Shown piece after piece: positions 1 to 64,000 of a stretch of DNA of 64,000 nucleotides; the first letter of the stretch is position 1; every line of letters starts with the position of its first letter. Origin of the DNA: Anaerolineae bacterium. Its GTDB lineage: Bacteria > Chloroflexota > Anaerolineae > JAAYZQ01. Under the pieces are notes generated by a model. The model made no database searches. It had not been told where the DNA came from and saw only the letters and a program-made list of their open reading frames with translations. The stretch lies in assembly GCA_034435455.1 (NCBI GenBank), contig DAOTXL010000102.1:15704-79703 (forward strand). Reading direction: 5' to 3'. The translations under genes were made by a program, and so were the position numbers.

Positions 1-25
1 CGCGACGACAAGGCGGTGTTTCTCG

Positions 26-1945
26 ATGTCCCGTAGCAGGAAGCCGGAAGCAGGGGGCAAGGGGCAGGAAGCAGGGGGCAAGAAGCAGGAGGCAAAGAGG
101 GTGCATCACCTTTTACGTTTTACTTTACGTCTTGACCCCTACCTTATCCTTATCTTCCTCCTCTCCCTGTTCCCCATCGGCCCCCTGCTTCAACCGGGCT
201 ACTTCTGGGAGGCGCACGACGCCCGCCACAGCGTCTATTTTCTGTTCGAGCTCGACCGGGGCATCCAGGATGGCATCCTCTACCCCCGCTGGCAACCCGA
301 CTTTGCCTTTGGGTATGGCTATCCGTTTTTCAACATCTATGGGCCCTTTTCCTCGTACCTGGGGGAGCTTTTCCACCTGCTCGGCTTTGGCTTCACCGAT
401 GCGGTCAAGTTCGTCTTTGGCCTGTCGGTGATCGGTTCCGGGCTGGCGATGTATGGCTTTGTGAAGCAGGTGATGGGCCGGCAGGCAGGGTTGGTGGCGG
501 CGGTGGCCTACATGGTCATTCCCTATCGCCTGGTGGACCTGTACGTGCGGGCTGCCCTGGCCGAATCGGTGGCCCATGCCTTTGTGCCGCTGGTGCTGTG
601 GGGGACCTGGATGGCGCTTCACCAACCCCGGCTGACCAATCTCCTGGGCCTGGCCCTGGCCTATGCCGGGCTGATCCTGACCCACCCGCTTACCGCTCTG
701 CTGCTGACCCTCATCCTGGCCTTTTATGTGGCTGCCCTGGCCCTGATGCGGCTGAATGAGCAACAGCCCTGGCGAGAGCTCTCGCGGGAGTCGCTCTTCT
801 CGCTCCTCGGCCACCTGGGGCACATCCTGGCGCCGGTCGGGTTCGGGCTGGCCCTGGGCCTGGGCCTCAGCGCCCTCTTTTTCCTGCCGGCCATGACCGA
901 AAACCGCTTTGTCCGGGTGGACCAGTGGTACGGCGGGCGCTACGCCTGGGGGGGCGATTTTGTCGAGTTCTTTCAGCTCTTCTCGCCCCGGTGGGGCTTT
1001 GGGGTCAGCGTGCCCGGACCGGATGATCAGGTGAGCTTTCAGTTGGGCGCGGTGCCGGTGGTGTTGAGCCTGCTCGCCGTAGCAGCGGCGATGGCCCGGC
1101 GCCGTCCTCTCGGCCTGAGAGAGGGGGCGGCCCTCCATCCAACCGCTCGCCGCCTGGTCGCCTTTTTTGCCCTGCTGACGGCCATCGCCGTCTTGCTGAT
1201 GCTGAGCGTATCGGCACCGCTCTGGCAGGGGTTGCCCCTGGTGCGCCTGGTCCAGTTTCCGTGGCGGCTGTTGAGCGTGACGGTCGTCTCGATGGCCTTT
1301 CTGTGTGGCGTTGTGGCGTACAACGGCCGGGACACCCCCTGGCCAGTCCCCACCACCCTCCTCCTCGTCGCCCTGCTCATCTTGAGCAGCCGGCCCTACA
1401 TGCAGGTCAGGATGTCGGAGCAGGAGGTATCGCTGGCCGGCCTGATGCGCTTCCAGCAGTCGTCCGATGAGATGACCGGTTCGACAGCCTGGGTGCAGCG
1501 CATCCCCACCTGGTCGCCGATGGCCGACTATTACATCGCCGGGGAACCGATCACCTCCAAGATCAACTATGACGCCCTCTATGCCCAGCCGGGGCGTGTC
1601 CACGCCCGGACACTGGAGCTCCGTGTGGACCGCGAGCTGATCGAATACTCGGCCGAACGGTCGGTATTGCTGATCTTTAACACCTTCTACTATCCCGGCT
1701 GGCGCGCCTATCTGCTCGACCCGGCGACGAATGCCGTGGTCGAAGAGCTGCCCATCGCCCTGCGCGGCGAGTTGGGCCTGATGGCCGTCCGGGTGCCGGC
1801 CGGCACGGGCCGGGTGCTCCTGCGCTTCGAGGACACCCCCATCCGCAAACTGGGGACGGCGCTGAGCCTGACCAGCCTGGCGTGGATCGGCCTGTTGTGG
1901 GCAGGGCGCCTTGTTTTCCGCCCCGGCAGGCGGCGTGAAGCATAG
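26..1945 (+). CDS. polytopic membrane protein, putative GT-C-fold glycosyltransferase-like (paralog 1)
   Basis: 639-aa ORF with many hydrophobic segments. Conserved N-terminal block (LDPYL..HDAxH..FFLxEFD..DGxxYPxW..GYGYP..FHLLG) shared with the adjacent paralog. Function inferred only from architecture. Confidence 0.45.
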   Translation: MSRSRKPEAGGKGQEAGGKKQEAKRVHHLLRFTLRLDPYLILIFLLSLFPIGPLLQPGYFWEAHDARHSVYFLFELDRGIQDGILYPRWQPDFAFGYGYPFFNIYGPFSSYLGELFHLLGFGFTDAVKFVFGLSVIGSGLAMYGFVKQVMGRQAGLVAAVAYMVIPYRLVDLYVRAALAESVAHAFVPLVLWGTWMALHQPRLTNLLGLALAYAGLILTHPLTALLLTLILAFYVAALALMRLNEQQPWRELSRESLFSLLGHLGHILAPVGFGLALGLGLSALFFLPAMTENRFVRVDQWYGGRYAWGGDFVEFFQLFSPRWGFGVSVPGPDDQVSFQLGAVPVVLSLLAVAAAMARRRPLGLREGAALHPTARRLVAFFALLTAIAVLLMLSVSAPLWQGLPLVRLVQFPWRLLSVTVVSMAFLCGVVAYNGRDTPWPVPTTLLLVALLILSSRPYMQVRMSEQEVSLAGLMRFQQSSDEMTGSTAWVQRIPTWSPMADYYIAGEPITSKINYDALYAQPGRVHARTLELRVDRELIEYSAERSVLLIFNTFYYPGWRAYLLDPATNAVVEELPIALRGELGLMAVRVPAGTGRVLLRFEDTPIRKLGTALSLTSLAWIGLLWAGRLVFRPGRRREA

Positions 1946-1954
1946 GAGCGACCG

Positions 1955-3697
1955 ATGTCCTTGCTGCGTACCCTTCGCCATCGGCGGTCGGCGGTCCGCC
2001 TGGACCCGTATGTCGGGCTGGTGATCGCCTTTTCCCTGTTTATCGTGCTGCCGCTGGCCGGGCCGGACTATTTTTTCGATGCCCACGACGCGCCCCACAC
2101 CATCTTTTTCCTGACCGAATTCGACGCGGCATTGCGCGATGGGGTGTGGTATCCCGGCTGGGCTACCGATCAGGCATTGGGGTATGGCTACCCCACCTTT
2201 GTCTTTTACTCGCCCCTGGCCTACTATGTGGCGGAGGGGTTTCACCTGCTGGGGGCCGGCAAGGTAGCCGCCGTCAAATGGACCTGGGCGCTGGCGACGG
2301 TCGCCGCCGGGCTGGCCATGTACGCCTGTGCCCGCCACTTTGTGGGGCGCAAGGGGGGGCTGCTGGCTGCCGTGGTTTACCTGTACACCCCCTACCACCT
2401 GGCCGACCTCTATGTCCGGGCAGACCTGGTCGAATATTGTGCCTGCGTCTGGATGCCGCTGGCCTTGCTGACCTTCCACCGGGCCGTCGAGAAGCCGGGG
2501 GCACGCTCTATTGCGCTGGCCGGGCTGACCTATGGGGCGCTGTGGCTGACTCACAACGTGACCGGTCTGGCCTTCACCCCCCTCCTGGCTGCCTATGTCC
2601 TGTTCTGCGTGCTGGCCGGGCGCATCTCCTGGCGGGACCGGCTGGTGAGAGCGGCCACCGCCCTGGCCGGGGCGCTGCTGGGCCTGGGGGTCGCGGCGGT
2701 GTTGCTCCTGCCCAACCTCCTGGAGCGCACCCTGATCAATCAGCAGCAGTGGACGGCGGCCGGCTACCACTATGCCCGCAACTTTGTCCAGCCTGCCCAC
2801 CTCTTGTCGGCATCGTGGGGCTATGCGCCGGGCCCGCCGGGCACAGAAGGAGGAATGTCGTTCCAACTGGGGGCGGTGCCCCTCATCCTGGCCTCGGTCG
2901 CCGTGGTGAGCGCCTTTCACCGTCCGGCCAGGGAGCGAGGGCTGATCCTCTTTTTTGCCGGAGCGACGGCCCTGTTGATCTTTTGTATGCTGCCCCTTTC
3001 GGCGTTCCTGTGGAAGCTGCTGCCCCTCGCGGCGCTGATCCAGTTTCCCTGGCGGCTGCTGGCTCTGGTCGCCGTCAACCTGGCTCTCCTCTCCGGCCTG
3101 GCCATTTTCGAGGAGCAGGGGTCAGAGGGCCGGGGACCGGTCTTGACCCTGGCGCTGGTGGCCGTGCTGGCCGGCTTTCCCTACACCCTGCCCCAATATA
3201 CCCCTGTGCCGGAGATCGCCGAAGGGCCGCTGTTGACCATCGAATTCGAGATGAAATACACCGATATGCGGGGCATGACCGCCTGGACAAAAGAGATGCC
3301 GCCCGATTCTCCGCTGGTGGCGCAGTACCGCGCCGGTGGGCCGCTGATCACGGCCGAGGCCCTGGCGCCGGGCGCTACGGTGGAGATGATCCGCGCCGGC
3401 GGTGCCTCGGACGAACTGTGGGTGCGCTCGCCCCAGGGGACGGCGCTGCGCTTTTACACCTACTACTTCCCCGGCTGGCGCGTCTATGTGGATGGCCGGC
3501 GCCTGCCCGATGCAGCGCTGCGGCCTGAAACCGCCTACGGGCTGCTGACGGTGGACATCCCACCGGGTGAGCACCACGTCCTGCTGCGCTGGGGCGACAC
3601 GCCGCTGCGCCGGGCCGGCAAGATGATCACCCTGAGTTGCCTGGCGCTGGCCATCGGCCTGATGATCCCCTGGCGGGGAAGAGCCACCGACCGGTAA
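1955..3697 (+). CDS. polytopic membrane protein, putative GT-C-fold glycosyltransferase-like (paralog 2)
   Basis: 580-aa ORF, collinear similarity to the upstream ORF (same N-terminal motifs, same C-terminal FPGWRxY..LLRxxDTPxR block). 10-nt spacing from the upstream gene. Confidence 0.45.
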   Translation: MSLLRTLRHRRSAVRLDPYVGLVIAFSLFIVLPLAGPDYFFDAHDAPHTIFFLTEFDAALRDGVWYPGWATDQALGYGYPTFVFYSPLAYYVAEGFHLLGAGKVAAVKWTWALATVAAGLAMYACARHFVGRKGGLLAAVVYLYTPYHLADLYVRADLVEYCACVWMPLALLTFHRAVEKPGARSIALAGLTYGALWLTHNVTGLAFTPLLAAYVLFCVLAGRISWRDRLVRAATALAGALLGLGVAAVLLLPNLLERTLINQQQWTAAGYHYARNFVQPAHLLSASWGYAPGPPGTEGGMSFQLGAVPLILASVAVVSAFHRPARERGLILFFAGATALLIFCMLPLSAFLWKLLPLAALIQFPWRLLALVAVNLALLSGLAIFEEQGSEGRGPVLTLALVAVLAGFPYTLPQYTPVPEIAEGPLLTIEFEMKYTDMRGMTAWTKEMPPDSPLVAQYRAGGPLITAEALAPGATVEMIRAGGASDELWVRSPQGTALRFYTYYFPGWRVYVDGRRLPDAALRPETAYGLLTVDIPPGEHHVLLRWGDTPLRRAGKMITLSCLALAIGLMIPWRGRATDR

Positions 3698-3737
3698 CAG
3701 TTCCGAATGAGGACTGGACTTGTGCCGTTTTGTCTGC

Positions 3738-3743
3738 TATAAT
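3738..3743 (+). promoter_or_regulatory. possible -10 box (TATAAT) for the 3773 gene
   Basis: TATAAT at 3738-3743. No good -35 at 17-nt spacing (TGGACT at 3715-3720). Confidence 0.25.
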
Positions 3744-3772
3744 TGTTAACGTATCTCAGCGGTGGAGGAGCT

Positions 3773-4600
3773 ATGGGAGAGCTGGAGTTAGACCAGTTAG
3801 CGCGGCTGCTGTACCTGCTTGTCAGCCTCACCCTGCTGGTCTTTATCATCCTGATCGTTTACGTGGTTGTGGCCGGGCGCCGGGCGCGGGCAAAGCAGGC
3901 CCTGCGCCAGCAGGAACAGGCGGACGATCTGGTGATCCGCCCCGCCCTCCAGGTCACCGGTGAGGTTCTATCCCTGGTACGGGAGGTGCAGGGTGGGCCG
4001 TTGCAGGTCGAGGTGGCCGGCACCCGGTATCGGACCCTGGCCGAGGTGACCGACCCTCAGGTGAAACGCCGGGTCCTGGATGCGGCGATAGAGTTTATTC
4101 AGTTCACCGGGGTGTTGGGGGCGGGGACCATGAGGCCGGCCCCGCTGGAAAAGACCCACCGGTGGCGGGAGGATTTACGCCAGGGTAGCCAGGCCGATCT
4201 GGAGCGGGTGCGTGTCGCCGCTTCAGAAGCGGCCCCCCAGCCCCCAGCACCGACCGAGGTCGAGCAACAATTTCTGAGCCTGTTGGTCGAACTGGGCCAG
4301 GCCCCGCCGCCGCCCGAAAAGCCCAGCCTGATCGGCTCTATCCAGCGCCGCCTGCATCCCCCCCCCACCGAACAGGGGCAGGCCCGCAGCTTTATAGACG
4401 ACATTGATGCAATTGTCCAGCGGCGCGTGCAGATGATCCCGGCGCTGGCCGGCCGGGGCCTGCATGTGCGCCCCGGTCCGGGCGGAAAGGTGGTCTTTCA
4501 GTTCGAGGGGGAGCAATACAGCAGCCTGGACGACCTCCCTAATCTGACGGCCCGCCAGTTGGTCCAGGATGCCATCCAGGAGTGGGATGAAACGACGTAA
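3773..4600 (+). CDS. hypothetical membrane-anchored protein
   Basis: ORF 3743-4600. A GGAGGAG RBS precedes ATG at 3773 (MGELELDQ). Single N-terminal hydrophobic helix (LLYLLVSLTLLVFIILIVYVVVA). No recognisable domain. Confidence 0.5.
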   Translation: MGELELDQLARLLYLLVSLTLLVFIILIVYVVVAGRRARAKQALRQQEQADDLVIRPALQVTGEVLSLVREVQGGPLQVEVAGTRYRTLAEVTDPQVKRRVLDAAIEFIQFTGVLGAGTMRPAPLEKTHRWREDLRQGSQADLERVRVAASEAAPQPPAPTEVEQQFLSLLVELGQAPPPPEKPSLIGSIQRRLHPPPTEQGQARSFIDDIDAIVQRRVQMIPALAGRGLHVRPGPGGKVVFQFEGEQYSSLDDLPNLTARQLVQDAIQEWDETT

Positions 4601-4647
4601 GAGCCGGTCTGAAAAGGTGGCCACAAAAGCAGAGATCGCAAAGGAAT

Positions 4648-4701
4648 ACCAGGGAAATAGCTAAGATCCCTGGTGTCCTTCGTGTCCTTGGTGGTTTTCA
4701 G
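4648..4701 (+). terminator. possible hairpin terminator after the 3773-4600 gene
   Basis: Inverted repeat ACCAGGGA..TCCCTGGT (4648-4674) followed 20 nt later by GGTGGTTTTC. The U-tract is not immediately adjacent, so this is weak. Confidence 0.25.
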
Positions 4702-4751
4702 ACAAACTCTAAGGCCCGGTGCGTGTTCCGGGGCGGGCCATCCCCTACGGC

Positions 4752-5375
4752 TCAATAGATGCGCCGGCCAAACCCCTGGGGTGTTGCCGAGTTGTCGTAC
4801 ATCTCTTCGATGGTGAACAGGTATGCCGGCCGCTCCGGCCAACGCTCAGGATGGGGACGGTGATACACGTCGTGCTGGGCGTTCAAGAAGCGATGGTAAA
4901 TGCTGCCTTCGAGGTGTATCTCGGCCTTGCCGCGCAGTTCGTAGCTGATCGCCGGCGGTTGGTAGAAGAGCAGGGTCACCGCCGGGTTGGCGCGCAGGTT
5001 GGTCCAGGAATGATCGCGCGCCAGTTCTAACGTCCCCAGCCGCGTAAAGTCAATGCGCTCCTGGCAGCCCTCGCCGTAGAGCTGCTCCCTCAAGAGCTGC
5101 AGGCCCTCCTGCTCATACCCGTCGCGCCAGCCCCGTGTGATGTGCTCCAGATAGGCGTCCAGGATCGCCTCCAGCCAATCGGCCTTGGGGATAAAGCCCA
5201 CCCCTTTGATCGAGGCGTTCAGGCCGGCCGGTCCGCAGGAGACCACCGCCGGGGTGTGGCGGCTGAAGCCGATAAAGATCTCGTGGGAAGGCACCTTTTC
5301 CCCCTTTGCCTGGCGTTGGATCAGCGCGGCGCGGTCGTGGTAGGCCCATTTGATGAATGCTTCGGGGATAGTCAA
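4752..5375 (-). CDS. hypothetical protein (possibly split-barrel/PNPOx-like)
   Basis: 207-aa ORF. Its stop and start sit 4 nt apart from the MBL hydrolase ORF on the same strand (5376-5378). No catalytic motif recognised. Confidence 0.4.
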   Translation of the reverse strand: MTIPEAFIKWAYHDRAALIQRQAKGEKVPSHEIFIGFSRHTPAVVSCGPAGLNASIKGVGFIPKADWLEAILDAYLEHITRGWRDGYEQEGLQLLREQLYGEGCQERIDFTRLGTLELARDHSWTNLRANPAVTLLFYQPPAISYELRGKAEIHLEGSIYHRFLNAQHDVYHRPHPERWPERPAYLFTIEEMYDNSATPQGFGRRIY

Positions 5376-5378
5376 GCC

Positions 5379-6233
5379 TCACTCCTCCCATTCCACAGGT
5401 TCTACCCGGAAACGGTCGGGCCGCTCGGTGGGATGCAGGTAGCCGGCCACGACCTGGGGATGGTGCTCAAAGATCAGGAGCACATGGTGTTCGACGGCCC
5501 AGTGGGCCAGGTTGCGCTTGGTTTCGAGGCTCACCAGCGGTTCCACGTCGTAGGCCGGCACCCACGACAACCGCTCCATGTGCACCGGCCATGAGGCCAC
5601 ATCCCCCAAAAAGATCGCCGTTCTGCCGCCGCTTTCTACCACCACGCACTGATGAGCGCGGGTGTGGCCCGGCGTGACGATCACCCGCACCTCGTCGGTC
5701 AGGCGGGTGTCGCCGGAAAGGATGCGCAGTTGCCCGGTCTGTCCCAGCGGTTCAAAGTTTTCGGCCAGGTAGGTGACCCGCGTCCGTTCATTGGGGAAGG
5801 TGGCATCGGCCAGCTCCAGGCGCTGGACGCAGTAGGTGGCCCAGGGAAAGGTGGGCACCAGCTCGCCCTTTTCGTCGTAGCGGGTGTTGCCCCCGCAGTG
5901 GTCGGCGTGGAGGTGGGTGTTGATCACCAGGTCCACGTCCAGGGGGCCGATGCCCAGCTTTTCCAGGCTGCGCAGCAGGCGGCGTTCTCCCTCCAGGCTG
6001 ATAAAGCCGCGCTCCTTTTCCGGCAACTTGTCGCCATAACCGGTATCCACCAGAATGCGTTGCCGCTCGGTCTCGATAAGCAGGCAGTGGCTCCCGAAGG
6101 GCAGGCGGTTCCGCTCGTCGGGGGCCATGACCTGCTGCCACAGGACCTTGGGCACCAACCCGAACAGCCCCCCGCCATCCTCCCAATAGGTGCCGTCGGA
6201 GGCCAGGTGCAGGGACAGTTTGCCGAAACGCAT
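5379..6233 (-). CDS. MBL-fold metallo-hydrolase
   Basis: HxHxDH zinc motif (INTHLHADHCGGN) and downstream His/Asp ligands typical of metallo-beta-lactamase fold. Confidence 0.75.
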   Translation of the reverse strand: MRFGKLSLHLASDGTYWEDGGGLFGLVPKVLWQQVMAPDERNRLPFGSHCLLIETERQRILVDTGYGDKLPEKERGFISLEGERRLLRSLEKLGIGPLDVDLVINTHLHADHCGGNTRYDEKGELVPTFPWATYCVQRLELADATFPNERTRVTYLAENFEPLGQTGQLRILSGDTRLTDEVRVIVTPGHTRAHQCVVVESGGRTAIFLGDVASWPVHMERLSWVPAYDVEPLVSLETKRNLAHWAVEHHVLLIFEHHPQVVAGYLHPTERPDRFRVEPVEWEE

Positions 6234-6259
6234 GGGACCCCTCCTGCAACCCCTACCGG

Positions 6260-6802
6260 TTATCCCCCGCGGACGTAGGCCACTCCCCGGTCCAGCGCCC
6301 GCTTGTTCGGCTCGATGATGCGGCTGCGCTCCGGGGGGATGTGCAGGTCCAGGGTGCGCTTGATCCCTGCCAGGGGCAGGATCTCGCGCTTGCCGAGCAT
6401 CGCCCCCAACAGGACGACGTTGGCCATGCGCACATTGCCCAGCTCGGCGGCCAGTTCATTGGCCGGGACGTACACCGCTTCGATGTCGGTGCGCGGTGAC
6501 CGGTTGCGCACCAGCGTCGAGTTGACCACCAGCAGGCCACCCGGCTTGACCAGCGGCTCATACCTGTCCATCGAGGGGGGGTTCATGACGATACACATCG
6601 TCGGGTGGCTGATGATGGGCGAACCGATCTCGTCATCGGAGATGATGACGATGCAGTGCGCCGTGCCCCCGCGCATTTCCGGGCCGTAGGATGGGATCCA
6701 GGTCACGTGCCAGCCCTCATCCATGCCGGTGTAGGTCAAAAGCTGCCCGGCAAAGAGGGCACCCTGCCCTCCAAAGCCGGAGATGATGATCTCTTCGTGC
6801 AT
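6260..6802 (-). CDS. 2-oxoacid:ferredoxin oxidoreductase, gamma subunit
   Basis: IIISGFGGQGALFAGQLL..SYGPEMRGGTAHC motif block of POR/KOR gamma subunits. Start refined to ATG at 6802 (MHEEIII), which has a GGAGG RBS. Confidence 0.8.
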   Translation of the reverse strand: MHEEIIISGFGGQGALFAGQLLTYTGMDEGWHVTWIPSYGPEMRGGTAHCIVIISDDEIGSPIISHPTMCIVMNPPSMDRYEPLVKPGGLLVVNSTLVRNRSPRTDIEAVYVPANELAAELGNVRMANVVLLGAMLGKREILPLAGIKRTLDLHIPPERSRIIEPNKRALDRGVAYVRGG

Positions 6803-6870
6803 GTCAGCCTCCAGTCTCAAGTGTCCAGTGGCAAGTTACGAGTGGCAAGTGGCAAGTTGTCGGTTGATTG

Positions 6871-7638
6871 CTACTTTAACCCTGTCACCTCGTCCTTCAC
6901 CTTATAATCCCCCAGGGGGTAGTAGGGGATCATCCGCTCCTCGACGAACTTGAGCGACTCTTTGGGCGTCATGCCCCAGTTGGTGGGGCAGTTGGACACG
7001 ACCTCGACCAGGGAAAAGCCCAGGCCAGCCATCTGGACCTGGAACGCGGTCTTGATCGCCTTGCGCAGCCGGTTCACCTCAGCGGGCTTGTAGGCCGTGC
7101 GCCGCACGATATAGGCCGCACCATCTAACTGCGACACCAGTTCGCAGACACGCACCGGATAGCCCTGCGTTTTGACATCGCGGCCATAGGGCGACGAGGT
7201 GGTCACCATGCCGGGCAGGGTGGTAGGGGCCATCTGGCCGCCGGTCATGCCGTACACGGCGTTGTTGATAAAGATGGTGGTGATATTCTCCCCCCGCGCC
7301 GCGGCGTGGATCAGTTCGTTGGTGCCGATGGAGGCCAGGTCCCCGTCGCCCTGATAGGTGAACACGATCAGGTCGGGGTTGGTGCGCTTCATGCCGGTGG
7401 CCATGGCCGGGGCCCGCCCGTGGGCAGCTTCGGCAAAGTCGCACTCGAAATAGTTGTAGGCCAGCACCGAACAACCGACCGGGGCGATGCCCACCGTCCG
7501 CTCGCGGATGCCCAGATCGTCCATCACCTCGGCGATGAGGCGATGGACAACGCCGTGGAGGCAGCCGGGGCAATAGTGCGTCACTACATCCGACAGGGAT
7601 TCGGGGCGGCGGAATACCAGTTTGACATCTTCGCTCAT
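6871..7638 (-). CDS. korB: 2-oxoacid:ferredoxin oxidoreductase, beta (TPP-binding) subunit
   Basis: CPGCxHG N-terminus and the GDGD..NNAVYGMTGGQ TPP-binding signature. Confidence 0.85.
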   Translation of the reverse strand: MSEDVKLVFRRPESLSDVVTHYCPGCLHGVVHRLIAEVMDDLGIRERTVGIAPVGCSVLAYNYFECDFAEAAHGRAPAMATGMKRTNPDLIVFTYQGDGDLASIGTNELIHAAARGENITTIFINNAVYGMTGGQMAPTTLPGMVTTSSPYGRDVKTQGYPVRVCELVSQLDGAAYIVRRTAYKPAEVNRLRKAIKTAFQVQMAGLGFSLVEVVSNCPTNWGMTPKESLKFVEERMIPYYPLGDYKVKDEVTGLK

Positions 7639-7667
7639 GGTTTGCTCCTTAACCGGTACAGGTCTTG

Positions 7668-8720
7668 TTACCTGTCACTCGCTGCTTTTTTGATTTCGGC
7701 CAGAATATCCTCCGGCAGGGGCACCACGCCGCCCATTCTGCCAAAGAAGGAGACAGGCACGCGGTCGTGGGTGGCCAGGCGCACATCCTCGATCATCTGC
7801 CCGGCGCTCAGTTCCACCACCAGGAACTTTTTGGCCGTCTGGGCAATCTGATCCAGCCGGTCATAGGGGAAGGGGAACAGGGTGATGGGGCGGAACAGGC
7901 CGGCGGGGATGCCCTCGGCGCGGGCCTGCTTGACCGCCGTCTGGACAATGCGCCCTGCCGTGCCATAGGCTACCACTACGATCTCGGCCCCCTCTAACTG
8001 GTACTCGGCGTAGCGGACCTCGTTGGCCCGGATGTCGGCCAGGATGCGCTGGAGGCGTTGGTTTTCCTGTTCCAGCTTGTGGATGTCCAGGAAAAGGGAG
8101 GTGATGATATTCTTTTTACGCCCTTTGGCCCCGGTCAGGGCCCAGGAGCGTTCTGGACGCTGGGGCGGCTTGAGATCGGGAAACTCGACCGGCTCCATAA
8201 TCTGGCCGATCATGCCGTCGGCGATGACGCCTACCGGCTGGAGATATTTGTCGGCCAGGTCGAAGGCCAGGATAATCAGGTCTACCGTCTCCTGCACGGT
8301 AGCGGGGGCCAGGACGATGAGGTTATAGTCGCCGTGACCGCCCCCTTTGGTGAGCTGGAAATAGTCGCCCTGGCTGGGGGCGATGTTGCCCAAGCCCGGC
8401 CCCCCCCGCATGATATTGACCACGACGCAGGGCACAAACGACAGGGCGATGTAGGAGATGCCCTCCTGCATCAGGCTGAAGCCAGGGCTGGAGGTGGTGG
8501 TCATCACCCGCGCCCCGGTGCAGGCTGCGCCGTAGACCATGTTGATCGCTCCCAGTTCGCTTTCGGCCTGGACAAAGGCCCGCCCCAACTCCGGCATCCG
8601 CCGCGACATATACTCCAGCACCTCGGTCTGGGGGGTGATAGGGTAGCCGAAGTAGGCCTCACACCCGGCGCGGATGGCGGCCTCGGCGATGGCTTCGTTG
8701 CCTTTCATCAAGATTTTCAT
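7668..8720 (-). CDS. korA: 2-oxoacid:ferredoxin oxidoreductase, alpha subunit
   Basis: [43 protein letters not shown] signature. Start moved to the internal ATG at 8720 (MKILMKG). Confidence 0.85.
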
Positions 8721-8902
8721 GACCTTGTCCTTTCTATCGGGATCGTGCAGCGCGTGTCTGTCGTCCAACGCCCATCTCAGGGCATCGGCCGGGTGGGCCC
8801 GGAGGTACACCCCTCGGCTCCGGCCTCGCTTCCCACAGGTTCTTAAAATTATAGATTCCCTCGACCTCCTTGTCAAATCCCCCTGCCGTTTCGGCAGTTG
8901 TC

Positions 8903-10339
8903 CTACCTGGCGCTCTCCGCCACCGCTTCGCCATAGTCCAGCAGGGCCCTGACCCCGTCGGGCGTGGGGGCTTCGGCATAGACGCGCAGCACCGGTTCGG
9001 TGCCCGACGGGCGGATCAACAGCCAGCTATCGTCGGCCAGCCGGTATTTGACCCCGTCCAGCGTATCTACCTGGCGTATCGCTACCCCGCCGATGCCGGG
9101 GGGGGCGCCGTCGGTCAGGCGCGTCACCATTTCCCTTTTGTCCACCGGGTGGCGTAAACGCAGGTCGGTGCGGGCGTAATGGACCGGTCCGGCAGCCCGT
9201 TGGATGTCGGCGACCAGCTCGTGCAGGGGGGCGCCGGCCTCGGCGATGATCTCCAGCAGCAGCAGGCCCATCAGCACCCCATCCCCTTCCGGGATGTGCC
9301 CCTGGATGCTCAACCCCCCGGACTCCTCGCCGCCGATGAGGACGTTGCCCTGGAGCATATAATCGGCGATGTGGTTAAAGCCGACGGGGGTCTCTTTCAG
9401 CGGCAGGCCATATTTTGCCGCCAGGCGGTCCACCATCATCGTCGTGGACACGGTCTTGACCACCATGCCTGTCCAGCCCCGCTTTTCCACCAGGTAGCGC
9501 AGCGCCAGGGCAAAGATATGGTGCGGGTCCACAAAGTTGCCCTGCGCATCTACCGCGCCGATCCGGTCGGCGTCGCCATCGGTGGCCAGGCCCACATCGG
9601 CGTGGTGGGTCTGGATGGCAGCCACCAGCGCATTCAGGTATTTGGCGATCGGTTCGGGGTGGATGCCGCCAAAGCCGGGGTTCATCTCGTTGCGGATCTC
9701 GTGGACATGGCAGCGGGTGCGCGACAGCATCCCGGCGATGCTGCCCCGCCCTGAGCCGTACATGGCATCGGCCACCACCCGCAGCTCGCCGCTGGAGATC
9801 ACGTCCAGGTCCACCAGCCGGCCCAGGTGCTCGTAATAGGCCCAGGCCGGGTTGAAGCGACGAATGAGGCCCTGGTCCACGGCGCGCTGGTAGTCCATGA
9901 TGTTGGGTCCCCGCGCCTGGGCTTCGGCCTCCTCCAGGTAGTGCTCCACCCGGCGCGCCTGCTGCGGCGACGCCGAGCCGCCATAGGCCGATTTGAGCTT
10001 GACGCCGTTGTAGCGCGGCGGGTTGTGGCTGGCGGTGATCATCACGCCGGCGGCGGCCTTTTTTTCCACAACGCTGTACGAGACGGCCGGGGTGGGGGCA
10101 TCGGCCCGGGTCAGCCAGGCGACGATGCCGTTGCCGGCCATTACCCGCGCTACTTCGGTGGCATACCGGTCCGACAGGAAGCGGGTGTCATAGCCCACCA
10201 CCACCTCCGGTTCCCGGCCGTTGCTGCCCTCATTGCGGACGTAATCGGCGATGGCCTGGGCTACCAGCCGCAGGTTGTTGAAGGTAAAGGTGTCGGAAAT
10301 GACCGCCCGCCAGCCATCGGTGCCAAACTTGATGCTCAT
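8903..10339 (-). CDS. phosphomannomutase/phosphoglucomutase family protein
   Basis: Active-site loop [13 protein letters not shown] and GTDGWR N-terminus of the alpha-D-phosphohexomutase family. Confidence 0.8.
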
Positions 10340-10357
10340 TCCTCACTCCTGCCAGAA

Positions 10358-11680
10358 TTACTTGCTGTTGTCAATGGCCTGAGCGGCAGCCTGTTCCGGC
10401 GTGGCCGTTCCGCTCAAGACAGCTTCTACCGCCTGTTGTAGCGCCGTGGCTACCTGGGTGTAGTTGGGGATGGCCGGGCGGCTGCGAGCCATCTCCAGTT
10501 GCTGTTGCAAAAACAGGGTATAATCGTCCGATGGATCCCAAAAGGCCAGGGCTGCCCGGCGGGTGGGCAGATAGTTCGCCGCCAGGTTCCAGGCGCCGTT
10601 GATTTCGGGGGACATGAGCTGTACCAGGAATTCGGCGGCAAGGAGCTGGCGGGCGGGGTCAGACGTGACCAGCGCCAGCGCCCAGCCGCGGCCGATGGGA
10701 GCCGCCGGGCCGTTGATCGCCGGGATGGGCGCTGCGGCCGAACCCTCCAGGCGGCTGCGGTCGGCCAGGTAGAGGTGGGCACTGACCTGGACCAGAGCGG
10801 CCTGCCCGGCCAGGTACTCTCGCCAGCAGTCGGCGGGGGTGTGATAGGTGGTGATGGTGGCCGGCAGAACCCCCCGCGAAAGGCCATCCTGATGGAACTG
10901 GAGGACGGCCGCCAGGCTGTTTTGCTCCAGGAAGGGGCTATCGGTCCCCTGCCCCCGCACCGCCAGATACTGGATCAGAAAGGCATCGTTGACCAGCCCG
11001 GCCTGCCCCCCCGCCGGAAAGAGGTAGAGCCCCTGGCCGCTCAGCACGCCCGGCCAGGAGCGGGGCGGCATGGTCATCTGGCCGGTGTTGTAGACCAGGT
11101 GGTCCAGGTCGGCCTGGAATTGCAGGCCGTACAGCCGCCCGTCAAAGGTGCACGCCTCCCGGGCAAAGGGGTACAGGTCGGCCCCCAGGTCAGAGGGGAT
11201 CAGGTTGTCGAGGGGATGGACCAGCCCGGCCTGGACTGCCGTGCCCAGTTCGTCCACGTCTATGAAGACCAGGTCGGGCAGCAGGTCGGGCACGACCGCG
11301 GCCGTGGTGAGCAAAAAGTCGAGGAGGCCCCCTTTGCCGTACGGTTTTTTGAGCATCACCTCCAGCCGCACGTCCGGGTGGGCCGTCTCAAAGGCGGCCA
11401 CCTGTTGCGCCAGGATCTGGCCGGCGGGGCCGGCCTGTGTCGGCGAAAAGGCCTCGGTCGTCCACAGGGTCAGGGTGATGACCGCCGGCACCGGCAGCGA
11501 GGTGGGCGTCGGGGTGGCCGCAGGGGCGGGCGGCAGGGGGGTATAGGTCGGCGTGCCCGGCGTGGCCATCGGCGGCGGCCAGGGCAGGTCGCAGCCGCTC
11601 AACAGCGCCATCGCCACCAGCAGGAGCAAGGCCCCGGCCAGGGCCGGCCCCATCCCCTGGGAACGGTGCATGGCCCTCAC
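10358..11680 (-). CDS. ABC transporter substrate-binding lipoprotein (probable sugar SBP)
   Basis: Signal peptide with lipobox (LLSGC), then a Pro/Thr-rich linker and an SBP-like fold length (about 440 aa). Its start overlaps the purA stop by 4 nt. Confidence 0.55.
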   Translation of the reverse strand: MRAMHRSQGMGPALAGALLLLVAMALLSGCDLPWPPPMATPGTPTYTPLPPAPAATPTPTSLPVPAVITLTLWTTEAFSPTQAGPAGQILAQQVAAFETAHPDVRLEVMLKKPYGKGGLLDFLLTTAAVVPDLLPDLVFIDVDELGTAVQAGLVHPLDNLIPSDLGADLYPFAREACTFDGRLYGLQFQADLDHLVYNTGQMTMPPRSWPGVLSGQGLYLFPAGGQAGLVNDAFLIQYLAVRGQGTDSPFLEQNSLAAVLQFHQDGLSRGVLPATITTYHTPADCWREYLAGQAALVQVSAHLYLADRSRLEGSAAAPIPAINGPAAPIGRGWALALVTSDPARQLLAAEFLVQLMSPEINGAWNLAANYLPTRRAALAFWDPSDDYTLFLQQQLEMARSRPAIPNYTQVATALQQAVEAVLSGTATPEQAAAQAIDNSK

Positions 11681-12969
11681 CGCCAGATAGTCTGGTCCCG
11701 CCCCGGCCCCACCGAAATGCAGGTGGCGGGGATGCCCAACAGTTCCTCCAGGCGTGCCACATAGTCGCGCGCCGGCCGGGGCAGATCGGCGAAAGCCCGG
11801 ACGTGGGTGATCTCTGTCTGCCAGCCGGGCAGCGTCTCGTAAAGGGGCCGGCAGCGGGCCAGGGCCTCCTGGTCGGAAGGGAAGGTCTCGATCCGCCGGC
11901 CATCCAGCTCATAGGCCACGCAGATGGGCAGGCTCGCAAAGCGTGACAGGATGTCGAGTTTGGTGATGGCCATCTCGGTCAGGCCGTTGACCTGCACGGC
12001 GTAGCGGGCAGCCACGGCATCCAGCCAGCCACAGCGCCGTGGGCGGCCGGTGGTGGTGCCGAATTCATCCCACGGCTGTGCCCCGCTGCCGCGCAGCAGG
12101 TTGGCCGGTTCCCCGGTCAGTTCGGTCGGCATCGGGCCGGCCCCGACGCGCGTCTGGTACGCCTTGACTACCCCTACCACCCGCTCGATATGTTGTGGTC
12201 CGACCCCCAGGCCCAACAGCACGCCACCGATGGTCGGATAGGAACTGGTGACGTAGGGATAGGTGCCCAGGTCTATATCCAGCAACGTGCCCTGGGCCCC
12301 CTCGGCCAGGATGCGCTTGTGGGAATGGAGGGCCTGGGCGATCACCTCCGGCCCGGCGGTGATGTGCGGGGCCAGGCGCCCGGCGTAGGCCAGGTACTCC
12401 TGGACGATCTCCTCGGCCTCCAGCGGCTCCTGGCCGTAGACCCGTTCCAGGATGGCGTTCTTGGCGGCCACCTGTTCGCGGATGCGTTGGGCCAGGGCCG
12501 ACGGGGGGTGGAGCATCTCCTGGACGCGGATGCCGCTGCGGGCGGCCTTGTCGGCATAGGCCGGGCCGATGCCCCGCCGGGTGGTGCCCAACGCCACCCG
12601 GCCCCGCGCCGCCTCGGCTGCGCCATCCAGGGCGAGGTGGTAGGGCAGGATCAGGTGGGCGCGCCCATCGAGCTTGAGCCGCGTGGGGGAAACATCCACG
12701 CCCCGCGCAGCCAGCCCTTCCATCTCGGCCAGCAGTTGCCTGGGGTTCACGACCATCCCTCCGCCCAGCAGGCAGGTGACGCGGGGATAGAGGATGCCCG
12801 ACGGGATCAGGTGCAGGGCGAACCGTTCGGTGCCGACGGTGACGGTATGCCCGGCATTGTCTCCGCCGCCGTAGCGGACCACCAGGTCAGCCTCGGCGGC
12901 CAGCAGGTCGGTGATCTTGCCTTTGCCTTCGTCGCCCCACTGGGCGCCCAGAATCACGGTGATCGGCAT
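11677..12969 (-). CDS. purA: adenylosuccinate synthetase
   Basis: QWGDEGKGKITD P-loop and GIGPAY, TTGRPRRCGW motifs. Confidence 0.9.
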   Translation of the reverse strand: MPITVILGAQWGDEGKGKITDLLAAEADLVVRYGGGDNAGHTVTVGTERFALHLIPSGILYPRVTCLLGGGMVVNPRQLLAEMEGLAARGVDVSPTRLKLDGRAHLILPYHLALDGAAEAARGRVALGTTRRGIGPAYADKAARSGIRVQEMLHPPSALAQRIREQVAAKNAILERVYGQEPLEAEEIVQEYLAYAGRLAPHITAGPEVIAQALHSHKRILAEGAQGTLLDIDLGTYPYVTSSYPTIGGVLLGLGVGPQHIERVVGVVKAYQTRVGAGPMPTELTGEPANLLRGSGAQPWDEFGTTTGRPRRCGWLDAVAARYAVQVNGLTEMAITKLDILSRFASLPICVAYELDGRRIETFPSDQEALARCRPLYETLPGWQTEITHVRAFADLPRPARDYVARLEELLGIPATCISVGPGRDQTIWR

Positions 12970-12984
12970 GAGAAGCGTTCCTTT

Positions 12985-14682
12985 CTACCCGAACAACGGC
13001 ACCAGGTCGAATCGGTTCACATCCACCAGCCCTTTATCGGTCAGTTTGAGGGTAGGGATGACCGGCAAGGCCAGGAAGCTCATGGTCATCAGCGGGTCGG
13101 GCAGGGTGCAGCCCAGGGCATGGGCCGCCCCGGTCAGGGCGGCCACCCGGTCACGGACCTCTTCCAGAGGCCGGTCGGACATCAGCCCGGCGATGGGCAG
13201 CGGGCAGGCGGCCTGCACCTGGCCATCGGCGACGACCACCTGGCCGCCCTCCATCTCGACCACGGCCGCGATGGCAGCCCGCATCTCGGCGTCATCCGCG
13301 CCGATGACCACCAGGTTGTGCGAGTCGTGGGCCACGCTGGAAGCGATGGCCCCGCGCTTCAGCCCCATCCCCTGGACCAACCCCAGGCCCACCTGCCCCG
13401 TGCCCCGATGCCGCTCGATGACGGCGATTTTGAGCAGATCGCGGGCCGGATCGGACGCCACCTGGCCGTCGGCCAGGGTCGGTTCCAGGCGCAGGTCGTC
13501 GGTGACGATCTGGTCGGGGATGACGCCGATCACCCGCGCCGGCCCCTCGCCGGCAGGGATGGTCAGATCGAGAGCCGCTACATCCACGCGCACCGGATTG
13601 CCGGGCGGCGGCACCGGGGCCACGGGCCGCAGATAGGCGCCGTCCCGCGCGGCCATCTTGCCCGCCGCAAAGACCAGGTCCACCCGGACTGCCGACAGGT
13701 CGCTCAGTACCAGCAGGTCGGCGCGAAAGCCGGGGGCCACGGCGCCCACATCCCGCAGGCCGAAATAGCGAGCGGTGTTGATCGTCGCCATCTGGATGGC
13801 CGTCACCGGGTCCATCCCCCCGGCGATGGCCTGGCGCACCAGGTCGTCCACATGGCCTTCGCTCAGCAAGGTGTCGGGGTGGCGGTCATCGGTGCACCAG
13901 TGGCACAGGGGGGCGTTGGCCGGCGTGACCAGGGGCAGCAGGGCATGGAGGTTGCGGGCCGTGGTCCCCTCGCGGATAAAGATGTGCATCCCCCGCCGCA
14001 GCTTTTCGCGGGCTTCGTCCAACGTCGTGCACTCGTGGTCGGAGCGGATGCCGGCAGCGATATAGGCGTTCAGGTCCGGCCCGGTCAGCCCCGGCGCGTG
14101 GCCGTCTATGGGGCGGTCGCCGGCGATGCGGAGCTTTTCCAGCACGGCCGGCAGGCGCAAGAGCACGCCGGGATAGTTCATCATCTCCGCCAGGCCCAAC
14201 ACCCGTTCGTGCTTCAAGAGTTCGGCGATCTCGGCGGCGGTCAATTCGGCACCGGCCGTCTCCAGATGGGTCGCCGGGACGCACGACGGGGCCATGACGT
14301 ACACCCGTAGGGGCAGGTCTGCGCCGGCGTCGAGGATGTAACGGACCCCCTCCACCCCCAGGACGTTGGCGATCTCGTGCGGGTCACAGATGACGCCGGT
14401 GGTGCCGTGCGGTACCACCGCCCGGGCGAACTCGGCCGGCTGGACCATCGAGCTTTCCAGGTGAACGTGAGCGTCCAGAAAGCCGGGGCACACAAACCGG
14501 CCGCCCAGGTCCACGGTGCCGTGGGCCGGATAGGGGCCCAGGCCCACGATGCGCCCTCCCCAGATGGCAATGTCGGCAGGATGGATCTCACCGGACAGGA
14601 CGTTGACCAGTCGGGCGTTCTTGAGCAGCAGGTCGGCCGGTTGTTCGCCCCGGGCGACGGCGATCAGGGGTTCCAGTTCCAT
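12985..14682 (-). CDS. ade: adenine deaminase (amidohydrolase family)
   Basis: 565 aa. N-terminal LKNARLVNV..GRIVGLG..FVCPGFLDAHVHLESSM metal-binding start typical of adenine deaminase. Confidence 0.75.
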   Translation of the reverse strand: MELEPLIAVARGEQPADLLLKNARLVNVLSGEIHPADIAIWGGRIVGLGPYPAHGTVDLGGRFVCPGFLDAHVHLESSMVQPAEFARAVVPHGTTGVICDPHEIANVLGVEGVRYILDAGADLPLRVYVMAPSCVPATHLETAGAELTAAEIAELLKHERVLGLAEMMNYPGVLLRLPAVLEKLRIAGDRPIDGHAPGLTGPDLNAYIAAGIRSDHECTTLDEAREKLRRGMHIFIREGTTARNLHALLPLVTPANAPLCHWCTDDRHPDTLLSEGHVDDLVRQAIAGGMDPVTAIQMATINTARYFGLRDVGAVAPGFRADLLVLSDLSAVRVDLVFAAGKMAARDGAYLRPVAPVPPPGNPVRVDVAALDLTIPAGEGPARVIGVIPDQIVTDDLRLEPTLADGQVASDPARDLLKIAVIERHRGTGQVGLGLVQGMGLKRGAIASSVAHDSHNLVVIGADDAEMRAAIAAVVEMEGGQVVVADGQVQAACPLPIAGLMSDRPLEEVRDRVAALTGAAHALGCTLPDPLMTMSFLALPVIPTLKLTDKGLVDVNRFDLVPLFG

Positions 14683-14740
14683 TTTTATCCTCCCCTTTTG
14701 AAGCGTAAAACGTAAAGCGTAAGGCGTAAGGCGGGGGTGT

Positions 14741-15541
14741 TCAGCGAGCCAGTGAACTGATGCTCACCCGCAGCCCGTAGCCCATCCGCCTCAAAAAGTC
14801 ATGGCAATCCTCGATCGTCAGGCCCGCCGGCCCGCCGGCAGCGGTGGCGCGGTCCACCAGCTCGCGCAGCACCGCCTCGTCGTCAGGGGCGAGATCGCCG
14901 GCGGCCAGGGTGTCTTGGGCCCAGGCGATGAGCTGGGACAGAGGGGCGGCCCGGTTCAGATACTCGCTCAGGTGACGCAGGATGGCGCCCCGCGTCAGCA
15001 CTTTTTTGTACAGCGGCGCTTTGAGCACACCCACGAAGGGCAGGTTGCGGTAGCCCTCGGCAAAGTCCAGGCCATAGCCCACCACAAACTTGTCGGGGAT
15101 CTCGAACCCGACATAGTCCACCTGGATCGGCACCTGGCGGCGCTCCGGCTTGTCCAGCAGGGCGCAGATGCGCAGGCTGGCCGGCTGACGGGCTTTGAGG
15201 GTTTCGACCAGGTAGGACAGGGTCTTGCCGGTGTCCACAATGTCTTCGACGATGAGCACATGCCGGCCGGCGATGTCGGTCTCCAGGTCCATCACCAGCC
15301 GCACGGCCCCGCTCTCGGTGCTGGCCCCGTAGCTGGAGATGCCGATAAAGTCGAGTTGAACCGGGATGGTAATGGCCCGCATCAGGTCAGACAGGAAAAC
15401 GATCGCTCCCCGCAACAGGCCGATGAGCAACAGGTCTTTATCCCGGTAATCCCTGGAAATGCGTTCCCCCAGTTCGGCGACCCGGGCCCGGATCGCCGGT
15501 TCAGGGACCAAAATTTCGGCAATATCGTTCTGTAAATCCAT
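14741..15541 (-). CDS. hpt: hypoxanthine phosphoribosyltransferase with about 85-aa C-terminal extension
   Basis: PRPP-binding VLIVEDIVDTGKT and the HPRT core (about 180 aa). The ORF continues a further 85 codons after the usual C-terminus. Confidence 0.75.
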   Translation of the reverse strand: MDLQNDIAEILVPEPAIRARVAELGERISRDYRDKDLLLIGLLRGAIVFLSDLMRAITIPVQLDFIGISSYGASTESGAVRLVMDLETDIAGRHVLIVEDIVDTGKTLSYLVETLKARQPASLRICALLDKPERRQVPIQVDYVGFEIPDKFVVGYGLDFAEGYRNLPFVGVLKAPLYKKVLTRGAILRHLSEYLNRAAPLSQLIAWAQDTLAAGDLAPDDEAVLRELVDRATAAGGPAGLTIEDCHDFLRRMGYGLRVSISSLAR

Positions 15542-15634
15542 CCCCGCTCCTTTGCGTCAGGCTTGCTCGTCGGTTGAGAGCGGGGACAGTATACGCCAAA
15601 TGGGCCCGATTGTCAATGTCCTGGGGCAGGCATT

Positions 15635-15665
15635 CGGCAGGCCGGCCACTTGACGGCAGGCTGCT
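15635..15665 (+). promoter_or_regulatory. putative sigma70 promoter for the 15708 gene
   Basis: cTTGACGgcaggctgcttttgtatTAAACT in the divergent region between hpt and the hypothetical ORF. Confidence 0.3.
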
Positions 15666-15707
15666 TTTGTATTAAACTGACCGGTGAGACGACAGGAAGC
15701 GAGGTGG

Positions 15708-16130
15708 ATGATGAGAGTGCCCCACATGATGACGTTGGCCCAGATAGACGGGCAGCGCTTTATCACCGCCTGCCGCAGCGGCGTCGTCCATGTGACCTGG
15801 GGGCGGGTTACTCTGCGCTTTTTGGAGGATGAATTCCGCCGCTGGGCCGGCCTCCTGGCCCGCGCCCTGGACCCCCTGCCCCCGGCTTTTCTTCGGGATG
15901 GAGAGCTGAGCATCCGAAACCGGCCGGACGGGGAGGGCGAACTCCGGGTGGGACCGCTGGTCCTGTCCCTTCCGCTCCAGCAGTTGCAGGAACTGGCCCA
16001 GGCCGCCCGTCAGGCGGTCGCCAGCCTCGACGAAATCCGCGCTTCTGGGATGTGGGAGCAACAAGAGGCAGAAGAGGCCCCGCCCGGCTTCCTGGAACTG
16101 TTCCGGCGCATCCCCTTCTCGCGGAACTGA
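15708..16130 (+). CDS. hypothetical protein
   Basis: ORF 15684-16130. Start moved to ATG at 15708 (MMRVPHMM), preceded by a GGAAGCGAGGTGG RBS. No recognisable motif. Confidence 0.4.
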   Translation: MMRVPHMMTLAQIDGQRFITACRSGVVHVTWGRVTLRFLEDEFRRWAGLLARALDPLPPAFLRDGELSIRNRPDGEGELRVGPLVLSLPLQQLQELAQAARQAVASLDEIRASGMWEQQEAEEAPPGFLELFRRIPFSRN

Positions 16131-16132
16131 CC

Positions 16133-17836
16133 TCACATCCTCTCCGGGGCGCTGACCCCGATCAGTTTCAGCGTCCGGGCCAGCACCTGTTTGGCCGCCT
16201 TGACCAGCCGCAGGCGGGCCTTGCTGATCTCGGCGTCGGCCGGGTCGGAGCTGACCACCCGGCAATCGCGGTAAAAGGCATGGAAAACGGCAGCCAGGTC
16301 CTGGGCATAGTGGGGCAGGTGGTGGGGGGCCAGGTTTTCGGCGGCCAGGGCGACCACTTCGGGCAGCTCCAGCATCTTGCGGATGAGCGTCAGCTCGGCG
16401 GGGTGGGTCAACAGCGACAGGTCGGCCCCCGCGTCGGTGTGGCCCTGTTCCTCGGCATAGCGCAGGATGCTGGCGATGCGGGCATGGCCATACTGCACAT
16501 AGTAGACCGGGTTCTCCTCTGACTGCTGACGGGCCAGGTCCAGGTCCAGGTCCATCTGGCTGTCGGCAGCGCGGGCCGCCAGGTGGAAACGGAAGGCATC
16601 CGGCCCGATGTCGTCCAGGACCTCTTGCAGAAGAACCAGGTTGCCGGCCCGTTTCGACAGCCGCATCTGCTCCCCCCGCTCCAGGATGGTGACGAGCTGG
16701 TAGATGAGCAGCGTCAGCCGCTCAGGGTCCAGCCCCAGGGCACGCATCATCGCCTTCATGCGCGGCACATGGCCCTGGTGGTCGGCCCCCCAGACATCAA
16801 TCACCCAATCAAAGCCCCGCCGCACAAACTTGTCGTAATGGTAGGCGATATCGGAGGCAAAGTAGCCGGGCTGTCCGGTGGAGCGGATCAACACCTCATC
16901 CTTGTCCCCCCCCAGGGCCGTAGCATTGAACCACACCGCGCCATCGGCCATGAACAGATGGTCTCCCTGGCGCAAGAGGCTCATGATGGCATCAAACACC
17001 CCCTCGTCGTAGAGCGACCGTTCCGAAAACCAGCGGTCGTAGTGGATGCCCAACCGTTCGCAGTCCCGGCGGATGCTGTCCATCACAAAGCGGTTCAGGC
17101 CGATGTCGCGCATCAGGGCCACCGCCTCCTGGCGGGGTAGCGCCAGATACCGGTCCCCCTCCTCTTCGACCAGTTGGCGTGCCCAATCCACCAGGTAGGC
17201 TCCCTGGTAGCCGCCTTCGGGGATGCCGCCCACATCGTGGCCCAGGATCTCGCCATAGCGCACATACAGGCTCTCGCCGAACTTTTCCATCTGGGAGCCG
17301 GCATCATTGACATAGAACTCGCGCTCCACCTGATAGCCGGCGGCTTCCAGGAGATTGGCCACGCAATCGCCCAGCACCAGGTTGCGGCCAAAGCCGACGT
17401 GCATCGGGCCGGTAGGGTTGGCGCTGCCGAATTCGACCTGCACCCGGCGGCCGTGGCCGATCTCCACACAGCCAAAGGCCTCACCGGCGGCCAGGATCGC
17501 CTCCACCTGCCCGGCCAGCCAGCCCGCGTCCAGGGTTATGTTGATGAACCCCGGCGGCACCACCTCCACCTGCCCGACAAAGGGGGCCCGATCCAGGCGG
17601 CGGACGATGCGCTGGGCCACCTCGACCGGGGTCATCGTCGGCTTTTCCGCTGCTTTCAGTGCGCTGTTGACGGCCGCAATCATCTTGAGCGGCTGGCCGG
17701 TGGCGTAATCGCCATACTCTGCCCGCCGTGGCCGCTCGACGACAACCGGCGGGATGTCGGTCTTGGGCAGGTCCCCCTTTTTTTGCGCTTTGCGTATGGC
17801 GTGGTAGATCAGATCGGCCAGATCATCCCGGACCAT
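16133..17836 (-). CDS. argS: arginine--tRNA ligase
   Basis: Class I HVGH-type motif (PMHVGFGRN) and C-terminal anticodon-binding DALR region. 567 aa. Confidence 0.9.
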   Translation of the reverse strand: MVRDDLADLIYHAIRKAQKKGDLPKTDIPPVVVERPRRAEYGDYATGQPLKMIAAVNSALKAAEKPTMTPVEVAQRIVRRLDRAPFVGQVEVVPPGFINITLDAGWLAGQVEAILAAGEAFGCVEIGHGRRVQVEFGSANPTGPMHVGFGRNLVLGDCVANLLEAAGYQVEREFYVNDAGSQMEKFGESLYVRYGEILGHDVGGIPEGGYQGAYLVDWARQLVEEEGDRYLALPRQEAVALMRDIGLNRFVMDSIRRDCERLGIHYDRWFSERSLYDEGVFDAIMSLLRQGDHLFMADGAVWFNATALGGDKDEVLIRSTGQPGYFASDIAYHYDKFVRRGFDWVIDVWGADHQGHVPRMKAMMRALGLDPERLTLLIYQLVTILERGEQMRLSKRAGNLVLLQEVLDDIGPDAFRFHLAARAADSQMDLDLDLARQQSEENPVYYVQYGHARIASILRYAEEQGHTDAGADLSLLTHPAELTLIRKMLELPEVVALAAENLAPHHLPHYAQDLAAVFHAFYRDCRVVSSDPADAEISKARLRLVKAAKQVLARTLKLIGVSAPERM

Positions 17837-20594
17837 GTTTTTGATACTCCTCCATTTCCAACCAGTTTCGCCCCACCCGGACCTCCACCTTCAACGGGGC
17901 CTTGAGGGGATAGGCGCCCTCCATCGTTTCGATGACCAGGGGGGCGACCCGCTCCACCTCCCCCTGCGGCACCTCCAGCACCAGCTCGTCGTGGACCTGC
18001 AGGATCATCCGGCTGCGCAGGCCCTGCTCTTTGAGCGCCCGCCACAGGCGGTTCATGGCCACTTTTAGAATGTCGGCGGCGGTGCCCTGGATGGGGGCGT
18101 TCACCGCCATGCGGTAGGCCCCCTCGCGGGCGACGGCCGCCGTCTGGGCGGTGGGAGAGAGCTCCGGGAAGTAGCGGCGTCGGCCCAGCAGCGTCTCGAC
18201 GTAGCCCTGTTCGCGGGCCTGCCGGCGGGTGTGGTCAATGTACTCCTTGACCTTGGGGTAGGTCCTGAAATAGGTCTGGATAAAGGCCTCTGCCTCTTCC
18301 TGGGTCAACCCGGTTCGCTCCGCCAGGCCATAGCCGGTCACGCCGTAGCTGATGGCAAAGTTGGTCATCTTGGCCACGCGGCGTTGGGCAGGCGTCACCG
18401 CGTCCAGGGGTACGCCGTAGATGGCCGCCGCCGTGCTGGCATGGATATCCTCCCCACGGGCAAAGGCGGCCAACATGGCCGGGTCGCCGGAGATGTGGGC
18501 CAGGATGCGCAGCTCCACCTGAGAATAGTCGGCGGCCAGCAGCAGGCAGCCCTCCTCGGCCACAAAGGCCCGGCGGATCTCGCGGCCTATGTCGGTGCGG
18601 ATGGGGATATTTTGCAGGTTGGGGTTGCTGCTGCTGACCCGGCCGGTCACGGTACCCACCTGGTTGTAGGAGGTGTGCACCCGGCCCGTGCGGGGGTTGA
18701 CCAGCGCCGGCAAGGCATCCACGTAGGTGCCTTTCAGTTTGGAAAGCTGGCGGTGTTCCAGGATGAGGTCCACTACCGGATGTTTGCCGCGCAGCTTTTC
18801 CAGAACCTCGGCAGCGGTGGAATAGTGGCCCGACGCGCTCCGGCGCATCCCCGGCAGGGTCAGCCCCATCTCGTCGAACAGGGCGACGCTGAGCTGCTGG
18901 GGGGAGTTGATATTGATGGCGTGGCCCACCTGCTTCTCAATCTCCTCCTGGAGTTGGCCCAGCCGCTCCCCCATCTGCCGCCCCATCTCGGCCAGGGCGT
19001 TGACGTCCAGTTTGACCCCCGCCCGCTGCATGTCTACGATCACCGGCACCAGGGGCATCTCGACTTCGGCAAAGAGATCCCCCAGCGCCTTCTCCCGCAG
19101 TTCCGGCAGGAGTTGCTTCGCCAAGCGCAGGGTCATGTCGGCGTCGGCGCAGGCATAGGCAGCGACCTTTTCGACCGGCACCCGGTCTATTGTGATCTGC
19201 TTCCGGCCACTGCCGATCAGCTCTTCGATGGGCGTCATCTCCACGCCCAGGCGTCGCCAGGCCAGGTCCTTCAGCCCCAGGCTGTGGCTGCCGGGGTCCA
19301 GCAGCCACGCCGCGATCATGGTGTCGCAGGTCACGGGCGTCACCTCCAGGCCGACCTGGGCCAGCACCGTCAGATCATAGTTGGCGTTGTGGGCATATTT
19401 CGGCACCCGGGGGTCTTGGAGGAGCGGCCTGAGCTTTTCGATGACGGTTGGGAGGGGGATGGCCGGAGGTTGAAGATCGGGGCCGACGGGCAGGTAGCAG
19501 GCGGTGCCCTCCCGGCCGCTCAGGGCAATGCCGACCAGCCGGGCGGCCATCGGATCGGTGCTGGTGGCTTCTACGTCCACGACCACCGCCGGGCTTTGCC
19601 GCAACCCGGCGACCATCGCTTCCAGCGCCGCCACGTCCTCCACGAGGCGATAGTCGTTTTTGGGGGGCTTGTCCGCTTTGGCTTCCTCGCCGAACAGCGA
19701 GAGTTGCTTCACCCCCTGCTCTTTGGCCGTCGGCAGGCGGTTCAACAGGGTGCGGAACTCCAGTTCGCGGAACAGCGCCATCACCGCCTCGCGGTCCAGT
19801 TCCCGCACCCGACACGCCTCCAGGTCGAGCGCCACCGGGACATCGGCGGTGAGGGTCACCAGGTGTTTGCTGAGAAACGCCATCTCGCGGCCCTGTTCCA
19901 GCGCACTGCGGACCCGCCTGTCTTCGATCTCGTCCAGGTGCCGGTAGATCTCTTCGAGGCTGCCATATTTTTGCAGCAGCGCCGTTGCCCTCTTTTCGCC
20001 GATGCCCCGCACGCCGGGCACATTATCGCTAGAGTCGCCGACCAGTGCCTTATAGTCCGCCAGTTGTTTCGGTGCCAGGCCGTAGCGCCGGCGGATGCCG
20101 GTCTCGTCATAGATCACGGTGTCGCCGAACTGTCGCCCGGGGGTGAGCACCCGCACACCGGGGCGGATGAGCTGAAAGGTGTCGGTGTCGCCGGTGACAA
20201 TGAGGGTTTCCAGCCCTCGGGTTTCGGCCTGATGGCTCAGGGCGGCCAACACATCGTCGGCCTCAAAGCCCTCGGCCGAGTAGGTGGGGATGCGGAAGGC
20301 GCTCAGCAACTCCGCGATCCGTCGAAACTGAAGGCGCAGGCTATCGGGCATTTCGGCGCGATTGGCCTTGTACGCGGCATACTCCTCATGGCGAAAGGTG
20401 CGCCCCCGGTCAAAGGCCACGGCCAGATAGGTGGGCTGCTCGTCGCGCAGGACGTTGAGCAACATCGAAGCGAAACCGAACACGGCATTGGTCAGTTCGC
20501 CGCGCGAGGTGGCCATGTCGGACGGCAGGGCAAAGAAGGCGCGATAGACCAGGGCGTGGCCGTCAATCAGCACCAGTTTGGCAGGAACAGACAT
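17823..20594 (-). CDS. polA: DNA polymerase I
   Basis: 5'-3' exonuclease N-terminus LVLIDGHALVYRAFFAL, 3'-5' exo domain, and polymerase motifs (RRxAKxxNFxxxYG, HDELVxE). Start refined to ATG 20594 (MSVPAKLVLIDG). Confidence 0.9.
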   Translation of the reverse strand: MSVPAKLVLIDGHALVYRAFFALPSDMATSRGELTNAVFGFASMLLNVLRDEQPTYLAVAFDRGRTFRHEEYAAYKANRAEMPDSLRLQFRRIAELLSAFRIPTYSAEGFEADDVLAALSHQAETRGLETLIVTGDTDTFQLIRPGVRVLTPGRQFGDTVIYDETGIRRRYGLAPKQLADYKALVGDSSDNVPGVRGIGEKRATALLQKYGSLEEIYRHLDEIEDRRVRSALEQGREMAFLSKHLVTLTADVPVALDLEACRVRELDREAVMALFRELEFRTLLNRLPTAKEQGVKQLSLFGEEAKADKPPKNDYRLVEDVAALEAMVAGLRQSPAVVVDVEATSTDPMAARLVGIALSGREGTACYLPVGPDLQPPAIPLPTVIEKLRPLLQDPRVPKYAHNANYDLTVLAQVGLEVTPVTCDTMIAAWLLDPGSHSLGLKDLAWRRLGVEMTPIEELIGSGRKQITIDRVPVEKVAAYACADADMTLRLAKQLLPELREKALGDLFAEVEMPLVPVIVDMQRAGVKLDVNALAEMGRQMGERLGQLQEEIEKQVGHAININSPQQLSVALFDEMGLTLPGMRRSASGHYSTAAEVLEKLRGKHPVVDLILEHRQLSKLKGTYVDALPALVNPRTGRVHTSYNQVGTVTGRVSSSNPNLQNIPIRTDIGREIRRAFVAEEGCLLLAADYSQVELRILAHISGDPAMLAAFARGEDIHASTAAAIYGVPLDAVTPAQRRVAKMTNFAISYGVTGYGLAERTGLTQEEAEAFIQTYFRTYPKVKEYIDHTRRQAREQGYVETLLGRRRYFPELSPTAQTAAVAREGAYRMAVNAPIQGTAADILKVAMNRLWRALKEQGLRSRMILQVHDELVLEVPQGEVERVAPLVIETMEGAYPLKAPLKVEVRVGRNWLEMEEYQKHGPG

Positions 20595-20625
20595 TGCACT
20601 TTTCTCCTTTGCTCCGGGCCGGGCC

Positions 20626-21840
20626 CTATTGGGCCCAACCATCGGCCAGGCCCAGCAACAGGCGCCGCAGGAATTCCAGGGCCAGGGTTGTCGTCCAGGT
20701 CCGGGCGCGGTCGTCCTGGCCGCGGAAACGGGTCTGGCGCACATCGGCGCTGCTGGCCGAAACCACCGCCACCCACGGCTGGTCGGTCCCGTTTGGGCCG
20801 TGGCCCACCACTGTCAGGCCGTGCGAGGTCCCCCATGCCCGGCGCACCCCCTGGGCCAGGGCCACCGCCGCGGCCTGGCCGGTTCCTTCTACCTCCGGCA
20901 GGTGCAGGAATCGGGCCAGGTCCGGGCCGTCGGCGGCCACCAGCCCACCGCGGAAGACATCGGGATGGGCGCTCATACGGCGGCTGAGGTCGCCGCCGGT
21001 GAGCGTCTCGGCGACGGCCAGCGTCGCGCCCTGCCCGCGCAGCAGGTCGGCCACGACCGCTTCCAGCGTTGCCTCGCCGGTGGCATAGATGGCCGCGCCC
21101 AGGCGCTGGCGGATACGGGCCTCCAGGTCGGCCAGCAACGCTTCGGCCTCGGCCTGGGTGGGGGCCTTGGCCACGAGGCGCACGTCGGTCTGGCCGGGAT
21201 GGGCCGACAGCCCGACGGTAGGGTTGGCCAAAGTCTCCAGGTCGGCGAGGGCCTGGTCTATGCGGCTTTCGCCCACGGCCACGGTGCGCAGGATGCGGGT
21301 GACGATCACCTCCTGCTGCCCCCCCAGCCGCTTTTGCAGGTAGGGCACCACCGTATGCTCCATCAGATAGCGCATCTCGTGGGGCACCCCCGGCAGGGTA
21401 ATGATGGTCCCTTGCCCCTCTTCGACGATAAAGCCGGGAGCGGTGCCTACCGGGTTCTCGATAGGGAGGCAGCCCTCCGGCAGGCAGGCCTGGCGTCGGT
21501 TGTTGTCGGTCATGCGGGCACCGGCCCGGACAAAAAAGGCTTCGATCTGGGCCAGCAGATGGGGGTGCAGCACCAGGGGCCGTCCGGTGACGCGGGCTAC
21601 CGCCTCGCGGGTCACGTCGTCCACCGTGGGCCCCAGGCCGCCCGTGACCAGGATGAGATCGGCGCGGGCCAGCGCCAGTTCGAGCGCCTGGGCGATGCGC
21701 CCCTCGTTGTCGCCCACGGTGGTGCGGAAGTACAAGTCAATGCCCAGGTCCCGCAACTGGCGGGCCAGGTAGGTCGCGTTGGTGTCGTCAATCTGACCCA
21801 GCAGCAGTTCGGTGCCGGTGGTGATGATCTCGGCCCGCAT
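20626..21840 (-). CDS. cinA: CinA family competence/damage-inducible protein (MoCF-binding plus CinA C-terminal domain)
   Basis: MRAEIITTGTELLLGQIxDTNATYLA..ILVTGGLGPTVDDVT N-terminal molybdopterin-binding fold. Start at the internal ATG 21840. Confidence 0.8.
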   Translation of the reverse strand: MRAEIITTGTELLLGQIDDTNATYLARQLRDLGIDLYFRTTVGDNEGRIAQALELALARADLILVTGGLGPTVDDVTREAVARVTGRPLVLHPHLLAQIEAFFVRAGARMTDNNRRQACLPEGCLPIENPVGTAPGFIVEEGQGTIITLPGVPHEMRYLMEHTVVPYLQKRLGGQQEVIVTRILRTVAVGESRIDQALADLETLANPTVGLSAHPGQTDVRLVAKAPTQAEAEALLADLEARIRQRLGAAIYATGEATLEAVVADLLRGQGATLAVAETLTGGDLSRRMSAHPDVFRGGLVAADGPDLARFLHLPEVEGTGQAAAVALAQGVRRAWGTSHGLTVVGHGPNGTDQPWVAVVSASSADVRQTRFRGQDDRARTWTTTLALEFLRRLLLGLADGWAQ

Positions 21841-21880
21841 AACCCCTCCCTCTGTGCGCACCATTTTGACAGGGTTAGAT

Positions 21881-21949
21881 GGACCTCCTGGACGGCAGGT
21901 CCGACCTCTCCTCTACCCCCTGGCCCCGGAAGGGGGTTGGGGGAGGTCC
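21881..21949. repeat. nested GC-rich palindrome (GGACCTCC...GGAGGTCC enclosing CCCCC-loop-GGGGG)
   Basis: Inverted repeats read directly. Located in the divergent cinA/HAD intergenic region. Confidence 0.6.
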
Positions 21950-22030
21950 GATCTAACAATGTCAACTTTATTTTACCACAGGAAGGAGGAAGGCACCAAG
22001 TAGGGGGAGGGATGTTTCGGGAAGGTTCTC

Positions 22031-22059
22031 TTGCCTGAGAGCCGGTTCTGGCGTATAAT
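22031..22059 (+). promoter_or_regulatory. sigma70 promoter (TTGCCT-17-TATAAT) for the HAD hydrolase gene
   Basis: TTGCCT at 22031-22036, 17-nt spacer, TATAAT at 22054-22059. AGGAGGAGG RBS before ATG 22089. Confidence 0.5.
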
Positions 22060-22088
22060 GGGGCCAGTCTGTTGACAGGAGGAGGTGG

Positions 22089-22748
22089 ATGGGCCGGATT
22101 GCTGCACTGTTTGACATGGACAAGACCCTGCTGGACACCAGCTCCGGTCAGCTTTACGCCCGCTACCTGTACCGCAACGGCCAGATGAAGCGCAGGGAGA
22201 TGGCGCGGGTGTTCTGGTGGGGCCTTCTCAGTCGGTTGGGGGTGCTGGACATGCAGAGCCTGCTCCCCCGGCTGTTGGCCGGCGCGGCCGGCGATGATGA
22301 AGGGGCGATGCGCGCCCTGTGCGACCGCTGGTTTGTGGAAGAGGTGCTGCCCCACCTGAGCGAGCGGGGACAGCAGCGGGTGGCCGAACACCGGGCCCAG
22401 GGGCACGTGGTGGCCATCGTCTCGGCCTCGACCCAATATGTCGTGGGGCCGTTGGCCGCGCATCTGGGGATCCCGGGCCAGTATGTTTGCACCCGCCTGG
22501 TGAGCCGGGATGGACGGTTTACGGGGGAGATCGAGCCGCCGGCCTGTTACGGCCAGGGCAAGGTGGTCTGGGCCGAGCGGTTTGCGGCCGAATATGGCGT
22601 GGACCTGTCGGCCAGCACCTTTTACACCGACAGCATCAGCGATCGGCCGCTTCTGGAGCGGGTGGGCCATCCTGTGGCGGTGAATCCCGATCCCCGGCTG
22701 CGGCGGCTGGCACGAAAGCGGGGCTGGCCGGTGGAGAGGTTCTATTGA
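22089..22748 (+). CDS. HAD-IB family hydrolase (phosphoserine phosphatase-like)
   Basis: DxDxT motif (FDMDKTLL) at the N-terminus. The 219-aa HAD fold has a cap insertion typical of subfamily IB. Confidence 0.65.
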   Translation: MGRIAALFDMDKTLLDTSSGQLYARYLYRNGQMKRREMARVFWWGLLSRLGVLDMQSLLPRLLAGAAGDDEGAMRALCDRWFVEEVLPHLSERGQQRVAEHRAQGHVVAIVSASTQYVVGPLAAHLGIPGQYVCTRLVSRDGRFTGEIEPPACYGQGKVVWAERFAAEYGVDLSASTFYTDSISDRPLLERVGHPVAVNPDPRLRRLARKRGWPVERFY

Positions 22749-23169
22749 GCCAGCCGGAAGCAACGACCAGGGCCACCGCGTAGCCGCGTTCGTGCGACAG
22801 GCTGATGGCCCAGTGGCGCAGGCCCTGCTCCTCGGCCAGGGCCAACGCCCGGCCTGACAGGCGGACCCCCGGCTTGCCCCAGGGGTCGGACAACACCTCC
22901 ACCTCTCGCCAGCCGATGCCGTGGCTGCTGAGGTGGGCCAGCCCCACCCCCAGGGCTTTGGAAACCGCTTCCTTGGCGGCCAGGCGAACGGCCAGCTCCG
23001 GCAACCGGTGGCCATAGCGGGCGATCTCCTCTGGCGTGTAGATGCGCGTCAGAAAGCGGTCGCCGTACCGCTCTACCGCCCGCCGCAGGCGCTCTATCTC
23101 CACCAGGTCCACGCCGACGGCCAATAGGGGCGACGCATGCGTCGCCCCTACGCTAGGCTCCTTCGCCAT
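22636..23169 (-). CDS. acpS: holo-[acyl-carrier-protein] synthase with unusual C-terminal tail
   Basis: [23 protein letters not shown]..WxxVEV phosphopantetheinyl transferase motifs. Start taken at the internal ATG 23169. The ORF runs about 40 codons past the AcpS core and overlaps the convergent HAD gene. Confidence 0.65.
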
Positions 23170-24466
23170 TGTAGCCCCGGCCCATGCCCCGGTATATGAA
23201 CCCCATCTCGGCCATCCGCCTGGGATCGTAGATGTTGCGGCCATCCACCAGCACCGGCTGGCGCATGGATGCCTTGATGCGGGCCATATCGAGCTGCTTG
23301 AACTCGTTCCATTCGGTCACCAGGATCAGACCATCGGCCCCTTCGGCCACCTGGTAGGGATCCTGGCAAAAGACCACATCTTGGAGCAGCCGCCGGGCGT
23401 TCTCCTGGGCCTCCGGGTCATAGGCCTTGACCGTGGCTCCCTCGTGCTGGAGCATGTGGACCAGGCTGATAGAGGGCGCATCGCGCATATCATCGGTGTT
23501 GGGCTTGAAGGCCAGCCCCCACAGGCCGATGGTCTTGCCCCGAAAGCCGCCCAGGATATGGCGCAGCTTCTGGATCAACCGCTTGCGTTGGTCATAGTTG
23601 ACATGGGTCACGGCCCGCAGGATTTCGGGGTTCTCGCCATAGAGTTCGGCCATGTGGATCAGCGCCTTGACATCTTTGGGGAAGCAACTGCCGCCCCAGC
23701 CGATGCCGGCCCCCAAAAAGTGGGGGGAGATGCGGTGATCGGTGCCCATGCCGTGGGCCACCTCCTTGACGTCGGCGCCCAGCGCCTCGCAGATGTTGGC
23801 GATTTCGTTGATGAACGAGATCTTGGTCGCCAGGAAGGCGTTAGAGGCGTACTTGATCATCTCGGCCGTCCGCAGGTCGGTGATGATCCGCTCGCCGCCC
23901 AGCGGGTAATAGAGCTCCGCCACCCGTTCGGCGGCCCGGCGGTTGGTGGAGCCCAGCACGATGCGGTCGGGGTTCATGAAATCATAGACGCCCGACCCTT
24001 CGCGCAGGAATTCGGGGTTGCTGACCACCCAGAAGGGCACATCCTCGCCGCGGATTTCGCGCACAATGTCGGCCACCCAGTCGCCGGTGCCGATCGGCAC
24101 GGTGCTCTTGTTGACAATGATCACCTCTTTGTGGATGCGCCGGGCGATCTCTTCCGCCGTGGCGTTGACGTGGGCCAGGTCGGCCTCGCCCTCGATGCCG
24201 GTGGGCGTGCCCACCGCGATGAACACAAACTCGGCGTCGGCCATCGCCTCATCCCAATCGGTGGTAAAGTGCAGGCGGCCCGCCTCGCTGTTGCGCCGGA
24301 CGATCTCTTCCAGGCCCGGCTCATAGATGGGCAGGATGCCCTTTTTCAGGTTCTCCGACTTTTCCCGGTTGCGGTTGATGCAGATGACCTGGTTGCCCAG
24401 GTCGGCCAGACAGGCACCGGTCACCAAACCCACGTACCCGACGCCTACGACTGTGATGTTCGCCAT
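23153..24466 (-). CDS. ugd: UDP-glucose/GDP-mannose dehydrogenase family (UDP-glucose 6-dehydrogenase), copy 1
   Basis: N-terminal Rossmann [14 protein letters not shown], catalytic Cys region GGSCFPKD, 437 aa. Confidence 0.85.
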
Positions 24467-24505
24467 CTTCTTCTCCTCTTCTCAATTCTAATATCTAATA
24501 CCCGA

Positions 24506-25807
24506 TCAATCTTGTCCCGGCCCGGCAACCGCCAGAGCATAGATATCCGGATCCAAATATTTCCGGGCCATTTCCTGTACATCCTGGGCAGTGACCTGAT
24601 GGACCAGAGAGGCATAGCGTTCCAGATAGTCCAGCCCCAGGCCGTGGCGCTCCATATCCAGCAGGGTCCCGACCAGCCCCTCGTTTGTTTCCAGGCGCAG
24701 GGGCATCGAGCCGGTGAGGAACGACTGGCTGTCGGCCAGTTCGGCAGCGGGGAGCGGTTCGTCGCGCAGGCAGCGCACCTCCCGGCGGATGCTGTCAATA
24801 GCCTGTTCCACGTTGGCCGGGTTGACTCCGGCGATGACCAGCCACGGGCCGGCGCCCAGCCCGGCTTCGAGGCGGCTGTAGACATAGTAGGCCAGCCCCT
24901 GCCGGTCGCGGATGTGGTCGCCCAGGCGGCCCATCATGCCGAAAACGCCCAGGATGGTGTTGGTCAGGTGGGCTTTCATAAAGTCGGGATCGTTGCGGGC
25001 CAGCGCCGGCCAGCCCAGCACGATATCGGCCTGAGCTTTGCCGACCACGGGCACTGCCTGGCGGCGCGGCCCGCTGAGCTGCACCCTCGGCGGGATACTC
25101 CGGTTAGGGGTCGCCTCCGGGGCCTGCCAGTCTCCCAACCTGGAGTGCACCCGGTCCACCACCGCCCCGGCCGAGATGGCTCCCACCACTACGACGATCA
25201 TCCCCGCCGGGGAGTAATGCCGCCGGTAATATCCGACCAGGTCGTCGCGGCCCAGGGTGGCCACGGTCTCTTCGTACCCCTGAACGCTGCGGCCGTAGGG
25301 GTGGTTGGGGTAGAGCAGGGCATCGAAGGTCAGGCGGGCCATGCGGCGTGTATCGTGGGCGCGCCGTTTCAGGTCGGTGAGGATCTGGCCCTGGAGCCGG
25401 GTGGCCTCGTCGGGCGGGAAGGTGGGGTGCTGCAGGCAGTCGGCCAGGATGTCCAGGAGCAGGTCCAGGTCCTCGGCCAGGGCCTTGCCGCCAAAGCCGA
25501 CGGTGTGGACGCCGCTGTGGAAGGCCAACTGGGCCCCCACCGATTCCAGCGCTTTGTTGATCTGCTCAAAGGTGCGCGTCGCGGTGCCGCGCATCAGCAT
25601 CCCGGCGGTGAAATTCGCCAGCCCGGCCTGCTCCGGCGCTTCGTCGAGCGACCCGGCCCACAGGGACCCGCCGATCACCACCGCCGGGCTGCTGTGGTTT
25701 TCGTAGAGGAGCAGGACGATGCCGTTGGGCAGTTCGACGCGGGTGATCGTTTCCGGTGAGGGGATGGATGCGGTCACAAATTGCCTCCTACAGGCCCAGG
25801 GGCACAT
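24506..25807 (-). CDS. M16 family peptidase, non-catalytic partner (HxxEH motif absent)
   Basis: M16B-like length and fold signature. The position of the zinc motif reads ANFTAGMLMRGT instead of HxxEH. Confidence 0.65.
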   Translation of the reverse strand: MCPWACRRQFVTASIPSPETITRVELPNGIVLLLYENHSSPAVVIGGSLWAGSLDEAPEQAGLANFTAGMLMRGTATRTFEQINKALESVGAQLAFHSGVHTVGFGGKALAEDLDLLLDILADCLQHPTFPPDEATRLQGQILTDLKRRAHDTRRMARLTFDALLYPNHPYGRSVQGYEETVATLGRDDLVGYYRRHYSPAGMIVVVVGAISAGAVVDRVHSRLGDWQAPEATPNRSIPPRVQLSGPRRQAVPVVGKAQADIVLGWPALARNDPDFMKAHLTNTILGVFGMMGRLGDHIRDRQGLAYYVYSRLEAGLGAGPWLVIAGVNPANVEQAIDSIRREVRCLRDEPLPAAELADSQSFLTGSMPLRLETNEGLVGTLLDMERHGLGLDYLERYASLVHQVTAQDVQEMARKYLDPDIYALAVAGPGQD

Positions 25808-27086
25808 AGTGGCCCACGGTCCGGTTGCGACGTGTCAGGTAGGTGTTGGCGGCGCGGTGTAGATCCTGAACGGTGACAGAGGCCAGGCGGTCCAGGAACG
25901 ACTCGAACCAGTCGGTGTCGGCCATGACCGACGAAAGACCCAGCCAGAAGCCCTGGTTGGTCACACTTTCGCTGGAATAGGCGAATTGGGCCTTGCTCTG
26001 CTTGAGGGCGGTTTGCAGCTCCTCGGCCGAGATCGGACCGGCCAGGATGCGCTCCATCTCGGCGTTGAGAGCGGCTTCTACCTCCTCCAGGCTGCGCCCG
26101 TCCCGCACGGTGGCCACGATGCTGTAGAGGTAGGGGTCGAGCATGGGCGACAGCGAGCCGGATACACTCGCCGCCAGGCCGGTCTCTACCAGTGCCCTGT
26201 ACAGCCGCGAACTGCGGTTGGGCGGCGGTCCGGAAAACAGGTTCATGCCGCCGGCGCCGGTCAGGATCGTGCTGAGCAGGGTCATGGGGAAAAAGTCGGG
26301 GTGGGCCGCCTGGGGGGCCTTGTAGGCGACCTGGAGATAGGCGGTAGCACCCGGCCCCTCCAGGAGGATGCGGCGCTCCCCGCGTTGAGGTGGCTCCGGG
26401 CGGTTCACCGGCGGCGGGTCGGAGCGGGCCGGGATGGGGCCGAACAGGTCGGCGATGCGGGCCAGCATCTGCGTCGGCTCGAAATCGCCCACGGCCACCG
26501 CAATGGCATTGTTGGGGCCATAGTAGGTCTGATAGTGGTGCCACAGTTCCTCGTGGCCGATCGCCTCCAGATCGCACAGATCGCCGATGGTGTCGTGGTG
26601 GTAGGGATGCACCCGGAAGGCGGCCCCGATCACCTCCTCGTTCAGCAGGAAAACAGGTTCGTTTTCAGCGCCTTGCCGCTCCGAGATGATAACCGTGCGT
26701 TCCAGGGCCACCTCCTCCGGATCAAAGAGGGCATTGACCATCCGGTCGGCCTCGATGCGCAGGGCCAGGTCCACCCGATCGGCAGGCAGCGTCTCAAAGA
26801 AGGCGGTAAAGTCGAGCCAGGTGAAACCGTTCTGCACGCCGCCGTTGCGGGCGATCTGCCGGTCAATTTCACCTTTGGGGAACGCCCGAGAGCCTTTGAA
26901 CAGCATGTGCTCGGCCCAGTGGGCGATGCCGGTGATGCCGGGCACCTCGTTGCGGCTGCCAACCCGGTACCACACCCAAAAGGTAGTCACTGGGGCGTGG
27001 TGGTCCTCTTTGAGCAGCACGGTCAGGCCGTTATCCAGAGTCTGTTTCAGGATCGTCATGGTTTTCTCCAGGGGGCAGGGGAGCAC
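25788..27086 (-). CDS. M16 family zinc peptidase, catalytic subunit
   Basis: Inverted zinc-binding motif HWAEHMLFKGS (HxxEH). Its 3' end overlaps the start of the partner M16 gene by 20 nt. Confidence 0.8.
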   Translation of the reverse strand: MLPCPLEKTMTILKQTLDNGLTVLLKEDHHAPVTTFWVWYRVGSRNEVPGITGIAHWAEHMLFKGSRAFPKGEIDRQIARNGGVQNGFTWLDFTAFFETLPADRVDLALRIEADRMVNALFDPEEVALERTVIISERQGAENEPVFLLNEEVIGAAFRVHPYHHDTIGDLCDLEAIGHEELWHHYQTYYGPNNAIAVAVGDFEPTQMLARIADLFGPIPARSDPPPVNRPEPPQRGERRILLEGPGATAYLQVAYKAPQAAHPDFFPMTLLSTILTGAGGMNLFSGPPPNRSSRLYRALVETGLAASVSGSLSPMLDPYLYSIVATVRDGRSLEEVEAALNAEMERILAGPISAEELQTALKQSKAQFAYSSESVTNQGFWLGLSSVMADTDWFESFLDRLASVTVQDLHRAANTYLTRRNRTVGHYVPLGL

Positions 27087-27099
27087 CCCTGGCCAGGCT

Positions 27100-28398
27100 C
27101 TAATAGCCGCGCCCCATCCCCCGATAGATGAACCCCAGCGCCTTCATCTGCTCCGGGTCGTAGAGGTTGCGGCCATCCACGATGATCGGCCGGCGCATGG
27201 CTGCCTTGAGGCGGGGCAGCGACAGGTGCTTGAATTCGTTCCACTCGGTGACAATGACCAGGGCGTCGGCCCCCTCTGCCACCTGGTAGGCGTCCTGGCA
27301 CAGGGCAACGTCGTGCAGATATCGGTCGGCGTTGACCATCGCCACCGGGTCGTAGGCCCGAATGCGCGCCCCTTCACTTTGCAGCAGGTGGATCAGTTCC
27401 ACCGAGGGCGCTTCGCGCATGTCGTCGGTGTTGGGTTTGAAGGCCAGTCCCAGGACCCCGATCACCGCTTCGTCCAGGGTGCCCAGCAGCTCCCGCAGCT
27501 TGTGGACCACCTGCCGGCGCTGGTCGCGGTTGATCTCCATCACCGCCCGCAGCAGTTGGGGATGACAGCCGTGGACGGCGGCCATGTGGGCCAGGGCCTG
27601 GACATCCTTGGGGAAGCAACTGCCGCCAAAGCCGATGCCCGCATCCAGAAAAGAGGGGCCGATCCGCTTGTCGTACCCCATCCCCACCGCCACTTCCTTC
27701 ACGTCGGCCCCCAGCGCCTCGCAGATGCTGGCGATCTCGTTGATGAACGAGATGCGGGTAGCCAGGAAGGCGTTGGAGGCGTACTTGATCATCTCGGCGG
27801 TGCGCAGGTCGGTGATCATGATAGGGGCCCGGAGCGCCAGGTAAAGCTGGGCCACCTGGGCTGCGGCTTCGGGGTTCAGCGAGCCGAGGACAATGCGGTC
27901 GGGGTACATGAAATCGTTGATGGCCGACCCTTCGCGCAGGAATTCGGGGTTGCTGACGACAGAAAAGTCGATCGGGTATGGCTGGTGGCGGCGGACAATG
28001 TCGGCCACCCAGTCGCCGGTGCCGATGGGCACCGTGCTCTTGTTGACAATGATCAGGGGGTGATCCATGGCCCGGGCGATACTCCGCGCCGCCGCCCGGA
28101 CATATTTCAGGTCTGCCTCACCTCCGCTGCCCTGCGGTGTGCCTACGGCGATAAAGGCAAATTCCGCCTGGGCCAGCCCCTCCGGGTAGGAGGTGGTGAA
28201 ATGCAGGCGCTCTGCCTGGGCGTTGCGCCGGACCATCTCTTCCAGGCCCGGTTCGTAGATCGGCATCACCCCGGCGCGCAGTTTTTCGATCTTGAGCTCG
28301 TCCACGTCCACACAGGTTACTTCGTGGCCCAGGTCGGCAAAGCAGGTACCGGTTACCAGGCCTACATATCCGACCCCGATCACGCAAATCTTTCTCAT
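27100..28398 (-). CDS. ugd: UDP-glucose 6-dehydrogenase, copy 2
   Basis: [22 protein letters not shown]. Collinear with copy 1 over the full length. Confidence 0.85.
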
Positions 28399-28550
28399 GG
28401 GATTCAGCCCTCACTGCCGATTGTTGTCCATTCCGCTACGTGCCTTGTGTGTGGGGGAGCCGATAGGGCGGCGAGCGCCCTTCCCTGGCACACCGGGTTT
28501 ACTATACCACAAAAACAGGGCTTTTTCAAATAGCTGGGGCTTGTTTACCG

Positions 28551-28631
28551 CCCCCTCACCCCGACCCTCTCCCCACGGGGGCGAGGGAGCCTGTCCCCCT
28601 CACCCCGACCCTCTCCCCACGGGGGCGAGGG
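28551..28631. repeat. tandem direct repeat, 2 x 37 nt (CCCCCTCACCCCGACCCTCTCCCCACGGGGGCGAGGG), 44-nt period
   Basis: Two identical copies read directly (28551-28587 and 28595-28631) in the divergent ugd/MBL intergenic region. Shares the GCGAGGGCGATGC motif with the hairpin at 36045. Confidence 0.8.
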
Positions 28632-28702
28632 CGATGCAGCCCAGGGGTGTCGAAGTGACAGGCAGAAATCTGTTTGAAATAACGAAAAATCGCACGCAGC
28701 CC

Positions 28703-28731
28703 TTGACAGCAGCCTGGGTTTGTGGTATGCT
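28703..28731 (+). promoter_or_regulatory. sigma70 promoter (TTGACA-17-TATGCT) for the MBL hydrolase gene
   Basis: TTGACA at 28703-28708, 17-nt spacer, TATGCT at 28726-28731. Confidence 0.45.
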
Positions 28732-28760
28732 TGCCCCATCTGGAAACCTTGGGAGTCGAG

Positions 28761-29597
28761 ATGCTGCGCGAACGAGTAACCGAAGATGTCTATGTGTTTA
28801 TCAGCGCGCTCTATGTCGAAGTAGCCGCTACCGTCGTCATGACCCCTGAGGGGGCGGTGGTCATTGACACCCTGCCCTTTCCCCAAGAGACCCGTCAGGT
28901 ACGAGAGTTTGTCCAGCGGCAGTGTCCGCGCGGTGTCCGCTACGTGGTGCTCACCCATCATCACGCCGACCACGTCTATGGCAGTTACCTGTTCCCCGAA
29001 GCGGAATTGATCGCGCACCGGCAATGCCGCCAGATTCTGGCCAAGGTTGGCGAAGAGAGCCTGAACCAGGCCAAAGCTCAGAACCCGGCCCTGGCTTCGG
29101 TCCGGTTGCGAATCCCCCAACTGGTCTTTGAGACCGAGATGCTGCTGCGGCTGCACGACAAGACGTTGCACCTCATGCACGCGCCGGGGCATTCCCCCGA
29201 CGGGATCATGGTCCACATCCGCGAGGACAAGGTGCTGGTCGCCGGGGACGTGGTCACTCCGGTGCCTTTCGTCGCCCGGGGCAACCCCGATGAACTGATG
29301 CACTCTTTGAAACAGATCAAAACCCTGAGCCTGGAAAATGTGATCCAGGGGCACGGGGGGGTTCTCCTGCGGGGGGAGATTGACGAGACGGTGGACAGCA
29401 GCATCGCCTATCTGCAGACCGTCAAGAAGCGGGTGCGGGCCATCGTGGAAAAGGGGCTGCCCCGCTCAGAGTTGAAAAAGATCGATATCGAGTCATGTGG
29501 CAAGTCGCGCATTCCCCTGGGCGGCCTGGTCCAGCGGCTGCATCAGGCCAATCTCGACTATCTATATGCTCAAGAGCTGGGCGAAGGCAACGGATGA
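28761..29597 (+). CDS. MBL-fold metallo-hydrolase
   Basis: VVLTHHHADHVYGS (HxHxDH) plus downstream His/Asp ligands. Start set to ATG 28761 (MLRERV). Confidence 0.7.
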   Translation: MLRERVTEDVYVFISALYVEVAATVVMTPEGAVVIDTLPFPQETRQVREFVQRQCPRGVRYVVLTHHHADHVYGSYLFPEAELIAHRQCRQILAKVGEESLNQAKAQNPALASVRLRIPQLVFETEMLLRLHDKTLHLMHAPGHSPDGIMVHIREDKVLVAGDVVTPVPFVARGNPDELMHSLKQIKTLSLENVIQGHGGVLLRGEIDETVDSSIAYLQTVKKRVRAIVEKGLPRSELKKIDIESCGKSRIPLGGLVQRLHQANLDYLYAQELGEGNG

Positions 29598-30184
29598 AGA
29601 GGAAAAAAGAGGAGAGGGACCGGGTCGGGGAGATCGCCGTCGCCATCGCCGGGCTGGAGCCGGCGGAGAAGCGGCGGCTGTTTGAGCTCCTGGCCGCCCA
29701 GGGAGACCTGCCGGGCCGGGCGGCTGGCCCGCCGCCGGCTCAACCGGAACTGTTCCCCACCGGCTCCCCGCCCGCCCGCCCGCCCGATTATATCCTGGTC
29801 TTTGATGGCGGCAGCCGGGGCAATCCCGGCTGGGGATATGGCAGCTATGCCATCACCCGCACACAGGATGGCCGCCGCCGCCTGGAGCGCCTGGAGTTGG
29901 GCGACGGCTATACCAGCAACGAGGCCGAATATGACACCCTCATCGCCGCCCTGCAGGACCTGATTCGGCGCATTGAGGAGGCGGGGCGCCGGCCCGAGGA
30001 GTTTGCCGTGGAGGTGCGGGGCGATAGCGCCCTGGTCATCAGCCAGTTGCAGGGCAAATGGAAAGCCAAAGAGCCGCGCATGAAAGAGCGGCGCGACCGT
30101 TGTCTCCGCCTGTTGCAACGCTTCGGGGGCGTGGCGCTCCAGGCCCAACCGCGCGAGGCCAGCGTTCAGATCTTGGGGCACTGA
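29594..30184 (+). CDS. RNase H-like protein (RNase HI fold) with N-terminal extension
   Basis: FDGGSRGNPGWGYG..SNEAEY motif block of the RNase H superfamily. The ATG overlaps the MBL gene's TGA (ATGA), indicating translational coupling. Confidence 0.6.
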   Translation: MKRKKEERDRVGEIAVAIAGLEPAEKRRLFELLAAQGDLPGRAAGPPPAQPELFPTGSPPARPPDYILVFDGGSRGNPGWGYGSYAITRTQDGRRRLERLELGDGYTSNEAEYDTLIAALQDLIRRIEEAGRRPEEFAVEVRGDSALVISQLQGKWKAKEPRMKERRDRCLRLLQRFGGVALQAQPREASVQILGH

Positions 30185-30190
30185 CATGAT

Positions 30191-30219
30191 TTGACAGATT
30201 CACCGATCCATGATAGACT
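30191..30219 (+). promoter_or_regulatory. sigma70 promoter (TTGACA-17-TAGACT) driving the T-box leader
   Basis: TTGACA at 30191-30196, 17-nt spacer, TAGACT at 30214-30219. Confidence 0.5.
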
Positions 30220-30225
30220 GTTCTT

Positions 30226-30546
30226 GCCTCTATAGCCCAAAAGGCTGTGAAGGGAACGAGTAGGCGCGGCGGAACGCCCAGAGAGCCTGGCCACAGGGTG
30301 AAAGCCGGGCGCGGAAAGCCCGCCGAATATCCTCCTGGAGCCGCCAACCGAACATCGGCTGTGGGCCGACCAGTAGGCCTGGCCGGAGTCGCCCACCGTT
30401 AGCCGGGCGCGGGTATCGCCCCGCAGGCAGGTTGCGTCCATAGAGGGCCGTACCCGATAAGGTGAGCGGTAACGCTAAGAAGGGTGGTACCGCGGGAGTC
30501 AGATGTCGGCGCTCTCGTCCCTTGGGCTGAGGGCGCTTTTTCGTCT
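30226..30546 (+). promoter_or_regulatory. T-box riboswitch leader (tRNA-sensing transcription antitermination element)
   Basis: Canonical T-box sequence AGGGTGGTACCGCGG at 30481-30495. F-box CCGTTA at 30396-30401. AG-box AGAGAG at 30280-30285 followed by GGGTGAAAG. GC hairpin plus TTTTT at about 30508-30546. AAGGAGG RBS and GTG start of the downstream ORF. Confidence 0.8.
30508..30546 (+). terminator. intrinsic terminator of the T-box leader
   Basis: GGCGCTCTCGTCCC..GGGCTGAGGGCGC hairpin followed by TTTTTCGTCTTTTCG. Its 5' arm overlaps the 3' part of the T-box antiterminator. Confidence 0.6.
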
Positions 30547-30569
30547 TTTCGTGTCAAGGAGGAAGTGGC

Positions 30570-31550
30570 GTGAAGTATGTTTCCTACTCCAAATTGAGTG
30601 GCCTGCCCCACATCATCGTGGATGGGGCGGCCCAGGCCGATACGGTCTTGACCTTGAGCCACTGGCCGGGCAGTCCTTCACCGCCCGAGTTCCGCGCCGA
30701 CACCAGTACCGAGATCGTGCTGAACTATCTGGCTTCGCCGGGCGCACAAAAGCGGTATGCCCCAAAGGTGCGCACCGTGTCGAACAACCACTTTGACGAG
30801 GATGGCCTCTGTGCGGTATGGGCCATGCTCCATCCCGAACCGGCCTTGAAACGGCGAGAACTGCTCATTGACGTGGCTACCGCCGGGGATTTCAACACCT
30901 ACCGCCGACCCCAGGCGGCCAAGGTGGTGTTCACCATCCGCAGCCACGCCGATCCGGATACCTCTCCTGTAGCCGGCAAACTCCAGGGCGATGACGACGC
31001 CGGCACTGCCCGGTATCGGGCCCTGTTGCCGCTGCTGGAAAGCTTCCTGGAAGATACCGAACACTATGGGCCTTACTGGGATGGCGAGTGGTCGGCCATG
31101 CTCAAAAGCAAGACGGCGATGGTCACCGGTCAGGTCGATCTCCACGAGGTCCCCCATGTGGATCTGGCGGTGGCCCAGGCGCCCGAACTCCTTCACCCGA
31201 TGGTCCTCTACAACAGCACCGAGCGCCTGCGGGTATTGACGGCATTGCCCGGTGGCTTTTACCTGTTGCGCTATCGCGCCGAGACGTGGGTGCAGTTCGC
31301 CAGCCGGCCGGTGATGCCCCGCGTGGACCTGACCCCGCTGCTGCCACGCCTGCAAGAGCTGGAACGGTCAGGGGCCCGCTGGACCTTTGACGGCATAGCC
31401 ACCAGGACCCCGGCCCTCCAGCCGGTAGGGCCTGATGGTCGGCCGGCCCCCAGCAGCCTGAAACTGGAGACCCTCCTCGACGAACTGGTGGCCTTTTATG
31501 AGCGGGAGCAGAACAAGCCGGCGTTGCAGTGGAATCCTTATCCAGGATAA
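30570..31550 (+). CDS. T-box-regulated protein of unknown function (326 aa)
   Basis: GTG start with AAGGAGG RBS 8 nt upstream. High GC3. No motif I can assign. Confidence 0.6.
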   Translation: MKYVSYSKLSGLPHIIVDGAAQADTVLTLSHWPGSPSPPEFRADTSTEIVLNYLASPGAQKRYAPKVRTVSNNHFDEDGLCAVWAMLHPEPALKRRELLIDVATAGDFNTYRRPQAAKVVFTIRSHADPDTSPVAGKLQGDDDAGTARYRALLPLLESFLEDTEHYGPYWDGEWSAMLKSKTAMVTGQVDLHEVPHVDLAVAQAPELLHPMVLYNSTERLRVLTALPGGFYLLRYRAETWVQFASRPVMPRVDLTPLLPRLQELERSGARWTFDGIATRTPALQPVGPDGRPAPSSLKLETLLDELVAFYEREQNKPALQWNPYPG

Positions 31551-31561
31551 AGGACGCGGAA

Positions 31562-32272
31562 ATGGCGGAGAATCTGTATCAGACAGACAGTTACATACAG
31601 GAGTTCGATGCGGTGGTGACGGCGGCAGAAGGGCAGGCGGTGGCCCTGGACCGCACAGCGTTTTACCCTGGCGGTGGCGGCCAACCCCACGATACCGGGG
31701 CCCTGACCTGGGCCGGCGGCTCGGCGCGGGTGGTCAAGGTGCAGAAGCAAGGGGAGGAGGTGTGGCACACCCTGGAGGGCGACCTGCCGCCGGTCGGGAT
31801 GCCGGTCCACGGGGCGCTGGACTGGGAGCGGCGCTATCAACTGATGCGCACCCACACCGCGCTTCACATCCTGTGCGGCATAGTCTGGCGTGACTATGGC
31901 GCCCTCGTTACCGGTGGCAACATGGACCCGCTGCAGGGCCGGATGGATTTTGAGTTCGAGACGCTGCACAAGGAGCTGGTAGCCGAGATCGAAGCCCGCG
32001 TCAACGCCGAGGTCGCCAGGGGCCGTCCGGTGCGCGTGGCACTGTTGCCCCGCGAGCAGGCGTTCCAGATCCCCGACCTGATCCGCACCAAAATCAACCT
32101 GCTGCCGCCGCACATTCAGGAGGTGCGCATTGTAGAGATCGAGGGGCTGGACCTGCAAGCCGACGGCGGTACCCACGTGGCCAACACCTCCGAGGTGGGC
32201 CGGGTGCGGGTGGTGGACTATAAGAGCAAAGGGGCGATCAACAAGCGGATCTATATCGAGTTGGAAGCATAG
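31562..32272 (+). CDS. AlaX-type tRNA editing-domain protein (threonyl/alanyl-tRNA synthetase SAD)
   Basis: LYxxDxYxxEFDAxV start and HTALHIL (HxxxH) zinc motif of the AlaX/ThrRS editing domain. The second motif reads DGGTHV (Asp in place of the usual Cys). Confidence 0.7.
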   Translation: MAENLYQTDSYIQEFDAVVTAAEGQAVALDRTAFYPGGGGQPHDTGALTWAGGSARVVKVQKQGEEVWHTLEGDLPPVGMPVHGALDWERRYQLMRTHTALHILCGIVWRDYGALVTGGNMDPLQGRMDFEFETLHKELVAEIEARVNAEVARGRPVRVALLPREQAFQIPDLIRTKINLLPPHIQEVRIVEIEGLDLQADGGTHVANTSEVGRVRVVDYKSKGAINKRIYIELEA

Positions 32273-32657
32273 GAGAACAGGGACCATGCCTGAGCGGAGT
32301 GCCGATTGGATGGTCCAGGCCGACAAGAGCTGACCGAGAAACAACAGCAGGGCAACCTTTTTGTGCAGCAGGCCCTGCCAGGGGGGATTTTGCTGGGCGC
32401 ACGTCAGGGCTACCGGGAGGCCGATACAACCCTGCCGAGAACAAAACCGGAGGAACCGGTTATCCAGAGAGCAAGGACTCTCTCTGCGCTCTGATTCGCC
32501 ACCCACGTGAGGGGGAGCAGGGCACAAGGGCAGAATCTGTCAAAGAGAGGAGGATCCCGAGGAGATGCGAAACCACGAATTGCCATCTCCATACTCGATT
32601 GCCGGCTCCGAGATCGTCATCCCACAAAAAGATCACACGATTTCGGAGGAGGAGCTA

Positions 32658-35600
32658 TGTTTGAGTCGGTACCCAATCAGGTAGATTTTGTCCAACTGGA
32701 GCATGAGGTGCTCGACTTTTGGAAACAGACCGCTGCCTTCCAAAAGTTGCGCCAAAAAAACCAGGGGAACAAGAAATTCTCCTTTATTGACGGCCCTATC
32801 ACGGCCAACAACCCGATGGGTGTCCATCACGCCTGGGGGCGCACCTACAAGGACCTGTTCTTGCGCTACAAGGCGATGCGGGGCTACGACCAGCGCTGGC
32901 AGAACGGCTTTGACTGCCAGGGGCTGTGGGTCGAGGTCAATGTGGAGCGCGACATGGGCTTCAAGACGAAAAGGGACATCGAGACCTATGGCCTGGCCGA
33001 GTTCGTCAACCTGTGCAAACAGCGCGTCCTCGAATTTTCGGCCGTCCAGACGGAACAATCGATCCGCCTGGGCTACTGGATGGACTGGAACGACCCGGCC
33101 TTTCTCCGCGACCTGAAAGCCAAAATGGCCCACGACCCCCTGCAACGGATCACGGTGAACGGTCCCCACGGCCCGGTGACCGGCACCGTGGAGCAGATCG
33201 TCGGGCGGCTGGGTCTGCCGGAACTGGGCGGCAGCTACTTTACCTTTAGCGACGAGAACAACTATACCATCTGGGCGGCCTTGAAGAAATGCCACGAAAA
33301 CGGCTGGATCTACAAAGGGACCGATGTGATGCCCTGGTGTCCCCGCTGCGGCACCGGCATCAGCCAGCACGAGATCGTCACCGAGGGCTATCAGGAACTG
33401 ACCCACCCCAGCATCTTTGTGCGTTTTCCCCTGCGCCATCGCCCCGGCTACCTTCCCTCTGCTCAGGGCGGGGAGGATCTGTTGGTGTGGACCACCACCC
33501 CCTGGACCCTGACCAGCAACGTCGCCGCGGCGGTCCACCCCGACCTGCCCTACGTCCTGGTGGAGAACCAGGGACACCGCTTCTGGCTGAGCAAGGGGGC
33601 GCTGGATAACGCCCTGCGCGGCCCCTACACCATCCTGGATGAAAAGCCCGGTGCGGCGCTGGAGGGGTGGACCTACGAGGGCCCCTTTGACGAACTGCCG
33701 GCCCAGCAGCAGAGCGGTGCGGCAGCGGCGCATCGCATCATTCTGTGGGACCAGGTGGGCGAGGCGGAGGGCACAGGCATTGTGCACATCGCCCCTGGCT
33801 GCGGCGCCGAGGACCTGGCCCTGGGCAGAGGAGCGGACCTGCCGGCCATCGCGCCGCTGGACGAAAATGGCCTCTTTCTCGACGGATTTGCGTGGCTGAC
33901 CGGCAGGAGCGTTTACGATTCGGCGCAACCGATCTTTGACAACCTGGCGCACAAGGGCCTCCTCTACCGCCTGGAGGACTACACCCACCGCTACCCGGTC
34001 TGCTGGCGCTGCCAGAGTGAACTGGTCTTCCGCCTGGTGGACGAGTGGTTTATCGGCATGGGCGACCTGCTGGACAGGCCCTACGACCAGCTCACGCCGG
34101 AGGAAAAGGCGACACGGCTGCGCTACCTGATCATGGATTCGGTGCAGGAGACGCGCTGGATCCCCGATTTTGGCTTCGAGCGGGAGATGGACTGGCTGCG
34201 CAACATGCACGACTGGATGATCAGCAAAAAGCGCTACTATGGCCTGGCCCTGCCCATCTGGGAGTGCCACCTGTGCGGCTGGTTCGACGTCATCGGCAGC
34301 AAGGAGGAGCTGAAAGCACGGGCTGTCGCCGGTTGGGAGGAGTTCGAGGGCCACACCCCGCACCGGCCCTACGTGGACGCGGTCAAGATCCGCTGCGAAC
34401 GGTGCGGCGCCGAGATCGGCCGCATCCCCGACGTGGGCAACCCCTGGCTCGATGCCGGCATCGTCGCCTACTCCACGTTGCAGTACCGCACCAACCGCGA
34501 CTACTGGCGGCAATGGTTCCCGGCAGATCTCATCACCGAGAGCTTTCCGGGGCAGTTCCGCAACTGGTTCTATTCCATGCTGGCCATGAGCACCATCATG
34601 GAGCGACGGGCCCCCTTCCGCACGGTGCAGACCTACGCCACCCTCCTGGCCGAGGATGGCCGGCCGATGCATAAGAGCTGGGGCAATGCCATCGAGTTCA
34701 ACGACGCAGCCGATACGATGGGCGTGGATGTGATGCGCTGGATGTACTGCGCCCACAAGCCGGAGGTCAACCTCCTCTTCGGCTACCAACTGGCCGACGA
34801 CACCCGCCGCCGCTTCCTGCTGCCGCTGTGGAACGTCTACTCCTTCTTTGTCACCTACGCCAACCTGGATCACTGGCAGCCGGCCGATCCCCAATCGCCA
34901 ATATCCCATCGCCAATTGCCAGAACTCGACCGCTGGATCCTGGCCCGCCTCAACCAGGTCATCGCCGGCGTTACCGAGCGCCTGGACGACTATGACCCCT
35001 ACGGCGCGACGCTGGCAGTAGAGCCGTTCCTGGATGACCTGACCAACTGGTATGTGCGCCGCAGCCGCCGCCGTTTCTGGAAGAGCGAACAGGACGCCGA
35101 CAAAGAGGCCGCCTACGCCACCCTGTACCACGTCTTGCTGACATTGAGCAAACTGTTGGCTCCGTTCGTGCCCTTTGTGACCGAAAAGATGTACCAGAAC
35201 CTGGCCCGCTCCGCCGACCGGAGTGCGGCCGAGAGCGTCCACCTGTGCGACTGGCCGACCGCCGAGGAGAGCCTGGTGGACCGGAAGCTGCTGGACCGCA
35301 TGGCCCTGGCGATGCAGATCGCCGCCCTGGGCCGCTCGGCGCGGAGCACCTCCAACATTAAACTGCGGCAACCGCTCGCCAAAGCGCTGATCTACGCCGG
35401 GGAACGGGCTGCCGATCTGGGGCCGCTGGCCGACCTGGTGGCCGACGAGCTCAACGTCAAGGCGCTCGAGTTCGTGGCGACCGAGGCGGAGCTGGTGCAG
35501 TACGAGATCGGCCTGTTGCCCAACCTGCTGGGTCCCAAACATGGTAAACGGTTCCCGCTGCTGCGCCAGGCCGTCGCTGCCGCCGACGCCACGGCGCTGG

Positions 35601-36040
35601 CCCGCCGCTTCCAGGCCGGCCTGAGCGCCATCCTGGAACTCAACGACGGCGGCCCGGCGGTGGAACTGCTGCCGCAGGAGGTGGAGGTCCGCCTTCACGG
35701 GCGCGAAGGCTATGCCGTGGCCGGGGAAAAGGGCCTGGTGGTGGCGGTAGACGTGACCCTCACACCCGAGCTGGCCCGCGAGGGGCTGGCCCGCGACCTG
35801 GTGCGCCGGGTGCAGACGATGCGCAAGGAGGCCGGCTTTGAGCTCAACGACCGCATCGTCACCTTCTACGACGCCGATGACGAGCTCAAATCGGCCATCG
35901 CCGAGTGGGCCGGTTACGTCCAGGCCGAGACGTTGAGCGTGGAGCTGGTGCCCGGCCCCGTGCCCGCCGATGTCGCCCGCCGGGAGTCGTTCAAACTGGA
36001 GGGGCACCCGGTGACGCTGGGGATCAAAAAGGGGGTGTGA
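32658..36040 (+). CDS. ileS: isoleucine--tRNA ligase
   Basis: PxxNxxxHxGH (PITANNPMGVHHAWGR), KMSKS-region (KSWGNAI-type) and CP1 editing domain. 1127 aa from ATG 32658 (MFESVPN). Confidence 0.9.
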
Positions 36041-36044
36041 CGCC

Positions 36045-36111
36045 GGGAGCGAGGGCGATGCCCCCGCTCCCATCGGATCTTGCGCTCCCCCTTCCCTGCG
36101 AGGGAAGGGGG
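36045..36111. repeat. two GC-rich hairpins immediately after ileS (GGGAGCG-loop-CGCTCCC; CCCCCTTCCC-TGCGA-GGGAAGGGGG)
   Basis: Perfect 7-bp and 10-bp inverted repeats at 36045-36071 and 36087-36111. No U-tract. Related in sequence to the other C/T-rich palindromes in the window. Confidence 0.6.
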
Positions 36112-36227
36112 ACGCCTGGAGAGCAGGTCGGGCTGCGCCGAAAAACCTGCCCTTGGGAAAGGGGATGGGGTGGGCCGATCGTTGCCTGGCTGTAGGGATT
36201 CCATCGGCTCAGCATGCCAGGGGGGAC

Positions 36228-36256
36228 TTGCCCATTTTTGAGCCTTGCGGTAAAAT
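36228..36256 (+). promoter_or_regulatory. sigma70 promoter (TTGCCC-17-TAAAAT)
   Basis: TTGCCC at 36228-36233, 17-nt spacer, TAAAAT at 36251-36256, upstream of the DksA/TraR-like gene. Confidence 0.4.
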
Positions 36257-36297
36257 AGAAAGCCAGGATAGGGGAATAGACCTGTTGTGGAGGAAAG

Positions 36298-36639
36298 ATG
36301 GCAGTGAGAAGACCCGACGTGCTCCGGTCGTTCCTGGAGAGCGAGCGGGCGCGGCTGGAAGCTGTAATCGCCCAAATGGATGCTGAGGGCGGGACCAACC
36401 TGGGCCTTGGCAATCACATGGCCGACGATGCCACCGAGGCCTTTGAGCAGGCCAAAGAACAGGCCCTCCACTGGAATGCGGAGCAGTTGTTGAAACAGGT
36501 CAACGACGCGCTGGAGCGGTTTCAGCAGGGGACCTATGGCCTGTGCATTCAGTGCGGGGATGAGATCGATCCGGCGCGGCTGAAAGCCCTGCCCTATGCG
36601 ACGCTGTGCCTGCGTTGCCAGCAGCGGATCAAACCATAG
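36298..36639 (+). CDS. DksA/TraR family C4-type zinc-finger protein
   Basis: C-terminal CxxCx17CxxC (CIQCGDEI..CLRCQQ) preceded by a coiled-coil region. 113 aa. Confidence 0.7.
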   Translation: MAVRRPDVLRSFLESERARLEAVIAQMDAEGGTNLGLGNHMADDATEAFEQAKEQALHWNAEQLLKQVNDALERFQQGTYGLCIQCGDEIDPARLKALPYATLCLRCQQRIKP

Positions 36640-36654
36640 CGGGCGTAGAGGACC

Positions 36655-37233
36655 TTGCGATCCAACCATCTCCGAAACTGGCTGCTGTTGGTCGGTCTGG
36701 CATGCGTTTTCCTGGCCCTGGACCAGGGCAGCAAGTGGCTGGTCCGGCAAAACCTGGCCGTCGGCGAGGCATGGGCACCCATCCCTGCCCTATCCCGGTT
36801 CTTCACCTTTACCCACGTGCAGAATACCGGCGTGGCCTTTGGCCAATTTCCAGGGCTGGGCTGGTTGTTCATGCTGGTCAACCTGACGGTCCTGGTGGGC
36901 ATTCTGGCCTACTATCCACGCCTTCCGGCCGGGCTATGGTCCCTGCGCCTGGCCGCAGCCCTCATCCTGGCCGGTGACCTGGGCAACGTGATAGACCGGC
37001 TGCGCGCCACCTGGCTCATCGCCCAGAGCACCGGCAACGTGTGGGCGGCACTGCCTCAGGCCTACGTGACCGACTTTGTCGACATCAAGATCTGGCCGGT
37101 CTGGAACGTCGCCGATATGTGTGTGGTCGGCGGGGTGGCGATCCTGGCCTGGACGTTGTGGCGAACCGACCGGATAGCCGAGGGCCAGGGGGTAATGACC
37201 GACGACGGGGGGGCGGGGGTCAGGAGGGAATGA
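36655..37233 (+). CDS. lspA: lipoprotein signal peptidase (signal peptidase II)
   Basis: Four TM segments and conserved NTGVAFG, GDLGNVIDR, WPVWNVAD motifs. Classic ileS-lspA linkage. Confidence 0.8.
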   Translation: MRSNHLRNWLLLVGLACVFLALDQGSKWLVRQNLAVGEAWAPIPALSRFFTFTHVQNTGVAFGQFPGLGWLFMLVNLTVLVGILAYYPRLPAGLWSLRLAAALILAGDLGNVIDRLRATWLIAQSTGNVWAALPQAYVTDFVDIKIWPVWNVADMCVVGGVAILAWTLWRTDRIAEGQGVMTDDGGAGVRRE

Positions 37234-37282
37234 CCACGGGGCCATGTTCGGGGCGAGCAGGCCCCGTTCTTGTTTCCGGGCG

Positions 37283-38215
37283 ATGAACGGACGGCGGGTT
37301 GAGATCGAGGTGGAGGAAGGCGGGCTGCGCCTGGACCGGTTTCTGACAGACCGGCTGGGAGGGCTGTCCCGTTCGGCGGTGCAGCGGCTGATGGCCGAGG
37401 AGCAGGTCACCGTGAACGGCAGGCCGGTCAAGGCCGACTACAGAGTTCGACCGGGCGATGTAGTGGCCGTTGACCTGCCGGCCGAGGAACCACAGAAGCC
37501 GACCGCCGAGGCGATCCCGCTGGCGGTGGTGTATGAGGATGAATGGTTGCTGGTGGTGGACAAACCGGCAGGCATGGTGGTCCACCCGGCGCCCGGACAC
37601 CAGGGCGGGACGCTGGTCAACGCCTTGCTGGCCCGTTACCCCGAACTGGCGACCGACAGCGAGGGGTGGCCGGGCATCGTCCATCGCCTGGACCGGGATA
37701 CCTCCGGCCTTCTTCTGGTGGCCAAAGAGGAAAAAGGGCGCCTGGCCTTGCAACGGCAGTTCAAAATGCGCCGGGTGCGCAAGCTCTACCTGGCGCTGCT
37801 GGACGGTTGCCTGCAACCGCCCCGGGGCCGCATCGAAGCGCCGCTGGGACGAGATCCTCGCCACCGGCAGCGGTTCGCGGTGCTGCCCGATGGCCGCGAG
37901 GCGGTCACCGACTATCGCGTGCTGGAACCGTTCACCCGCCGGGCCGGCCCCTCAGCCGGCGATTATACCCTGGTAGAGGCAGAACCCAAAACCGGGCGCA
38001 CCCACCAGATCCGCGTCCATTTCGCCTCCATCGGCCATCCGGTGGTGGGCGACCGGGTCTATGGCCGGCGGCGGCCAGCTTTGCCCGTGCCCCGGCAGTT
38101 CCTCCACGCCTGGCGGCTGGAGTTTACCCACCCCCTTAGCGGGCAGCGCGTGGAACTGGAAGCGCCGCTGCCCCCCGATCTCGGCGCGGTGCTGGACCTC
38201 TTGCGCGGGGGATAG
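37283..38215 (+). CDS. rluD: RluA-family 23S rRNA pseudouridine synthase (RluD-like) with S4 domain
   Basis: Catalytic HRLDRDTSGLLLVAK motif and N-terminal S4-like RLDRFL. Start at ATG 37283. Confidence 0.8.
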   Translation: MNGRRVEIEVEEGGLRLDRFLTDRLGGLSRSAVQRLMAEEQVTVNGRPVKADYRVRPGDVVAVDLPAEEPQKPTAEAIPLAVVYEDEWLLVVDKPAGMVVHPAPGHQGGTLVNALLARYPELATDSEGWPGIVHRLDRDTSGLLLVAKEEKGRLALQRQFKMRRVRKLYLALLDGCLQPPRGRIEAPLGRDPRHRQRFAVLPDGREAVTDYRVLEPFTRRAGPSAGDYTLVEAEPKTGRTHQIRVHFASIGHPVVGDRVYGRRRPALPVPRQFLHAWRLEFTHPLSGQRVELEAPLPPDLGAVLDLLRGG

Positions 38216-38240
38216 GCCGGGCCGGGCGGGTTGTCCGGCG

Positions 38241-39104
38241 CTATTTGCCTTTCTTCTTCTTGTCCTTCTTCTTTTCTCCCTTCCCCTTCTTCCCCTTCTT
38301 TCCTTCCTTCTCGGCAACCTTTTCGTCGTCCTTTTTTCCCTTTGCCATTTTTTCCTCCTTCTTGCCCTTGGCCACGGGATCGGGGGGGAGGTAGTCGAGT
38401 TCGCGGCTCAACACCTCTACCAGCGTCCGCAAGGTTTTGACCCGGGCATACCACTTGCAGTTGCCCTCGACGATGGTCCACGGCGCGGTGAGGGTGCTCG
38501 TTTTGAGCAGCATGTCGTTGATCGCCTCTTCGTACGCCTCCCATTTGGCGCGGTTGCGCCAGTCCTCGTCGGTCAGCTTCCATGCTTTGTAGGGGGTTTC
38601 CTGGCGTTCCAGGAAGCGGCGCAACTGCTCCTCCCGGCTGATGTGGATCCAGAACTTGACCAGGATGGTGCCAAAGTCCACCAGTTGTCGCTCGAACTCG
38701 TTGATCTCGCGGTAGGCACGCTTCCATTCCTCCTCGGTGCAAAAGCCCTCCAGCCGCTCGACCAATACCCGGCCGTACCAGCTCCGGTCGAAGATGAGGA
38801 TCTGCTTTTCATCGGGCGGCCTGAGCCGACGCCAAAAGCGATACAGGTAGTGGTGGGTTTTATCCTCCCCTTGCGGCGCAGCGATGGGATAGACCTCATA
38901 GCCGCGCGGGTCCAGCCGCTCGGTGACCCGCTTGATGTTGCCCCCCTTACCGCCGGCGTCCCAGCCTTCATAGACGATGACCAGCGGGCGTTTGTGCACA
39001 TACAGTTGATAGGCCAGCGCTCGCAGTTGCAACTGGTAGCGGATTAGATTGTGGACATATTCCTCTTTGGTCAGGCTTTTGCTCAGGTCGACCGTCTCCA
39101 GCAT
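38241..39104 (-). CDS. ppk2: polyphosphate kinase 2 family protein with Lys-rich C-terminal tail
   Basis: Walker A VYEGWDAGGKGG and the PPK2 lid FDRSWYGRVLVER. The final 45 aa are KGKKEEK..KKGKKGKGEKKKDKKKKGK. Confidence 0.8.
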   Translation of the reverse strand: MLETVDLSKSLTKEEYVHNLIRYQLQLRALAYQLYVHKRPLVIVYEGWDAGGKGGNIKRVTERLDPRGYEVYPIAAPQGEDKTHHYLYRFWRRLRPPDEKQILIFDRSWYGRVLVERLEGFCTEEEWKRAYREINEFERQLVDFGTILVKFWIHISREEQLRRFLERQETPYKAWKLTDEDWRNRAKWEAYEEAINDMLLKTSTLTAPWTIVEGNCKWYARVKTLRTLVEVLSRELDYLPPDPVAKGKKEEKMAKGKKDDEKVAEKEGKKGKKGKGEKKKDKKKKGK

Positions 39105-39114
39105 GGCCCCTCCC

Positions 39115-39945
39115 CTACTCTTCGTCTCCCTGCGCTTCCGCTTCGGCGCTCAGTTCCGCATCCAGGGCGCGGCTGTCGGCGCCTTCCTCGTCGGCCATCG
39201 CCTCGTCCGGTGCTTCCGGCGGCAGCTCCAGGCCCCGGTCTTTCAGGGCTTCCTCCAGCCGGCCGATGATGGTCTGAAAGATCTTGATCCGTGCCCAACG
39301 CCGGTCGGTGGCTTCGACAATGGTCCACGGCCCCCATTCGGTGTCGGTCCGTTCCAGCATCTCTTCGATGGCGACCAAATAGGCGTCGTATTGGCGGTGG
39401 TGCTCCCAATCCTCCGGCTGCACGTGCCAGCTCTTGAGGGGGTCCTTCTCCAGCATTTTGAAGCGCCGGGCCTGCTCCTCCCGGCTGATGTGCAGGAAGA
39501 ACTTGAGGATCACATAGCCATCATCGGCCAGGGTCCGCTCGAAATCCACGATGTCCCGGTAGCCCTTGCGCCACTCTTCCTCCGGCGTCAGGCCCTCCAC
39601 CCGCTCGACCAGCACCCGGCCGTACCAACTGCGGTCAAAGATGGCCATTTCGCCATAGTTGGGGATCTTGAGCCAGAAACGCCACAGCCAGGGCAGGTGG
39701 GTTTCAAAGGTGCGCGGTGCCTGGATCGGGTAGAGCTTGAAGCCCCGCGGGTCGAGCCGCGAGGTGAGCAGGTTGATGGAGGTGCCCTTGCCGGCGGCAT
39801 CCCAGCCCTCGAAGACGATGATGGTGGGGATCTGGGCATCCCAACAGGCCTTTTCCAGATCGTACAGCCGCCGTTGCAGGCGAGGCAACAGCCGCTTGTA
39901 CTCCCCTTTCGGCAGTTTATGGGTGAGATCGACCTTTTCGAGCAT
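39115..39945 (-). CDS. ppk2: polyphosphate kinase 2 family protein with acidic C-terminal tail
   Basis: Walker A VFEGWDAAGKGT and FDRSWYGRVLVER. C-terminal DEAMADEEGADS..AEAEAQGDEE. Confidence 0.8.
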   Translation of the reverse strand: MLEKVDLTHKLPKGEYKRLLPRLQRRLYDLEKACWDAQIPTIIVFEGWDAAGKGTSINLLTSRLDPRGFKLYPIQAPRTFETHLPWLWRFWLKIPNYGEMAIFDRSWYGRVLVERVEGLTPEEEWRKGYRDIVDFERTLADDGYVILKFFLHISREEQARRFKMLEKDPLKSWHVQPEDWEHHRQYDAYLVAIEEMLERTDTEWGPWTIVEATDRRWARIKIFQTIIGRLEEALKDRGLELPPEAPDEAMADEEGADSRALDAELSAEAEAQGDEE

Positions 39946-39981
39946 AGGGGATACCCTCCCTTTGAAATAACGGTATTCCTT

Positions 39982-40037
39982 GGGCAGCCGCGAGGGCGGC
40001 CCCTACCCTGGGCAGCCGCGAGGGCGGCCCCTACCCT
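39982..40037. repeat. perfect tandem direct repeat 2 x 28 nt (GGGCAGCCGCGAGGGCGGCCCCTACCCT)
   Basis: Read directly. Lies between the PPK2 and CYTH-CHAD genes. Confidence 0.8.
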
Positions 40038-40074
40038 TTTCATCCCTGGGGGTGTGCCAGGGAACAGGATGACT

Positions 40075-42003
40075 CTATAAAACTGCAATGGCCTGGGCTG
40101 CCAGCCGGCTGAGGGTGGCGCTGTTGAACCGCTGCCAGGCCTGAGGAAAGGCCGCCAGCAGACGCTGGAGGTCCGATTGCCTGACGGCCAGGTAGGCGGC
40201 CACGCCGGGGGCAATTACCGGCGCCGGCCGGTCGGGCGAGGGGATCGCGGCGACCTCACCGCCCCACGTGCCCCACATCAAAAAGTCGCGCAGGATGCGG
40301 CTGGCCACCACGGCATCCTGTAGCTCGCCCAGGTGGTCCTGCAGGGCGACGACCTCTTCGATGAGAGCGGGGGTCTCTGGCCCCAACAGTTCGTTCAAGA
40401 ACTCTAGCGTGTAGCGCAGTTGCTTGCAGGCGATGCGCAGGGCGTGGAGCCTGGTGAGGGGCGGGTTGGGGATGCTCACCCACTCGTCGTAGGCGCGGAC
40501 GGCCGCCAGCCGCTCATAGACCGTCACAGGCGCCACGTGGCGCACGCGGCAGGGGCGGGGTTCCCCGTCGTCCAGGGTGATGGGCCGGCTGCCCAGGCCC
40601 TCGGTCTCCACAAATTCGGTAAAGCGCTCCCGGAAGCGGGCATATTTTCCACCATCCAGGTAGGCGAGCATGGCCCGGCGGGCTGCGTCGCGCTGTTCCT
40701 CCAACACGGCCAGAAATCGGTCCAGGCTGCCCCGTTGCGCTTCGGGCAGGGTATCCAGATAAGCCTGGACTCGGGCACGAAAGACATCCAGGTCGCGCAC
40801 TGCGCCCAGCACCCGGCCGGTGCGCCGCAGCCCTTTCAGCAGTGGGGCGGTGACCTGGGGTTCGTAATAGTCGCCAAAGATGCGAAAGGCAGCCCGCATC
40901 CGCCGCGTGGCGACGCGCATATCGTGCAGCGCCTCGATATCCTGGCCCAGCCGTGTGCCCGGTTCGTGGAAGAGCATCCGCCGCCAGTGGAAGCGCAAGA
41001 CCTTGCGCCCCGCCTCGCTCATCAGGTCATCCGGTTCGAGCCCCGGCTTTTTGAGCAGTTCAACCTGGGGAGCCGGTGAGGGGGGGGGAGCTATCGGCAC
41101 CCCTTCGGTGGCGGCCGGTGGTGGCCGGTGGACCTCCACAGGCCCGGCGGCGGGAGCCAGGTTCAGCGCCTGGGGGGGAAAGATGCCCAGCCGCTGTCGG
41201 CGGAAGGCGCTCAGCCAGTGACGAGCGCGGCGCGACGACAGCCCGGCCCGCTCCAGCATCTCGGCGCGGGGCAGGCCGTCGTCCCAGGCCAGCAGCAGAC
41301 GGGCGCGGCGGGCAAGCGCCTCCCGTTCCCTGCTCAGCCGCTCGACGAGGGCCCGTTCCGCAGGGGTCAGACGCGGCTCTGAGCCGGCCGGGGACAGAGC
41401 CAGGGCCCGCTCGAACTTGGAGCGGGGCTCTGGAACCAGGCCCCACCCCGCTTGCAGGTCGGCCACCAGCCGGTTCAGGTCTGCCTGGCTGCCATCGGCC
41501 AGGAGCTCGGCCTCCAGTTCCAGGAAGCTGGCGATGGGTTGGCGTGTCTCGCCCCCGTACACCTCGACGCGGTCCAGGGCCAGTTCGGCCACGGCGCGGT
41601 CGCCGTCATACACCAGACGACAGTGGCGGGTCTGTTCCAGCTCAAAGAGGGGGAGGAGCGGCTCATCGCCGCACAAACGCAGGGCCAGGTCGCGGGCCCG
41701 GCCGGGCGGCCATTCCTGGGGAGGCAGGGGGCCGTCCAGTTCGACCTGATGCTCGGCCCGGCGATGGATCGCCCCGGCGGCGGTGCCCAGGCCCTTGAGG
41801 GTGGCCAGGGTGCGCCCCTCCTGCCGGCGCAACCGGCAGGCATAGCCGCCGGCCAGGATGGCCCGGTCGGCCGTATCCAGGTAGCGGTCGTGGAGCCGGG
41901 TCAGCGAGGCCCGGCCCAGGGTGAATCCGGCCAGCGCCGTCGCTTCCAGCAGGCGCCGGAACGTCTGCTCATCGGGAACGCCGAATTTGGCCTCGATCTC
42001 CAC
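40075..42003 (-). CDS. CYTH domain plus CHAD domain protein (triphosphate tunnel metalloenzyme fused to CHAD)
   Basis: N-terminal MEIEAKF (ExExK triphosphate-tunnel start). C-terminal CHAD helices with conserved His pattern (ALHDMRVATRRMRAAFRIF). Confidence 0.7.
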   Translation of the reverse strand: MEIEAKFGVPDEQTFRRLLEATALAGFTLGRASLTRLHDRYLDTADRAILAGGYACRLRRQEGRTLATLKGLGTAAGAIHRRAEHQVELDGPLPPQEWPPGRARDLALRLCGDEPLLPLFELEQTRHCRLVYDGDRAVAELALDRVEVYGGETRQPIASFLELEAELLADGSQADLNRLVADLQAGWGLVPEPRSKFERALALSPAGSEPRLTPAERALVERLSREREALARRARLLLAWDDGLPRAEMLERAGLSSRRARHWLSAFRRQRLGIFPPQALNLAPAAGPVEVHRPPPAATEGVPIAPPPSPAPQVELLKKPGLEPDDLMSEAGRKVLRFHWRRMLFHEPGTRLGQDIEALHDMRVATRRMRAAFRIFGDYYEPQVTAPLLKGLRRTGRVLGAVRDLDVFRARVQAYLDTLPEAQRGSLDRFLAVLEEQRDAARRAMLAYLDGGKYARFRERFTEFVETEGLGSRPITLDDGEPRPCRVRHVAPVTVYERLAAVRAYDEWVSIPNPPLTRLHALRIACKQLRYTLEFLNELLGPETPALIEEVVALQDHLGELQDAVVASRILRDFLMWGTWGGEVAAIPSPDRPAPVIAPGVAAYLAVRQSDLQRLLAAFPQAWQRFNSATLSRLAAQAIAVL

Positions 42004-42124
42004 AGGAAGCCGCCTTCCTCCCCCTCCGACCCGGTGGCCGGTTGCCCTGGTGGGTCAGGTGGAACTATATCACATCTTGCGATTTTGCGCAAACCACCGC
42101 CCCTTGGGCCTTTCAACCGGCACC

Positions 42125-43912
42125 TTACAGGTTATCAACCCGCGACCGCAGTTGCCCCAACGTGGCGTTGATCGTGCCCAACTCCCCCTCGATCCGGGCC
42201 AGTTTTTGCTGTTCGGCGCGGACAAAGCGGGTGTAGGGTTCGATCGCCTCGCGGAGCCGTTGCAGGCTGTGGGCCAGTTCCCGCTCGAATTCCGCGCTCA
42301 TGGCGGCTATCAACTGATGGCGCAGGTTCTCCAGTTTTTCGTTCAGGTCGTTCTTGGCCCGCCGCCGCCTGGCGGGGATGATGAGGAGGCCCACCACAGC
42401 CAGGGCCCCGGCCGACAGGAGGCCGGTAAAGTCGAGCAGCGCCCCGTGGAGGATGGCCACCAGCAGGGCCCCCAACCCCACCGCCCCTACCTGGCTCAGG
42501 GCCAGCCCCGCCACCGCGTCGCGCACACTCAGGGCCAGTTGGCGGGCCTCGGCCTCGCGGTCGTAGCTCAGCACCACCTCTTTGGCCGCCCGCCCCACCG
42601 AATCGAGCAGCGCCTGGCGGTTGTACTCGAACGTGCCGCCCACCTGGCCGATGATCCGCTCCTCTCCCCGCGGTGCCGGCGAATCGGCCCGCTCGTGCAT
42701 CCTGGCCCGATGGCGCTCCAGGTACTCCAGCGTCGCCTGCCATTGGCGCAGGTCTCTGTCTACCAGCCAATCGATCAGGGTGTGGACCTGGCGTTCGATC
42801 TCATAGGGGGTGTCGGCCACCACCTGCCGCTCGAACTCGCCGCGGATGCGTTGGGTGTTGATCAGGTCCAAGACGCGGGCCAGGCGCAACGTCTCGTCCA
42901 GGTAGGCCATGCCCCGGTTGTTCATAGCCAGCAGCACCTTCTCGATATCGGCCAGGCGGTAGCGAAAGTCGCGCTGCATGTCGGCGCGATAGATCTCGAG
43001 CTGGCCCTCGATGTTTTCGATGGCCTTGAGGTCTTGGGCCAGGAGCGCCAGACGGTGGCGGGCCAGTTCCAGGTAGCCGGCTGCCAGCCGCTCGCCCACG
43101 CCCAGGGGGTTCTGCAGCTTGAGCTGCACCCGGCTCTTTTGATCCAGCGTTTTGAGGATATACACTTCGACCGCCTCGAAGCGGCTGGCTGCCCACAGCT
43201 TTTCCCGCTCGGCGCGGCTTTCGGCCTGCTTGGCCCGCAATGCCAGCCGGGCCGACACCGGAAAGACCTCGGGGGCAAAGCCCAGCAGGGCCAGGGCATT
43301 CTGCCGGATATAGTCCACCACCTGGGCGATCTCGGCCTCCTCCAGCAGGTCGATCTTGTTGAGCAGGATGACCACCTTTTTGCCCCACTCGCGGATGCGC
43401 TCCATGAAGGCCCGTTCGCTCTCGGTGAAGGGCCGGTCGGTGGACGTGACAAAGACCACCAGGTCGCTGCGCGGCACAAATTCCGAGGTCAACTGCTCGT
43501 GGCGGCGGATAATGGCGTTGGTGCCGGGGGTATCCACCAGGTTGATCTCGCGCAGGAACTCGGCCGGATGGGTGACCGCCAGTACCCCTTCTTCTACCAC
43601 CTCCTGGTCAGGGGTATCGCCATGGCGCAGGATATAGATCTGAGCGGTGGTGGGCGTCACCCCCTCAGGCAGGAAGCGCTCACCCAGCAGGGCGTTGATA
43701 AAGGCCGACTTGCCGCTGTTGAACTCGCCGACGATGACCAGCAGGAACAGCTCATCGAGCTGGCGCAGCGACTTTTGCAGCGTCTTCTGGTCCTCCGGCG
43801 TGACCTCAAAGCCGGCCAGGGCCAGTTGCAGGCGCTCCAGGGCCTCTTTTTCATCGGTGAGCAGTTGGGCTTGTTTGCGGTTCAGAACAGTTCGGAGCAC
43901 GGTTACCCTCAC
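42125..43912 (-). CDS. bacterial dynamin-like GTPase
   Basis: G1 GEFNSGKSAFINALLG, G3 DTPG, and TKxD of the dynamin family. Long helical stalk. Hydrophobic paddle near the C-terminus (LGALLVAILHGALLDFTGLLSAGALAVVGLLI). Confidence 0.7.
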   Translation of the reverse strand: MRVTVLRTVLNRKQAQLLTDEKEALERLQLALAGFEVTPEDQKTLQKSLRQLDELFLLVIVGEFNSGKSAFINALLGERFLPEGVTPTTAQIYILRHGDTPDQEVVEEGVLAVTHPAEFLREINLVDTPGTNAIIRRHEQLTSEFVPRSDLVVFVTSTDRPFTESERAFMERIREWGKKVVILLNKIDLLEEAEIAQVVDYIRQNALALLGFAPEVFPVSARLALRAKQAESRAEREKLWAASRFEAVEVYILKTLDQKSRVQLKLQNPLGVGERLAAGYLELARHRLALLAQDLKAIENIEGQLEIYRADMQRDFRYRLADIEKVLLAMNNRGMAYLDETLRLARVLDLINTQRIRGEFERQVVADTPYEIERQVHTLIDWLVDRDLRQWQATLEYLERHRARMHERADSPAPRGEERIIGQVGGTFEYNRQALLDSVGRAAKEVVLSYDREAEARQLALSVRDAVAGLALSQVGAVGLGALLVAILHGALLDFTGLLSAGALAVVGLLIIPARRRRAKNDLNEKLENLRHQLIAAMSAEFERELAHSLQRLREAIEPYTRFVRAEQQKLARIEGELGTINATLGQLRSRVDNL

Positions 43913-43927
43913 AAAAGATCTTCCTGC

Positions 43928-44869
43928 TTACCTCCACAGCCACAGCAGCCGCGGTCGCCGCTCGTCCAGGCGCAGGCCGGCCTCCTGGGCCAGGCGCACC
44001 GCCTCGGCGTACTCCTGGGTGGTGATGGGCCGGTTCAGTGGCGGCAGCCCGTGGGCCCGGTAGCAGGGCCGGTATTGGGCCATCACGTTGATATACGTGT
44101 TGGGCGAGACCTGGTCGCGCAAGAAGCGGACGATCTCGGCCGTGCCGGCCAGGCCTTCGGGCAGGACCAGGTGGCGGACCAGCAACCCCCGCCGGGCCAC
44201 GCCCCGCTCGTCCATCGTCAGGTCGCCCACCTGGCGGTGCATCTCTTTGACAGCGGCCTGGTTGGCCGCCGGATAGTGGCCGATCCCGGAATAGCGCCGG
44301 GCCACCGCGGCATCGGCATATTTCATGTCGGGCATGTAGATGTCCACCACGCCGTCCAACAGGGCCAGCGTCTGGAGCGAATCGTAGCCGCCGCTGTTAT
44401 AGACCAGCGGCAACCGCAGCCCCGCCTCGGCGGCGATGAGCAACCCGGCCAGGATCTGCGGCACTACGTGGCTGGGCGACACCAGGTTGATGTTGTGGCA
44501 GCCCTGGCTTTGCAGGCTGAGCATCATGCGGGCCAGCTCCTCCGGTTCGACCTCGCGCCCCTGGCCCAACTGGCTGATGTCATAGTTCTGACAGTATTGG
44601 CAGCGCAGGTTACACCAGGTGAAAAAGATCGTCCCCGACCCCCCGCTGCCCACCAGCGGGTCCTCTTCGCCAAAGTGGGGGCCATAGCTGGAGACCCAGG
44701 CCCGCTCCCCTGTGTGGCAGCCTGCCTTATCGGGGTCCAGACGGCGATTGATGCCACACGTGCGGGCGCAGAGATCGCACGCTTCCAGCCGGGCGTACGC
44801 CTCTGCCACACGGCGCTTTAGCTCGCCGGAGCGGAGGAGAGCCAGGTAAGCAGGCTCAAACCGTTCCAT
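43928..44869 (-). CDS. radical SAM protein (PflX/COG1313-like activating-enzyme type)
   Basis: CNLRCQYCQN CxxxCxxC cluster motif. Start refined to ATG 44869 (MERFEPAY) so that it does not overlap the exonuclease gene. Confidence 0.65.
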   Translation of the reverse strand: MERFEPAYLALLRSGELKRRVAEAYARLEACDLCARTCGINRRLDPDKAGCHTGERAWVSSYGPHFGEEDPLVGSGGSGTIFFTWCNLRCQYCQNYDISQLGQGREVEPEELARMMLSLQSQGCHNINLVSPSHVVPQILAGLLIAAEAGLRLPLVYNSGGYDSLQTLALLDGVVDIYMPDMKYADAAVARRYSGIGHYPAANQAAVKEMHRQVGDLTMDERGVARRGLLVRHLVLPEGLAGTAEIVRFLRDQVSPNTYINVMAQYRPCYRAHGLPPLNRPITTQEYAEAVRLAQEAGLRLDERRPRLLWLWR

Positions 44870-44913
44870 CGCCTTCACGGGGTCCCTCAGGGTCAAGCAG
44901 CCTGGACCCTGCT

Positions 44914-45444
44914 TCACCAACTCACCGCCACCATCCTGACCTGCCAGTTTCGGTCCCGGTACTTGACATGTTTGTGCTGTCGCCCATACTCGTACAACTG
45001 CCGCGTCACTTCCACATCCTGCTGGCAATAGTCCAGGATTTCCTGGATGCGGCCCTCTTTGTACCAGCGCACCGCCTGCAGGCCATCGGCTGACTTGCCG
45101 ATGCCCAACGTGGCGCTCGCCAGGTCGCCCAGGCTGACCCGAAAGCCCAACCGCCGGTAGAGGTGCTCCAGCATGTCCACCGTGGGGAGGTGGTCCAACC
45201 GTTCCTCGGTATAGGCGTGCAGCACCTCATAGTCGAAGCGCAGCACGTTAAAGCCCACCACCAGGTCAGCGGCTTTCAGTTCGGCGATCAGGCCGGCGAC
45301 GGTCCCTTCGGTGTAATGGTGGAAGGCCCCGTCGGCGGTGGAATAGGTCACGGCGGCGGCCAGGCCCAGCTTGCGGATGTTGTGCCGCCCTCCCACCTCG
45401 TCGAAGGTATGTTGGGTTTCGACGTCAAAAAAGACCGTGTTCAT
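44914..45444 (-). CDS. DEDD-family 3'-5' exonuclease
   Basis: Exo I FFDVET, Exo II FNVLRFD, Exo III YCQQDVEVTRQLY-type motifs. 176 aa. Confidence 0.65.
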   Translation of the reverse strand: MNTVFFDVETQHTFDEVGGRHNIRKLGLAAAVTYSTADGAFHHYTEGTVAGLIAELKAADLVVGFNVLRFDYEVLHAYTEERLDHLPTVDMLEHLYRRLGFRVSLGDLASATLGIGKSADGLQAVRWYKEGRIQEILDYCQQDVEVTRQLYEYGRQHKHVKYRDRNWQVRMVAVSW

Positions 45445-45493
45445 CCAACAACTCCAATCTATCCCGACAATGTCACATTGGCGGAGCGGATGA

Positions 45494-45559
45494 GGGACTT
45501 CCCCTCTCCCCTACCCCCTGGCCCCCTTCCCCTCTCCGCCGCGGGAGAGGGGAAGGGGG
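45494..45559. repeat. C/T-rich palindromic element (perfect 16-bp stem CCCCCTTCCCCTCTCC-GCCGCG-GGAGAGGGGAAGGGGG) preceded by a related half-repeat
   Basis: Read directly. Lies in the exonuclease/murE intergenic region. Confidence 0.75.
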
Positions 45560-45751
45560 TTGGGGGATGGGGTGAGGTCAAAGCGAACAACATCCAAGAC
45601 AGATCTGTTCCTGGATTGCTTCTCGCAAGCCCGTTCCGGTTGACCTCATCTCCAGACAGTCGGTGCAAAGTTAACATCTACGGTTTCCAGATATGCCTTA
45701 TTTTATCACGAACCGCCCCCCGGCGCAAGCGAGAGTGCACCTCACAAGCTT

Positions 45752-45780
45752 TTGACGGCTGCCCTCCTTTGGGGTATACT
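45752..45780 (+). promoter_or_regulatory. sigma70 promoter (TTGACG-17-TATACT) for murE
   Basis: TTGACG at 45752-45757, 17-nt spacer, TATACT at 45775-45780. GGAGAAGG RBS before ATG 45807. Confidence 0.5.
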
Positions 45781-45806
45781 GTATGCCGGGCAAACAGGAG
45801 AAGGAA

Positions 45807-47333
45807 ATGGCGCTTCCACTGGCCGGTCTGGTTGACGCTCTACCGCGCGCCGACGTTCGCGGCGACACAGACATTACCATCACCGCTCTCACCTCCGACT
45901 CGCGGCAGGTGAAGCCCGGCAGCCTGTTCGTTGCTTATCGCGGCGTGGCGGCGGATGGCCACGATTTTATCCCCCAGGCCGTGGCCAACGGCGCGGTGGC
46001 CCTTGTGGCCGAGAGGGAGGTGCCGGGCCTGGCGGTGCCGCTCGTTGTCGTGCCCAACGGGCGAGAAGCGCTGGCCTATCTGGCCGCGGCGTGGCACGGC
46101 TTCCCGGCGCGCCGGCTGACCGTCATCGGCGTGACCGGCACCGACGGCAAGACGACCACCTGCAACCTGCTGCACAGCATCCTGACCGCTGCCGGCCGCC
46201 GGGCGGGGCTGATCACCACCGTCAATGCCCTCATCGGCGACCGGGCGTTCGACACCGGCCTGCACACCACCACCCCCGACGCTCCCGATGTGCAACGCTA
46301 CCTGGCAGAGATGGTAAAAGCGGGCATGGAACTGGCCGTGGTAGAGGCCACCTCCCACGGCCTGGAGCAGCATCGCGTTGCTGCCTGCGATTTCGATGTG
46401 GCGGTTGTGACCAACGTCACCCACGAGCACCTGGACATCCACGGCAGCCTGGAGGCCTACCGTCAGGCCAAGGCCACCCTCTTTCGCCACCTGATGGCCG
46501 GTTATCGCAAGCCGGGCATCCCCAAGGTGGCGGTTCTCAATGCCGATGACGATTCCTACCGCTATCTGCGCCCGATCCCTGCCGACCGGCATCTGACCTA
46601 CAGCATCGGCGGCAATGCCGATGTGGTGGCGACCGACCTCTGGCGCTCGCCTTCCGGCAGCCGCTTCGTGGTTCGATCACCCGGCGGCGAGATAGAGCTG
46701 CACACGGCGCTGGTGGGGGACTATAACGTATCCAACATCCTGGCCGCCATGACCGCTGCCCTGGCCCTGGGCGTGCCGACGACGGCCATCCGGCAGGGGG
46801 TATGGGCGGTCCAGGGCGTCGTCGGGCGCATGGAACGGGTGGACGAAGGCCAGGACTTTACCGCCATCGTGGACTTTGCCCATACCCCCAACGCCCTGCA
46901 ACGGGCGTTGGAAACGGCCCGCACCCTGACCCAGGGGCGTGTCATCGCCGTATTCGGCTGCGCCGGCGAGCGGGATGTAGCCAAGCGGGCCTGGATGGGC
47001 GGAATCGGTGCCCGGCTGGCCGACGTGACGGTCCTGACCGCCGAGGACCCCCGCCGTGAGTCGCTGGCGGCCATCCTGGACGAGATGGCGCGGGGCGCGG
47101 CGGGGGCCGGTGCCGTCGAGGGGGAATCGTACTTTTGCGTGCCCGACCGGGCCGAGGCGATCCGGTTCGCGGTGGACCTGGCCCGCCCCGGCGACCTGGT
47201 CATCTGTTGCGGCAAGGGGCACGAGCAATCCATGTGCTACGGCACCGTCGAGACGCCCTGGAGCGAGCATCAGGCGCTGCGGGAGGCGTTACGGCGGCGC
47301 ATTGCCAGGACGATGAAGCGGAGTGAACCATGA
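45807..47333 (+). CDS. murE: UDP-N-acetylmuramoyl-L-alanyl-D-glutamate--2,6-diaminopimelate ligase
   Basis: Mur ligase P-loop VIGVTGTDGKTTT. The DNPR-like motif region distinguishes MurE. 509 aa. Confidence 0.85.
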   Translation: MALPLAGLVDALPRADVRGDTDITITALTSDSRQVKPGSLFVAYRGVAADGHDFIPQAVANGAVALVAEREVPGLAVPLVVVPNGREALAYLAAAWHGFPARRLTVIGVTGTDGKTTTCNLLHSILTAAGRRAGLITTVNALIGDRAFDTGLHTTTPDAPDVQRYLAEMVKAGMELAVVEATSHGLEQHRVAACDFDVAVVTNVTHEHLDIHGSLEAYRQAKATLFRHLMAGYRKPGIPKVAVLNADDDSYRYLRPIPADRHLTYSIGGNADVVATDLWRSPSGSRFVVRSPGGEIELHTALVGDYNVSNILAAMTAALALGVPTTAIRQGVWAVQGVVGRMERVDEGQDFTAIVDFAHTPNALQRALETARTLTQGRVIAVFGCAGERDVAKRAWMGGIGARLADVTVLTAEDPRRESLAAILDEMARGAAGAGAVEGESYFCVPDRAEAIRFAVDLARPGDLVICCGKGHEQSMCYGTVETPWSEHQALREALRRRIARTMKRSEP

Positions 47334-48880
47334 ACCTGTTGTCTGTCTTGTTGGCCCTGTCGCCGGTCCTGATCATCCTGCTCCTGTTGACCCTGCGCCG
47401 CACGGCTGCCGACACGGCAGGCGTCATCGGCTGGGTTGCTGCCGTGCTCGTGGCCTGGCTCTACTTCAAGACGCCACCGGGTGTCATCCTGTCGGCCAGC
47501 CTGGCCGGGGTGGTGGCCTCGCTGCCCATCGCCCTGGTGGTGGCAACCTCGATCTTGCAGGTCACGATCCTGATCGAGACGGGGGCCATCGCCCGCATCG
47601 TGGCCCTCGTCAAGAGCGTGGCCGTGGGCGATCAGGGGGTACAGATCATGCTCCTCAACGTTGGCTGCGGGACGCTGCTGACGGCATTGGGCGCGGTGCC
47701 GGTCTCGATCCTGCCGCCGATCCTGATCGCCCTGGGCTATACCCCCTTTGCGGCCATCGCCCTGCCGGCCATCGGCTACGATGCCCTGTGCACCTACGCC
47801 CTGCTGGGTATCCCGGTGGTTGTCTTTGCCGGCTTTGTCAACCTGCCGGTGGGGGAGGCGGGGGAATATTTTGCCCGGTTCATGCCGGTCATCAGTTCGG
47901 GCATCGCCCTGGGGATGCTGTGGTTGGTGGGGCGAGGGGCCATGCTGCGCCGGGGGTTCCTGCCCGCCCTCCTCGCCGGGCTGACGGCCGGGCTGGTGTG
48001 CATCGGCATGACCGCCGCCAACCTGGTCACCCTCACCGGCATCGCCGCAGGGCTGGCCGTCATCGCCGTGATGCTGGTCTACCTCAGGCTCCGGGGCAGG
48101 CCGTTGCGGGACTGCACGGTCTTGAGCCAGGCCGACCGGGCTGCCGAGCGCCAGCTGCCGCTGTGGGCAGCCCTCTCGCCCTGGATCCTGCTGACCCTCT
48201 GTGCCCTGCTGGTCAACGCCCCCTTTTCCCCCTTTTTCGACCTGACCTTCCGGCGATGGGCCATGCCGGTCGAGATCATCCCCGGCGCCCCGGAAAAGGT
48301 GCGCCCCCTGTGGCAGGCCTATTTCTGGATCCTGGTCAGCACGTTGCTAACCCTGCCCCTGCTCAGGCCGACGCGGGCCCAGATCGTCACCGCATGGCGC
48401 AAGTGGCTGAAGCGAGCGCCGCGGCCGGTGCTGGCCGCTGCCGTCTTTTTCGCCATCGCCTATGTCCTCAACCATTCGGGCAAGGGAGCCGACTGGCGCC
48501 TGGCCGACCCCTCGCGCAACATGATCTATGTGCTGGCCACAGCCGCCGCGGCGACCTTGGGCAAACTCTATCCCTTCGTCGCCCCCTTCCTGGGGCTGTT
48601 GGGCGGCTTTATCAGCGGCTCCGAGACCTCGTCTATCGCCATGTTGACCGCCCTGCACCGCCAGACGGCGGAGCAGATCGGCGCGGACGGGTTGCTCATC
48701 GCTGCTGCCAGCGGCATCGGCGGCGGACTGGCCAGCGTCATCTCGCCGGCCAAGCTGCAAAACGCCTCGGCGGCCATTGACCGCATCGGCGAGGAGGCCC
48801 AGGTTCTGCCCAAGACCTTCGTCATCGCCCTGATCATCACCGCGGTGGGCGCAGGGATGGCGCTGCTGTGGGCTTTTTGA
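47330..48880 (+). CDS. LctP-family (L-lactate/glycolate) permease-like transporter
   Basis: 516 aa with about 12-14 TM segments and a Gly/Ala-rich LctP-like central block. ATGA overlap with murE. Family call from overall resemblance only. Confidence 0.5.
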   Translation: MNLLSVLLALSPVLIILLLLTLRRTAADTAGVIGWVAAVLVAWLYFKTPPGVILSASLAGVVASLPIALVVATSILQVTILIETGAIARIVALVKSVAVGDQGVQIMLLNVGCGTLLTALGAVPVSILPPILIALGYTPFAAIALPAIGYDALCTYALLGIPVVVFAGFVNLPVGEAGEYFARFMPVISSGIALGMLWLVGRGAMLRRGFLPALLAGLTAGLVCIGMTAANLVTLTGIAAGLAVIAVMLVYLRLRGRPLRDCTVLSQADRAAERQLPLWAALSPWILLTLCALLVNAPFSPFFDLTFRRWAMPVEIIPGAPEKVRPLWQAYFWILVSTLLTLPLLRPTRAQIVTAWRKWLKRAPRPVLAAAVFFAIAYVLNHSGKGADWRLADPSRNMIYVLATAAAATLGKLYPFVAPFLGLLGGFISGSETSSIAMLTALHRQTAEQIGADGLLIAAASGIGGGLASVISPAKLQNASAAIDRIGEEAQVLPKTFVIALIITAVGAGMALLWAF

Positions 48881-48887
48881 CCGAACC

Positions 48888-49103
48888 GTGAACGAGACCG
48901 GGGAGAGGATCATGGTCCAAGTCATCTATCGCGACAAGACCTGGGAGGTCAGGCCGGGCAGCACCGTGCGCCACCTCATCGAGAAGGTTGGGCTGAATCC
49001 CGAATCGGTCCTGGCGGTGCGCAACGGTGTGTTGATCAACGAGGCAACCCTGACCGAAGAGGGGGACGTCATCAAACTGGTAGCGGTCGTGTCCGGGGGA
49101 TGA
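48888..49103 (+). CDS. ttuB: ThiS/MoaD-type ubiquitin-like sulfur-carrier protein (TtuB-like), C-terminal Gly-Gly
   Basis: 71 aa, ends ...VVSGG. Beta-grasp-sized. Sits 8 nt after the permease gene. Confidence 0.65.
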   Translation: MNETGERIMVQVIYRDKTWEVRPGSTVRHLIEKVGLNPESVLAVRNGVLINEATLTEEGDVIKLVAVVSGG

Positions 49104-49165
49104 GGGCTGCACGACAGGCCCCCCCATCCATCCGCTGCAAAGCAGATCAACGAGAGGAGGAATCT

Positions 49166-49573
49166 ATGACCATAGAATGGAACGATGAATTGCGGCTGGG
49201 GGTCCCTGAAATGGACGACCAGCACCAAAAACTGATCGCCCTCCTGAACCAGTTTTACGCCGCAGTAGAACGGGGAGAGCGCGAAGAGGGGATCATGGCC
49301 CTCCTGGAAGGAGTGGACCGTTACACCGTTTACCACTTTTCCGCCGAGGAGCAGTTTATGGAGCAGATCGGCTATCCCGACCTGGAGCCCCACCGGAAAA
49401 TCCACCTCGCCTTCCGACAGGAGTATCTGGCCACGGTGGAGCGGCACAAAGGGGGAGACCGGAAGGCGATCCGGGATCTGGTTGCTTCTCTCCTCTCCTG
49501 GCTGTACACCCACATCAACAAGACAGACCGACGGTATGCAACCTTTTTTCAGAAGCAGGCCGGGGGAGGTTGA
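49166..49573 (+). CDS. hemerythrin-like (bacteriohemerythrin) protein
   Basis: HxxxE and HxxxxD/H iron-ligand spacing (DDQHQKL, HFSAEEQFM, HRKIHLAFRQEY, HINKTD). Start at ATG 49166 (MTIEWND). Confidence 0.7.
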   Translation: MTIEWNDELRLGVPEMDDQHQKLIALLNQFYAAVERGEREEGIMALLEGVDRYTVYHFSAEEQFMEQIGYPDLEPHRKIHLAFRQEYLATVERHKGGDRKAIRDLVASLLSWLYTHINKTDRRYATFFQKQAGGG

Positions 49574-49667
49574 TCCCTGGTAGCAGGAGCCGAACTGTCC
49601 CCCCCGGTCCCTTCCTCACTCCGGCGCGGCGCGGGGGCAACGGAACAGGGGTCCAAGGCAAGGTGAC

Positions 49668-50585
49668 ATGAAGTGTAGCAAATGCGGTGGCCTGGCCGTC
49701 ATCAACCTGCGCCAACACCGGCTGCGGCTGTGCTCCGACCATTTTGTCGAATGGTCCATCGCTATGGTCCAACGCACCATCGAAACCTACCGTATGTTCA
49801 CCCCGGCCGAGCGGGTGCTTGTCGCCGTCTCCGGTGGGAAGGATAGCCTGACCTTGTGGGATATCCTGTTGCGGCTGGGCTACCAGGCGGAGGGGTTGTA
49901 CATCGGCCTGGGGATTGACGAGGGGATCGGGTACTCGGCCCGATCGCTGGAGATGTGCCGCAAATTTGTCGCCGACCACCACCCGGCAGCCCTGCTCCAC
50001 GTGGTGGAGATGGAGGGCGAGTACGGGCGGGCCCTCCCCGACCTGGCCCGCCACACACAGCGTGGCCGGGGCAAACCATGCGCCGTGTGCGGCCTGGTCA
50101 AACGCCATGTGATGAACCGTGTCGCCCGCGACGGCCACTTTGCCGCCATCGCCACCGGCCACAACCTGGATGACGAGGCTGCCGTGCTGATGCAAAACAC
50201 CCTGCATTGGCAGGCCGGCTACCTGGCCCGCCAGGCGCCGGTGTTGGTCGAGCGGGAGGGCCTGGCGCGCAAGGTCAAGCCGCTGTGCCGCCTCTATGAG
50301 CGGGAGGCAGCCGCCTATGCCCTGGTGCAGGGCATTGACTATATCTACGACGAGTGTCCCTTTGCCAGGGGCTCGACCACCAACTTTTACAAGGAACTGC
50401 TCAACCAACTGGAGCTCAAATCGCCAGGGGCCAAGCAGCAGTTCTACCTGCAATTCCTGCGGGCGCGCGACGCCGGTCAGGTGACCTTTAGCGAGGCCGC
50501 CGGGGAGGAGCTGCACCCCTGCGCCCGTTGTGGCCAGCCGACTACGGCCGGCGACCTGTGCGCCTTCTGCCGGTTGTGGGAGTAG
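49668..50585 (+). CDS. ttuA: TtuA-type tRNA 2-thiolation PP-loop ATPase with N- and C-terminal zinc ribbons
   Basis: PP-loop VAVSGGKDS, ATGHNLDDEA, N-terminal CxxC..C..H and C-terminal CARCG..CAFCRLWE, matching the TtuA architecture. Confidence 0.8.
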   Translation: MKCSKCGGLAVINLRQHRLRLCSDHFVEWSIAMVQRTIETYRMFTPAERVLVAVSGGKDSLTLWDILLRLGYQAEGLYIGLGIDEGIGYSARSLEMCRKFVADHHPAALLHVVEMEGEYGRALPDLARHTQRGRGKPCAVCGLVKRHVMNRVARDGHFAAIATGHNLDDEAAVLMQNTLHWQAGYLARQAPVLVEREGLARKVKPLCRLYEREAAAYALVQGIDYIYDECPFARGSTTNFYKELLNQLELKSPGAKQQFYLQFLRARDAGQVTFSEAAGEELHPCARCGQPTTAGDLCAFCRLWE

Positions 50586-50659
50586 GCCCCTCCCCCTCCC
50601 TCCGCCCCCCCCCTGAACGGTTCAGGTGCCAGGCACTTTTTTGATCGTCGAAACCAAGC

Positions 50660-53542
50660 CTAGAGGGCCGAGGCTTCCGGAGTCTGGTTTTGTAGCGCCA
50701 GCCAGCGCCTGGCCACCTCCGGCAGCCTGGCCAGCGGGGCGCGCACCGTGGTACACTCCGGCAGGGAGTTGAGGAACATCGGCCCGTACGATTTGGTCAA
50801 GACGCGCCTGTCCAGGACGACGACCACCCCCCGGTCGGTCTTGGCGCGGATCAGCCGGCCAAAGCCCTGGCGGAAGCGCAAGATCGCCTCTGGGATGGCA
50901 TACCGGGCAAAGGGGTTGTCATAGGTCTCGGAGCGGGCGGCAAAGATCGGGTCGTCGGGCACGGAGAAGGGCAGGCGGACCAGCACCAGCACGCTCAGCG
51001 CCGGCCCGACCACGTCTACCCCCTCCCAAAAGCTGCGCGTGCCCAGCAGCACCGCCCGGGGGGTGGTGCGGAAATTTTCCAGCAGTTGCACCCGCGAGGT
51101 GCCTGCCCCCTGCTCGTAGAGCACGATCCCGGCCTCGGCCAGGGGGCGGGCAATGGCCTGCGAGGTGGCCCGCAGTTGGGAATAGGAGGTGAACAGCACC
51201 AGCGCCCGGCCTTCGGTGGCGCGGCACAGGGCCAACAGCACCTCCTCCACCGTCTTCTGATAGTAGGGCTGGTTGGGCTCCGGGATGTCGGTGGGCAGGT
51301 AGAGGAGGGTCGAGTTCTTGTAGTCGAACGGGGAACCGACTGCCAGTTCGTCCGCTTCCCAGGCGTTCAGCCGCTCGCGGAGAAAGTCGAAGCGGTTGTC
51401 GGTGGTCAGCGTGGCCGAGGTGAGGATGACCGACTCTTTGGCATGGAACAGGTGCCGTTCCACCAGTTTGCCCACGTGCAGCGGCGCAGCGTGGAGGGTC
51501 ACCCGCCCGTCCTGGGCCGAAATGCTGGCCCAATAGATAGCCTCGTGGGACGGTTCGGCGATGCAGGCATTGATCTGTGCCCGTAGCTCGCCCAGGCGGG
51601 CGAGATACCCGCCACAATCCTGGATCAACCCCTCCAGGTCCGGGATGTCGTAGCGGTCCAGTTCCCCCAGGCCGCCGATCAACTGCTCCAGGTCGCCGAG
51701 GATCCGGTAGAGCTGGGCCGCCAGATTATCCCAGCTCATCTCCACCCGGCTCCAGGCCGGCTGGACCCGCTGGCCGCTGGTCAGGCGAACCCGCCGGTCG
51801 TACTCACCCTGCCCGGGGCTGTGTTCCTGCAAAAAGTCGCCCAGGATGTTGAAAAAACTGTAGGCGTTGGTCAATGCCGCTTCCACCTGGCGCTGCAGCT
51901 CGCGGACGTGGCTCTCCAGCACAGCCCACTCTTCGGCGGGGACCCTGCCCCGGCAGTGGGAGAGGAGATCGCTCAGGAAACCGCCGTAGCGGCGGGCCCC
52001 CATCGGCCGGACCAGCTCGTTGAGCACCCGTTCCACGGCGGCCTGGTCGGCCTCGAAGCTCAATTGGCGGGTGACGCTGTCCTCCAGGTGGTGGGCCTCG
52101 TCTACGATAAGGTAGCGGTAATCGGGCAGGACCCGGTTCTCGGTGGCCACGTCCGAAAGGAGCAGGGCATGGTTGACGATGACCAGGTGCGCCCGTTCGG
52201 CGGCACGCCGGGCACGGTAAAAGAAGCAGCGGCCCCGCTCCCGGAAGCGGCAGCGTTCCAGGGTACAGGTATCGCTCTCGGCCGAGATCTTGTTCCACAG
52301 CACCTGCTCGACCGGATCGGGCATGAACAGCTCATCCCGCTCGCCGGTTTGGGTGCTGGGCAACCAGACCAGTACCTTGGCCAACATGCGCATCTCCTCC
52401 ACCGAGCTGACGCCCGCCTGGCGCAGGCCGGCCAGCCGCCGCTGGCAGAGATAGTTGTTCCGCCCTTTGAGCACCGCCACCCGAAACTCGAAGGGCAGGA
52501 GCTTTTGCAGGTCGGGGGTGTCTTTGCGAAAGAGCTGGTCCTGCAGGTTGATGGTATTGGTCGAAACGACGACCCGCTCGCCGTTGAGGTGGGCAAAGGT
52601 GACGGCAGGCAACAGGTAGGCCAGGCTCTTGCCGGTACCGGTACCGGCCTCGACCAGCAGGTGTTGTTGTTTGTTGAAAGCGTTGGCCACAGCCCGGAGC
52701 ATCTCCACCTGCTGGGGACGATGCTCAAAGCCGGGAAAGTGGCGGGCAAAGGGGCCGCCTTCCTCCAGCATGGCGGCCAGTTCGTCCACGTTCAGGGCCC
52801 TGGGCCGGGCGGCGCGGACCAGTTCCTCCTCTTCCGAGTCTGTGGCAAAGAGCGGCCCCAACGCCTCCTCCCTCGAATCGAACCGGGCGGCCAGTTGCTG
52901 GCCGATGGCCCCCCGGAAGGCGGTCCGCGTCTGTTCCCGCTCCAGGTCACGGAACACCTCCCGCAGCGGCCAGTCCACCGTCCTGGCCAGGCGGTTGATC
53001 TCCTGGAGGATGGCCGGCGGCAGGTGGGAGGCCTGTTCCAGCAGCGCCACAAACAGGTCCTTGGCGGCCAGCGCATCCTCCAGGGCGCGATGGGTGCTGA
53101 GGGTGGGCAACTCGAACTCCTGGCACAGCCTGGACAGGCTATAACGGGCGGCGTGGGGCGCCAGGATGCTGGCCAGCTCGAAGGTGTCCACCACCGGGTT
53201 GTCCAAGGACAGGTCATGGCTCCGCAGGAAATCCAGGTCAAAGTGCACGCTATGGCCCACCAGCGGGTGGCTGCCCACGAAGCGGCGCAGTTCGTGGGCC
53301 ACCTGCCTGAAGCGGGGAGCGCGGTTCACCTCGTCGTGGCCGATGCCGGTCAACTGCTGGATGGGAAAGGGGATGGGCCGGCCGGGGTTGACCACGGTGG
53401 ACCAGGTGTCGAGCACCTGGGCCTGGAGAGAGCCCTCGTCGGTAGAGAGGCGAAAGCGGACGGCGCCAACTTCCAGGATGGCATCGCGCCGGGGGTCAAG
53501 GCCCGTGGTCTCGATGTCCAGGGCCACGCAGGTTCGATTCAT
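50660..53542 (-). CDS. dinG: DinG-family ATP-dependent helicase with N-terminal DnaQ-like 3'-5' exonuclease domain
   Basis: Exo motif VALDIETTGLD at the N-terminus. Helicase motif I GTGKS and DEAH box LIVDEAHHLED. 960 aa. Confidence 0.8.
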   Translation of the reverse strand: MNRTCVALDIETTGLDPRRDAILEVGAVRFRLSTDEGSLQAQVLDTWSTVVNPGRPIPFPIQQLTGIGHDEVNRAPRFRQVAHELRRFVGSHPLVGHSVHFDLDFLRSHDLSLDNPVVDTFELASILAPHAARYSLSRLCQEFELPTLSTHRALEDALAAKDLFVALLEQASHLPPAILQEINRLARTVDWPLREVFRDLEREQTRTAFRGAIGQQLAARFDSREEALGPLFATDSEEEELVRAARPRALNVDELAAMLEEGGPFARHFPGFEHRPQQVEMLRAVANAFNKQQHLLVEAGTGTGKSLAYLLPAVTFAHLNGERVVVSTNTINLQDQLFRKDTPDLQKLLPFEFRVAVLKGRNNYLCQRRLAGLRQAGVSSVEEMRMLAKVLVWLPSTQTGERDELFMPDPVEQVLWNKISAESDTCTLERCRFRERGRCFFYRARRAAERAHLVIVNHALLLSDVATENRVLPDYRYLIVDEAHHLEDSVTRQLSFEADQAAVERVLNELVRPMGARRYGGFLSDLLSHCRGRVPAEEWAVLESHVRELQRQVEAALTNAYSFFNILGDFLQEHSPGQGEYDRRVRLTSGQRVQPAWSRVEMSWDNLAAQLYRILGDLEQLIGGLGELDRYDIPDLEGLIQDCGGYLARLGELRAQINACIAEPSHEAIYWASISAQDGRVTLHAAPLHVGKLVERHLFHAKESVILTSATLTTDNRFDFLRERLNAWEADELAVGSPFDYKNSTLLYLPTDIPEPNQPYYQKTVEEVLLALCRATEGRALVLFTSYSQLRATSQAIARPLAEAGIVLYEQGAGTSRVQLLENFRTTPRAVLLGTRSFWEGVDVVGPALSVLVLVRLPFSVPDDPIFAARSETYDNPFARYAIPEAILRFRQGFGRLIRAKTDRGVVVVLDRRVLTKSYGPMFLNSLPECTTVRAPLARLPEVARRWLALQNQTPEASAL

Positions 53543-53637
53543 GGGGAATCCCTTCTAGGGGAGATGCAGAGGCGCAGCACGCTGTCCTCTCCTCCCGGTG
53601 GGGTGATTATACCCCAGGTCTGGACAGGAGGCAAATG

Positions 53638-54489
53638 TCAACCGGGTGCCAGCCACCGATCCAGCAGCAGTTCCTGTTTCTTGCACTCGATCTTTTCTGA
53701 ACTCTGCTCATTGCCCAGGATGGCGCCGGCCAGTACCGGCAGATACCGGCCGAGGAGCCGGAAAGGTCGGAGCAGGTAGCAGGCATGCAGGCTGAGGTGG
53801 ATCAGCAGGTCTTCTGGGGCCAGGAACTTGACCGGTCGCCCGGCCACCTGCCCGGCTGTTGCCCGCTGCCACAGGGCTTCCACCGGGATGGGAAAGCCGT
53901 CGTTGGGCGGCATCAGGTCCCAGTGCACCTCCACCTGGACCCTGCGCCCCGGCAGGTGATAGGGGACCAGGTGGTGGATCCGCTCCGGCCGATACCAATC
54001 GCGGGGGGCATAGCCCTCGTCGGGCCGGTAGCCCAGATGCAGCAGGATCTCCTCGGCCTGCTCCACGTCCGCCGGCCGGACCAGGAAGTCCAGATCGCCG
54101 CACAACCGCAAGGCCGGATCGGGAAAGATGCTCTCCCGCAGGGCCAGCCCTTTGAGCGGCATCGCCTCGATGCCGGCAGCGCGCCACGCATCCAGCAAGC
54201 GGCCCCCTTCGATCTGTTGCAGGGTGGTCAGCAAGATGCCCAGCCGATTGGCCTCCTCCAGCATCCGCCAGGCCCCGGCCGGCACCTTCACCCCCAGGTC
54301 AGGCTTTTGCAGATGGTGGTAGACCAGGGTGGGGAGGCCATGCCGGATGGCGCGGGTCACCACCCTGTCCCAGTCCAGGTCCCGGCCGGCCAGATGGTGG
54401 ATGGTCTGCTCCTGGGCCGGTTCCAGGGCGACCCGGGCGCACAGCAATAACAGCCGGTCTTCGGCGGAAACGGAGATCAGGGGGTTCAT
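53638..54489 (-). CDS. 'uncharacterised nucleotidyltransferase' family protein (PqqD-associated type)
   Basis: About 280 aa with a GDLDFLV nucleotidyltransferase-like Gx(D)xD core. The fold class regularly accompanies PqqD-like proteins, recalled from memory rather than searched. Start chosen at ATG 54489 (MNPLISV); the alternative upstream start is 54627. Confidence 0.5.
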   Translation of the reverse strand: MNPLISVSAEDRLLLLCARVALEPAQEQTIHHLAGRDLDWDRVVTRAIRHGLPTLVYHHLQKPDLGVKVPAGAWRMLEEANRLGILLTTLQQIEGGRLLDAWRAAGIEAMPLKGLALRESIFPDPALRLCGDLDFLVRPADVEQAEEILLHLGYRPDEGYAPRDWYRPERIHHLVPYHLPGRRVQVEVHWDLMPPNDGFPIPVEALWQRATAGQVAGRPVKFLAPEDLLIHLSLHACYLLRPFRLLGRYLPVLAGAILGNEQSSEKIECKKQELLLDRWLAPG

Positions 54490-54825
54490 CGGCGCAAGAC
54501 CCAGGCTGCCAGTGCAGGGAGCCAGGCCACGGCCCGGCGCAGCAGGCGACGGCGGCGCAGGGGGAAACAGAGGGCCAGGGCCCAGCCGAAGGCCCGGGCA
54601 ACCGGGGATTGCAGGTCGAAATGGCAACCAGGGCCATCCACGGCCACCACCCGGCCGATCACAGCACCGACCGGGAACGGCGGGTCGGCCTCGAGGCGGT
54701 TGTCGCCACCCAGCGGGGGGCAGTGGGGCGCAGCAACAGGGTGAGGTCGCCGCGTTGCTCCACCCACACGCCGACCGGCAGCCGTGGCCGATGGTCCAGA
54801 GTGTCCATAGCCAGGGCGGCCCGGA

Positions 54826-54990
54826 CTAGCACAAAACGACCGAGTGGTTAAAGGAGCAAGCCTGGGCCGGGCCCAGTTCCTCCAGGATCTGGTCGCCGCG
54901 ATAGGTGATGACCCGGGGTGGCTCGTACGGGGGCAGGGCTTCCTCGCTTTTCCGGACCGCCGTCGGTTCCTGCTTTTCGATCTGGTTCAC
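54826..54990 (-). CDS. candidate small ORF (54 aa) between the PqqD-like and nucleotidyltransferase genes: possible precursor peptide
   Basis: GTG start 7 nt after GGAGGAGGG. Translation VNQIEKQEPTAVRKSEEALPPYEPPRVITYRGDQILEELGPAQACSFNHSVVLC. High GC3. Starts 45 nt after the PqqD stop. Not in the supplied ORF track, which has a 60-aa cutoff. A plus-strand shadow ORF occupies the same DNA. Confidence 0.3.
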   Translation of the reverse strand: MNQIEKQEPTAVRKSEEALPPYEPPRVITYRGDQILEELGPAQACSFNHSVVLC

Positions 54991-55035
54991 CGCACCCTCC
55001 TCCTGTCAATCCACGCGGCCATGGTTGCAGGATAA

Positions 55036-55314
55036 CTATGGCCTTGTTATCAAACCTTCTGCTTCAAAAAGCTCCAGGACGGCCTGGATGTCACCGGCAA
55101 CATCCTGTTCCGGTGCTGGGGCAAAGCGGGCACAGAGCACAGCTTCGATCTCGGTCGGGGTATGCTGCCCATCACCCAGCTCCCACACCAGCCGGGCGGT
55201 GGGGTTCAGGATGTGGATCGAGTCCCGGACGGGGTCATAGAGGAGTGTCTCGCGCCCTGCAGATTTACACACGATATCGGGTCGTTGACGCAATGTTCCC
55301 CGACTCTGGTCCAT
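55036..55314 (-). CDS. PqqD-family protein (RiPP recognition element-like peptide chaperone)
   Basis: About 93 aa with LYDPVRDSIHILNPTARLVWEL..TPTEIEAVL..AGDIQAVLELFEAEGLI, the PqqD/RRE winged-helix pattern. Start at ATG 55314. Confidence 0.65.
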   Translation of the reverse strand: MDQSRGTLRQRPDIVCKSAGRETLLYDPVRDSIHILNPTARLVWELGDGQHTPTEIEAVLCARFAPAPEQDVAGDIQAVLELFEAEGLITRP

Positions 55315-55474
55315 TGGCAGAGACCCACGCCCCGGCCCTGGCATCCGCCAGCCCTGGGCCCCTTTCCCTTCAGGATGCTTCCATTATATCAGAACCCGGT
55401 GCGGAAGTCAAGGGGCAAGAAGGTCTGATTTGGGTGGGTAACAAACCTGCCCTGCCTGCCGCCGGGCCTTGCCC

Positions 55475-55503
55475 TTGACGGCCTGAGGTGGGAATGGTAT
55501 ACT
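55475..55503 (+). promoter_or_regulatory. sigma70 promoter (TTGACG-17-TATACT) for the DUF2270-like gene
   Basis: TTGACG at 55475-55480, 17-nt spacer, TATACT at 55498-55503. Confidence 0.5.
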
Positions 55504-55547
55504 GGCCCCGGAAGCAGGGACAAACATCCTGAGCGAGGAGGGGCAAG

Positions 55548-56639
55548 GTGACGGAACAGACAAATCCGACAGGCAGGAACCCCGACGCAGAGCCGGTGTG
55601 GACCTACCGGGGCTATCGTCTGCGGCCCAGCGAGTTCACCACCGCCATGGTCCACTTTTTCCGGGCGGAGGTGCAACGGGCCAACGTCTGGCGGCAGCGG
55701 CTGGATACCACCACCAACTGGGCGGTGCTGACCACCGGCGCGGCAATCTCTTTTGCCTTCAGCCGGGCTATCGCCGAGGACCACCGGGTGATCATCCTGA
55801 ACGTCCTGTTGGTGACGCTCTTTTTGTATATCGAGGCCCGCCGCGACCGCTATTACGAGCTGTGGAGCTACCGCGTGCGGCTGATGGAGACCGATTTCTT
55901 TGCCACCATGCTGGTGCCGCCCTTCCATCCGGCGGCCGATTGGGCCGAAAGCCTGGCCGAGAACCTGCTCCACCCCCAGTTTCCGATCTCGTTGTGGGAG
56001 GCGTTGGGCCGGCGGTATCGGCGAAATTATCTGTGGATCTATGCCGTGCTGGGGCTGGCCTGGCTGTCCAAGATATGGTTGCACCCTATCCAGGCATCCT
56101 CCTGGTCCCAGTTCATCTCCAGAGCAGCCATCGGCCCCATCCCGGGCGGAGCAGTGCTGGCGGCTGGCCTCCTGTTCAACGGCCTGCTGCTGCTCGTCGG
56201 GCTGCTGACGGTGGGGCTGCAACAGGCCACCGGCGAGGTGCTGCCCCGCTACGGCGCCTTCCAACTGCCCGCCCTGGCAGAGCGCGCACCGGCCCCCGGC
56301 CCTCGCCTGGCCTCCTGGCGAGCCTGGTTCCGCCCCAGCCGACAGCGGCAACGGCTGCTGGCCTTCATCATCACCGACCGGGCCCAGGCCGTGGCCGACC
56401 GCATCCTGCGCGACATGAGCCGGGGGGTGACCGCCCTGTCGGCCGTCGGCATGTACACCCGGCAGCCGCGCACCATGCTGATGTGTGCCCTGACCGTGAC
56501 CGAGGTGGCACAGCTCAAGGCCGTGGTTAGCGCCGAGGACCCCCAGGCGTTCGTCACCCTGTCGCCGGCCCAGGAGGTGTTGGGCAAGGGCTTTGCGCCG
56601 TTGCGCGAGGAGGCCGAACCATCGTCGGAAACGGAGTAA
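55548..56639 (+). CDS. membrane protein (DUF2270-like) fused to a small C-terminal DUF2179-like domain
   Basis: Hydrophobic core about 200 aa, then a soluble C-terminal about 80 aa (LMCALTVTEVAQLKAVVSAEDPQAFVTLSPAQEVLG). Family names from memory. Confidence 0.45.
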   Translation: MTEQTNPTGRNPDAEPVWTYRGYRLRPSEFTTAMVHFFRAEVQRANVWRQRLDTTTNWAVLTTGAAISFAFSRAIAEDHRVIILNVLLVTLFLYIEARRDRYYELWSYRVRLMETDFFATMLVPPFHPAADWAESLAENLLHPQFPISLWEALGRRYRRNYLWIYAVLGLAWLSKIWLHPIQASSWSQFISRAAIGPIPGGAVLAAGLLFNGLLLLVGLLTVGLQQATGEVLPRYGAFQLPALAERAPAPGPRLASWRAWFRPSRQRQRLLAFIITDRAQAVADRILRDMSRGVTALSAVGMYTRQPRTMLMCALTVTEVAQLKAVVSAEDPQAFVTLSPAQEVLGKGFAPLREEAEPSSETE

Positions 56640-56649
56640 AAGCCCCCTG

Positions 56650-57684
56650 TCAGCCCCACACCCCGGGGATGGCGCGGCCGCAGTCGGGGCAGCGGCCCTG
56701 TCCCAGCCGCCAGCGGGTCACCTGCAGCCCCCACCGCCCGATGAGCAGCGTCCCACAGTCGGGACAGGCTGTGTTCTCCAGAGGGTGGCCCGGCACGTTG
56801 CCCAGATACACGAACTCCAGGCCGGCCTCCTGTCCAATCTGCCAGGCCCGTTCCAGGGTGCGCAGCGGTGTCGGCGGGGCAGTGAAGCGATAGGCCGGGT
56901 AATAGCCGCTGAGGTGCCAGGGCACCTCTCTCCCCAGTTCGGCGGCGATGCGGCCGGCGATGGAGCGCAGAACCTGGTCCGCATCGTTCACGCCCGGAAT
57001 GACCAGGGTGGTGATCTCCAGCCAGACCCCTGCCTGCCGCGCCAGGTAGCAGTTACGCCACACTTTTTCCACGTCCACCCCGCAATATCGCCGCACGGCC
57101 TGGGCATCGCCTTTTATGTCCACATTCATGGCATCCAACCCGGCTTCGACCAGCAGGGCCAGCGCCTGGGGAGTCATGTAGCCGTTCGTCACATAGGTGT
57201 TGTACAGGCCCTGCCGGCGGGCCAGGCGGAACACCTCCAGTGACCATTCCAGGGAGAGGGTGGGTTCGTTGAAGCTGATGGAGGTCCCCCGGCAGTCCCG
57301 CTCCACGGCTTCTTGCACAAACTCTTCAGGCGCGAAAAAGCGGGTCGGGCGGGGTCGGGCCTTGGAGATCTCCCAGTTTTGGCACCAGGGGCAGGCCAGG
57401 TTGCACGACCAGGCCCCGCCGGTCAGGGCCACCGAACCGGGATAAAAGTGGTAGAGCGGCTTTTTTTCGATCGGGTTGACCGAGAGGGACGAGACCGCGC
57501 CGTAGAGGAGGGTCACCAGTTCGCCATTCCGGTGGCCTCGGGTCCGACACCAGCCCAGCCCGCCAGGGGCGATCTCGCAGCGGCGCTCGCAGGTCAGGCA
57601 GCGGAGCCGCTCCCCGGCCGGCTCCACCAGCAACGCGGGCCGGGTGAACCGCTGCAGGGAGGTCGGCCAGTGCCCCTCCTCCAT
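56650..57684 (-). CDS. radical SAM enzyme, AmmeMemoRadiSam-system/PFL-activase-like type
   Basis: N-terminal CLTCERRCEIAPGGLGWC and radical SAM CNLACPWCQN. C-terminal CPDCG..CPDCG zinc ribbon. Start uncertain (57684 or 57747). Confidence 0.6.
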   Translation of the reverse strand: MEEGHWPTSLQRFTRPALLVEPAGERLRCLTCERRCEIAPGGLGWCRTRGHRNGELVTLLYGAVSSLSVNPIEKKPLYHFYPGSVALTGGAWSCNLACPWCQNWEISKARPRPTRFFAPEEFVQEAVERDCRGTSISFNEPTLSLEWSLEVFRLARRQGLYNTYVTNGYMTPQALALLVEAGLDAMNVDIKGDAQAVRRYCGVDVEKVWRNCYLARQAGVWLEITTLVIPGVNDADQVLRSIAGRIAAELGREVPWHLSGYYPAYRFTAPPTPLRTLERAWQIGQEAGLEFVYLGNVPGHPLENTACPDCGTLLIGRWGLQVTRWRLGQGRCPDCGRAIPGVWG

Positions 57685-57695
57685 CGCTCCCGCCC

Positions 57696-59774
57696 CTACC
57701 CCCCGGCCGTGGCCTGCCAGGCCGAGAGCAGTTCGGCCACGCTCCACGCCTGAGCGACGCAGCCATGCGGGGTAAAAGGCGGATCGCCGTCGAAAATCTC
57801 GCTGATGCTACCCACGCCATGGCTGACCACCTGGCGCAACAGCGGTTCCAGATAGGAGCGCGCCTGGGCCGGGTTGCGATAGACGCGCAGGTGCGCCCGG
57901 ACAAAGGGGCCGATGAGCCAGCCCCAGACTGTGCCCTGGTGATAAGCGGCATCGCGCTGCCGGCGGTCGCCGCCATAGTGGCCGATGTAGGCCGGATGGT
58001 CGGGGGCCAGGCTGCGCAGGCCGTGCGAAGTGAGCAGATGTCGGGCGCAGAGGTCCACCACCGCCCGCTGCTGATCGGCGGTCAACGGGCTGTGGGGCAG
58101 CGATACGGCTAACAACTGGTTGGGGCGCAGCGCCGGATCGTTGCCCTCCGGTCCGTCGAGGAGGTCGTAGCAACAGCCCTTTGCCGGGTTCCAGAAACGG
58201 GCGAACCCGGCAGCGACCCGGTCGGCCAGGGCATCGTACCGTTCGGCCGGCTCGCCCAGGATGCGGGCGAAATCGGCCAGGATGCGCAACGCATTGTACC
58301 ACAGGGCATTGATCTCCACCGGCTTGCCGATGCGCGGCGTAACCACCCAATCGTCCACCCTGGCATCCATCCAGGTGAGTTGCAGGCCCGGCTCGCCGGC
58401 ATAGAGCAGGCCGTCGGCGGGGTCGGCATGGATCTGGTAGCGGGTGCCGCGCAGGTGCCAGGCAACGATCTCCTCCAGGGTGGGGAACAGGCGGCGCAAC
58501 AGAGCCTCGTCGCCCGTGGCCGCGTAGCAGGCGCGGATGGCTTCCAGATACCACAGGGTGGCATCGGCCGTGTTGTATTCGGGCGCTTCGCCCCCATCGG
58601 GGAAGCGGTTGGGCAGCAGGCCCTGATGAACGTGGTGGGCAAAGGTGTCGAGGATGCGCCAGGCAATCTGGTAGCGGCCGGTAACCAAGGTCAGGCCGGG
58701 CAGGCTGATCATCGTGTCGCGGCCCCAGTCGGCAAACCAGGGGTAGCCGGCGATGACCGAGTAGCCCTGTTGTCCGTCGGGCAGTGGGCGGCGGACGATG
58801 AACTGATCGGCAGCCAGCACCAGGTGTTCGATGGCCCGGGGAGCAGCCCGCAGGACAGGCATACGGCCGGCCTCCGCCAGTACCTGCTCTTCGTAGGCCT
58901 GCCGCCCGGCATAGGCGGCCACGCCGTCCAGGTTCGGCGAGGGGTCAACGCTGGCCACCAGGCAGAGCGACTCGCCGGGTTGCAGGGTCCGCTGCAAGGT
59001 AGCGCCGCATAAGAGGTCCTCCGTGGCGATCTGCCCCCGGCGTGCCTCGGCGCTCAGGTAGAGCCCCTCGCACCACTCGTAGGCGGGGATCATCCCGGCA
59101 TCGCGGCTCAGCAGGTAAAACGGCACCGCCCCTGCCGACGCGGTCAGGCGCAGGCCGTGGGCCACCGGCTCGATCTGGAGGGTCCAGTCGCCGGCCCGGG
59201 TGCTGCCGTGATGGTCCCGGTAGTTGACCAGCGCCCGGATGTCCAGGCGCAGTGGGCCACCGGCCCGACGCAGGTCATAGCGAATGTAGGTGGTGTTGGC
59301 CCCTGGCTGCATCCAGATGCGCTTTTCCAGCAAGGCATCGGCGCAGGCAAAGGTCCATACCGGCGTGGTGCCCTCCAGGCGAAAGCGTTCCAGATAGCGG
59401 AAGCCGGTCGGCTCCACCCCGCCTCCGCGCCAGCGGTTGGCAAACAGAGGATAGCTATGGCCGTCGCAGGTAGCCGTCTCGTCCAGTTTGGCCAGCAGGA
59501 GGGTGCGTCCCACCGGCGGTCGGAGGGCAGCGATCAGCAGGCCGTGGTAGCGGCGCGTCAACAACCCGGCGACCGTGCCTGAGGCATAGCCCCCCAGGCC
59601 GTTTGTCACCAGCCATTCGCGCCGTTCGGCGATGGAGAGGTCGCCACACACCTCACGTCCAAAATCGAGGAACTCCCCTCCGCCCTTGCGCTCCATAGCC
59701 AAGCCCCCCGACACCCCGTCGTGGGGAAAAGCCTGCCCGAAAAATCGGTAGGACAGGCTCTGAGAGCATAACAC
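57696..59774 (-). CDS. amylo-alpha-1,6-glucosidase (glycogen debranching enzyme-type) family protein
   Basis: 692 aa. GDE N-terminal beta-sandwich and C-terminal (alpha/alpha)6 region (AGYPWFADWGRDTMISLPGL). Confidence 0.7.
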   Translation of the reverse strand: MLCSQSLSYRFFGQAFPHDGVSGGLAMERKGGGEFLDFGREVCGDLSIAERREWLVTNGLGGYASGTVAGLLTRRYHGLLIAALRPPVGRTLLLAKLDETATCDGHSYPLFANRWRGGGVEPTGFRYLERFRLEGTTPVWTFACADALLEKRIWMQPGANTTYIRYDLRRAGGPLRLDIRALVNYRDHHGSTRAGDWTLQIEPVAHGLRLTASAGAVPFYLLSRDAGMIPAYEWCEGLYLSAEARRGQIATEDLLCGATLQRTLQPGESLCLVASVDPSPNLDGVAAYAGRQAYEEQVLAEAGRMPVLRAAPRAIEHLVLAADQFIVRRPLPDGQQGYSVIAGYPWFADWGRDTMISLPGLTLVTGRYQIAWRILDTFAHHVHQGLLPNRFPDGGEAPEYNTADATLWYLEAIRACYAATGDEALLRRLFPTLEEIVAWHLRGTRYQIHADPADGLLYAGEPGLQLTWMDARVDDWVVTPRIGKPVEINALWYNALRILADFARILGEPAERYDALADRVAAGFARFWNPAKGCCYDLLDGPEGNDPALRPNQLLAVSLPHSPLTADQQRAVVDLCARHLLTSHGLRSLAPDHPAYIGHYGGDRRQRDAAYHQGTVWGWLIGPFVRAHLRVYRNPAQARSYLEPLLRQVVSHGVGSISEIFDGDPPFTPHGCVAQAWSVAELLSAWQATAGG

Positions 59775-59901
59775 ACCTTCCCTGTTTCGTCAAAACCGGT
59801 CCCCCCTCACCCGCGGGCTGAAACAGCCCCAGGACAGCCGGGAACCCCTGACGGGGCCAGGCACCTCCAAGCGATCAGTCCGGATAGTTACGTCAAGCCG
59901 A

Positions 59902-61095
59902 TCAGTCCGGTTGCTCTTCGAGCGTCACCGGGAGGGTCAACTCGCGGTTGCCCCGGTAGAGGGTCAGGGTTACCGTGTCGCCGATAGCCGTCCTGGTTTC
60001 CAGGTAGACGGTCAGGGTTTGCAGGTCGGCGACCGGCTGGCCATCAATGGCAGTGATGATGTCCCCACCCACCGGAAGCTGATAGGGGCCTACCCGCACC
60101 ATCCGGCTCCCGCCCTGGACCCCGGCCCGATCGGCCGGGCTGCCGGACACCACGTCGAGGACCAGCAGGCCCGCATCCACCGGAACGGTGATGCCGGCTT
60201 CGCGCAGGATCCGCGTCGTGGAAGCCGACAGGGGCAGCAGTTCCACGCCCATCCAGGGGTGCGGGTAGCGGCCTTGCTCGATCAGCCGGGGCACGACCCG
60301 TCTGACGGTGTTGGCCGATACGGCAAAGCCGATGCCGGCCGATGCCCCGCTGGGGCTGATGATCTGCGAGTTGACGCCGATGACGTGGCCGTGCAGGTCC
60401 AACATCGGCCCACCCGAGTTGCCGGGGTTGATGGCTGCATCGGTCTGGATCGCCTCACCGATGAAGCGGTTGTCCTCCGGGCTTTCGATCACCCGGCCCA
60501 GGGCGCTGACCACGCCGGTGGTCAGGGTATGTTGCAGGCCAAAGGGGTTGCCGATGGCAACCACGAACTGGCCCACCTGCACCTTGTCGGAATCGCCCAG
60601 GACCAGCGGCGGCGGCAGGTTGTCGCCGGCGTCAATGCGCAACACGGCCAGGTCGTTGGTCGGATCCGACCCCACCACCTCGGCGGGATAGGTCTGGCCG
60701 TTGGCCAGGGTGACCAGCACCTCGTCGGCGCTTTCGATCACGTGATAGTTGGTCACAATGTCGCCCTGCGTGTCGTACACAAACCCGGAACCGGTCCCCT
60801 CCTGGGGCACGGCCCCCATGAAGCGGCTGTAGACATAGCTGCGGTTGGTGACGTTCACCACCGAGGGGCTGGCCCTGTTGTAGACGGCGATGATCTGCGC
60901 CTCCAGCTCATTGGCGGCTTGCTGCTCGTCGAAAGCAGGAGCATCTGGATCGGGCACAGCCGTGGCAGCCGGGCTGACCATTGCCGCTGCCGGACCAACC
61001 GTCACCGTGTCTCGTAGCCCACAACCGATCCCCGCCAACAAGAGCAGACAGATAGCGGCAATCCACACCCTATGCAATTTCAACACTCTTCTCAT
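59902..61095 (-). CDS. htrA: HtrA/DegP-family trypsin-like serine protease with PDZ domain
   Basis: Catalytic triad context TNYHVI (His), D, GNSGGPMLD (Ser). C-terminal PDZ. Signal/TM anchor at the N-terminus. Start ATG 61095 with AGGAGGTG RBS. Confidence 0.8.
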   Translation of the reverse strand: MRRVLKLHRVWIAAICLLLLAGIGCGLRDTVTVGPAAAMVSPAATAVPDPDAPAFDEQQAANELEAQIIAVYNRASPSVVNVTNRSYVYSRFMGAVPQEGTGSGFVYDTQGDIVTNYHVIESADEVLVTLANGQTYPAEVVGSDPTNDLAVLRIDAGDNLPPPLVLGDSDKVQVGQFVVAIGNPFGLQHTLTTGVVSALGRVIESPEDNRFIGEAIQTDAAINPGNSGGPMLDLHGHVIGVNSQIISPSGASAGIGFAVSANTVRRVVPRLIEQGRYPHPWMGVELLPLSASTTRILREAGITVPVDAGLLVLDVVSGSPADRAGVQGGSRMVRVGPYQLPVGGDIITAIDGQPVADLQTLTVYLETRTAIGDTVTLTLYRGNRELTLPVTLEEQPD

Positions 61096-61132
61096 CGTGA
61101 TCACCTCCTGAAACTTTGGCGGCACGGACCGT

Positions 61133-62572
61133 TCACTGCGTCCAGGAGATGGCCCGCTCGCCGGCAAAGGTGTACTCTAATGTCAAGCCTTTCAACTCTG
61201 TGTCGAACAGGGGGCCGGGGTTGCTACCGTCTGCCCCCATGACCCATATCTCCCACCGGCCGGTCTGATTGGTGAGAAAGGCGATGTACCGTCCGTCTGG
61301 TGACCACGCCGGGGAGACGCTGCTGCCCGCCGTGCCGTCGGGCAACGCCGGCGTGTCGGTCAGCCGCCTGGCGTTGCCACCGTCCGCATCCACGACCCAG
61401 ACCTCCCAATGGTCGTGCTGACGCCGGATAAAGGCCACTTTCTTCCCATCGGGCGACCAGGCTGGCGTTGTGTCGGTCCAGTCAGAGGTGAGCTTGTAGG
61501 CCTGCTTGCCATCCGCACTCTGGACCTGGAGCCCATACAGCCCGTTGAACACGACCTGATCCCCCGTCGGCGACCAATCGGGCGTCTGGCTGATTTCCGC
61601 GTTGGGCAGCGGTTCCCAGAAAGTGCCATCGCAGGGGTTGACGACACCCAGCCGCCATGCCTCGGCCCTGGTTTCCGAAGGGCCACCAGGGCTGCCCCCT
61701 GACGGTGGGCGCTTTTGAATGCCGGGGCCGGGTGGACCCCCTCCTCTCGGCAGTGTGCCGTGCTGCCGGGTGAAGACGATCTGGGTTCCGTCGGACGACC
61801 AGGAAGGATGTCGTGCCTCGGTCCAGTCAAAAACGCGCCGCTCCCCCGCTCCATCAGCATTGACCACCCATACGCCGCGTGGTTCCTCCCACCGCACGAA
61901 GGCGATCTGGCTGCCATCGGGCGACCACACCGGATCGATGCCGGTGGTGATGCGCTGCAGGCCGGTGCCGTCGGCGTTGATGGCGTAGAACGGCCCGCCG
62001 TAGGTCGTCTGGAAGAGGATCTTGCCGGTGAGTTTCGCAGCTATAGTCGCCTTGGGCTGCGACCGGACCACGGGAGTGGGCGTGGGCGTAGAGGTTGTTT
62101 TGGTCAGCAATGCCCCGCTGCCGCTCACCTGGAGCCGGTAGTAGCTCGTCCCCGTCTGATTGGCTGTGCGTTCGACAACGACAGAATAGTCGCCCGCCTC
62201 GGGAAAGCTGCCGCGCCACACCAGGGTACCCGGGGCATAGGGATCGCTCGAGGCCCGACCGACCGGCTCAACGCGCCATCCGTCGGCAAGACGCTGCATC
62301 TGGTCCGGTGTCCACACAGCCAGGGTCGCGCTGCCCTCCGGCGTGGCCTGGAGCCGCAGCTCGATCGGCGAGCGGTCGCCGGCATAATGCAGGGTGTACC
62401 AGATGCTTGCTCCAGCACTGAGCGCCTCCCATTCGCCATCCTGCGTCGCTGTCGAGTCGGACGCCGAGGCGCCGGTCAGGCCCAAGACCGGGCCGAACGC
62501 GACCACGGTGATCAGGACCAGGAAAATGCCCGGCATACGATCCTGCTTATGTCTCATCCTGGTTACCTCCAA
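61133..62572 (-). CDS. secreted PD40 (TolB-like) beta-propeller repeat protein
   Basis: Signal peptide, then at least 5 WSPDG-type PD40 repeats (WSPDGSQIAF, WSSDGTQIVF, WSPTGDQVVF, WSPDGKKVAF, WSPDGRYIAF). Confidence 0.65.
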   Translation of the reverse strand: MEVTRMRHKQDRMPGIFLVLITVVAFGPVLGLTGASASDSTATQDGEWEALSAGASIWYTLHYAGDRSPIELRLQATPEGSATLAVWTPDQMQRLADGWRVEPVGRASSDPYAPGTLVWRGSFPEAGDYSVVVERTANQTGTSYYRLQVSGSGALLTKTTSTPTPTPVVRSQPKATIAAKLTGKILFQTTYGGPFYAINADGTGLQRITTGIDPVWSPDGSQIAFVRWEEPRGVWVVNADGAGERRVFDWTEARHPSWSSDGTQIVFTRQHGTLPRGGGPPGPGIQKRPPSGGSPGGPSETRAEAWRLGVVNPCDGTFWEPLPNAEISQTPDWSPTGDQVVFNGLYGLQVQSADGKQAYKLTSDWTDTTPAWSPDGKKVAFIRRQHDHWEVWVVDADGGNARRLTDTPALPDGTAGSSVSPAWSPDGRYIAFLTNQTGRWEIWVMGADGSNPGPLFDTELKGLTLEYTFAGERAISWTQ

Positions 62573-62582
62573 ATTTGCCCCC

Positions 62583-63332
62583 CTAGTGTGCCGCCCGCTG
62601 CGTCAGCAGATCCACCAACGGCTTGACCAGAAAGGTGAAGGGCTCCGAGCTTCCGCCGCCCTGTCGAAAGCCACCGACCGGCATGCCGCCGGCCTCGGCG
62701 GTGGCGCGCAGGGAGGCGCGCTGTTCCTCGGTGAGATTGCCAAGACCTGGCCCACCCTGCCCGCCGCTAAAGCCACCGGCTTCAGCGGTGGCGCGGAAGG
62801 CCTGCCGCTGGGCGTCGGTCATGTTTCCGGGCGCGCCTGAGCCTTGTCCGCCCTGGGGGCTGCCACCGGCCTGGTCCGTGCCCATCGCTCCAGATGGCGG
62901 TCCCATCACCAGGCCACTGACCCGGGCATAGTCCGTGACGTCCTGGACGGTAAGTTGCATAGCGGCAATGGCCTGAAGCTGATCGGCTTTCATGGCTTTT
63001 TCGATCTGTTTCAGGACGGCGCTGACCTCGGCGTCGGTCCGGGCCGCGCCGTTCTGGATGGCCTGCCACAGGGGCAGGAGTGCCCTGGCCTGCTCCGGCG
63101 TCACGGCGTTCGGCGTCCCCTCCAGTTTGAGTATGCCGAGGGCCAGTTGGGTGCTGGCCGGCAGGGCGTTCGGATAGGTCGTCACCAACACCGCGCTGGT
63201 GTAGGTCTGCGGCGTCGCCGTCGCTTCGCCAGCCTGCCCGGCGGTAAAGACCGAGCGAACTTCCTGGACGCTGCATCCGGCCAAGGCGCCGGCCAACAGG
63301 ATCAAAACCACCGCTATCTTGTGCCGCTTCAT
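62583..63332 (-). CDS. hypothetical lipoprotein with Gly/Gln-rich internal repeats
   Basis: Start ATG 63332 gives MKRHKIAVVLILLAGALAGC (lipobox). Two internal repeats (Q/E)QRxxxRATAEAGG(F/M)(S/P)(G/V)G. Confidence 0.5.
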   Translation of the reverse strand: MKRHKIAVVLILLAGALAGCSVQEVRSVFTAGQAGEATATPQTYTSAVLVTTYPNALPASTQLALGILKLEGTPNAVTPEQARALLPLWQAIQNGAARTDAEVSAVLKQIEKAMKADQLQAIAAMQLTVQDVTDYARVSGLVMGPPSGAMGTDQAGGSPQGGQGSGAPGNMTDAQRQAFRATAEAGGFSGGQGGPGLGNLTEEQRASLRATAEAGGMPVGGFRQGGGSSEPFTFLVKPLVDLLTQRAAH

Positions 63333-63439
63333 GTTCGATTCTCCCCCTCTGATTCTGATTTCCCTGCCTCGAAAATCGCCTGTGGGGCAACTGCTTGCCG
63401 GTGGTGAGCCGGGGATCATGGTAACCACCTCCTCCCTCT

Positions 63440-64000
63440 CTACTCCCGCCTGAGGGCTTCGATGGGATCCAACTGGGCGGCCCGGCTGGCCGGGTAGTAG
63501 CCGAAAAAGATGCCCACTACCGCCGCTGCGGCAAAGGCCAGCGGGATCGAGGCCGGCACCAGAGCGGTAGTCAGCGTGCCCAGGGCATTAAAGAGATAGG
63601 ATCCTGCCACGCCGAACCCCACCCCGGCCAGCCCCCCCATCAGGCTCAGCACCAGCGCCTCCAACAGGAATTGCCGCCGCACGTCGCGCGGACGAGCGCC
63701 CAGTGCCTGGCGCAGGCCGATCTCTCGCGTCCGTTCGGCGATGCTGACCAGCATGATGTTCATAATGCCGATGCCGCCCACGACGAGGGACACCGCCGCC
63801 ACCCAGGCCAGCAGGTTGCGAAAGGTGGCCGTGGTCGAGGCCTGGGCATTGATGATGCTATCCTGGGTGACCAGGCTAAAGCCGGGGGCTGCTTCGTTGG
63901 TGCCGTGGCGCTCCATCAGCAGGTTGCTCACCTGCGACATCACACTCTGCATCTGCTCCCGGCTTTTGGCCGAGACATAGAGGGTCCTCACCTCATTGCC
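63440..64000 (-). CDS. ABC transporter permease, FtsX/MacB-type (3' part; gene continues beyond window)
   Basis: C-terminal FtsX-like TM bundle IGIMNIMLVSIAERTREIGL..ALGA. The ORF is open at the window edge. Confidence 0.6.
   Translation of the reverse strand, partial: GNEVRTLYVSAKSREQMQSVMSQVSNLLMERHGTNEAAPGFSLVTQDSIINAQASTTATFRNLLAWVAAVSLVVGGIGIMNIMLVSIAERTREIGLRQALGARPRDVRRQFLLEALVLSLMGGLAGVGFGVAGSYLFNALGTLTTALVPASIPLAFAAAAVVGIFFGYYPASRAAQLDPIEALRRE

Follow-up and report, generated by a model that had tools for sequence, protein, structure and literature searches.

Described M16 heterodimers and UDP-glucose dehydrogenases

SPH2681 and SPH2682 of Sphingomonas sp. A1 (3amj, 3ami) are encoded by adjacent genes and form separate chains of about 420-440 aa, or roughly 50 kDa, each comprising an M16 and an M16_C domain. 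One chain carries the HxxEH-X76-E zinc site, whereas the other has no zinc ligands and keeps an R/Y pair. The Thermus thermophilus proteins TTHA1264/TTHA1265 (7v4y) and the beta and alpha subunits of the mitochondrial processing peptidase (MPP) are also of this type. Active/inactive heterodimers are the norm among M16B-type peptidases, as is an R/Y pair that sits in the C-terminal domain of the non-catalytic chain and completes the active site (PMC12731061). PqqF/PqqG and PqqL belong to the same M16 family, and the concept of an active-plus-inactive pair applies to them as well.

UgdG of Sphingomonas elodea (4a7p) and BceC of Burkholderia cepacia (2y0c/d/e) are UDP-glucose dehydrogenases (Ugds) of three-domain build. 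Here we describe a locus in which two Ugd paralogues share an operon, unlike UgdG and BceC, and in which an M16 pair is accompanied by both ugd genes and acpS, unlike SPH2681/SPH2682.

A probable conserved five-gene operon in an Anaerolineae bacterium

The window (the whole stretch of 64,000 nucleotides that was analysed) stems from an Anaerolineae bacterium of the Chloroflexota and contains an ordinary, conserved five-gene operon on its minus strand. The gene order ugd2, M16A (with HWAEH), M16B (without a zinc site), ugd1 and acpS is real, as an earlier sequence-only reading had proposed from ORFs at 27100-28398 (ugd2), 25788-27086 and 24506-25807 (M16) and 23153-24466 (ugd1), followed by acpS. 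With the M16 starts corrected, the features are:

28501..28529, minus strand: candidate sigma-70-type promoter upstream of ugd2 (TTGAAA, 17 nt spacer, TATAGT with an extended TGTGG -10)
27100..28398, minus strand: ugd2, UDP-glucose 6-dehydrogenase paralogue, canonical NAD-type (Asp31), 432 aa
25788..27059, minus strand: M16A, predicted catalytic subunit of an M16B zinc peptidase, 423 aa, H47-W-A-E50-H51 and E127
24506..25777, minus strand: M16B, predicted non-catalytic partner subunit, 423 aa, N55-F-T-A-G instead of HxxEH
23153..24466, minus strand: ugd1, UDP-glucose 6-dehydrogenase paralogue, 437 aa, Asn31-Arg32 replacing the NAD-ribose-binding Asp
22636..23124, minus strand: acpS, holo-ACP synthase, last gene of the operon

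The promoter was located by a consensus scan and is separated from ugd2 by a leader of about 100 nt. Its core, TTGTGGTATAGT, is identical across 12 fetched loci including L003 and L004, where it lies directly 5' of M16A because ugd2 is absent. The intergenic gaps are short and contain Shine-Dalgarno sequences, and a scan of the window found no terminator-like site on the minus strand within the operon, all of which is consistent with ugd2, M16A, M16B, ugd1 and acpS being co-transcribed from one promoter. A structured regulatory leader 5' of ugd2 was considered and rejected, as the RNAalifold consensus is negligible (-5 kcal/mol, 8 pairs) and a search of the leader against Rfam gave no match.

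The terminal gene product matches the ACPS Pfam domain and TIGR00516 (84.6 bits, cut-off 59.8). The start of acpS is ambiguous between TTG 23124 and ATG 23169, the latter overlapping the end of ugd1; in several relatives an acpS GTG start overlaps the ugd1 stop codon (GTGA).

Both M16 genes start further downstream than their longest ORFs suggest. M16B homologues all begin with M[T/S/A]xSxPS, the equivalent of which in the window is the GTG at 25777, preceded by an AGGAGG Shine-Dalgarno that overlaps the M16A stop codon; the source contig's own annotation likewise calls M16B at 423 aa. The 20-nt overlap previously noted between the two M16 genes is thus an artefact of the longest ORF, and with the true start, 10 nt separate M16B from the M16A stop. 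For M16A, the homologues and their gene calls place the start at ATG 27059 and not at GTG 27086. After these corrections both chains measure 423 aa.

Taken together, we consider it probable that this is a conserved operon with an old M16 active/inactive pair and two separate old Ugds, of which ugd1 was placed there in a sub-lineage.

The M16 pair

M16A and M16B both comprise an N-terminal Peptidase_M16 domain (PF00675) and a Peptidase_M16_C domain (PF05193), but are only 24% identical in a pairwise alignment. M16A retains the zinc site H47WAEH51 with E127 at the HxxEH-X76-E spacing, which aligns with HALEH-E131 of SPH2681. The solved protein that M16A matches best is this active subunit (3amj_C/3ami_A), at an E value of 4e-58 and, for 3amj, 200.6 bits, compared to 3e-17 (65.9 bits) for the inactive subunit. 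M16B shows the opposite preference: among solved structures it is matched best by the inactive subunit SPH2682 (3amj_B, E 1e-38), and against 3amj it reaches 136.3 bits with the inactive chain and 62.6 bits with the active one. Best reciprocal matches run subunit to subunit. Since no match in the sequence searches exceeds 213 bits, the kinship to systems of the SPH2681/SPH2682 type is a distant one.

That M16B lacks HxxEH (ANFTAGM in its place) holds up on careful alignment: NFTAG occupies the motif position, so that both His and the Glu are gone, and a Leu replaces the distal Glu ligand. HxxEH is absent from all 120 M16B homologues among the matches listed. The C-terminal domain of M16B keeps the R/Y pair within IRDRQGLAY (R290...Y297), which aligns with irdkrglsy of SPH2682, whereas a Tyr with this spacing is absent from M16A. 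The dN/dS values are 0.12-0.18 for M16A and about 0.2 for M16B, the latter indicating that the chain without zinc ligands is under purifying selection.

Judged from their genes, M16A and M16B are predicted to form an active/inactive heterodimer of the SPH2681/SPH2682 type. Their physical pairing is suggested by adjacency, the 10-nt gap and the Shine-Dalgarno sequence lying over the M16A stop codon. The two chains would make up a cytoplasmic, clam-shell M16B zinc peptidase with its sole zinc site in M16A, and M16B, having lost all zinc ligands, would complete the substrate-binding chamber with its R/Y pair. The split into active and inactive subunits is ancient, shared with Proteobacteria and unconnected with the ugd genes.

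The proposal of a catalytic/non-catalytic pair of either the PqqF/PqqG or the MPP-like kind is therefore borne out for the MPP-like M16B type, given the subunit-to-subunit matches, but not for PqqF/PqqG. With 36.4 bits, the match to the PqqF model TIGR02110 falls well short of the cut-off of 320, and PqqL and PqqF are far weaker structural-database matches for M16A than SPH2681. A role in maturing specific peptides finds no footing either, since the annotated neighbourhood of L001, a locus with 84% identity, contains no pqqA-E or RiPP genes. Membership in the YfmF/YfmH group (EF-P modification) was likewise rejected (90 and 77 bits, cut-offs 285 and 250).

Two old Ugd paralogues

Ugd1 and Ugd2 are, as the sequence-only reading held, collinear and similar, with 66% identity over 432 residues in a gap-free alignment. 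Both contain the NAD-binding (PF03721), central (PF00984) and UDP-binding (PF03720) domains and exceed the TIGR03026 cut-off of 190 with 464 (ugd1) and 475 (ugd2) bits. GxGxxG, KYASNAF and the catalytic Cys in GGSCFPKD are present in both, and the catalytic residues K205, N209, C261 and D265 are invariant between them. The best solved relatives of either protein are 4a7p and 2y0c; the three-domain build and motifs are shared with UgdG and BceC at E values of 1e-118 to 1e-140. Both paralogues probably oxidise UDP-glucose to UDP-glucuronate. Neither reaches the NCBIfam equivalog cut-off of TuaD (548 and 573 bits, cut-off 700), AglM (401 and 395 bits, cut-off 670) or PRK15057, models that were built for other lineages.

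Both Ugds are under strong purifying selection, and the paralogy between them is old. Orthologues of ugd1 and of ugd2 are 85-96% identical to the respective copy, which makes them far closer than the two copies are to one another. For ugd2, more than 120 clusters reach an identity of at least 87%, and the dN/dS against orthologues is 0.04-0.10. In every genome that carries both, dN between ugd1 and ugd2 is 0.27-0.30, and their amino acid identity stays constant at 62-66% (six genomes). The dS between them is 0.74-1.34 at a GC3 of 83-86%, which is near saturation, so dN and the orthologue comparisons were taken as the clock in place of Ks. Recent duplication or gene conversion is rejected by a nucleotide identity of 71% with a longest identical run of 34 nt, and by sliding windows that range from 0.61 to 0.82 without any near-identical tract. 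Bootstrap analyses recover ugd1 and ugd2 as two monophyletic clades, each in 200/200 replicates.

Proposed assembly of the operon

Comparison with related loci suggests a widespread core composed of the promoter, ugd2, M16A, M16B and acpS. In 16 related loci ugd2 immediately precedes M16A, with ugd2-M16A-M16B behind one highly conserved promoter, and the adjacency recurs in 4/4 look-ups that started from ugd2 and not from M16. By comparison, ugd1 is found between M16B and acpS in only nine of the 20 loci whose sequence can be read beyond M16B; it is missing there, or otherwise downstream of M16B, in L029, L053, L054/L056, L007/L031, L027, L042 and L043, and acpS directly follows M16B in loci without ugd1. 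Relatives thus display the arrangements ugd2-M16A-M16B-acpS, ugd2-M16A-M16B-CinA and M16A-M16B-acpS. The last is that of L003 and L004, which have the identical promoter and no ugd at all. A remnant of ugd2 fused to M16A was considered for L003/L004; both start with ATGAGA, but an N-terminal extension is absent. We infer that ugd2 is ancestral, that ugd1, a member of a separate Chloroflexota Ugd clade also found elsewhere in genomes, was later added between M16B and acpS in a sub-lineage, and that both were lost in L003/L004. As the backbone nodes of the neighbour-joining tree of M16A plus M16B are supported at only 28-59%, this order of events rests on the counts and on parsimony and not on the tree.

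The same tree leaves room for multiple losses, and so the strongest competing account is that the ancestral operon already held both ugd genes, ugd1 having arisen here as an old duplicate of ugd2 that was repeatedly lost, with both copies lost in L003/L004. The position of ugd1 is exactly alike in all nine loci that carry it, and both genes fall into one broad Ugd subgroup, with identities of at most 61% to any 50%-cluster representative. Yet this account requires several independent and precise losses of ugd1, and ugd1-type genes with 77-84% identity exist in unrelated, non-M16 contexts (L051, L052). Furthermore, over the N-terminal 265 residues ugd2 is closer to intein-bearing Ugds (70-74%) than to ugd1 (about 66%), and the two clades appear as exclusive sisters in only 30/200 bootstraps. 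We therefore regard an ancestral operon with both genes as unlikely.

Rather less probable still is a functional link between Ugd and the M16 pair, under which the peptidase and the synthesis of UDP-glucuronate would serve a common pathway, such as the turnover or processing of a glycosylated or envelope peptide, or the control of Ugd by proteolysis. The ugd2-M16A pairing under one conserved promoter does persist while the upstream neighbours change, these being a metallo-beta-lactamase-fold gene, GntR/TPP-enzyme genes or methyltransferase/PrsW genes. Against such a link, the promoter and both peptidase genes are still present in L003 and L004, where ugd is missing. Nor is there a ugd next to the Thermoflexus M16B orthologues or next to M16 pairs that share about 30% identity (L045, L046, L048), and the operon also includes acpS, an unrelated housekeeping gene. 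The annotated context holds no nearby glycosyltransferase or precursor-peptide genes, and inspection of the translations by eye found no hydrophobic signal-like N-terminus on either M16 subunit.

The original proposal, in which tandem duplication of an ancestral two-gene [ugd, M16] unit was followed by subfunctionalisation, leaving one peptidase active and the other inactive and each paired with a Ugd of its own, draws on the alternating order and on the collinear, 66% identical Ugds, but is highly improbable, since ugd, M16, M16, ugd is a mirror-like order and no direct tandem repeat, the M16 proteins have diverged to 24% identity compared to 66% for the Ugds, M16A and M16B match different subunits of a proteobacterial heterodimer, each Ugd is far closer to its own orthologues than to the other copy, and none of the relatives examined has a single [ugd, M16] unit. 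The greater closeness of each Ugd to its orthologues satisfies the condition under which the sequence-only reading itself would have given up the proposal.

The cofactor site of ugd1

Stepwise assembly around an old core probably brought together the two Ugds, which differ at the end of Rossmann strand beta2. In NAD-dependent enzymes with this fold, the acidic residue found here, 18 residues after GxGxxG, binds the adenine ribose of NAD. In the ugd2 clade this residue is Asp31 in 118/118 sequences, whereas the ugd1 clade has Asn31 in 120 of 121 sequences and Arg32 in all 121. An Asp or Glu occupies the position equivalent to 31 in 69 of 70 diverse Ugd representatives and in all solved Ugds shown in the alignment, UgdG and BceC among them. 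The replacement of the ribose-binding Asp by Asn31-Arg32 suggests, from general knowledge of Rossmann folds, that ugd1 may use NADP+ or both cofactors; ugd2 has the canonical NAD+ site, and ugd1 would probably accept NADP+. A difference in cofactor would account for both copies being kept, and many Anaerolineae keep a gene of the ugd1 clade beside a canonical NAD+ ugd in one operon.

A family of NADP+-using or dual-cofactor UDP-glucose dehydrogenases has, to our knowledge, not been described so far, and a search of the full-text literature for NADP-dependent Ugds returned nothing relevant. That the ugd1 clade constitutes such a family is put forward as a tentative proposition. As a weaker extension of it, the linkage of the promoter with ugd2, M16A and M16B may reflect a real tie between the peptidase and nucleotide-sugar metabolism.

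Implications

For peptidase biology little is gained, as the locus adds one more bacterial M16B heterodimer of the predicted active/inactive type, the textbook arrangement for this subfamily. The locus does carry a caution: alternating paralogues in the order ugd, M16, M16, ugd can mimic a duplicated unit, where comparative synteny points to stepwise assembly around an old core. The change in the cofactor site of ugd1 is the only point here with some forward value, since the clade-wide switch from Asp to Asn-Arg predicts, in a testable way, that cofactor use is altered in a Ugd family widespread among Chloroflexota. If this is true, ugd1 and ugd2 together would let the synthesis of UDP-glucuronate draw on either pyridine-nucleotide pool.

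Gene organisation

Five open reading frames (ORFs), preceded by a promoter, follow one another in the same direction on the minus strand at 22.6-28.4 kb of the window; their families were assigned with Pfam and NCBIfam:

28529-28501, minus strand, sigma-70-type promoter, TTGAAA-17-TATAGT with an extended -10
27100-28398, minus strand, ugd2, three UDP-glucose/GDP-mannose dehydrogenase domains (TIGR03026 475 bits, cut-off 190)
25788-27086 (longest ORF), minus strand, M16A, the M16 peptidase with HWAEH, Peptidase_M16 and Peptidase_M16_C domains
24506-25807 (longest ORF), minus strand, M16B, the M16 protein with ANFTAGM, Peptidase_M16 and Peptidase_M16_C domains
23153-24466, minus strand, ugd1, the same three Ugd domains as ugd2 (TIGR03026 464 bits)
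about 22636-23124, minus strand, acpS (holo-ACP synthase), ACPS domain

No further ugd or M16 copies occur elsewhere in the 64-kb window. The ORFs and domain matches bear out the sequence-only reading in its gene order, in the absence of HxxEH from M16B and in the N-terminal similarity of the two Ugds, but the 20-nt overlap that it claimed between M16A and M16B is an artefact of choosing the longest ORF. M16B homologues all begin with M[T/S/A]xSxPS, the equivalent of which in the window is a GTG at 25777 that is preceded by an AGGAGG overlapping the M16A stop codon. This start leaves a gap of 10 nt (2-12 nt in relatives), and M16B is 423 aa long in the source contig's own gene call. M16A starts at ATG 27059 and its product is likewise 423 aa long. 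The acpS ORF extends about 30-40 codons beyond the ACPS domain (window 22636-22748) and overlaps a convergent HAD-family gene (22089-22748, plus strand) by about 110 nt; the acpS orthologue of the related locus L001 encodes just 130 aa.

Upstream of the operon a T-box leader (30238-30525, plus strand; RF00230 at 71.5 bits against a gathering score of 93, E 3e-14) directly precedes a DUF6687 ORF (30570-31550) and an AlaX-like tRNA_SAD ORF (31529-32272). At L001 a class-I aminoacyl-tRNA synthetase gene comes after the DUF6687 and AlaX-like genes.

Age of the Ugd paralogues

The amino acid identity of ugd1 and ugd2 is 66%, that of M16A and M16B only 24%, and a single [ugd, M16] unit was found at no locus among those collected, which refutes the proposed tandem duplication of such a unit. 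At the nucleotide level the ugd genes are 71% identical (58% at third positions), with an NG86 dN of 0.275 and a dS of 0.74 that is near saturation owing to a GC3 of 83-86%. Their longest identical run is 34 nt and the paralogues are 62-66% identical in each of the six genomes with both genes, ruling out a recent duplication or gene conversion.

Each ugd is far closer to orthologues from other genera than the two copies are to each other, an outcome that the sequence-only reading had itself named as refuting its duplication. The homologues of ugd2 that reach 87% identity make up more than 120 clusters; for ugd1 at least 120 clusters range from 100% down to 76% identity among the matches listed, and no representative of the 50% clusters is more than 61% identical to either. 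When 30 diverse representatives were added to a neighbour-joining tree, the ugd1 and ugd2 clades were each monophyletic in 200/200 bootstraps and exclusive sisters in just 30/200. Orthologue dN/dS is 0.04-0.11, the catalytic Lys, Asn, Cys and Asp are retained in both proteins, and the closest solved enzymes are the same characterised set (4a7p and 2y0c/d/e). On these comparisons ugd1 and ugd2 are old paralogues, and either one has orthologues of its own.

In four Ugd homologues of 680-940 aa (P0362, P0363, P0369 and P0388) an insert of 230-470 aa interrupts the sequence precisely at the catalytic Cys (GGS|C, at about residue 260), the pattern expected of inteins. Across the N-terminal 265 residues, putative intein-bearing Ugds share 70-74% identity with ugd2. 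Unlike the interrupted proteins, the homologue P0361 joins two complete Ugd-like halves in one chain.

The M16 peptidase pair

Against the Sphingomonas M16B-type heterodimer, M16A gives an E value of 4e-58 with the active subunit (SPH2681, 3amj_C) and 3e-17 with the inactive one. For M16B the order is reversed, with 1e-38 for the inactive subunit (SPH2682, 3amj_B) and 3e-16 for the active one. Since each protein best matches its own counterpart, the split into active and inactive forms is older than the separation of these Chloroflexota and proteobacterial proteins. The zinc site of M16A consists of H47WAEH51 and E127, and shares the HxxEH-X76-E spacing of SPH2681 and its relatives (as tabulated in PMC12731061). 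In M16B the two His residues have been lost along with the catalytic and distal Glu, and an R/Y pair (R290...Y297) aligning with that of SPH2682 is retained. HxxEH is absent from all 120 M16B homologues among the matches listed, and a dN/dS of about 0.2 indicates purifying selection, which points to a functional pseudo-peptidase partner and not a decaying copy. The subunit-to-subunit matches thus favour the catalytic/non-catalytic heterodimer that had been proposed, although this arrangement is already well known and most M16B-type enzymes adopt it (PMC12731061).

The further suggestion of a PqqF/PqqG-type role found no support, as the PqqF model scores far under its cut-off and there are no pqq or RiPP genes near the pair. 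Translations inspected by eye revealed no hydrophobic signal-like N-terminus in M16A or M16B. Thermoflexus (L009-L018, L032-L037, L040 and L044) encodes M16B orthologues of 54-58% identity that carry AAFTAEM in place of HxxEH and stand alone; with no M16A-like gene within 6-7 kb, the catalytic partner has to lie elsewhere or be missing.

Promoter and operon signals

Twelve fetched loci share an identical promoter core, TTGTGGTATAGT, which in L003 and L004 directly precedes M16A. Equivalents of ATTTGGAAAAG-N-TTTTGTGGTATAGTG occur at L001, L003-L006, L021, L022, L025, L026, L030 and L053, and are retained even in loci without ugd2; this conservation is unusually strong for lineages whose M16 proteins are just 67-84% identical. 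No supported consensus structure emerged for the leader, about 100 nt long, that follows the promoter.

The operon span contains no minus-strand terminator-like site, intergenic gaps are 10-40 nt with Shine-Dalgarno sequences, and in several relatives the end of ugd1 and the beginning of acpS overlap (GTGA, stop and start codon). On these signals we infer that the five genes are co-transcribed. A perfect 22-nt palindrome, GGGGCGACGCATGCGTCGCCCC (23127-23148, minus strand), with no T-run behind it, sits in the gap that separates the ugd1 stop from the likely start of acpS. It is missing in L025, L030, L008 and L050, four loci at which the GTG start of acpS overlaps the stop codon of ugd1.

Operon conservation and history

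Related loci were gathered by protein look-ups, a genome-contig scan and a metagenome-contig scan, and their arrangements assigned by tblastn and blastp.

Gene arrangements at related loci (A, M16A; B, M16B)
ugd2-A-B-ugd1-acpS: window, L001, L005, L022, L025, L030, L008, L050; also L024, truncated upstream
ugd2-A-B-acpS: L029, L053, L054, L056
ugd2-A-B, contig end just after M16B: L026, L055
ugd2-A-B-CinA: L007, L031
A-B-acpS without any ugd: L003, L004

When look-ups were seeded from ugd2 instead of M16, the peptidase pair followed ugd2 directly in 4/4 cases, despite varying upstream neighbours. A ugd neighbour is absent from M16 pairs of about 30% identity (L045, L046, L048) and from the Thermoflexus M16B orthologues, and ugd1-type genes occur in unrelated contexts at L051 and L052 (84% and 77% identity). 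L050 (ERZ25039461 contig_9864) has the full operon with ugd2, both M16 genes and polA fragmented, breaks that look like long-read assembly frameshift errors and not pseudogenes.

The operon core is promoter-(ugd2)-M16A-M16B-acpS, with ugd1 always at the same place in the 9 of 20 readable loci that have it. In the simplest reading ugd2 would have been linked early to the M16 pair, ugd1 would have been inserted once, in a sub-lineage, and the L003/L004 lineage would have lost both. An alternative in which an ancestral operon of five genes repeatedly lost ugd1 is given some room by the poorly supported backbone of the M16A+M16B tree (28-59%, with L003/L004 basal in 13 of 500 bootstraps), but is judged unlikely. 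The adjacency of Ugd and peptidase is a conserved Anaerolineae operon feature; no evidence was found for mechanistic coupling of the two.

The cofactor site of ugd1

At 13 alignment columns the ugd1 and ugd2 clades differ from each other while each is at least 95% conserved. Of these columns position 31 is the most informative; it closes Rossmann strand beta2, 18 residues past GxGxxG, and is Asp in 118/118 members of the ugd2 clade and in the solved Ugds shown in the alignment, and Asp or Glu in 69/70 diverse representatives. In the ugd1 clade it is Asn (120/121), followed by Arg32 (121/121). In Rossmann-fold dehydrogenases an acidic residue at this strand end binds the adenine-ribose hydroxyls of NAD, and its loss together with an adjacent Arg usually signals that NADP is accepted. 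Because Asn31-Arg32 replaces this acidic residue, it is proposed that ugd1 may use NADP+ or both cofactors, and ugd2 NAD+. This change in the cofactor site of ugd1 is the sole lead worth a bench test.

Follow-up and report, generated by a model that had tools for sequence, protein, structure and literature searches.

DUF6687 and AlaX-M-like genes lie between an isoleucine-specific T-box leader and ileS in Anaerolineae

Introduction

T-box leaders of ileS have been described in S. aureus, B. subtilis and Dehalococcoides, the last of which had already extended isoleucine-specific T-boxes to the Chloroflexi (PMC2494555). The leader analyzed here, located in a 64-kb window (that is, the whole stretch of Anaerolineae DNA under study), has in common with them the Stem I with its specifier loop, the F box, the T-box sequence, the terminator/antiterminator, the AUC specifier, and the regulated enzyme. 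It differs from them in the extra genes that precede ileS (one or two in the clade), in the C residue 3' of the specifier, in an insertion after the F box, and in a covariance score below the Rfam gathering threshold.

One of the two extra genes encodes a protein that resembles AlaX-M of P. horikoshii (PH0108; PDB 2e1b) and P. furiosus (9iuw) in its size and two-domain layout, with an N-terminal GGGQ-containing domain and a tRNA_SAD core carrying HxxxH. In contrast to AlaX-M, the window clade has DGGTH in place of CXGXH, scores at or below the equivalog cut-off, and is encoded in an Ile T-box/ileS operon rather than in an alanine-related context. BesG and AlfB are AlaX-family members with non-alanine roles (PMC13149037), and for these free-standing homologs, as may also hold for the window protein, genomic context and not the family name predicts the substrate. 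Their genes belong to clusters for the biosynthesis of non-canonical amino acids, whereas the window gene stands beside a housekeeping synthetase under a riboswitch; the paper on BesG and AlfB makes no mention of isoleucine, IleRS or T-boxes.

The other gene encodes a DUF6687 protein, the structure model of which is best matched by DHH/DHHA1 phosphoesterases (8a8k, NrnA, GdpP, PggH, and RecJ). They have in common with the model a predicted two-domain layout, Asp/His residues after the N-domain beta-strands, and a C-domain Arg, but the DHH/DHHA1 motifs (DXD, D, DHH, D, and GGGH) are replaced in DUF6687 by a different set (D18, H31, D44, H74-x-D76-x-D78, and D107). Compared with the C-Ala domain of AlaRS and AlaX-L (PDB 3g98), DUF6687 has an additional N-terminal domain and a conserved acidic/His cluster, and is widely found without an AlaX partner.

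A complete T-box leader upstream of the DUF6687 gene

All features described below are on the plus strand. A sigma-70-type promoter, TTGACA-17-TAGACT with a TG extension (10/12 matches), lies at 30191..30219, and a promoter scan, which gave two sites versus 0.4 expected in shuffled sequences, independently recovered it; a promoter is readable at a similar place in loci L001 and L083. It is followed by a complete T-box leader (30238..30541) consisting of Stem I, Stem II, F box, Stem III, antiterminator, and terminator. The full Rfam model RF00230 (positions 1-219 of 219) matched 30238-30525 with 71.5 bits and an E value of 1.2e-15, far beyond chance, confirming that the proposed T-box is real although its score falls below the Rfam 15 gathering score of 93. 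At that threshold, a default Rfam scan reported no T-box in the window or in 11 sister genomes, so that 12/12 leaders of the clade scanned in this way are missed by the current setting, and automated annotation consequently under-reports T-boxes in Chloroflexota. No tRNA gene was found within the window.

Stem I (30243..30345), obtained by both single-sequence and consensus folding, contains a GA/K-turn motif, an AGUA...GAA specifier loop, an AG bulge formed by the AG box AGAGAG (30280-30285), and a distal loop GGUGAAA. In the consensus fold of 10 orthologous leaders, compensatory changes occur at 6 of its 26 pairs. The F box CCGTTA (30396-30401) is followed by a large insertion, amounting to 48 inserted nucleotides in the RF00230 alignment. 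The T-box sequence AGGGTGGTACCGCGG (equivalent to AGGGUGGUACCGCGG; 30481-30495) is part of the antiterminator helix (30481..30522), whose UGGU bulge is the predicted partner of the NCCA end of the tRNA; this antiterminator, UGGUACC bulge included, is also the consensus fold of the leaders, and a purpose-built covariance model (R1) gave 82.4 bits at this site in the window. An intrinsic terminator hairpin with a U tract (30508..30541; TTTTT at 30537-30541), found by folding and by a terminator scan, overlaps with its 5' arm the 3' arm of the antiterminator, the CUCUCGUCCC strand being common to both, and is kept in the sister leaders. Every element listed in the original prediction, from the promoter through the AG box, F box, T-box sequence, and terminator to the ribosome-binding site and GTG start, was found where it had been placed, and its expectation of a foldable Stem I and antiterminator was borne out.

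The specifier codon is AUC

The original prediction had left the specifier, within the loop GAAUAUCC (30325-30332), as either AUC (Ile) or UAU (Tyr). Comparison of about 60 related leaders, together with the Rfam alignment register, fixed it as AUC (30329..30331), located in the loop GAA-U-AUC-C. All 12 genome leaders have the loop GAA-N-AUC-C with an invariant AUC and a variable N (U, A or G), and AUC is also present in all metagenome leaders whose Stem I can be read (33 by pattern and the remainder read directly). The Tyr reading is excluded, since the first base of UAU is the one that varies among the relatives. A Ser register (UCC) was likewise ruled out by the covariation of the helix directly below the loop (GGGA:UCCY versus GGAA:UUCC); this compensatory change fixes the helix, so that the loop keeps AUC plus one base. 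In all of these leaders a C follows the specifier on its 3' side, a position usually occupied by a purine in T-box leaders.

The amino acid specified agrees with the downstream ileS, and the UGGU bulge is compatible with an A73 discriminator, supporting the earlier suggestion that it fits tRNA-Ile. The leader of the window is a genuine T-box of Ile specificity, and its predicted mechanism is an ordinary one that follows textbook regulatory logic.

The leader probably belongs to an operon ending in ileS

The gene order in the window is T-box leader, DUF6687, alaXM-like, and ileS. The distal gene (32657..36040; ATG at 32657) encodes a 1127-aa IleS that scored 698.3 bits against NCBIfam TIGR00392 (equivalog cut-off, 621.4) and contains the Pfam domains tRNA-synt_1, Anticodon_1, and DUF5915, the last of which, at the C-terminus, it has in common with type-2 (MupA-like) IleRS. 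Its CP1 editing motifs (WTTTPWTL and GTGIVHIAPGCGAED in the translation) look intact by eye.

It had been proposed that the T-box controls the first two genes, with ileS merely lying downstream. The comparative data reverse this assignment: the invariant parts among the relatives are the T-box and ileS, while the genes between them vary. Thus, in the 28 loci in which a leader-anchored search reached ileS, the arrangement (A, AlaXM; D, DUF6687; I, IleS) was A-I in 19, D-A-I in four, D-I in four, and HEPN/nucleotidyltransferase-I in one, and the first gene behind the leader was AlaXM in 34 loci, DUF6687 in 17, and IleS in one. When anchored on DUF6687, all 11 Anaerolineae loci had both a T-box and ileS, and eight of these had AlaXM; when anchored on AlaXM, all seven contexts had this gene immediately before ileS and behind a T-box. 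The most frequent arrangement is AlaXM-ileS, and AlaXM is the most constant passenger; DUF6687 is found in roughly one operon in three. In all relatives with enough downstream sequence, ileS closes the operon, except for a single paralogous leader that precedes an ilvB-type TPP enzyme instead. Each locus has one T-box, always upstream of the first cargo gene.

Genes that occupy the slot between leader and ileS in one relative or another are DUF6687, AlaXM, the HEPN/nucleotidyltransferase pair, and perhaps one resembling RNase H, and both cargo genes have been repeatedly gained and lost among the relatives; neither need therefore be functionally tied to IleRS. A sister lineage with an IleS of only 36-44% identity has also kept the AlaXM-T-box module. 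Several relatives have the DUF6687 or AlaXM gene immediately before ileS or overlapping it, at distances of -8 to +19 nt. In 5/11 genome loci, DUF6687 runs into the next gene, with an 8-nt overlap with ileS in L001 (a ATGTTTGA stop/start overlap) and L010, which suggests translational coupling. All ileS-linked DUF6687 genes belong to a single 50%-identity cluster, and the DUF6687-ileS association may hence trace to a few evolutionary events.

In the window, a 384-nt spacer (32273..32656) separates the alaXM-like gene from ileS. In tblastn and blastn comparisons with locus L137, where an intact cassette, a toxin-antitoxin-like pair (Pfam HEPN and NTP_transf_2), fills the slot upstream of ileS, a HEPN N-terminal fragment (32280-32327) and a nucleotidyltransferase C-terminal fragment (32324-32395) were detected; the spacer is, as judged from these matches, a degraded HEPN/nucleotidyltransferase insertion. 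Scans of 32273-32656 gave no promoter-like site, no plus-strand terminator, no Rfam match, and no second leader. Near 32348-32382 the spacer has a hairpin with a weak U-run behind it, which could attenuate read-through into ileS.

An AlaX-M-like clade with Asp in place of the editing-site Cys

The 236-aa AlaX-M-like protein (31562..32272) scored 300.2 bits against NCBIfam NF040865, right at the equivalog cut-off of 300, and its sister-lineage ortholog in L133 scored 286 bits, below the cut-off. Its HXXXH motif is HTALH (residues 98-102), conserved in the orthologues, and its second motif is DGGTHV, starting at D201 (codon at 32162-32164), as had been described for this gene. The solved AlaRS and AlaX-M structures have Cys at the position aligned with D201. 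DGGTH is present in the window protein and all eight genome orthologues as well as in 33/33 full-length metagenome copies, and 118 of the 120 closest homologs have Asp at the Cys position. According to PMC12003907, CXGXH is universally conserved and its Cys is crucial for proofreading; the AlaX-M-like clade breaks this motif, the presumed catalytic/zinc-ligand Cys being changed to Asp in a form fixed across the clade. The loss of the 'WQAGS' pocket motif does not set the protein apart, because this motif is missing from solved AlaX-M proteins as well. AlaXM is 76-93% identical across the clade, similar to IleS. The protein is presumably an aminoacyl-tRNA deacylase, the output of which would be useful when IleRS is induced. 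In a literature search, no paper linking a T-box to AlaX was found.

The DUF6687 protein has a predicted DHH/DHHA1-like fold

The 326-aa protein encoded by the first gene (30570..31550), which starts with GTG 7 nt after the ribosome-binding site AAGGAGG (30556-30562), matched Pfam DUF6687 (PF20392) with 270.8 bits (cut-off, 27) over profile positions 4-334 of 339; all 61 diverse members of the family collected matched this profile as well. The gene is not that of a known biosynthesis or transport protein, in line with the original prediction. Structure prediction, which had been proposed for this protein, gave a model with a pLDDT of 97.6 and a remote DHH/DHHA1 phosphoesterase-like fold; the top Foldseek match was PAP phosphatase 8a8k (E value, 9.5e-5), and further top matches were GdpP, Nrn, TM1595, DhhP, NrnA, and RecJ. 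Enzymatic DHH proteins matched the model better than C-Ala did.

The residues conserved family-wide are D18, H31, D44, H74, D76, D78, D107, R221, R236, and R251, of which H74-x-D76-x-D78 is encoded at 30789-30803. Their Asp/His cluster is typical of a metal site, as far as proximity in space can be deduced from the secondary-structure positions alone. The translation contains no 'DHH' and no 'GGGH', Pfam DHH (PF01368) and DHHA1 (PF02272) gave no match at E <= 10 in any of the 61 members, and no sequence-level link to DHH/DHHA1 was found. Based on the model, the fold points to a phosphoesterase and not to an editing factor, and we tentatively regard the protein, at somewhat less than an even chance, as a DHH-type phosphoesterase that uses a divalent metal and has a nucleotide-like substrate. 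DUF6687 is 69-90% identical across the clade, which is again similar to IleS. No paper mentioning DUF6687 was found in a literature search.

Discussion

Collectively, the leader is very probably that of ileS, with the T-box controlling one operon, DUF6687-alaXM-like-ileS, into which the cargo genes were inserted. In the proposed mechanism, transcription would initiate from the 30191-30219 promoter and, with tRNA-Ile(GAU) in its charged state, would be halted by formation of the terminator (30508-30541). Uncharged tRNA-Ile would pair through its anticodon with the AUC specifier and through its free NCCA end with the UGGU bulge, and this pairing would stabilize the antiterminator and allow RNA polymerase to read into the three genes. 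The two cargo genes, located downstream of an Ile T-box leader, would accordingly come under the control of tRNA-Ile charging, as had been envisaged. The leader-ileS slot has gained AlaX-M-like, DUF6687, and occasionally HEPN/nucleotidyltransferase genes in the Anaerolineae lineage.

In this genome, ileS is probably transcribed together with the cargo genes in spite of the 384-nt spacer. Co-transcription would fail if the T-box controlled only the DUF6687 and AlaX-like genes and ileS were transcribed from a promoter of its own in the spacer, its linkage being merely positional; the spacer is long and foreign-derived and could have brought or created such a promoter, and its hairpin is followed by a weak U-run. 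We consider this very unlikely, because the spacer has neither a promoter-like site nor a plus-strand terminator or RNA family match, its counterparts in the relatives range between 11 and 499 nt in length and share no conserved element, and in relatives whose cargo genes abut or overlap ileS a single T-box lies upstream. Within the operon so defined, both cargo genes could be unrelated hitch-hikers at a permissive insertion site, expressed from the T-box without adaptive meaning. The different fillings of the slot, the repeated gains and losses, and the decayed insert in the window itself favor this reading, but the strong purifying selection on DUF6687 and AlaXM, the stop/start overlaps, and the retention of AlaXM across an apparent replacement of IleS speak against it, and we regard it as somewhat unlikely.

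The Asp variant might be a dedicated trans-editing factor for IleRS/tRNA-Ile rather than a Ser-tRNA-Ala deacylase, clearing mis-acylated tRNA-Ile that is more frequent under isoleucine scarcity, which would explain the wiring to an Ile T-box. Consistent with this are the position immediately upstream of ileS behind an Ile T-box in 7/7 gene-anchored contexts, the conservation of the module alongside a divergent IleS, the replacement of the proofreading Cys, the scores at or below the AlaXM cut-off, and the precedent of BesG and AlfB. However, the intact CP1 motifs leave no editing gap evident, AlaXM is absent from at least seven related operons (D-I architecture), and operon membership can be a historical accident, and in L137 a toxin-antitoxin-like pair fills this slot; the reading is rather unlikely. 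DUF6687, in turn, might be a non-catalytic C-Ala-like tRNA-binding module that provides an in-trans tRNA-elbow grip for the adjacent AlaX-like protein, AlaX-M-type proteins having none of their own. We give this little credence, since most AlaXM-ileS operons have no DUF6687 (A-I in 19 of the 28 loci), AlaXM is missing from some DUF6687-ileS operons, DUF6687 occurs without a nearby AlaX in 69 loci of other phyla, and the protein keeps a cluster typical of a metal site and is better matched by enzymatic DHH proteins. A joint reading, which we hold to be distinctly unlikely, is that the operon encodes two new accessory factors of isoleucyl-tRNA synthesis: an AlaX-fold deacylase re-targeted by the Cys-to-Asp change from tRNA-Ala to mis-acylated tRNA-Ile and induced when low isoleucine makes IleRS errors most likely, and DUF6687 as the founding member of a cryptic DHH/DHHA1 branch that would remove an aminoacylation by-product (PPi, Ap4A or an aminoacyl-adenylate-derived species).

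Whichever reading applies, the switch itself adds little, as the regulation is of a known kind; unusual are the two poorly understood genes between an Ile T-box and ileS, cargo that is unreported and whose functions are predicted ones. For DUF6687, the analysis offers a first structural assignment, a remote DHH/DHHA1-like fold predicted with a conserved Asp/His cluster, and a first physiological context, predicted induction by uncharged tRNA-Ile. The AlaX-M-like clade occurs in Ile T-box/ileS operons in every context sampled and provides editing-domain research with a naturally occurring Cys-to-Asp variant as well as a concrete hypothesis of an alternative substrate. Either accessory factor, if true, would represent a previously unrecognised quality-control or flux-control layer on a class I synthetase.

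The linkage of the 326-aa protein family to a T-box, AlaX and ileS, which had been raised for its homologs in general, held in the 11 Anaerolineae loci but not beyond them: the 69 DUF6687 loci from other phyla showed no link to ileS, AlaX or a T-box, and neither a motif search nor a purpose-built covariance model placed a T-box upstream of DUF6687 there, a single regular-expression match in L080 not being confirmed by the covariance model. Outside Chloroflexota, the neighbours showed only lineage-specific synteny; those noted by eye were Ffh, FKBP, a DinB-like protein, SDR, a luciferase-like monooxygenase, LysR, an HD-domain protein, and a Rieske protein. What looked like a tandem duplication of DUF6687 was produced by the clustering of overlapping off-frame ORFs. 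Fusions to NTP_transferase and to a Rieske domain were each seen once, which is too little for an interpretation, in a family that comprises more than 1,000 sequence clusters.

An Ile T-box leader upstream of ileS

The sequence features noted in the original prediction at 30191-32272 were all found again at the same coordinates. The promoter TTGACA-17-TAGACT (30191-30219) was recovered by an independent promoter scan with 10/12 matches and a TG extension, and a permissive Rfam scan matched the leader to the T-box model over its full length (30238-30525; model positions 1-219 of 219) with 71.5 bits (E = 1.2e-15). This score falls under the gathering score of the T-box family in Rfam 15 (93 bits), at which the scan of the whole window gave no match at all and the scan of the 11 sister leaders (L001-L011, from the sister genomes with DUF6687) was likewise empty. 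Thus, the T-box would go unreported when these Chloroflexota genomes are routinely annotated; the element is real, yet unseen by threshold-based annotation. The expected fold was obtained for Stem I of the window leader, with compensatory changes at 6 of its 26 pairs among 10 orthologous leaders. For the 3' part of the leader, the consensus fold was the antiterminator with a 7-nt UGGUACC bulge, and the minimum-energy structure of the single sequence was the competing terminator hairpin from 30508, which was also detected, together with its U tract (30537-41), by a terminator scan.

The specifier, originally left as either AUC (Ile) or UAU (Tyr), could be narrowed to AUC. In the Rfam register, the codon occupies positions 5-7 of the loop GAAUAUCC and reads AUC. 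Indeed, the loop was GAA-N-AUC-C in 12 genome leaders, with N being U, A or G and AUC invariant, and the same pattern occurred in every readable Stem I among 55 further metagenome leaders (33 readings by pattern match, the remainder read directly). Moreover, the helix under the loop changes from GGGA:UCCY to GGAA:UUCC in the lower-GC sister lineage, a compensatory change that establishes where the helix ends and hence the codon register. UAU was ruled out, its first base being the one that varies, and UCC was also rejected, as it would put the helix directly after the codon without an unpaired base between them. As read from the aligned leaders, the specifier is that of Ile, in agreement with the downstream ileS (32657-36040, + strand), the product of which scored 698 bits against TIGR00392 (cut-off 621). 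The base 3' of the specifier (window 30332 and its equivalents) was an invariant C in all related leaders; T-boxes usually carry a purine directly 3' of the specifier codon.

Invariant and variable parts of the operon

The operon was compared in three samplings, anchored on DUF6687 (80 loci in species-representative genomes), on the leader (55 loci from a metagenome scan for the Stem III/T-box sequence of the clade), and on the AlaX-M-like gene, AlaXM (7 contexts). In the first sampling, all 11 Anaerolineae-type DUF6687 loci had the T-box upstream and ileS downstream, with AlaXM between them in 8 and missing from 3. The stop codon of DUF6687 overlapped the ileS start codon in two of the sister loci, L001 and L010 (ATGTTTGA), and an ATGA overlap of DUF6687 with AlaXM was found in three others. 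Among the 69 loci of other phyla, motif search found no T-box, AlaX or ileS near DUF6687, and the antiterminator-built covariance model R1 detected no T-box either. The linkage of homologs of the 326-aa ORF to a T-box, alaX or ileS, raised in the original prediction, thus held for the Anaerolineae-type loci and did not extend to the other phyla. In the metagenome leaders, the T-box was followed first by AlaXM (34 loci), DUF6687 (17) or IleS (1); the 28 loci reaching ileS were arranged as AlaXM-ileS (19), DUF6687-AlaXM-ileS (4), DUF6687-ileS (4), and HEPN/nucleotidyltransferase-ileS (1). AlaXM lay directly upstream of ileS with the T-box upstream in 7/7 AlaXM-anchored contexts, of which 3 contained DUF6687 and 4 did not. 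All three samplings therefore leave the Ile T-box and ileS as the invariant parts, and the T-box, proposed at first as the leader of the DUF6687 and AlaX genes, is, judging from gene arrangement, rather the leader of ileS. An ileS member of the T-box regulon has been reported previously in Chloroflexi (PMC2494555). Collectively, the RNA and the operon very probably constitute a standard Ile T-box attenuator on an ileS operon; Ile T-box control of ileS is known, and what is new is the cargo genes.

Presence of the cargo genes could be explained by their being hitch-hikers in the slot between the leader and ileS. The three architectures were interleaved on a rough IleS tree, indicating repeated gain or loss of DUF6687 and AlaXM; even close relatives thus differ in whether they carry either gene, and the same slot has also held a toxin-antitoxin-like pair. 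With such turnover, hitch-hiking stays a serious rival explanation for the genes' presence. Set beside it is the tight and specific association of an Asp-variant AlaX-M-like protein with Ile T-box/ileS operons, which is the first new element of this locus; the second is a predicted fold and a regulatory context for DUF6687. The leader itself has also been found before other genes. In L098 (metagenome contig Ga0066797_1008340), a gene for an acetolactate-synthase-type TPP enzyme (ilvB-like) lies behind such a leader, again with an AUC specifier, so that at least one paralogous copy of the leader family lies on a branched-chain amino-acid biosynthesis gene, and in another compared locus, L120, the same-type Ile T-box leader directly precedes an RNase H-like gene.

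Decayed cassette between AlaXM and ileS

The 384-nt gap before ileS (32273-32656) contained no Rfam match, promoter-like site or + strand terminator. Fused in its 5' part are two coding remnants, ~16 N-terminal codons of a HEPN gene (32280-32327; 75% identity to L137) and ~24 C-terminal codons of a nucleotidyltransferase gene (32324-32395; 62% identity to L137). The compared locus L137 has the intact HEPN and nucleotidyltransferase cassette between the T-box and ileS, and the sister locus L003 has a frameshifted HEPN relic in a 499-nt spacer. By these matches, the gap is what an internal deletion has left of a HEPN and minimal-nucleotidyltransferase (toxin-antitoxin-like) cassette, and hence decayed inserted DNA rather than a regulatory region. 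In the window genome, transcription probably reads through into ileS. A stable hairpin (32348-32382, + strand; ~ -14 kcal/mol, GCAGGGC...GCCCUGC) has a short U run at a distance 3'; it is non-canonical as a terminator and could dampen this read-through.

Asp variant of the AlaX-like protein

The AlaX-like protein (31562-32272, + strand) scored 300.2 against the AlaXM equivalog model, right at the cut-off of 300, and the sister-lineage ortholog scored below it (286). The HTALH motif is kept, and the second motif is DGGTH, as against CGGTH in the solved structures of AlaRS and AlaX-M. The Asp was found in 9/9 genome orthologues, in 118 of the 120 closest database relatives, and in all 33 full-length metagenome copies of AlaXM, including a lineage with an IleS only 36-44% identical. 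A 2025 study describes HXXXH/CXGXH as universally conserved in the domain family and the Cys as crucial for proofreading (PMC12003907), so that the early remark on DGGTHV in place of the usual CGGTHV was correct; of the two halves of the finding, this substitution deserves more attention. For 23,260 free-standing AlaX proteins, a 2026 survey reports links to the biosynthesis of Cys, His and Thr and to biosynthetic gene clusters, with no mention of isoleucine, IleRS or T-boxes (PMC13149037). The protein may have kept Ser-tRNA-Ala editing or may have been re-targeted. The CP1 editing motifs of the IleRS look intact by eye, leaving no obvious editing gap to fill.

Predicted fold of DUF6687

The 326-aa protein (30570-31550, + strand) belongs to Pfam DUF6687 (E 2e-80), a family of about 1,100 clusters at 50% identity for which we found no paper; it had no NCBIfam model and no solved structure related by sequence. 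The ileS-linked copies all fall in one such cluster, and the next relatives share no more than 48% identity with the query. Structure prediction, suggested originally for this protein, was informative: the AlphaFold2 model was very confident (pLDDT 97.6, pTM 0.94; 61-sequence alignment), and its Foldseek matches in the PDB were almost all DHH/DHHA1 phosphoesterases, namely PAP phosphatase 8a8k (E 9.5e-5), GdpP, Nrn, TM1595, DhhP, NrnA and RecJ. Despite these structural matches, we do not assign DUF6687 to the DHH family, since the protein has neither the DHH nor the GGGH motif and none of 61 family members gave a hit to Pfam DHH or DHHA1, even with the cut-off relaxed to E <= 10.

Conservation scored over 55 members, each sharing 48% identity or less with the query, singled out the polar residues D18, S30-H31, D44, H74-x-D76-x-D78 and D107 in the N-terminal domain, located in loops after beta-strands 1-3 or on adjoining helices, and R221, R236, R251 and S295 in the C-terminal domain. 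This pattern looks like a metal site with a phosphate-binding surface, which speaks more for a hydrolase than for a tRNA-binding module of purely structural function. We tentatively regard DUF6687, with slightly less than even confidence, as a remote DHH/DHHA1-like protein that would probably work like a metal-dependent phosphoesterase. Gene context outside the clade was uninformative. Isolated fusions, of NTP_transferase with DUF6687 and of DUF6687 with Rieske (one protein each), occur in the family representatives P0177 and P0167, and a Rieske oxygenase adjoins DUF6687, by eye, in two Rhodospirillales loci (L068 and L069). In the sister MAG L011 (6001-10194), DUF6687 is cut short by a premature stop codon (6744) and IleS is matched only in part (residues 251-755, 67%), so that both may be pseudogenes or else long-read assembly errors.

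IleS and flanking genes

The window IleS is atypical: its match to TIGR00392 begins only at residue 189 and is split into two stretches, and its HIGH region is PMGVHHAWGR. In the low-GC sister lineage, the IleS behind the same leader and AlaXM (L133, 3413-6607) shares only ~39% identity with it, suggesting in-place replacement of the synthetase. In five compared loci (L081, 13172-15815; L007, L009, L142 and L144), ileS is followed, directly or after one intervening gene, by a divergent IleS-like paralog, a second class I synthetase of ~880 aa that the window lacks; the L081 copy scored 266 bits on TIGR00392 (cut-off 621) and is without the DUF5915 domain. Upstream, a gene for an N-terminally extended RNase H-like (RVT_3) protein (29495-30184, + strand) stops 6 nt short of the T-box promoter. 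Its synteny, together with a metallo-beta-lactamase-fold gene, is shared by many relatives, and the L120 gene of the same family lies downstream of an Ile T-box instead. After ileS come a DksA/YteA-type zinc-finger gene and lspA (signal peptidase II), which together occupy 36298-37233 (+ strand). The ileS-lspA linkage is a classical one and was also present in L081 and L143.

Follow-up and report, generated by a model that had tools for sequence, protein, structure and literature searches.

In most bacteria, the polyphosphate-driven AMP kinase is one protein. On the minus strand of the window, the whole 64,000-nucleotide stretch of DNA analysed here, two adjacent genes each encode a kinase of the PPK2 family, and the two products end in tails of opposite charge. 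Are these the two halves of one such enzyme, and what could the tails be for? The explanation that we favour, with a probability of about 0.6, is that the module comprises three polyphosphate-utilisation genes of a Chloroflexota genome, two of which encode a split polyphosphate (polyP):AMP phosphotransferase. In this enzyme PPK2-K would be catalytic and PPK2-D its partner, with the Lys-rich tail of the former serving as a polyP tether and the acidic tail of the latter as a mask. The features are as follows, in the order of transcription.

40075..42003, minus strand: CYTH(TTM)-HTH-CHAD protein, 642 aa, the module's first gene
39981..40037, no strand: perfect 28-bp x2 tandem repeat, TRF score 114, 100% match
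39115..39945, minus strand: PPK2-D, N-type subunit of the putative split class II PPK2, 276 aa, PF03976 E=5e-73
39784-39807, minus strand: PPK2-D Walker A, GWDAAGKG
39397-39411, minus strand: PPK2-D degenerate lid, DWEHH
39118..39231, minus strand: PPK2-D acidic tail, 38 aa, net charge -14
39118-39174, minus strand: conserved terminal motif SRALDAELSAEAEAQGDEE of the acidic tail
39105..39114, minus strand: 10-nt spacer GGGAGGGGCC between PPK2-D and PPK2-K, holding a Shine-Dalgarno sequence for PPK2-K
38241..39104, minus strand: PPK2-K, predicted C-type (catalytic) subunit of the split class II PPK2, 287 aa, PF03976 E=3e-86
38943-38966, minus strand: PPK2-K Walker A, GWDAGGKG
38766-38789, minus strand: PPK2-K Walker B, DRSWYG
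38550-38564, minus strand: PPK2-K lid, DWRNR
38244..38384, minus strand: PPK2-K Lys-rich tail, 47 aa, 22 Lys, 0 Arg, net charge +12

An earlier note on this DNA had described two tandem PPK2 kinases with the Walker A sequence GWDA(G/A)GKG and oppositely charged tails, and the open reading frames, the tail charges and full-length matches to PF03976 (289 bits for PPK2-K and 246 bits for PPK2-D, cutoff 22.3) all agree with it. It also listed the repeat and the CYTH-CHAD gene, both of which are present, but placed them after the kinases; transcription on the minus strand runs from CYTH-CHAD through the repeat to PPK2-D and then PPK2-K. The two kinases are 43% identical and have both the Walker A GxDxxGK and the Walker B Asp-Arg (GWDAGGKG and FDRSWY in PPK2-K, GWDAAGKG and FDRSWY in PPK2-D). 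The stretch formerly read as the lid, FDRSWYGRVLVER, is really the Walker B region with the class signature residue, and the lids are the DWRNR and DWEHH listed above. The residue that follows Walker B is Gly in class II, Asn in class I and Glu in class III (PMC8776046); both kinases have Gly (FDRSWYG), which assigns them to class II. Tandem or fused PPK2 domains had been taken as a mark of classes II and III, but two-domain enzymes are confined to class II and absent from class III (PMC11875558).

The PPK2-D and PPK2-K reading frames are separated by a stop codon, 10 nt and a change of frame on the same strand. This arrangement could be produced by a sequencing or assembly frameshift in a single fused two-domain gene, and in a gene nearby the window and a near-identical MAG do differ by an assembly-level indel. 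However, the identical PPK2-D stop, 10-nt spacer and PPK2-K start recur in three independent assemblies (NCBI, JGI, ENA), 105 other loci are split in the same way, PPK2-D bears its own conserved 38-aa tail, and PPK2-K has its own Shine-Dalgarno sequence and an N-terminus (MLETVDL) homologous to domain position 1, so that we regard an artefact as having a negligible chance.

Comparison with fused enzymes indicates which half each kinase represents. The best NCBIfam match of both is TIGR03708 (polyP:AMP phosphotransferase, PAP), with scores of 373.6 bits for PPK2-K and 304.8 bits for PPK2-D; each covers profile positions 260-493 alone and falls below the 547.65-bit cutoff for a fused PAP, which is one two-domain chain of ~490-500 aa. 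Against 105 fused PAPs, PPK2-K has an identity of 57-66% with the C-domains vs 39-52% with the N-domains, while PPK2-D is closer to the N-domain in 102 of these 105 proteins and every one of the 105 N-domains prefers PPK2-D over PPK2-K. The division between N-type and C-type sequences has a bootstrap of 98/100 in the tree, and HMM typing concurs that PPK2-D is N-like and PPK2-K C-like. All residues that are invariant across the 105 C-domains (R59, R167, K176 and R183-N-R185) are found in PPK2-K, which thus has the basic lid and channel residues of a competent PPK2 domain. PPK2-D has L59, L165, H174, E181 and H183 in the equivalent columns (lid E-H-H), largely like the N-domains, and does not have those basic residues. 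Conserved basic residues of the lid are known to stabilise the phosphoryl group during transfer, and in the two-domain enzyme PA3455 the N-domain is inactive (PMC8776046; PMC11968564). From the missing basic residues we infer that PPK2-D has lost catalysis. Its Walker A and B are intact, its sequence is under strong constraint, and it may be capable of nucleotide or polyP binding, or even of catalysis. As judged by sequence, PPK2-D is the counterpart of the non-catalytic N-terminal domain, and PPK2-K that of the catalytic C-terminal domain, of PAPs like PA3455.

The two genes also behave as a pair in other genomes. In 105 of 105 related split loci the N-type gene comes first on the same strand; stop and start codons overlap in 52 of 104 related pairs and a gap of 0-15 nt is present in another 32 (84/104 in total). 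The spacer with its Shine-Dalgarno sequence points to translational coupling of PPK2-D and PPK2-K, although this is read from the DNA. Their trees are strongly mirrored (mirror-tree r=0.87, Mantel 0/2000), and inheritance of the two as a pair is thereby supported. The earlier note had allowed that the genes might belong to unrelated subfamilies that do not co-occur; they proved to be co-inherited members of one class. All 18 solo loci are C-like, with no lone N-type gene among them. These observations bear on the alternative that PPK2-D and PPK2-K are separate homo-oligomeric PPK2s with different substrates, adjacent through shared regulation, whose tails would be lineage-specific low-complexity decoration. 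The single-domain class II enzymes BcPPK2 and LfPPK2 are active alone (PMC11875558), PPK2-D has kept both Walker motifs and tail lengths are highly variable, as such an alternative would have it. Nevertheless, we consider it quite improbable given the grouping of PPK2-D with non-catalytic N-domains, its lack of the lid arginines, the invariant gene order with frequent stop/start overlap, the mirrored trees, the solo loci and a sign of tail charge that is kept over two phyla. The finding of an N-like and a C-like half, N-type gene first, supports the reading of the pair as a split two-domain PPK2, as the earlier note had proposed; its word "undescribed" no longer applies, as such pairs were published in 2024 (PMC11968564).

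The best PDB match of both kinases is 3CZP (PA3455; E 1e-110 and 6e-103), and the closest PDB relative of PPK2-K is the C-terminal domain of this structure. An AF2 model of the concatenated PPK2-D and PPK2-K (pLDDT 86, pTM 0.80, tails disordered) superposes on the entire 3CZP with a target-normalised TM of 0.94, an arrangement that is driven by the alignment of fused homologs and the artificial covalent link and so speaks to compatibility only. In the model, the split halves can already use the core interface seen in the fused enzyme. Hetero-oligomerisation of PPK2 enzymes "has not yet been observed" (PMC11968564).

We then consider the tails. They might have been species-specific low complexity, in which case little could be built on them, but they are conserved in orthologs: a Lys-rich tail is found in 17/17 single-domain orthologs of PPK2-K (charge +9 to +20) and an acidic tail in 113/115 orthologs of PPK2-D, with the 19-aa terminal motif present in 97/117 D-type tails. 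Tail length varies widely among orthologs. The Lys tail is rich in K/G/E/D and predicted to be disordered or weakly helical, with AF2 pLDDT values of 46-65, vs <50 for the acidic tail. Its composition is 22K:0R, vs 9K:80R in the CYTH-CHAD protein; in 65 metagenomic split pairs the tail K:R is 505:121, that is, ~4:1 in favour of Lys despite 65% GC. A basic, Lys-biased C-type tail occurs in 61 of these 65 pairs vs 1 of 105 fused PAPs.

The note had explained the tails by heterodimerisation through complementary charges. The acidic tail of PPK2-D and the basic tail of PPK2-K would bind each other, replacing the lost covalent linker and driving or stabilising the heterodimer. The window fits this idea, as its two tails nearly cancel (+12 vs -14), both are kept in its lineage and fused enzymes are essentially without tails. 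Within the window's near clade (n=17), moreover, the two tails are weakly related both in charge (rho=-0.50, p=0.04) and in length (rho=+0.51, p=0.04), in statistics uncorrected for phylogeny. However, a strongly acidic N-type tail is present in just 19 of the 65 pairs, mostly near relatives of the window; the N tails of acidobacterial pairs carry only about -1 to -5; two loci (L139 and L158) have the basic tail on the N-type subunit with no acidic partner; and nine more distant split pairs (L028, L032, L033, L036, L037, L046, L048, L049, L052) have neither tail. Over all 65 pairs, the charges of N-type and C-type tails show no correlation (rho=-0.08, p=0.53). The core interface that the model leaves open to the split halves likewise argues against a need for such binding. 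The imbalance between basic and strongly acidic tails, the two reversed loci and the absence of an overall correlation make mutual tail binding unlikely as a general mechanism, and we think it improbable for this pair as well. The relation within the near clade leaves room for a local charge-balancing role of the acidic tail. In our reading, the acidic tail is a later and lineage-specific addition.

A tether to a polyanion, namely polyP, present once per complex, fits the distribution of the tails better than mutual binding does, and the Lys tail probably tethers the enzyme to polyP. The neighbouring gene has a bearing on this. The CYTH region of its product (~41374-42000, minus strand; Pfam E=1e-13, 52 bits vs a cutoff of 23.2) begins with MEIEAK, an ExExK motif whose E2, E4 and K6 are nearly invariant among orthologs, and the CHAD domain (40288-41001, minus strand; aa 335-572) matches its profile with E=9e-56 (189.8 bits vs a cutoff of 25.6). 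The CYTH-CHAD fusion noticed earlier is confirmed in both domains, and between them we add an HTH (41188-41313, minus strand; HTH_28 E=4.7e-5) that is conserved, with HTH_23 in 7 of 10 orthologs (best E 2.9e-11). The PDB matches are the CHAD structures 3E0S/6QV7 (E 3e-30) and YgiF, 5A60 (E 3e-10). CHAD binds polyP, and operons with polyP enzymes often include CHAD proteins (PMC6537752). A CHAD gene is close by in 22/105 split loci vs 2/32 fused loci, confined to a Chloroflexota-like subset of the split loci; in the nearest relatives it is syntenic in 12/16, which bears out the CYTH-CHAD protein as a neighbour within the module.

The 129-nt spacer that separates the stop codon of CYTH-CHAD from the start codon of PPK2-D contains the tandem repeat. 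The 28-bp unit has just these two copies across the window (0 expected by chance) and occurs also in the near-identical MAG L001, while in other genomes where CYTH-CHAD directly adjoins the pair the spacer is too short for it (for example, 34 nt in L005). Shuffled sequence folds as well as the repeat does (z=-1.2), and an Rfam search with the region gave no match.

In the mechanism that we propose, coupled translation of the neighbouring cistrons would yield PPK2-D and PPK2-K, which most likely form a hetero-oligomer mimicking the PA3455 pseudo-dimer. PPK2-K would supply the active site (AMP + polyP(n) -> ADP + polyP(n-1)), and the role of PPK2-D would be structural or regulatory. The disordered, Lys-only tail of PPK2-K most likely acts as a polyanion tether that keeps the two subunits attached to chains or granules of polyP, to which the CHAD protein of the module would bind as well. 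In the absence of polyP, the acidic tail probably offsets or covers the long Lys tail. The last residues of the acidic tail overlap the Shine-Dalgarno-like sequence of the next gene; in many relatives, the DNA of its extreme end also serves as a ribosome-binding sequence for the downstream gene. Against a polyP tether it counts that distant split pairs lack the basic tail, that fused PA3455 is on granules without one, that the CHAD gene accompanies the pair in a Chloroflexota-like subset only, and that Lys-rich tails bind DNA and RNA too, which by sequence are indistinguishable from polyP as targets. The tail could hold the enzyme on the nucleoid or on ribosomes instead of directly on polyP, the acidic tail preventing non-specific sticking. 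The Lys-rich disordered tails of AlgP and PhaF bind DNA, polyP granules lie in the nucleoid region (PMC9239181; PMC6537752), and the co-encoded CYTH-CHAD protein has a conserved HTH. We nonetheless hold nucleic acid to be an unlikely target, as polyP, the enzyme's own substrate, is as a polyanion far denser than DNA, the K/G/E/D-rich tail differs from the DNA-binding K/A/P-rich AlgP type, and the rest of the module is wholly polyP-related. A more elaborate form of the polyP tether is speculative: the acidic tail of PPK2-D, as a polyP mimic, could sit on the Lys tail or in the basic channel for polyP. If so, long-chain polyP would displace the acidic tail, recruit the complex to the granule beside the CHAD protein and activate AMP phosphorylation; such a tether, built into the enzyme and gated by its substrate, would have arisen after the split.

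Adjacent N-like and C-like single-domain class II genes have been described computationally (Matsumoto, Matsuura & Longo 2024, Proteins 93:972; PMC11968564), with the proposal, based on AF2 heterotetramer models, that the pairs hetero-oligomerise and recapitulate the two-domain enzyme. The window pair is of this kind, with its N-like and C-like class II genes in the same direction and a gap of 10 nt, well within the <500 bp used in that study. Charged tails, CHAD and CYTH go unmentioned in the text of that paper, and our literature search found no other description of these tails. Four features go beyond that work and are new: a conserved Lys tail on the C-type subunit, an acidic tail with its motif on the N-type subunit, an invariant N-first order with apparent translational coupling, and the CHAD synteny.

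PA3455/PPK2C of Pseudomonas aeruginosa (3CZP) shares the class II Gly with the window pair and is active in its C-domain but not in its N-domain. It is a single 500-aa polypeptide that has a short linker and lacks charged tails, whereas the window has two polypeptides with 38- and 47-aa tails. BcPPK2 and LfPPK2 (9GIA, 9H8J) are single-domain class II enzymes like the window kinases (43-52% identity in a structure-based alignment); they are stand-alone Bacillota enzymes in a clade of their own (solo C-like), without an adjacent N-type partner. On polyP granules, PA3455/Ppk2C is enriched and the Lys-rich AlgP is localised, and in R. eutropha granule localisation is limited to PPKs of basic pI (PMC9239181). 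The tails of AlgP, PhaF and histone H1-like proteins are, as here, disordered C-terminal polycations, and they are linked to polyP-granule association. The AlgP tail consists of KPAA repeats on a DNA-binding protein, whereas the Lys tail here has no KPAA repeats, is K/G/E/D-rich, 30-50 aa long and sits on a polyP-consuming enzyme, so that the resemblance to AlgP-like or PASK/KPM-type lysine tails is one of composition and serves as a lead only. Finally, the E. coli triphosphatase YgiF (TTM/CYTH-CHAD, 5A60) has the same N-terminal CYTH with ExExK and C-terminal CHAD as the window protein, but at 433 aa vs 642 aa it lacks the inserted ~40-aa conserved HTH and the Pro-rich linker.

The kinase pair lies in a three-gene module read entirely from the minus strand, in the order CYTH-HTH-CHAD, repeat-bearing spacer, PPK2-D (the N-type PPK2 with an acidic tail, hereafter D) and PPK2-K (the C-type PPK2 with a Lys tail, hereafter K). 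D and K are 43% identical.

42125-43912, minus strand: dynamin-like GTPase, 595 aa (Dynamin_N, E 6e-25), 121 nt upstream of CYTH-CHAD
42003..40075, minus strand: CYTH-HTH-CHAD, 642 aa, first in reading order
41188-41313, minus strand: conserved HTH (HTH_23/HTH_28-like) between CYTH and CHAD
129-nt spacer between CYTH-HTH-CHAD and PPK2-D, holding a perfect 28-bp x2 tandem repeat at 39981-40036
39945..39115, minus strand: PPK2-D, 276 aa (PF03976 full-length, E 5e-73)
10-nt spacer between PPK2-D and PPK2-K: GGGAGGGGCC
39104..38241, minus strand: PPK2-K, 287 aa (PF03976 full-length, E 3e-86)

The earlier note, which had described paired kinases with opposite tails, a repeat and a CYTH-CHAD protein, was correct on ORFs, domains and tail charges. 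Of the four details that were revised, two concern the region around the CYTH-CHAD gene: both domains of the CYTH-CHAD fusion are real but an additional HTH had been overlooked, and the repeat, although genuine, sits between CHAD and PPK2-D. We found no promoter-like or terminator-like sites across 37.9-42.4 kb of the window, which at the sequence level is consistent with a single transcript for the three genes. The 28-bp repeat was considered as a dispersed REP-like element, as a structured RNA and as a terminator. These were rejected: the window has no further copies, the fold z is -1.2, Rfam gives no match, and the same 37.9-42.4 kb lacks terminator-like and promoter-like sites. The best reading of the repeat is a local duplication within the spacer.

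Class II PPK2s produce ADP from AMP using polyphosphate, have a role in bacterial energy homeostasis and are widely used as ATP-regeneration catalysts. Both D and K belong to this class. PA3455 (3CZP), a two-domain class II enzyme, is the nearest PDB relative of each, with the one-domain class II structures 9GIA and 9H8J next, and both have the class II Gly after Walker B; the segment FDRSWYGRVLVER, previously read as the lid, is actually the Walker B region with this signature Gly. Two-domain enzymes had also been ascribed to class III; they occur only in class II. The top NCBIfam model for each protein is polyP:AMP phosphotransferase, half of which it spans at a score below the cutoff. When compared with 105 fused two-domain homologs, K was 57-66% identical to the C-domains vs 39-52% to the N-domains, D was closer to the N-domain in 102 of the 105, and, conversely, all N-domains were closer to D and all C-domains closer to K. 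The bipartition between N-type and C-type sequences had a bootstrap of 98/100 in a 146-sequence domain tree, in which D groups with the N-type sequences and K with the C-type ones. The order of the genes, D before K, thus follows the N-to-C arrangement of the fused enzyme.

In PA3455 the N-terminal domain is inactive and the C-terminal domain active (PMC11968564, PMC8776046), and conserved basic residues in the lid stabilise the phosphoryl group that is transferred (PMC8776046). K retains all residues invariant in catalytic C-domains, including R59, R167, K176 and the lid D-W-R-N-R, whereas D has L, L, H and the lid D-W-E-H-H at the matching columns, largely as in fused N-domains; Walker A and Walker B are both intact in D. 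Given these retained and altered residues, together with the domain activities of PA3455, we infer that catalysis would fall to K, with D as its structural or regulatory partner.

Scans of representative genomes and metagenomes, with typing by HMMs built from fused N- and C-domains only, yielded 105 further split loci, that is, adjacent N-type and C-type single-domain class II genes. They were found in Chloroflexota (Anaerolineae, Chloroflexia, Thermoflexus) and Acidobacteriota (Bryobacteraceae, Solibacteraceae, Terriglobia), and also in Nitrospiraceae and Planctomycetota. The N-type gene comes first, on the same strand, in 105/105; stop and start codons overlap in 52 of 104 pairs, and a further 32 have a gap of 0-15 nt. 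Pairwise distances among N-type proteins mirror those among their C-type partners (r=0.87, Mantel 0/2000), and no solitary N-type genes were seen, all 18 solo genes being C-like. The domain typing, N-first order and mirrored distances bear out the proposal that the two genes encode a split two-domain enzyme. An AlphaFold2 model of D and K linked end to end (pLDDT 86, pTM 0.80) matched the whole PA3455 chain with a target-normalised TM of 0.94; since its alignment was drawn from fused homologs, the model shows compatibility with a PA3455-like assembly only.

The earlier note considered this arrangement undescribed, but it is already in print as a computational result. Matsumoto, Matsuura and Longo (Proteins, 2024) reported that class II PPK2 genes lying next to each other nearly always encode a single domain, that the commonest combination is N-like plus C-like, and that such pairs may hetero-oligomerise and thereby recapitulate the two-domain enzyme, as in their AF2 heterotetramer models (PMC11968564). 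The words tail, lysine, acidic, charged, disordered and CHAD are absent from that paper, and in the open-access literature we found no description of PPK2 tails or of experimentally shown heteromers. The additions for which we found no description are the catalytic subunit's conserved Lys tail, its partner's acidic tail and motif, the synteny with CHAD, and the strict N-first order with translational coupling. The split form has so far been a computational prediction only; this locus and its ~100 relatives, which include genera with cultured members (Thermoflexus, Candidatus Solibacter), offer a clean and conserved test case, and the tail-bearing split PPK2 is readily testable in vitro.

In an NJ domain tree, most split sequences fall in one group among fused clades, for both halves. 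The predefined main split clade, however, was not monophyletic (bootstraps 19/100 and 3/100), and fission is only weakly favoured over an origin in which the genes were never fused. Fused proteins at two loci (L044 and L047; Chloroflexaceae, Candidatus Oscillochloris fontis) fall within the split clade with both their N and C halves. So does the fused homolog P0010, which has a basic C-terminal tail and is the only one of the 105 fused proteins with DAELRAAMESL, a split-clade motif, in its linker. This nesting, along with the features of P0010, suggests that split genes were secondarily re-fused.

The last 47 residues of K comprise 22 Lys and 0 Arg, with a net charge of +12, and Lys-rich tails of +9 to +20 are present in 17/17 single-domain K-type orthologs, the cores of which are 86-99% identical. 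The last 38 residues of D have a net charge of -14, and 113/115 D-type orthologs have acidic tails. The tails are thus conserved in orthologs, and the lack of conservation that would have spoken against the earlier note was not seen. AF2 confidence is low for both (pLDDT below 50 to 65). We surveyed tail charge in 65 usable metagenomic pairs, scoring tails as basic at +4 or more and as strongly acidic at -9 or less, and found a basic C-type tail in 61, with a K:R ratio of 505:121. Fused enzymes end at the domain end (median tail length 0; basic tail in 1/105). Some metagenomic relatives (L097:2312-3478, L098:298-1734, L111, L135, L101 and L104) carry a DUF498 domain (PF04430, E 1e-20) beyond the Lys-rich stretch of the C-type PPK2, which in these proteins is a linker and not a tail. 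Lys-rich tails were also seen on a fused two-domain enzyme from a Gemmatimonadales MAG (L031) and on a solo class II PPK2 from a Herpetosiphonaceae MAG (L065), indicating that basic tails arose more than once in the family.

Complementary charges on the two tails had been proposed as a possible means of pairing D with K. Within the window's near clade (17 pairs), the tails do co-scale in charge (rho=-0.50) and length (rho=+0.51), at p about 0.04 and not phylogeny-corrected; this was seen in that clade only. Over the 65 pairs, however, N-type and C-type charges are uncorrelated (rho=-0.08, p=0.53), and only 19 of the 65 N-type tails are strongly acidic, far fewer than the basic C-type tails. 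In two pairs (L139 and L158) the tail is absent from the C-type protein and the N-type protein ends basic (PKAKAKPKAKAKPKAKAGGK, or KKKKEDD...GKSGKSGKGRG), so that the basic tail appears to have moved to the other subunit, and nine more distant split pairs lack both tails. As a general rule, heterodimerisation by charge complementarity therefore lacks support.

Roughly speaking, each complex has one basic, Lys-biased tail, which may sit on either subunit, with an acidic partner optional. This argues against a general charge zipper and favours a role of the basic tail directed at a third partner, a polyanion, for which polyP, the enzyme's substrate, would be the obvious candidate. Such a partner would fit the enrichment of Ppk2C, the fused ortholog, on polyP granules of P. 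aeruginosa, the restriction of granule localisation to basic-pI PPKs in R. eutropha (PMC9239181), and the co-encoded CHAD domain, an established polyP-binding module (PMC6537752). Alternatively, the Lys tail may bind DNA or RNA. If the Lys tail does tether the enzyme to polyP, this would account for the retention of a soluble kinase on its polymeric substrate or on granules, and the tail would provide a portable tag with which to engineer processive polyP-dependent enzymes.

The acidic tail seems to have been added later, in some Chloroflexota lineages whose Lys tails are the longest. It could reasonably balance or mask the Lys tail; masking, if true, would be a simple case in which disordered tails confer substrate-gated regulation. 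Descent from the inter-domain linker was rejected, as 104/105 fused proteins have Pro/Lys/Arg-rich linkers that bear no relation to this tail. A 19-aa terminal motif, SESLEAELAAEAEAQAGEE, was present in 97/117 D-type orthologs, in 80 of them at the extreme C-terminus, and the related DAELRxAMESL ends the N-type proteins at 39 loci, most of those with known taxonomy being from Acidobacteriota. In 63/105 pairs the C-type gene that follows has its Shine-Dalgarno inside the last N-type codons (39105-39130 in the window), so the terminal G-E-E or G-G-G (GGNGARGAR and similar) is probably constrained as ribosome-binding DNA rather than as protein. The whole motif as a protein docking motif is thus only partly tenable, its end residues overlapping the Shine-Dalgarno. 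Ribosome binding leaves the upstream LEAELAAEAEAQ / DAELRxAMESL part and the long acidic stretches unaccounted for.

CHAD, usually as CYTH-(HTH)-CHAD, adjoins the pair or lies within about 2 kb of it at 22/105 split loci, vs 2/32 fused loci. All 22 are Chloroflexota-like, and they include 12/16 of the window's nearest relatives, so the three-gene module is conserved in the window's lineage and is not general to split PPK2s. Its flanking genes are housekeeping: a radical SAM protein and the dynamin-like GTPase upstream, and an RluD-like pseudouridine synthase, signal peptidase II, a DksA/TraR-type protein and IleRS downstream. The window is nearly identical to a contig of MAG GCA_964559445.1 (L001), in which CYTH and CHAD are called as two genes. 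The split call there results from a 1-nt indel and two substitutions within 10 bp in the HTH region (window about 41220-41230; L001 about 3860-3870). As the window version is intact, with its frame as in the orthologs, the difference probably stems from faulty assembly or polishing of the MAG. One CYTH-HTH-CHAD ortholog (L093:45-2066) has an extra insert matching Ppx/GppA phosphatase domain III (E 2e-9) in the HTH/CHAD interval. HTH_23 was matched in 7/10 CYTH-CHAD orthologs (best E 2.9e-11). Through such a DNA-binding module, a triphosphatase-like protein that binds polyP could connect the granules with DNA or gene regulation. The HTH also distinguishes the CYTH-CHAD protein of the window from E. 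coli YgiF, which is without the HTH.
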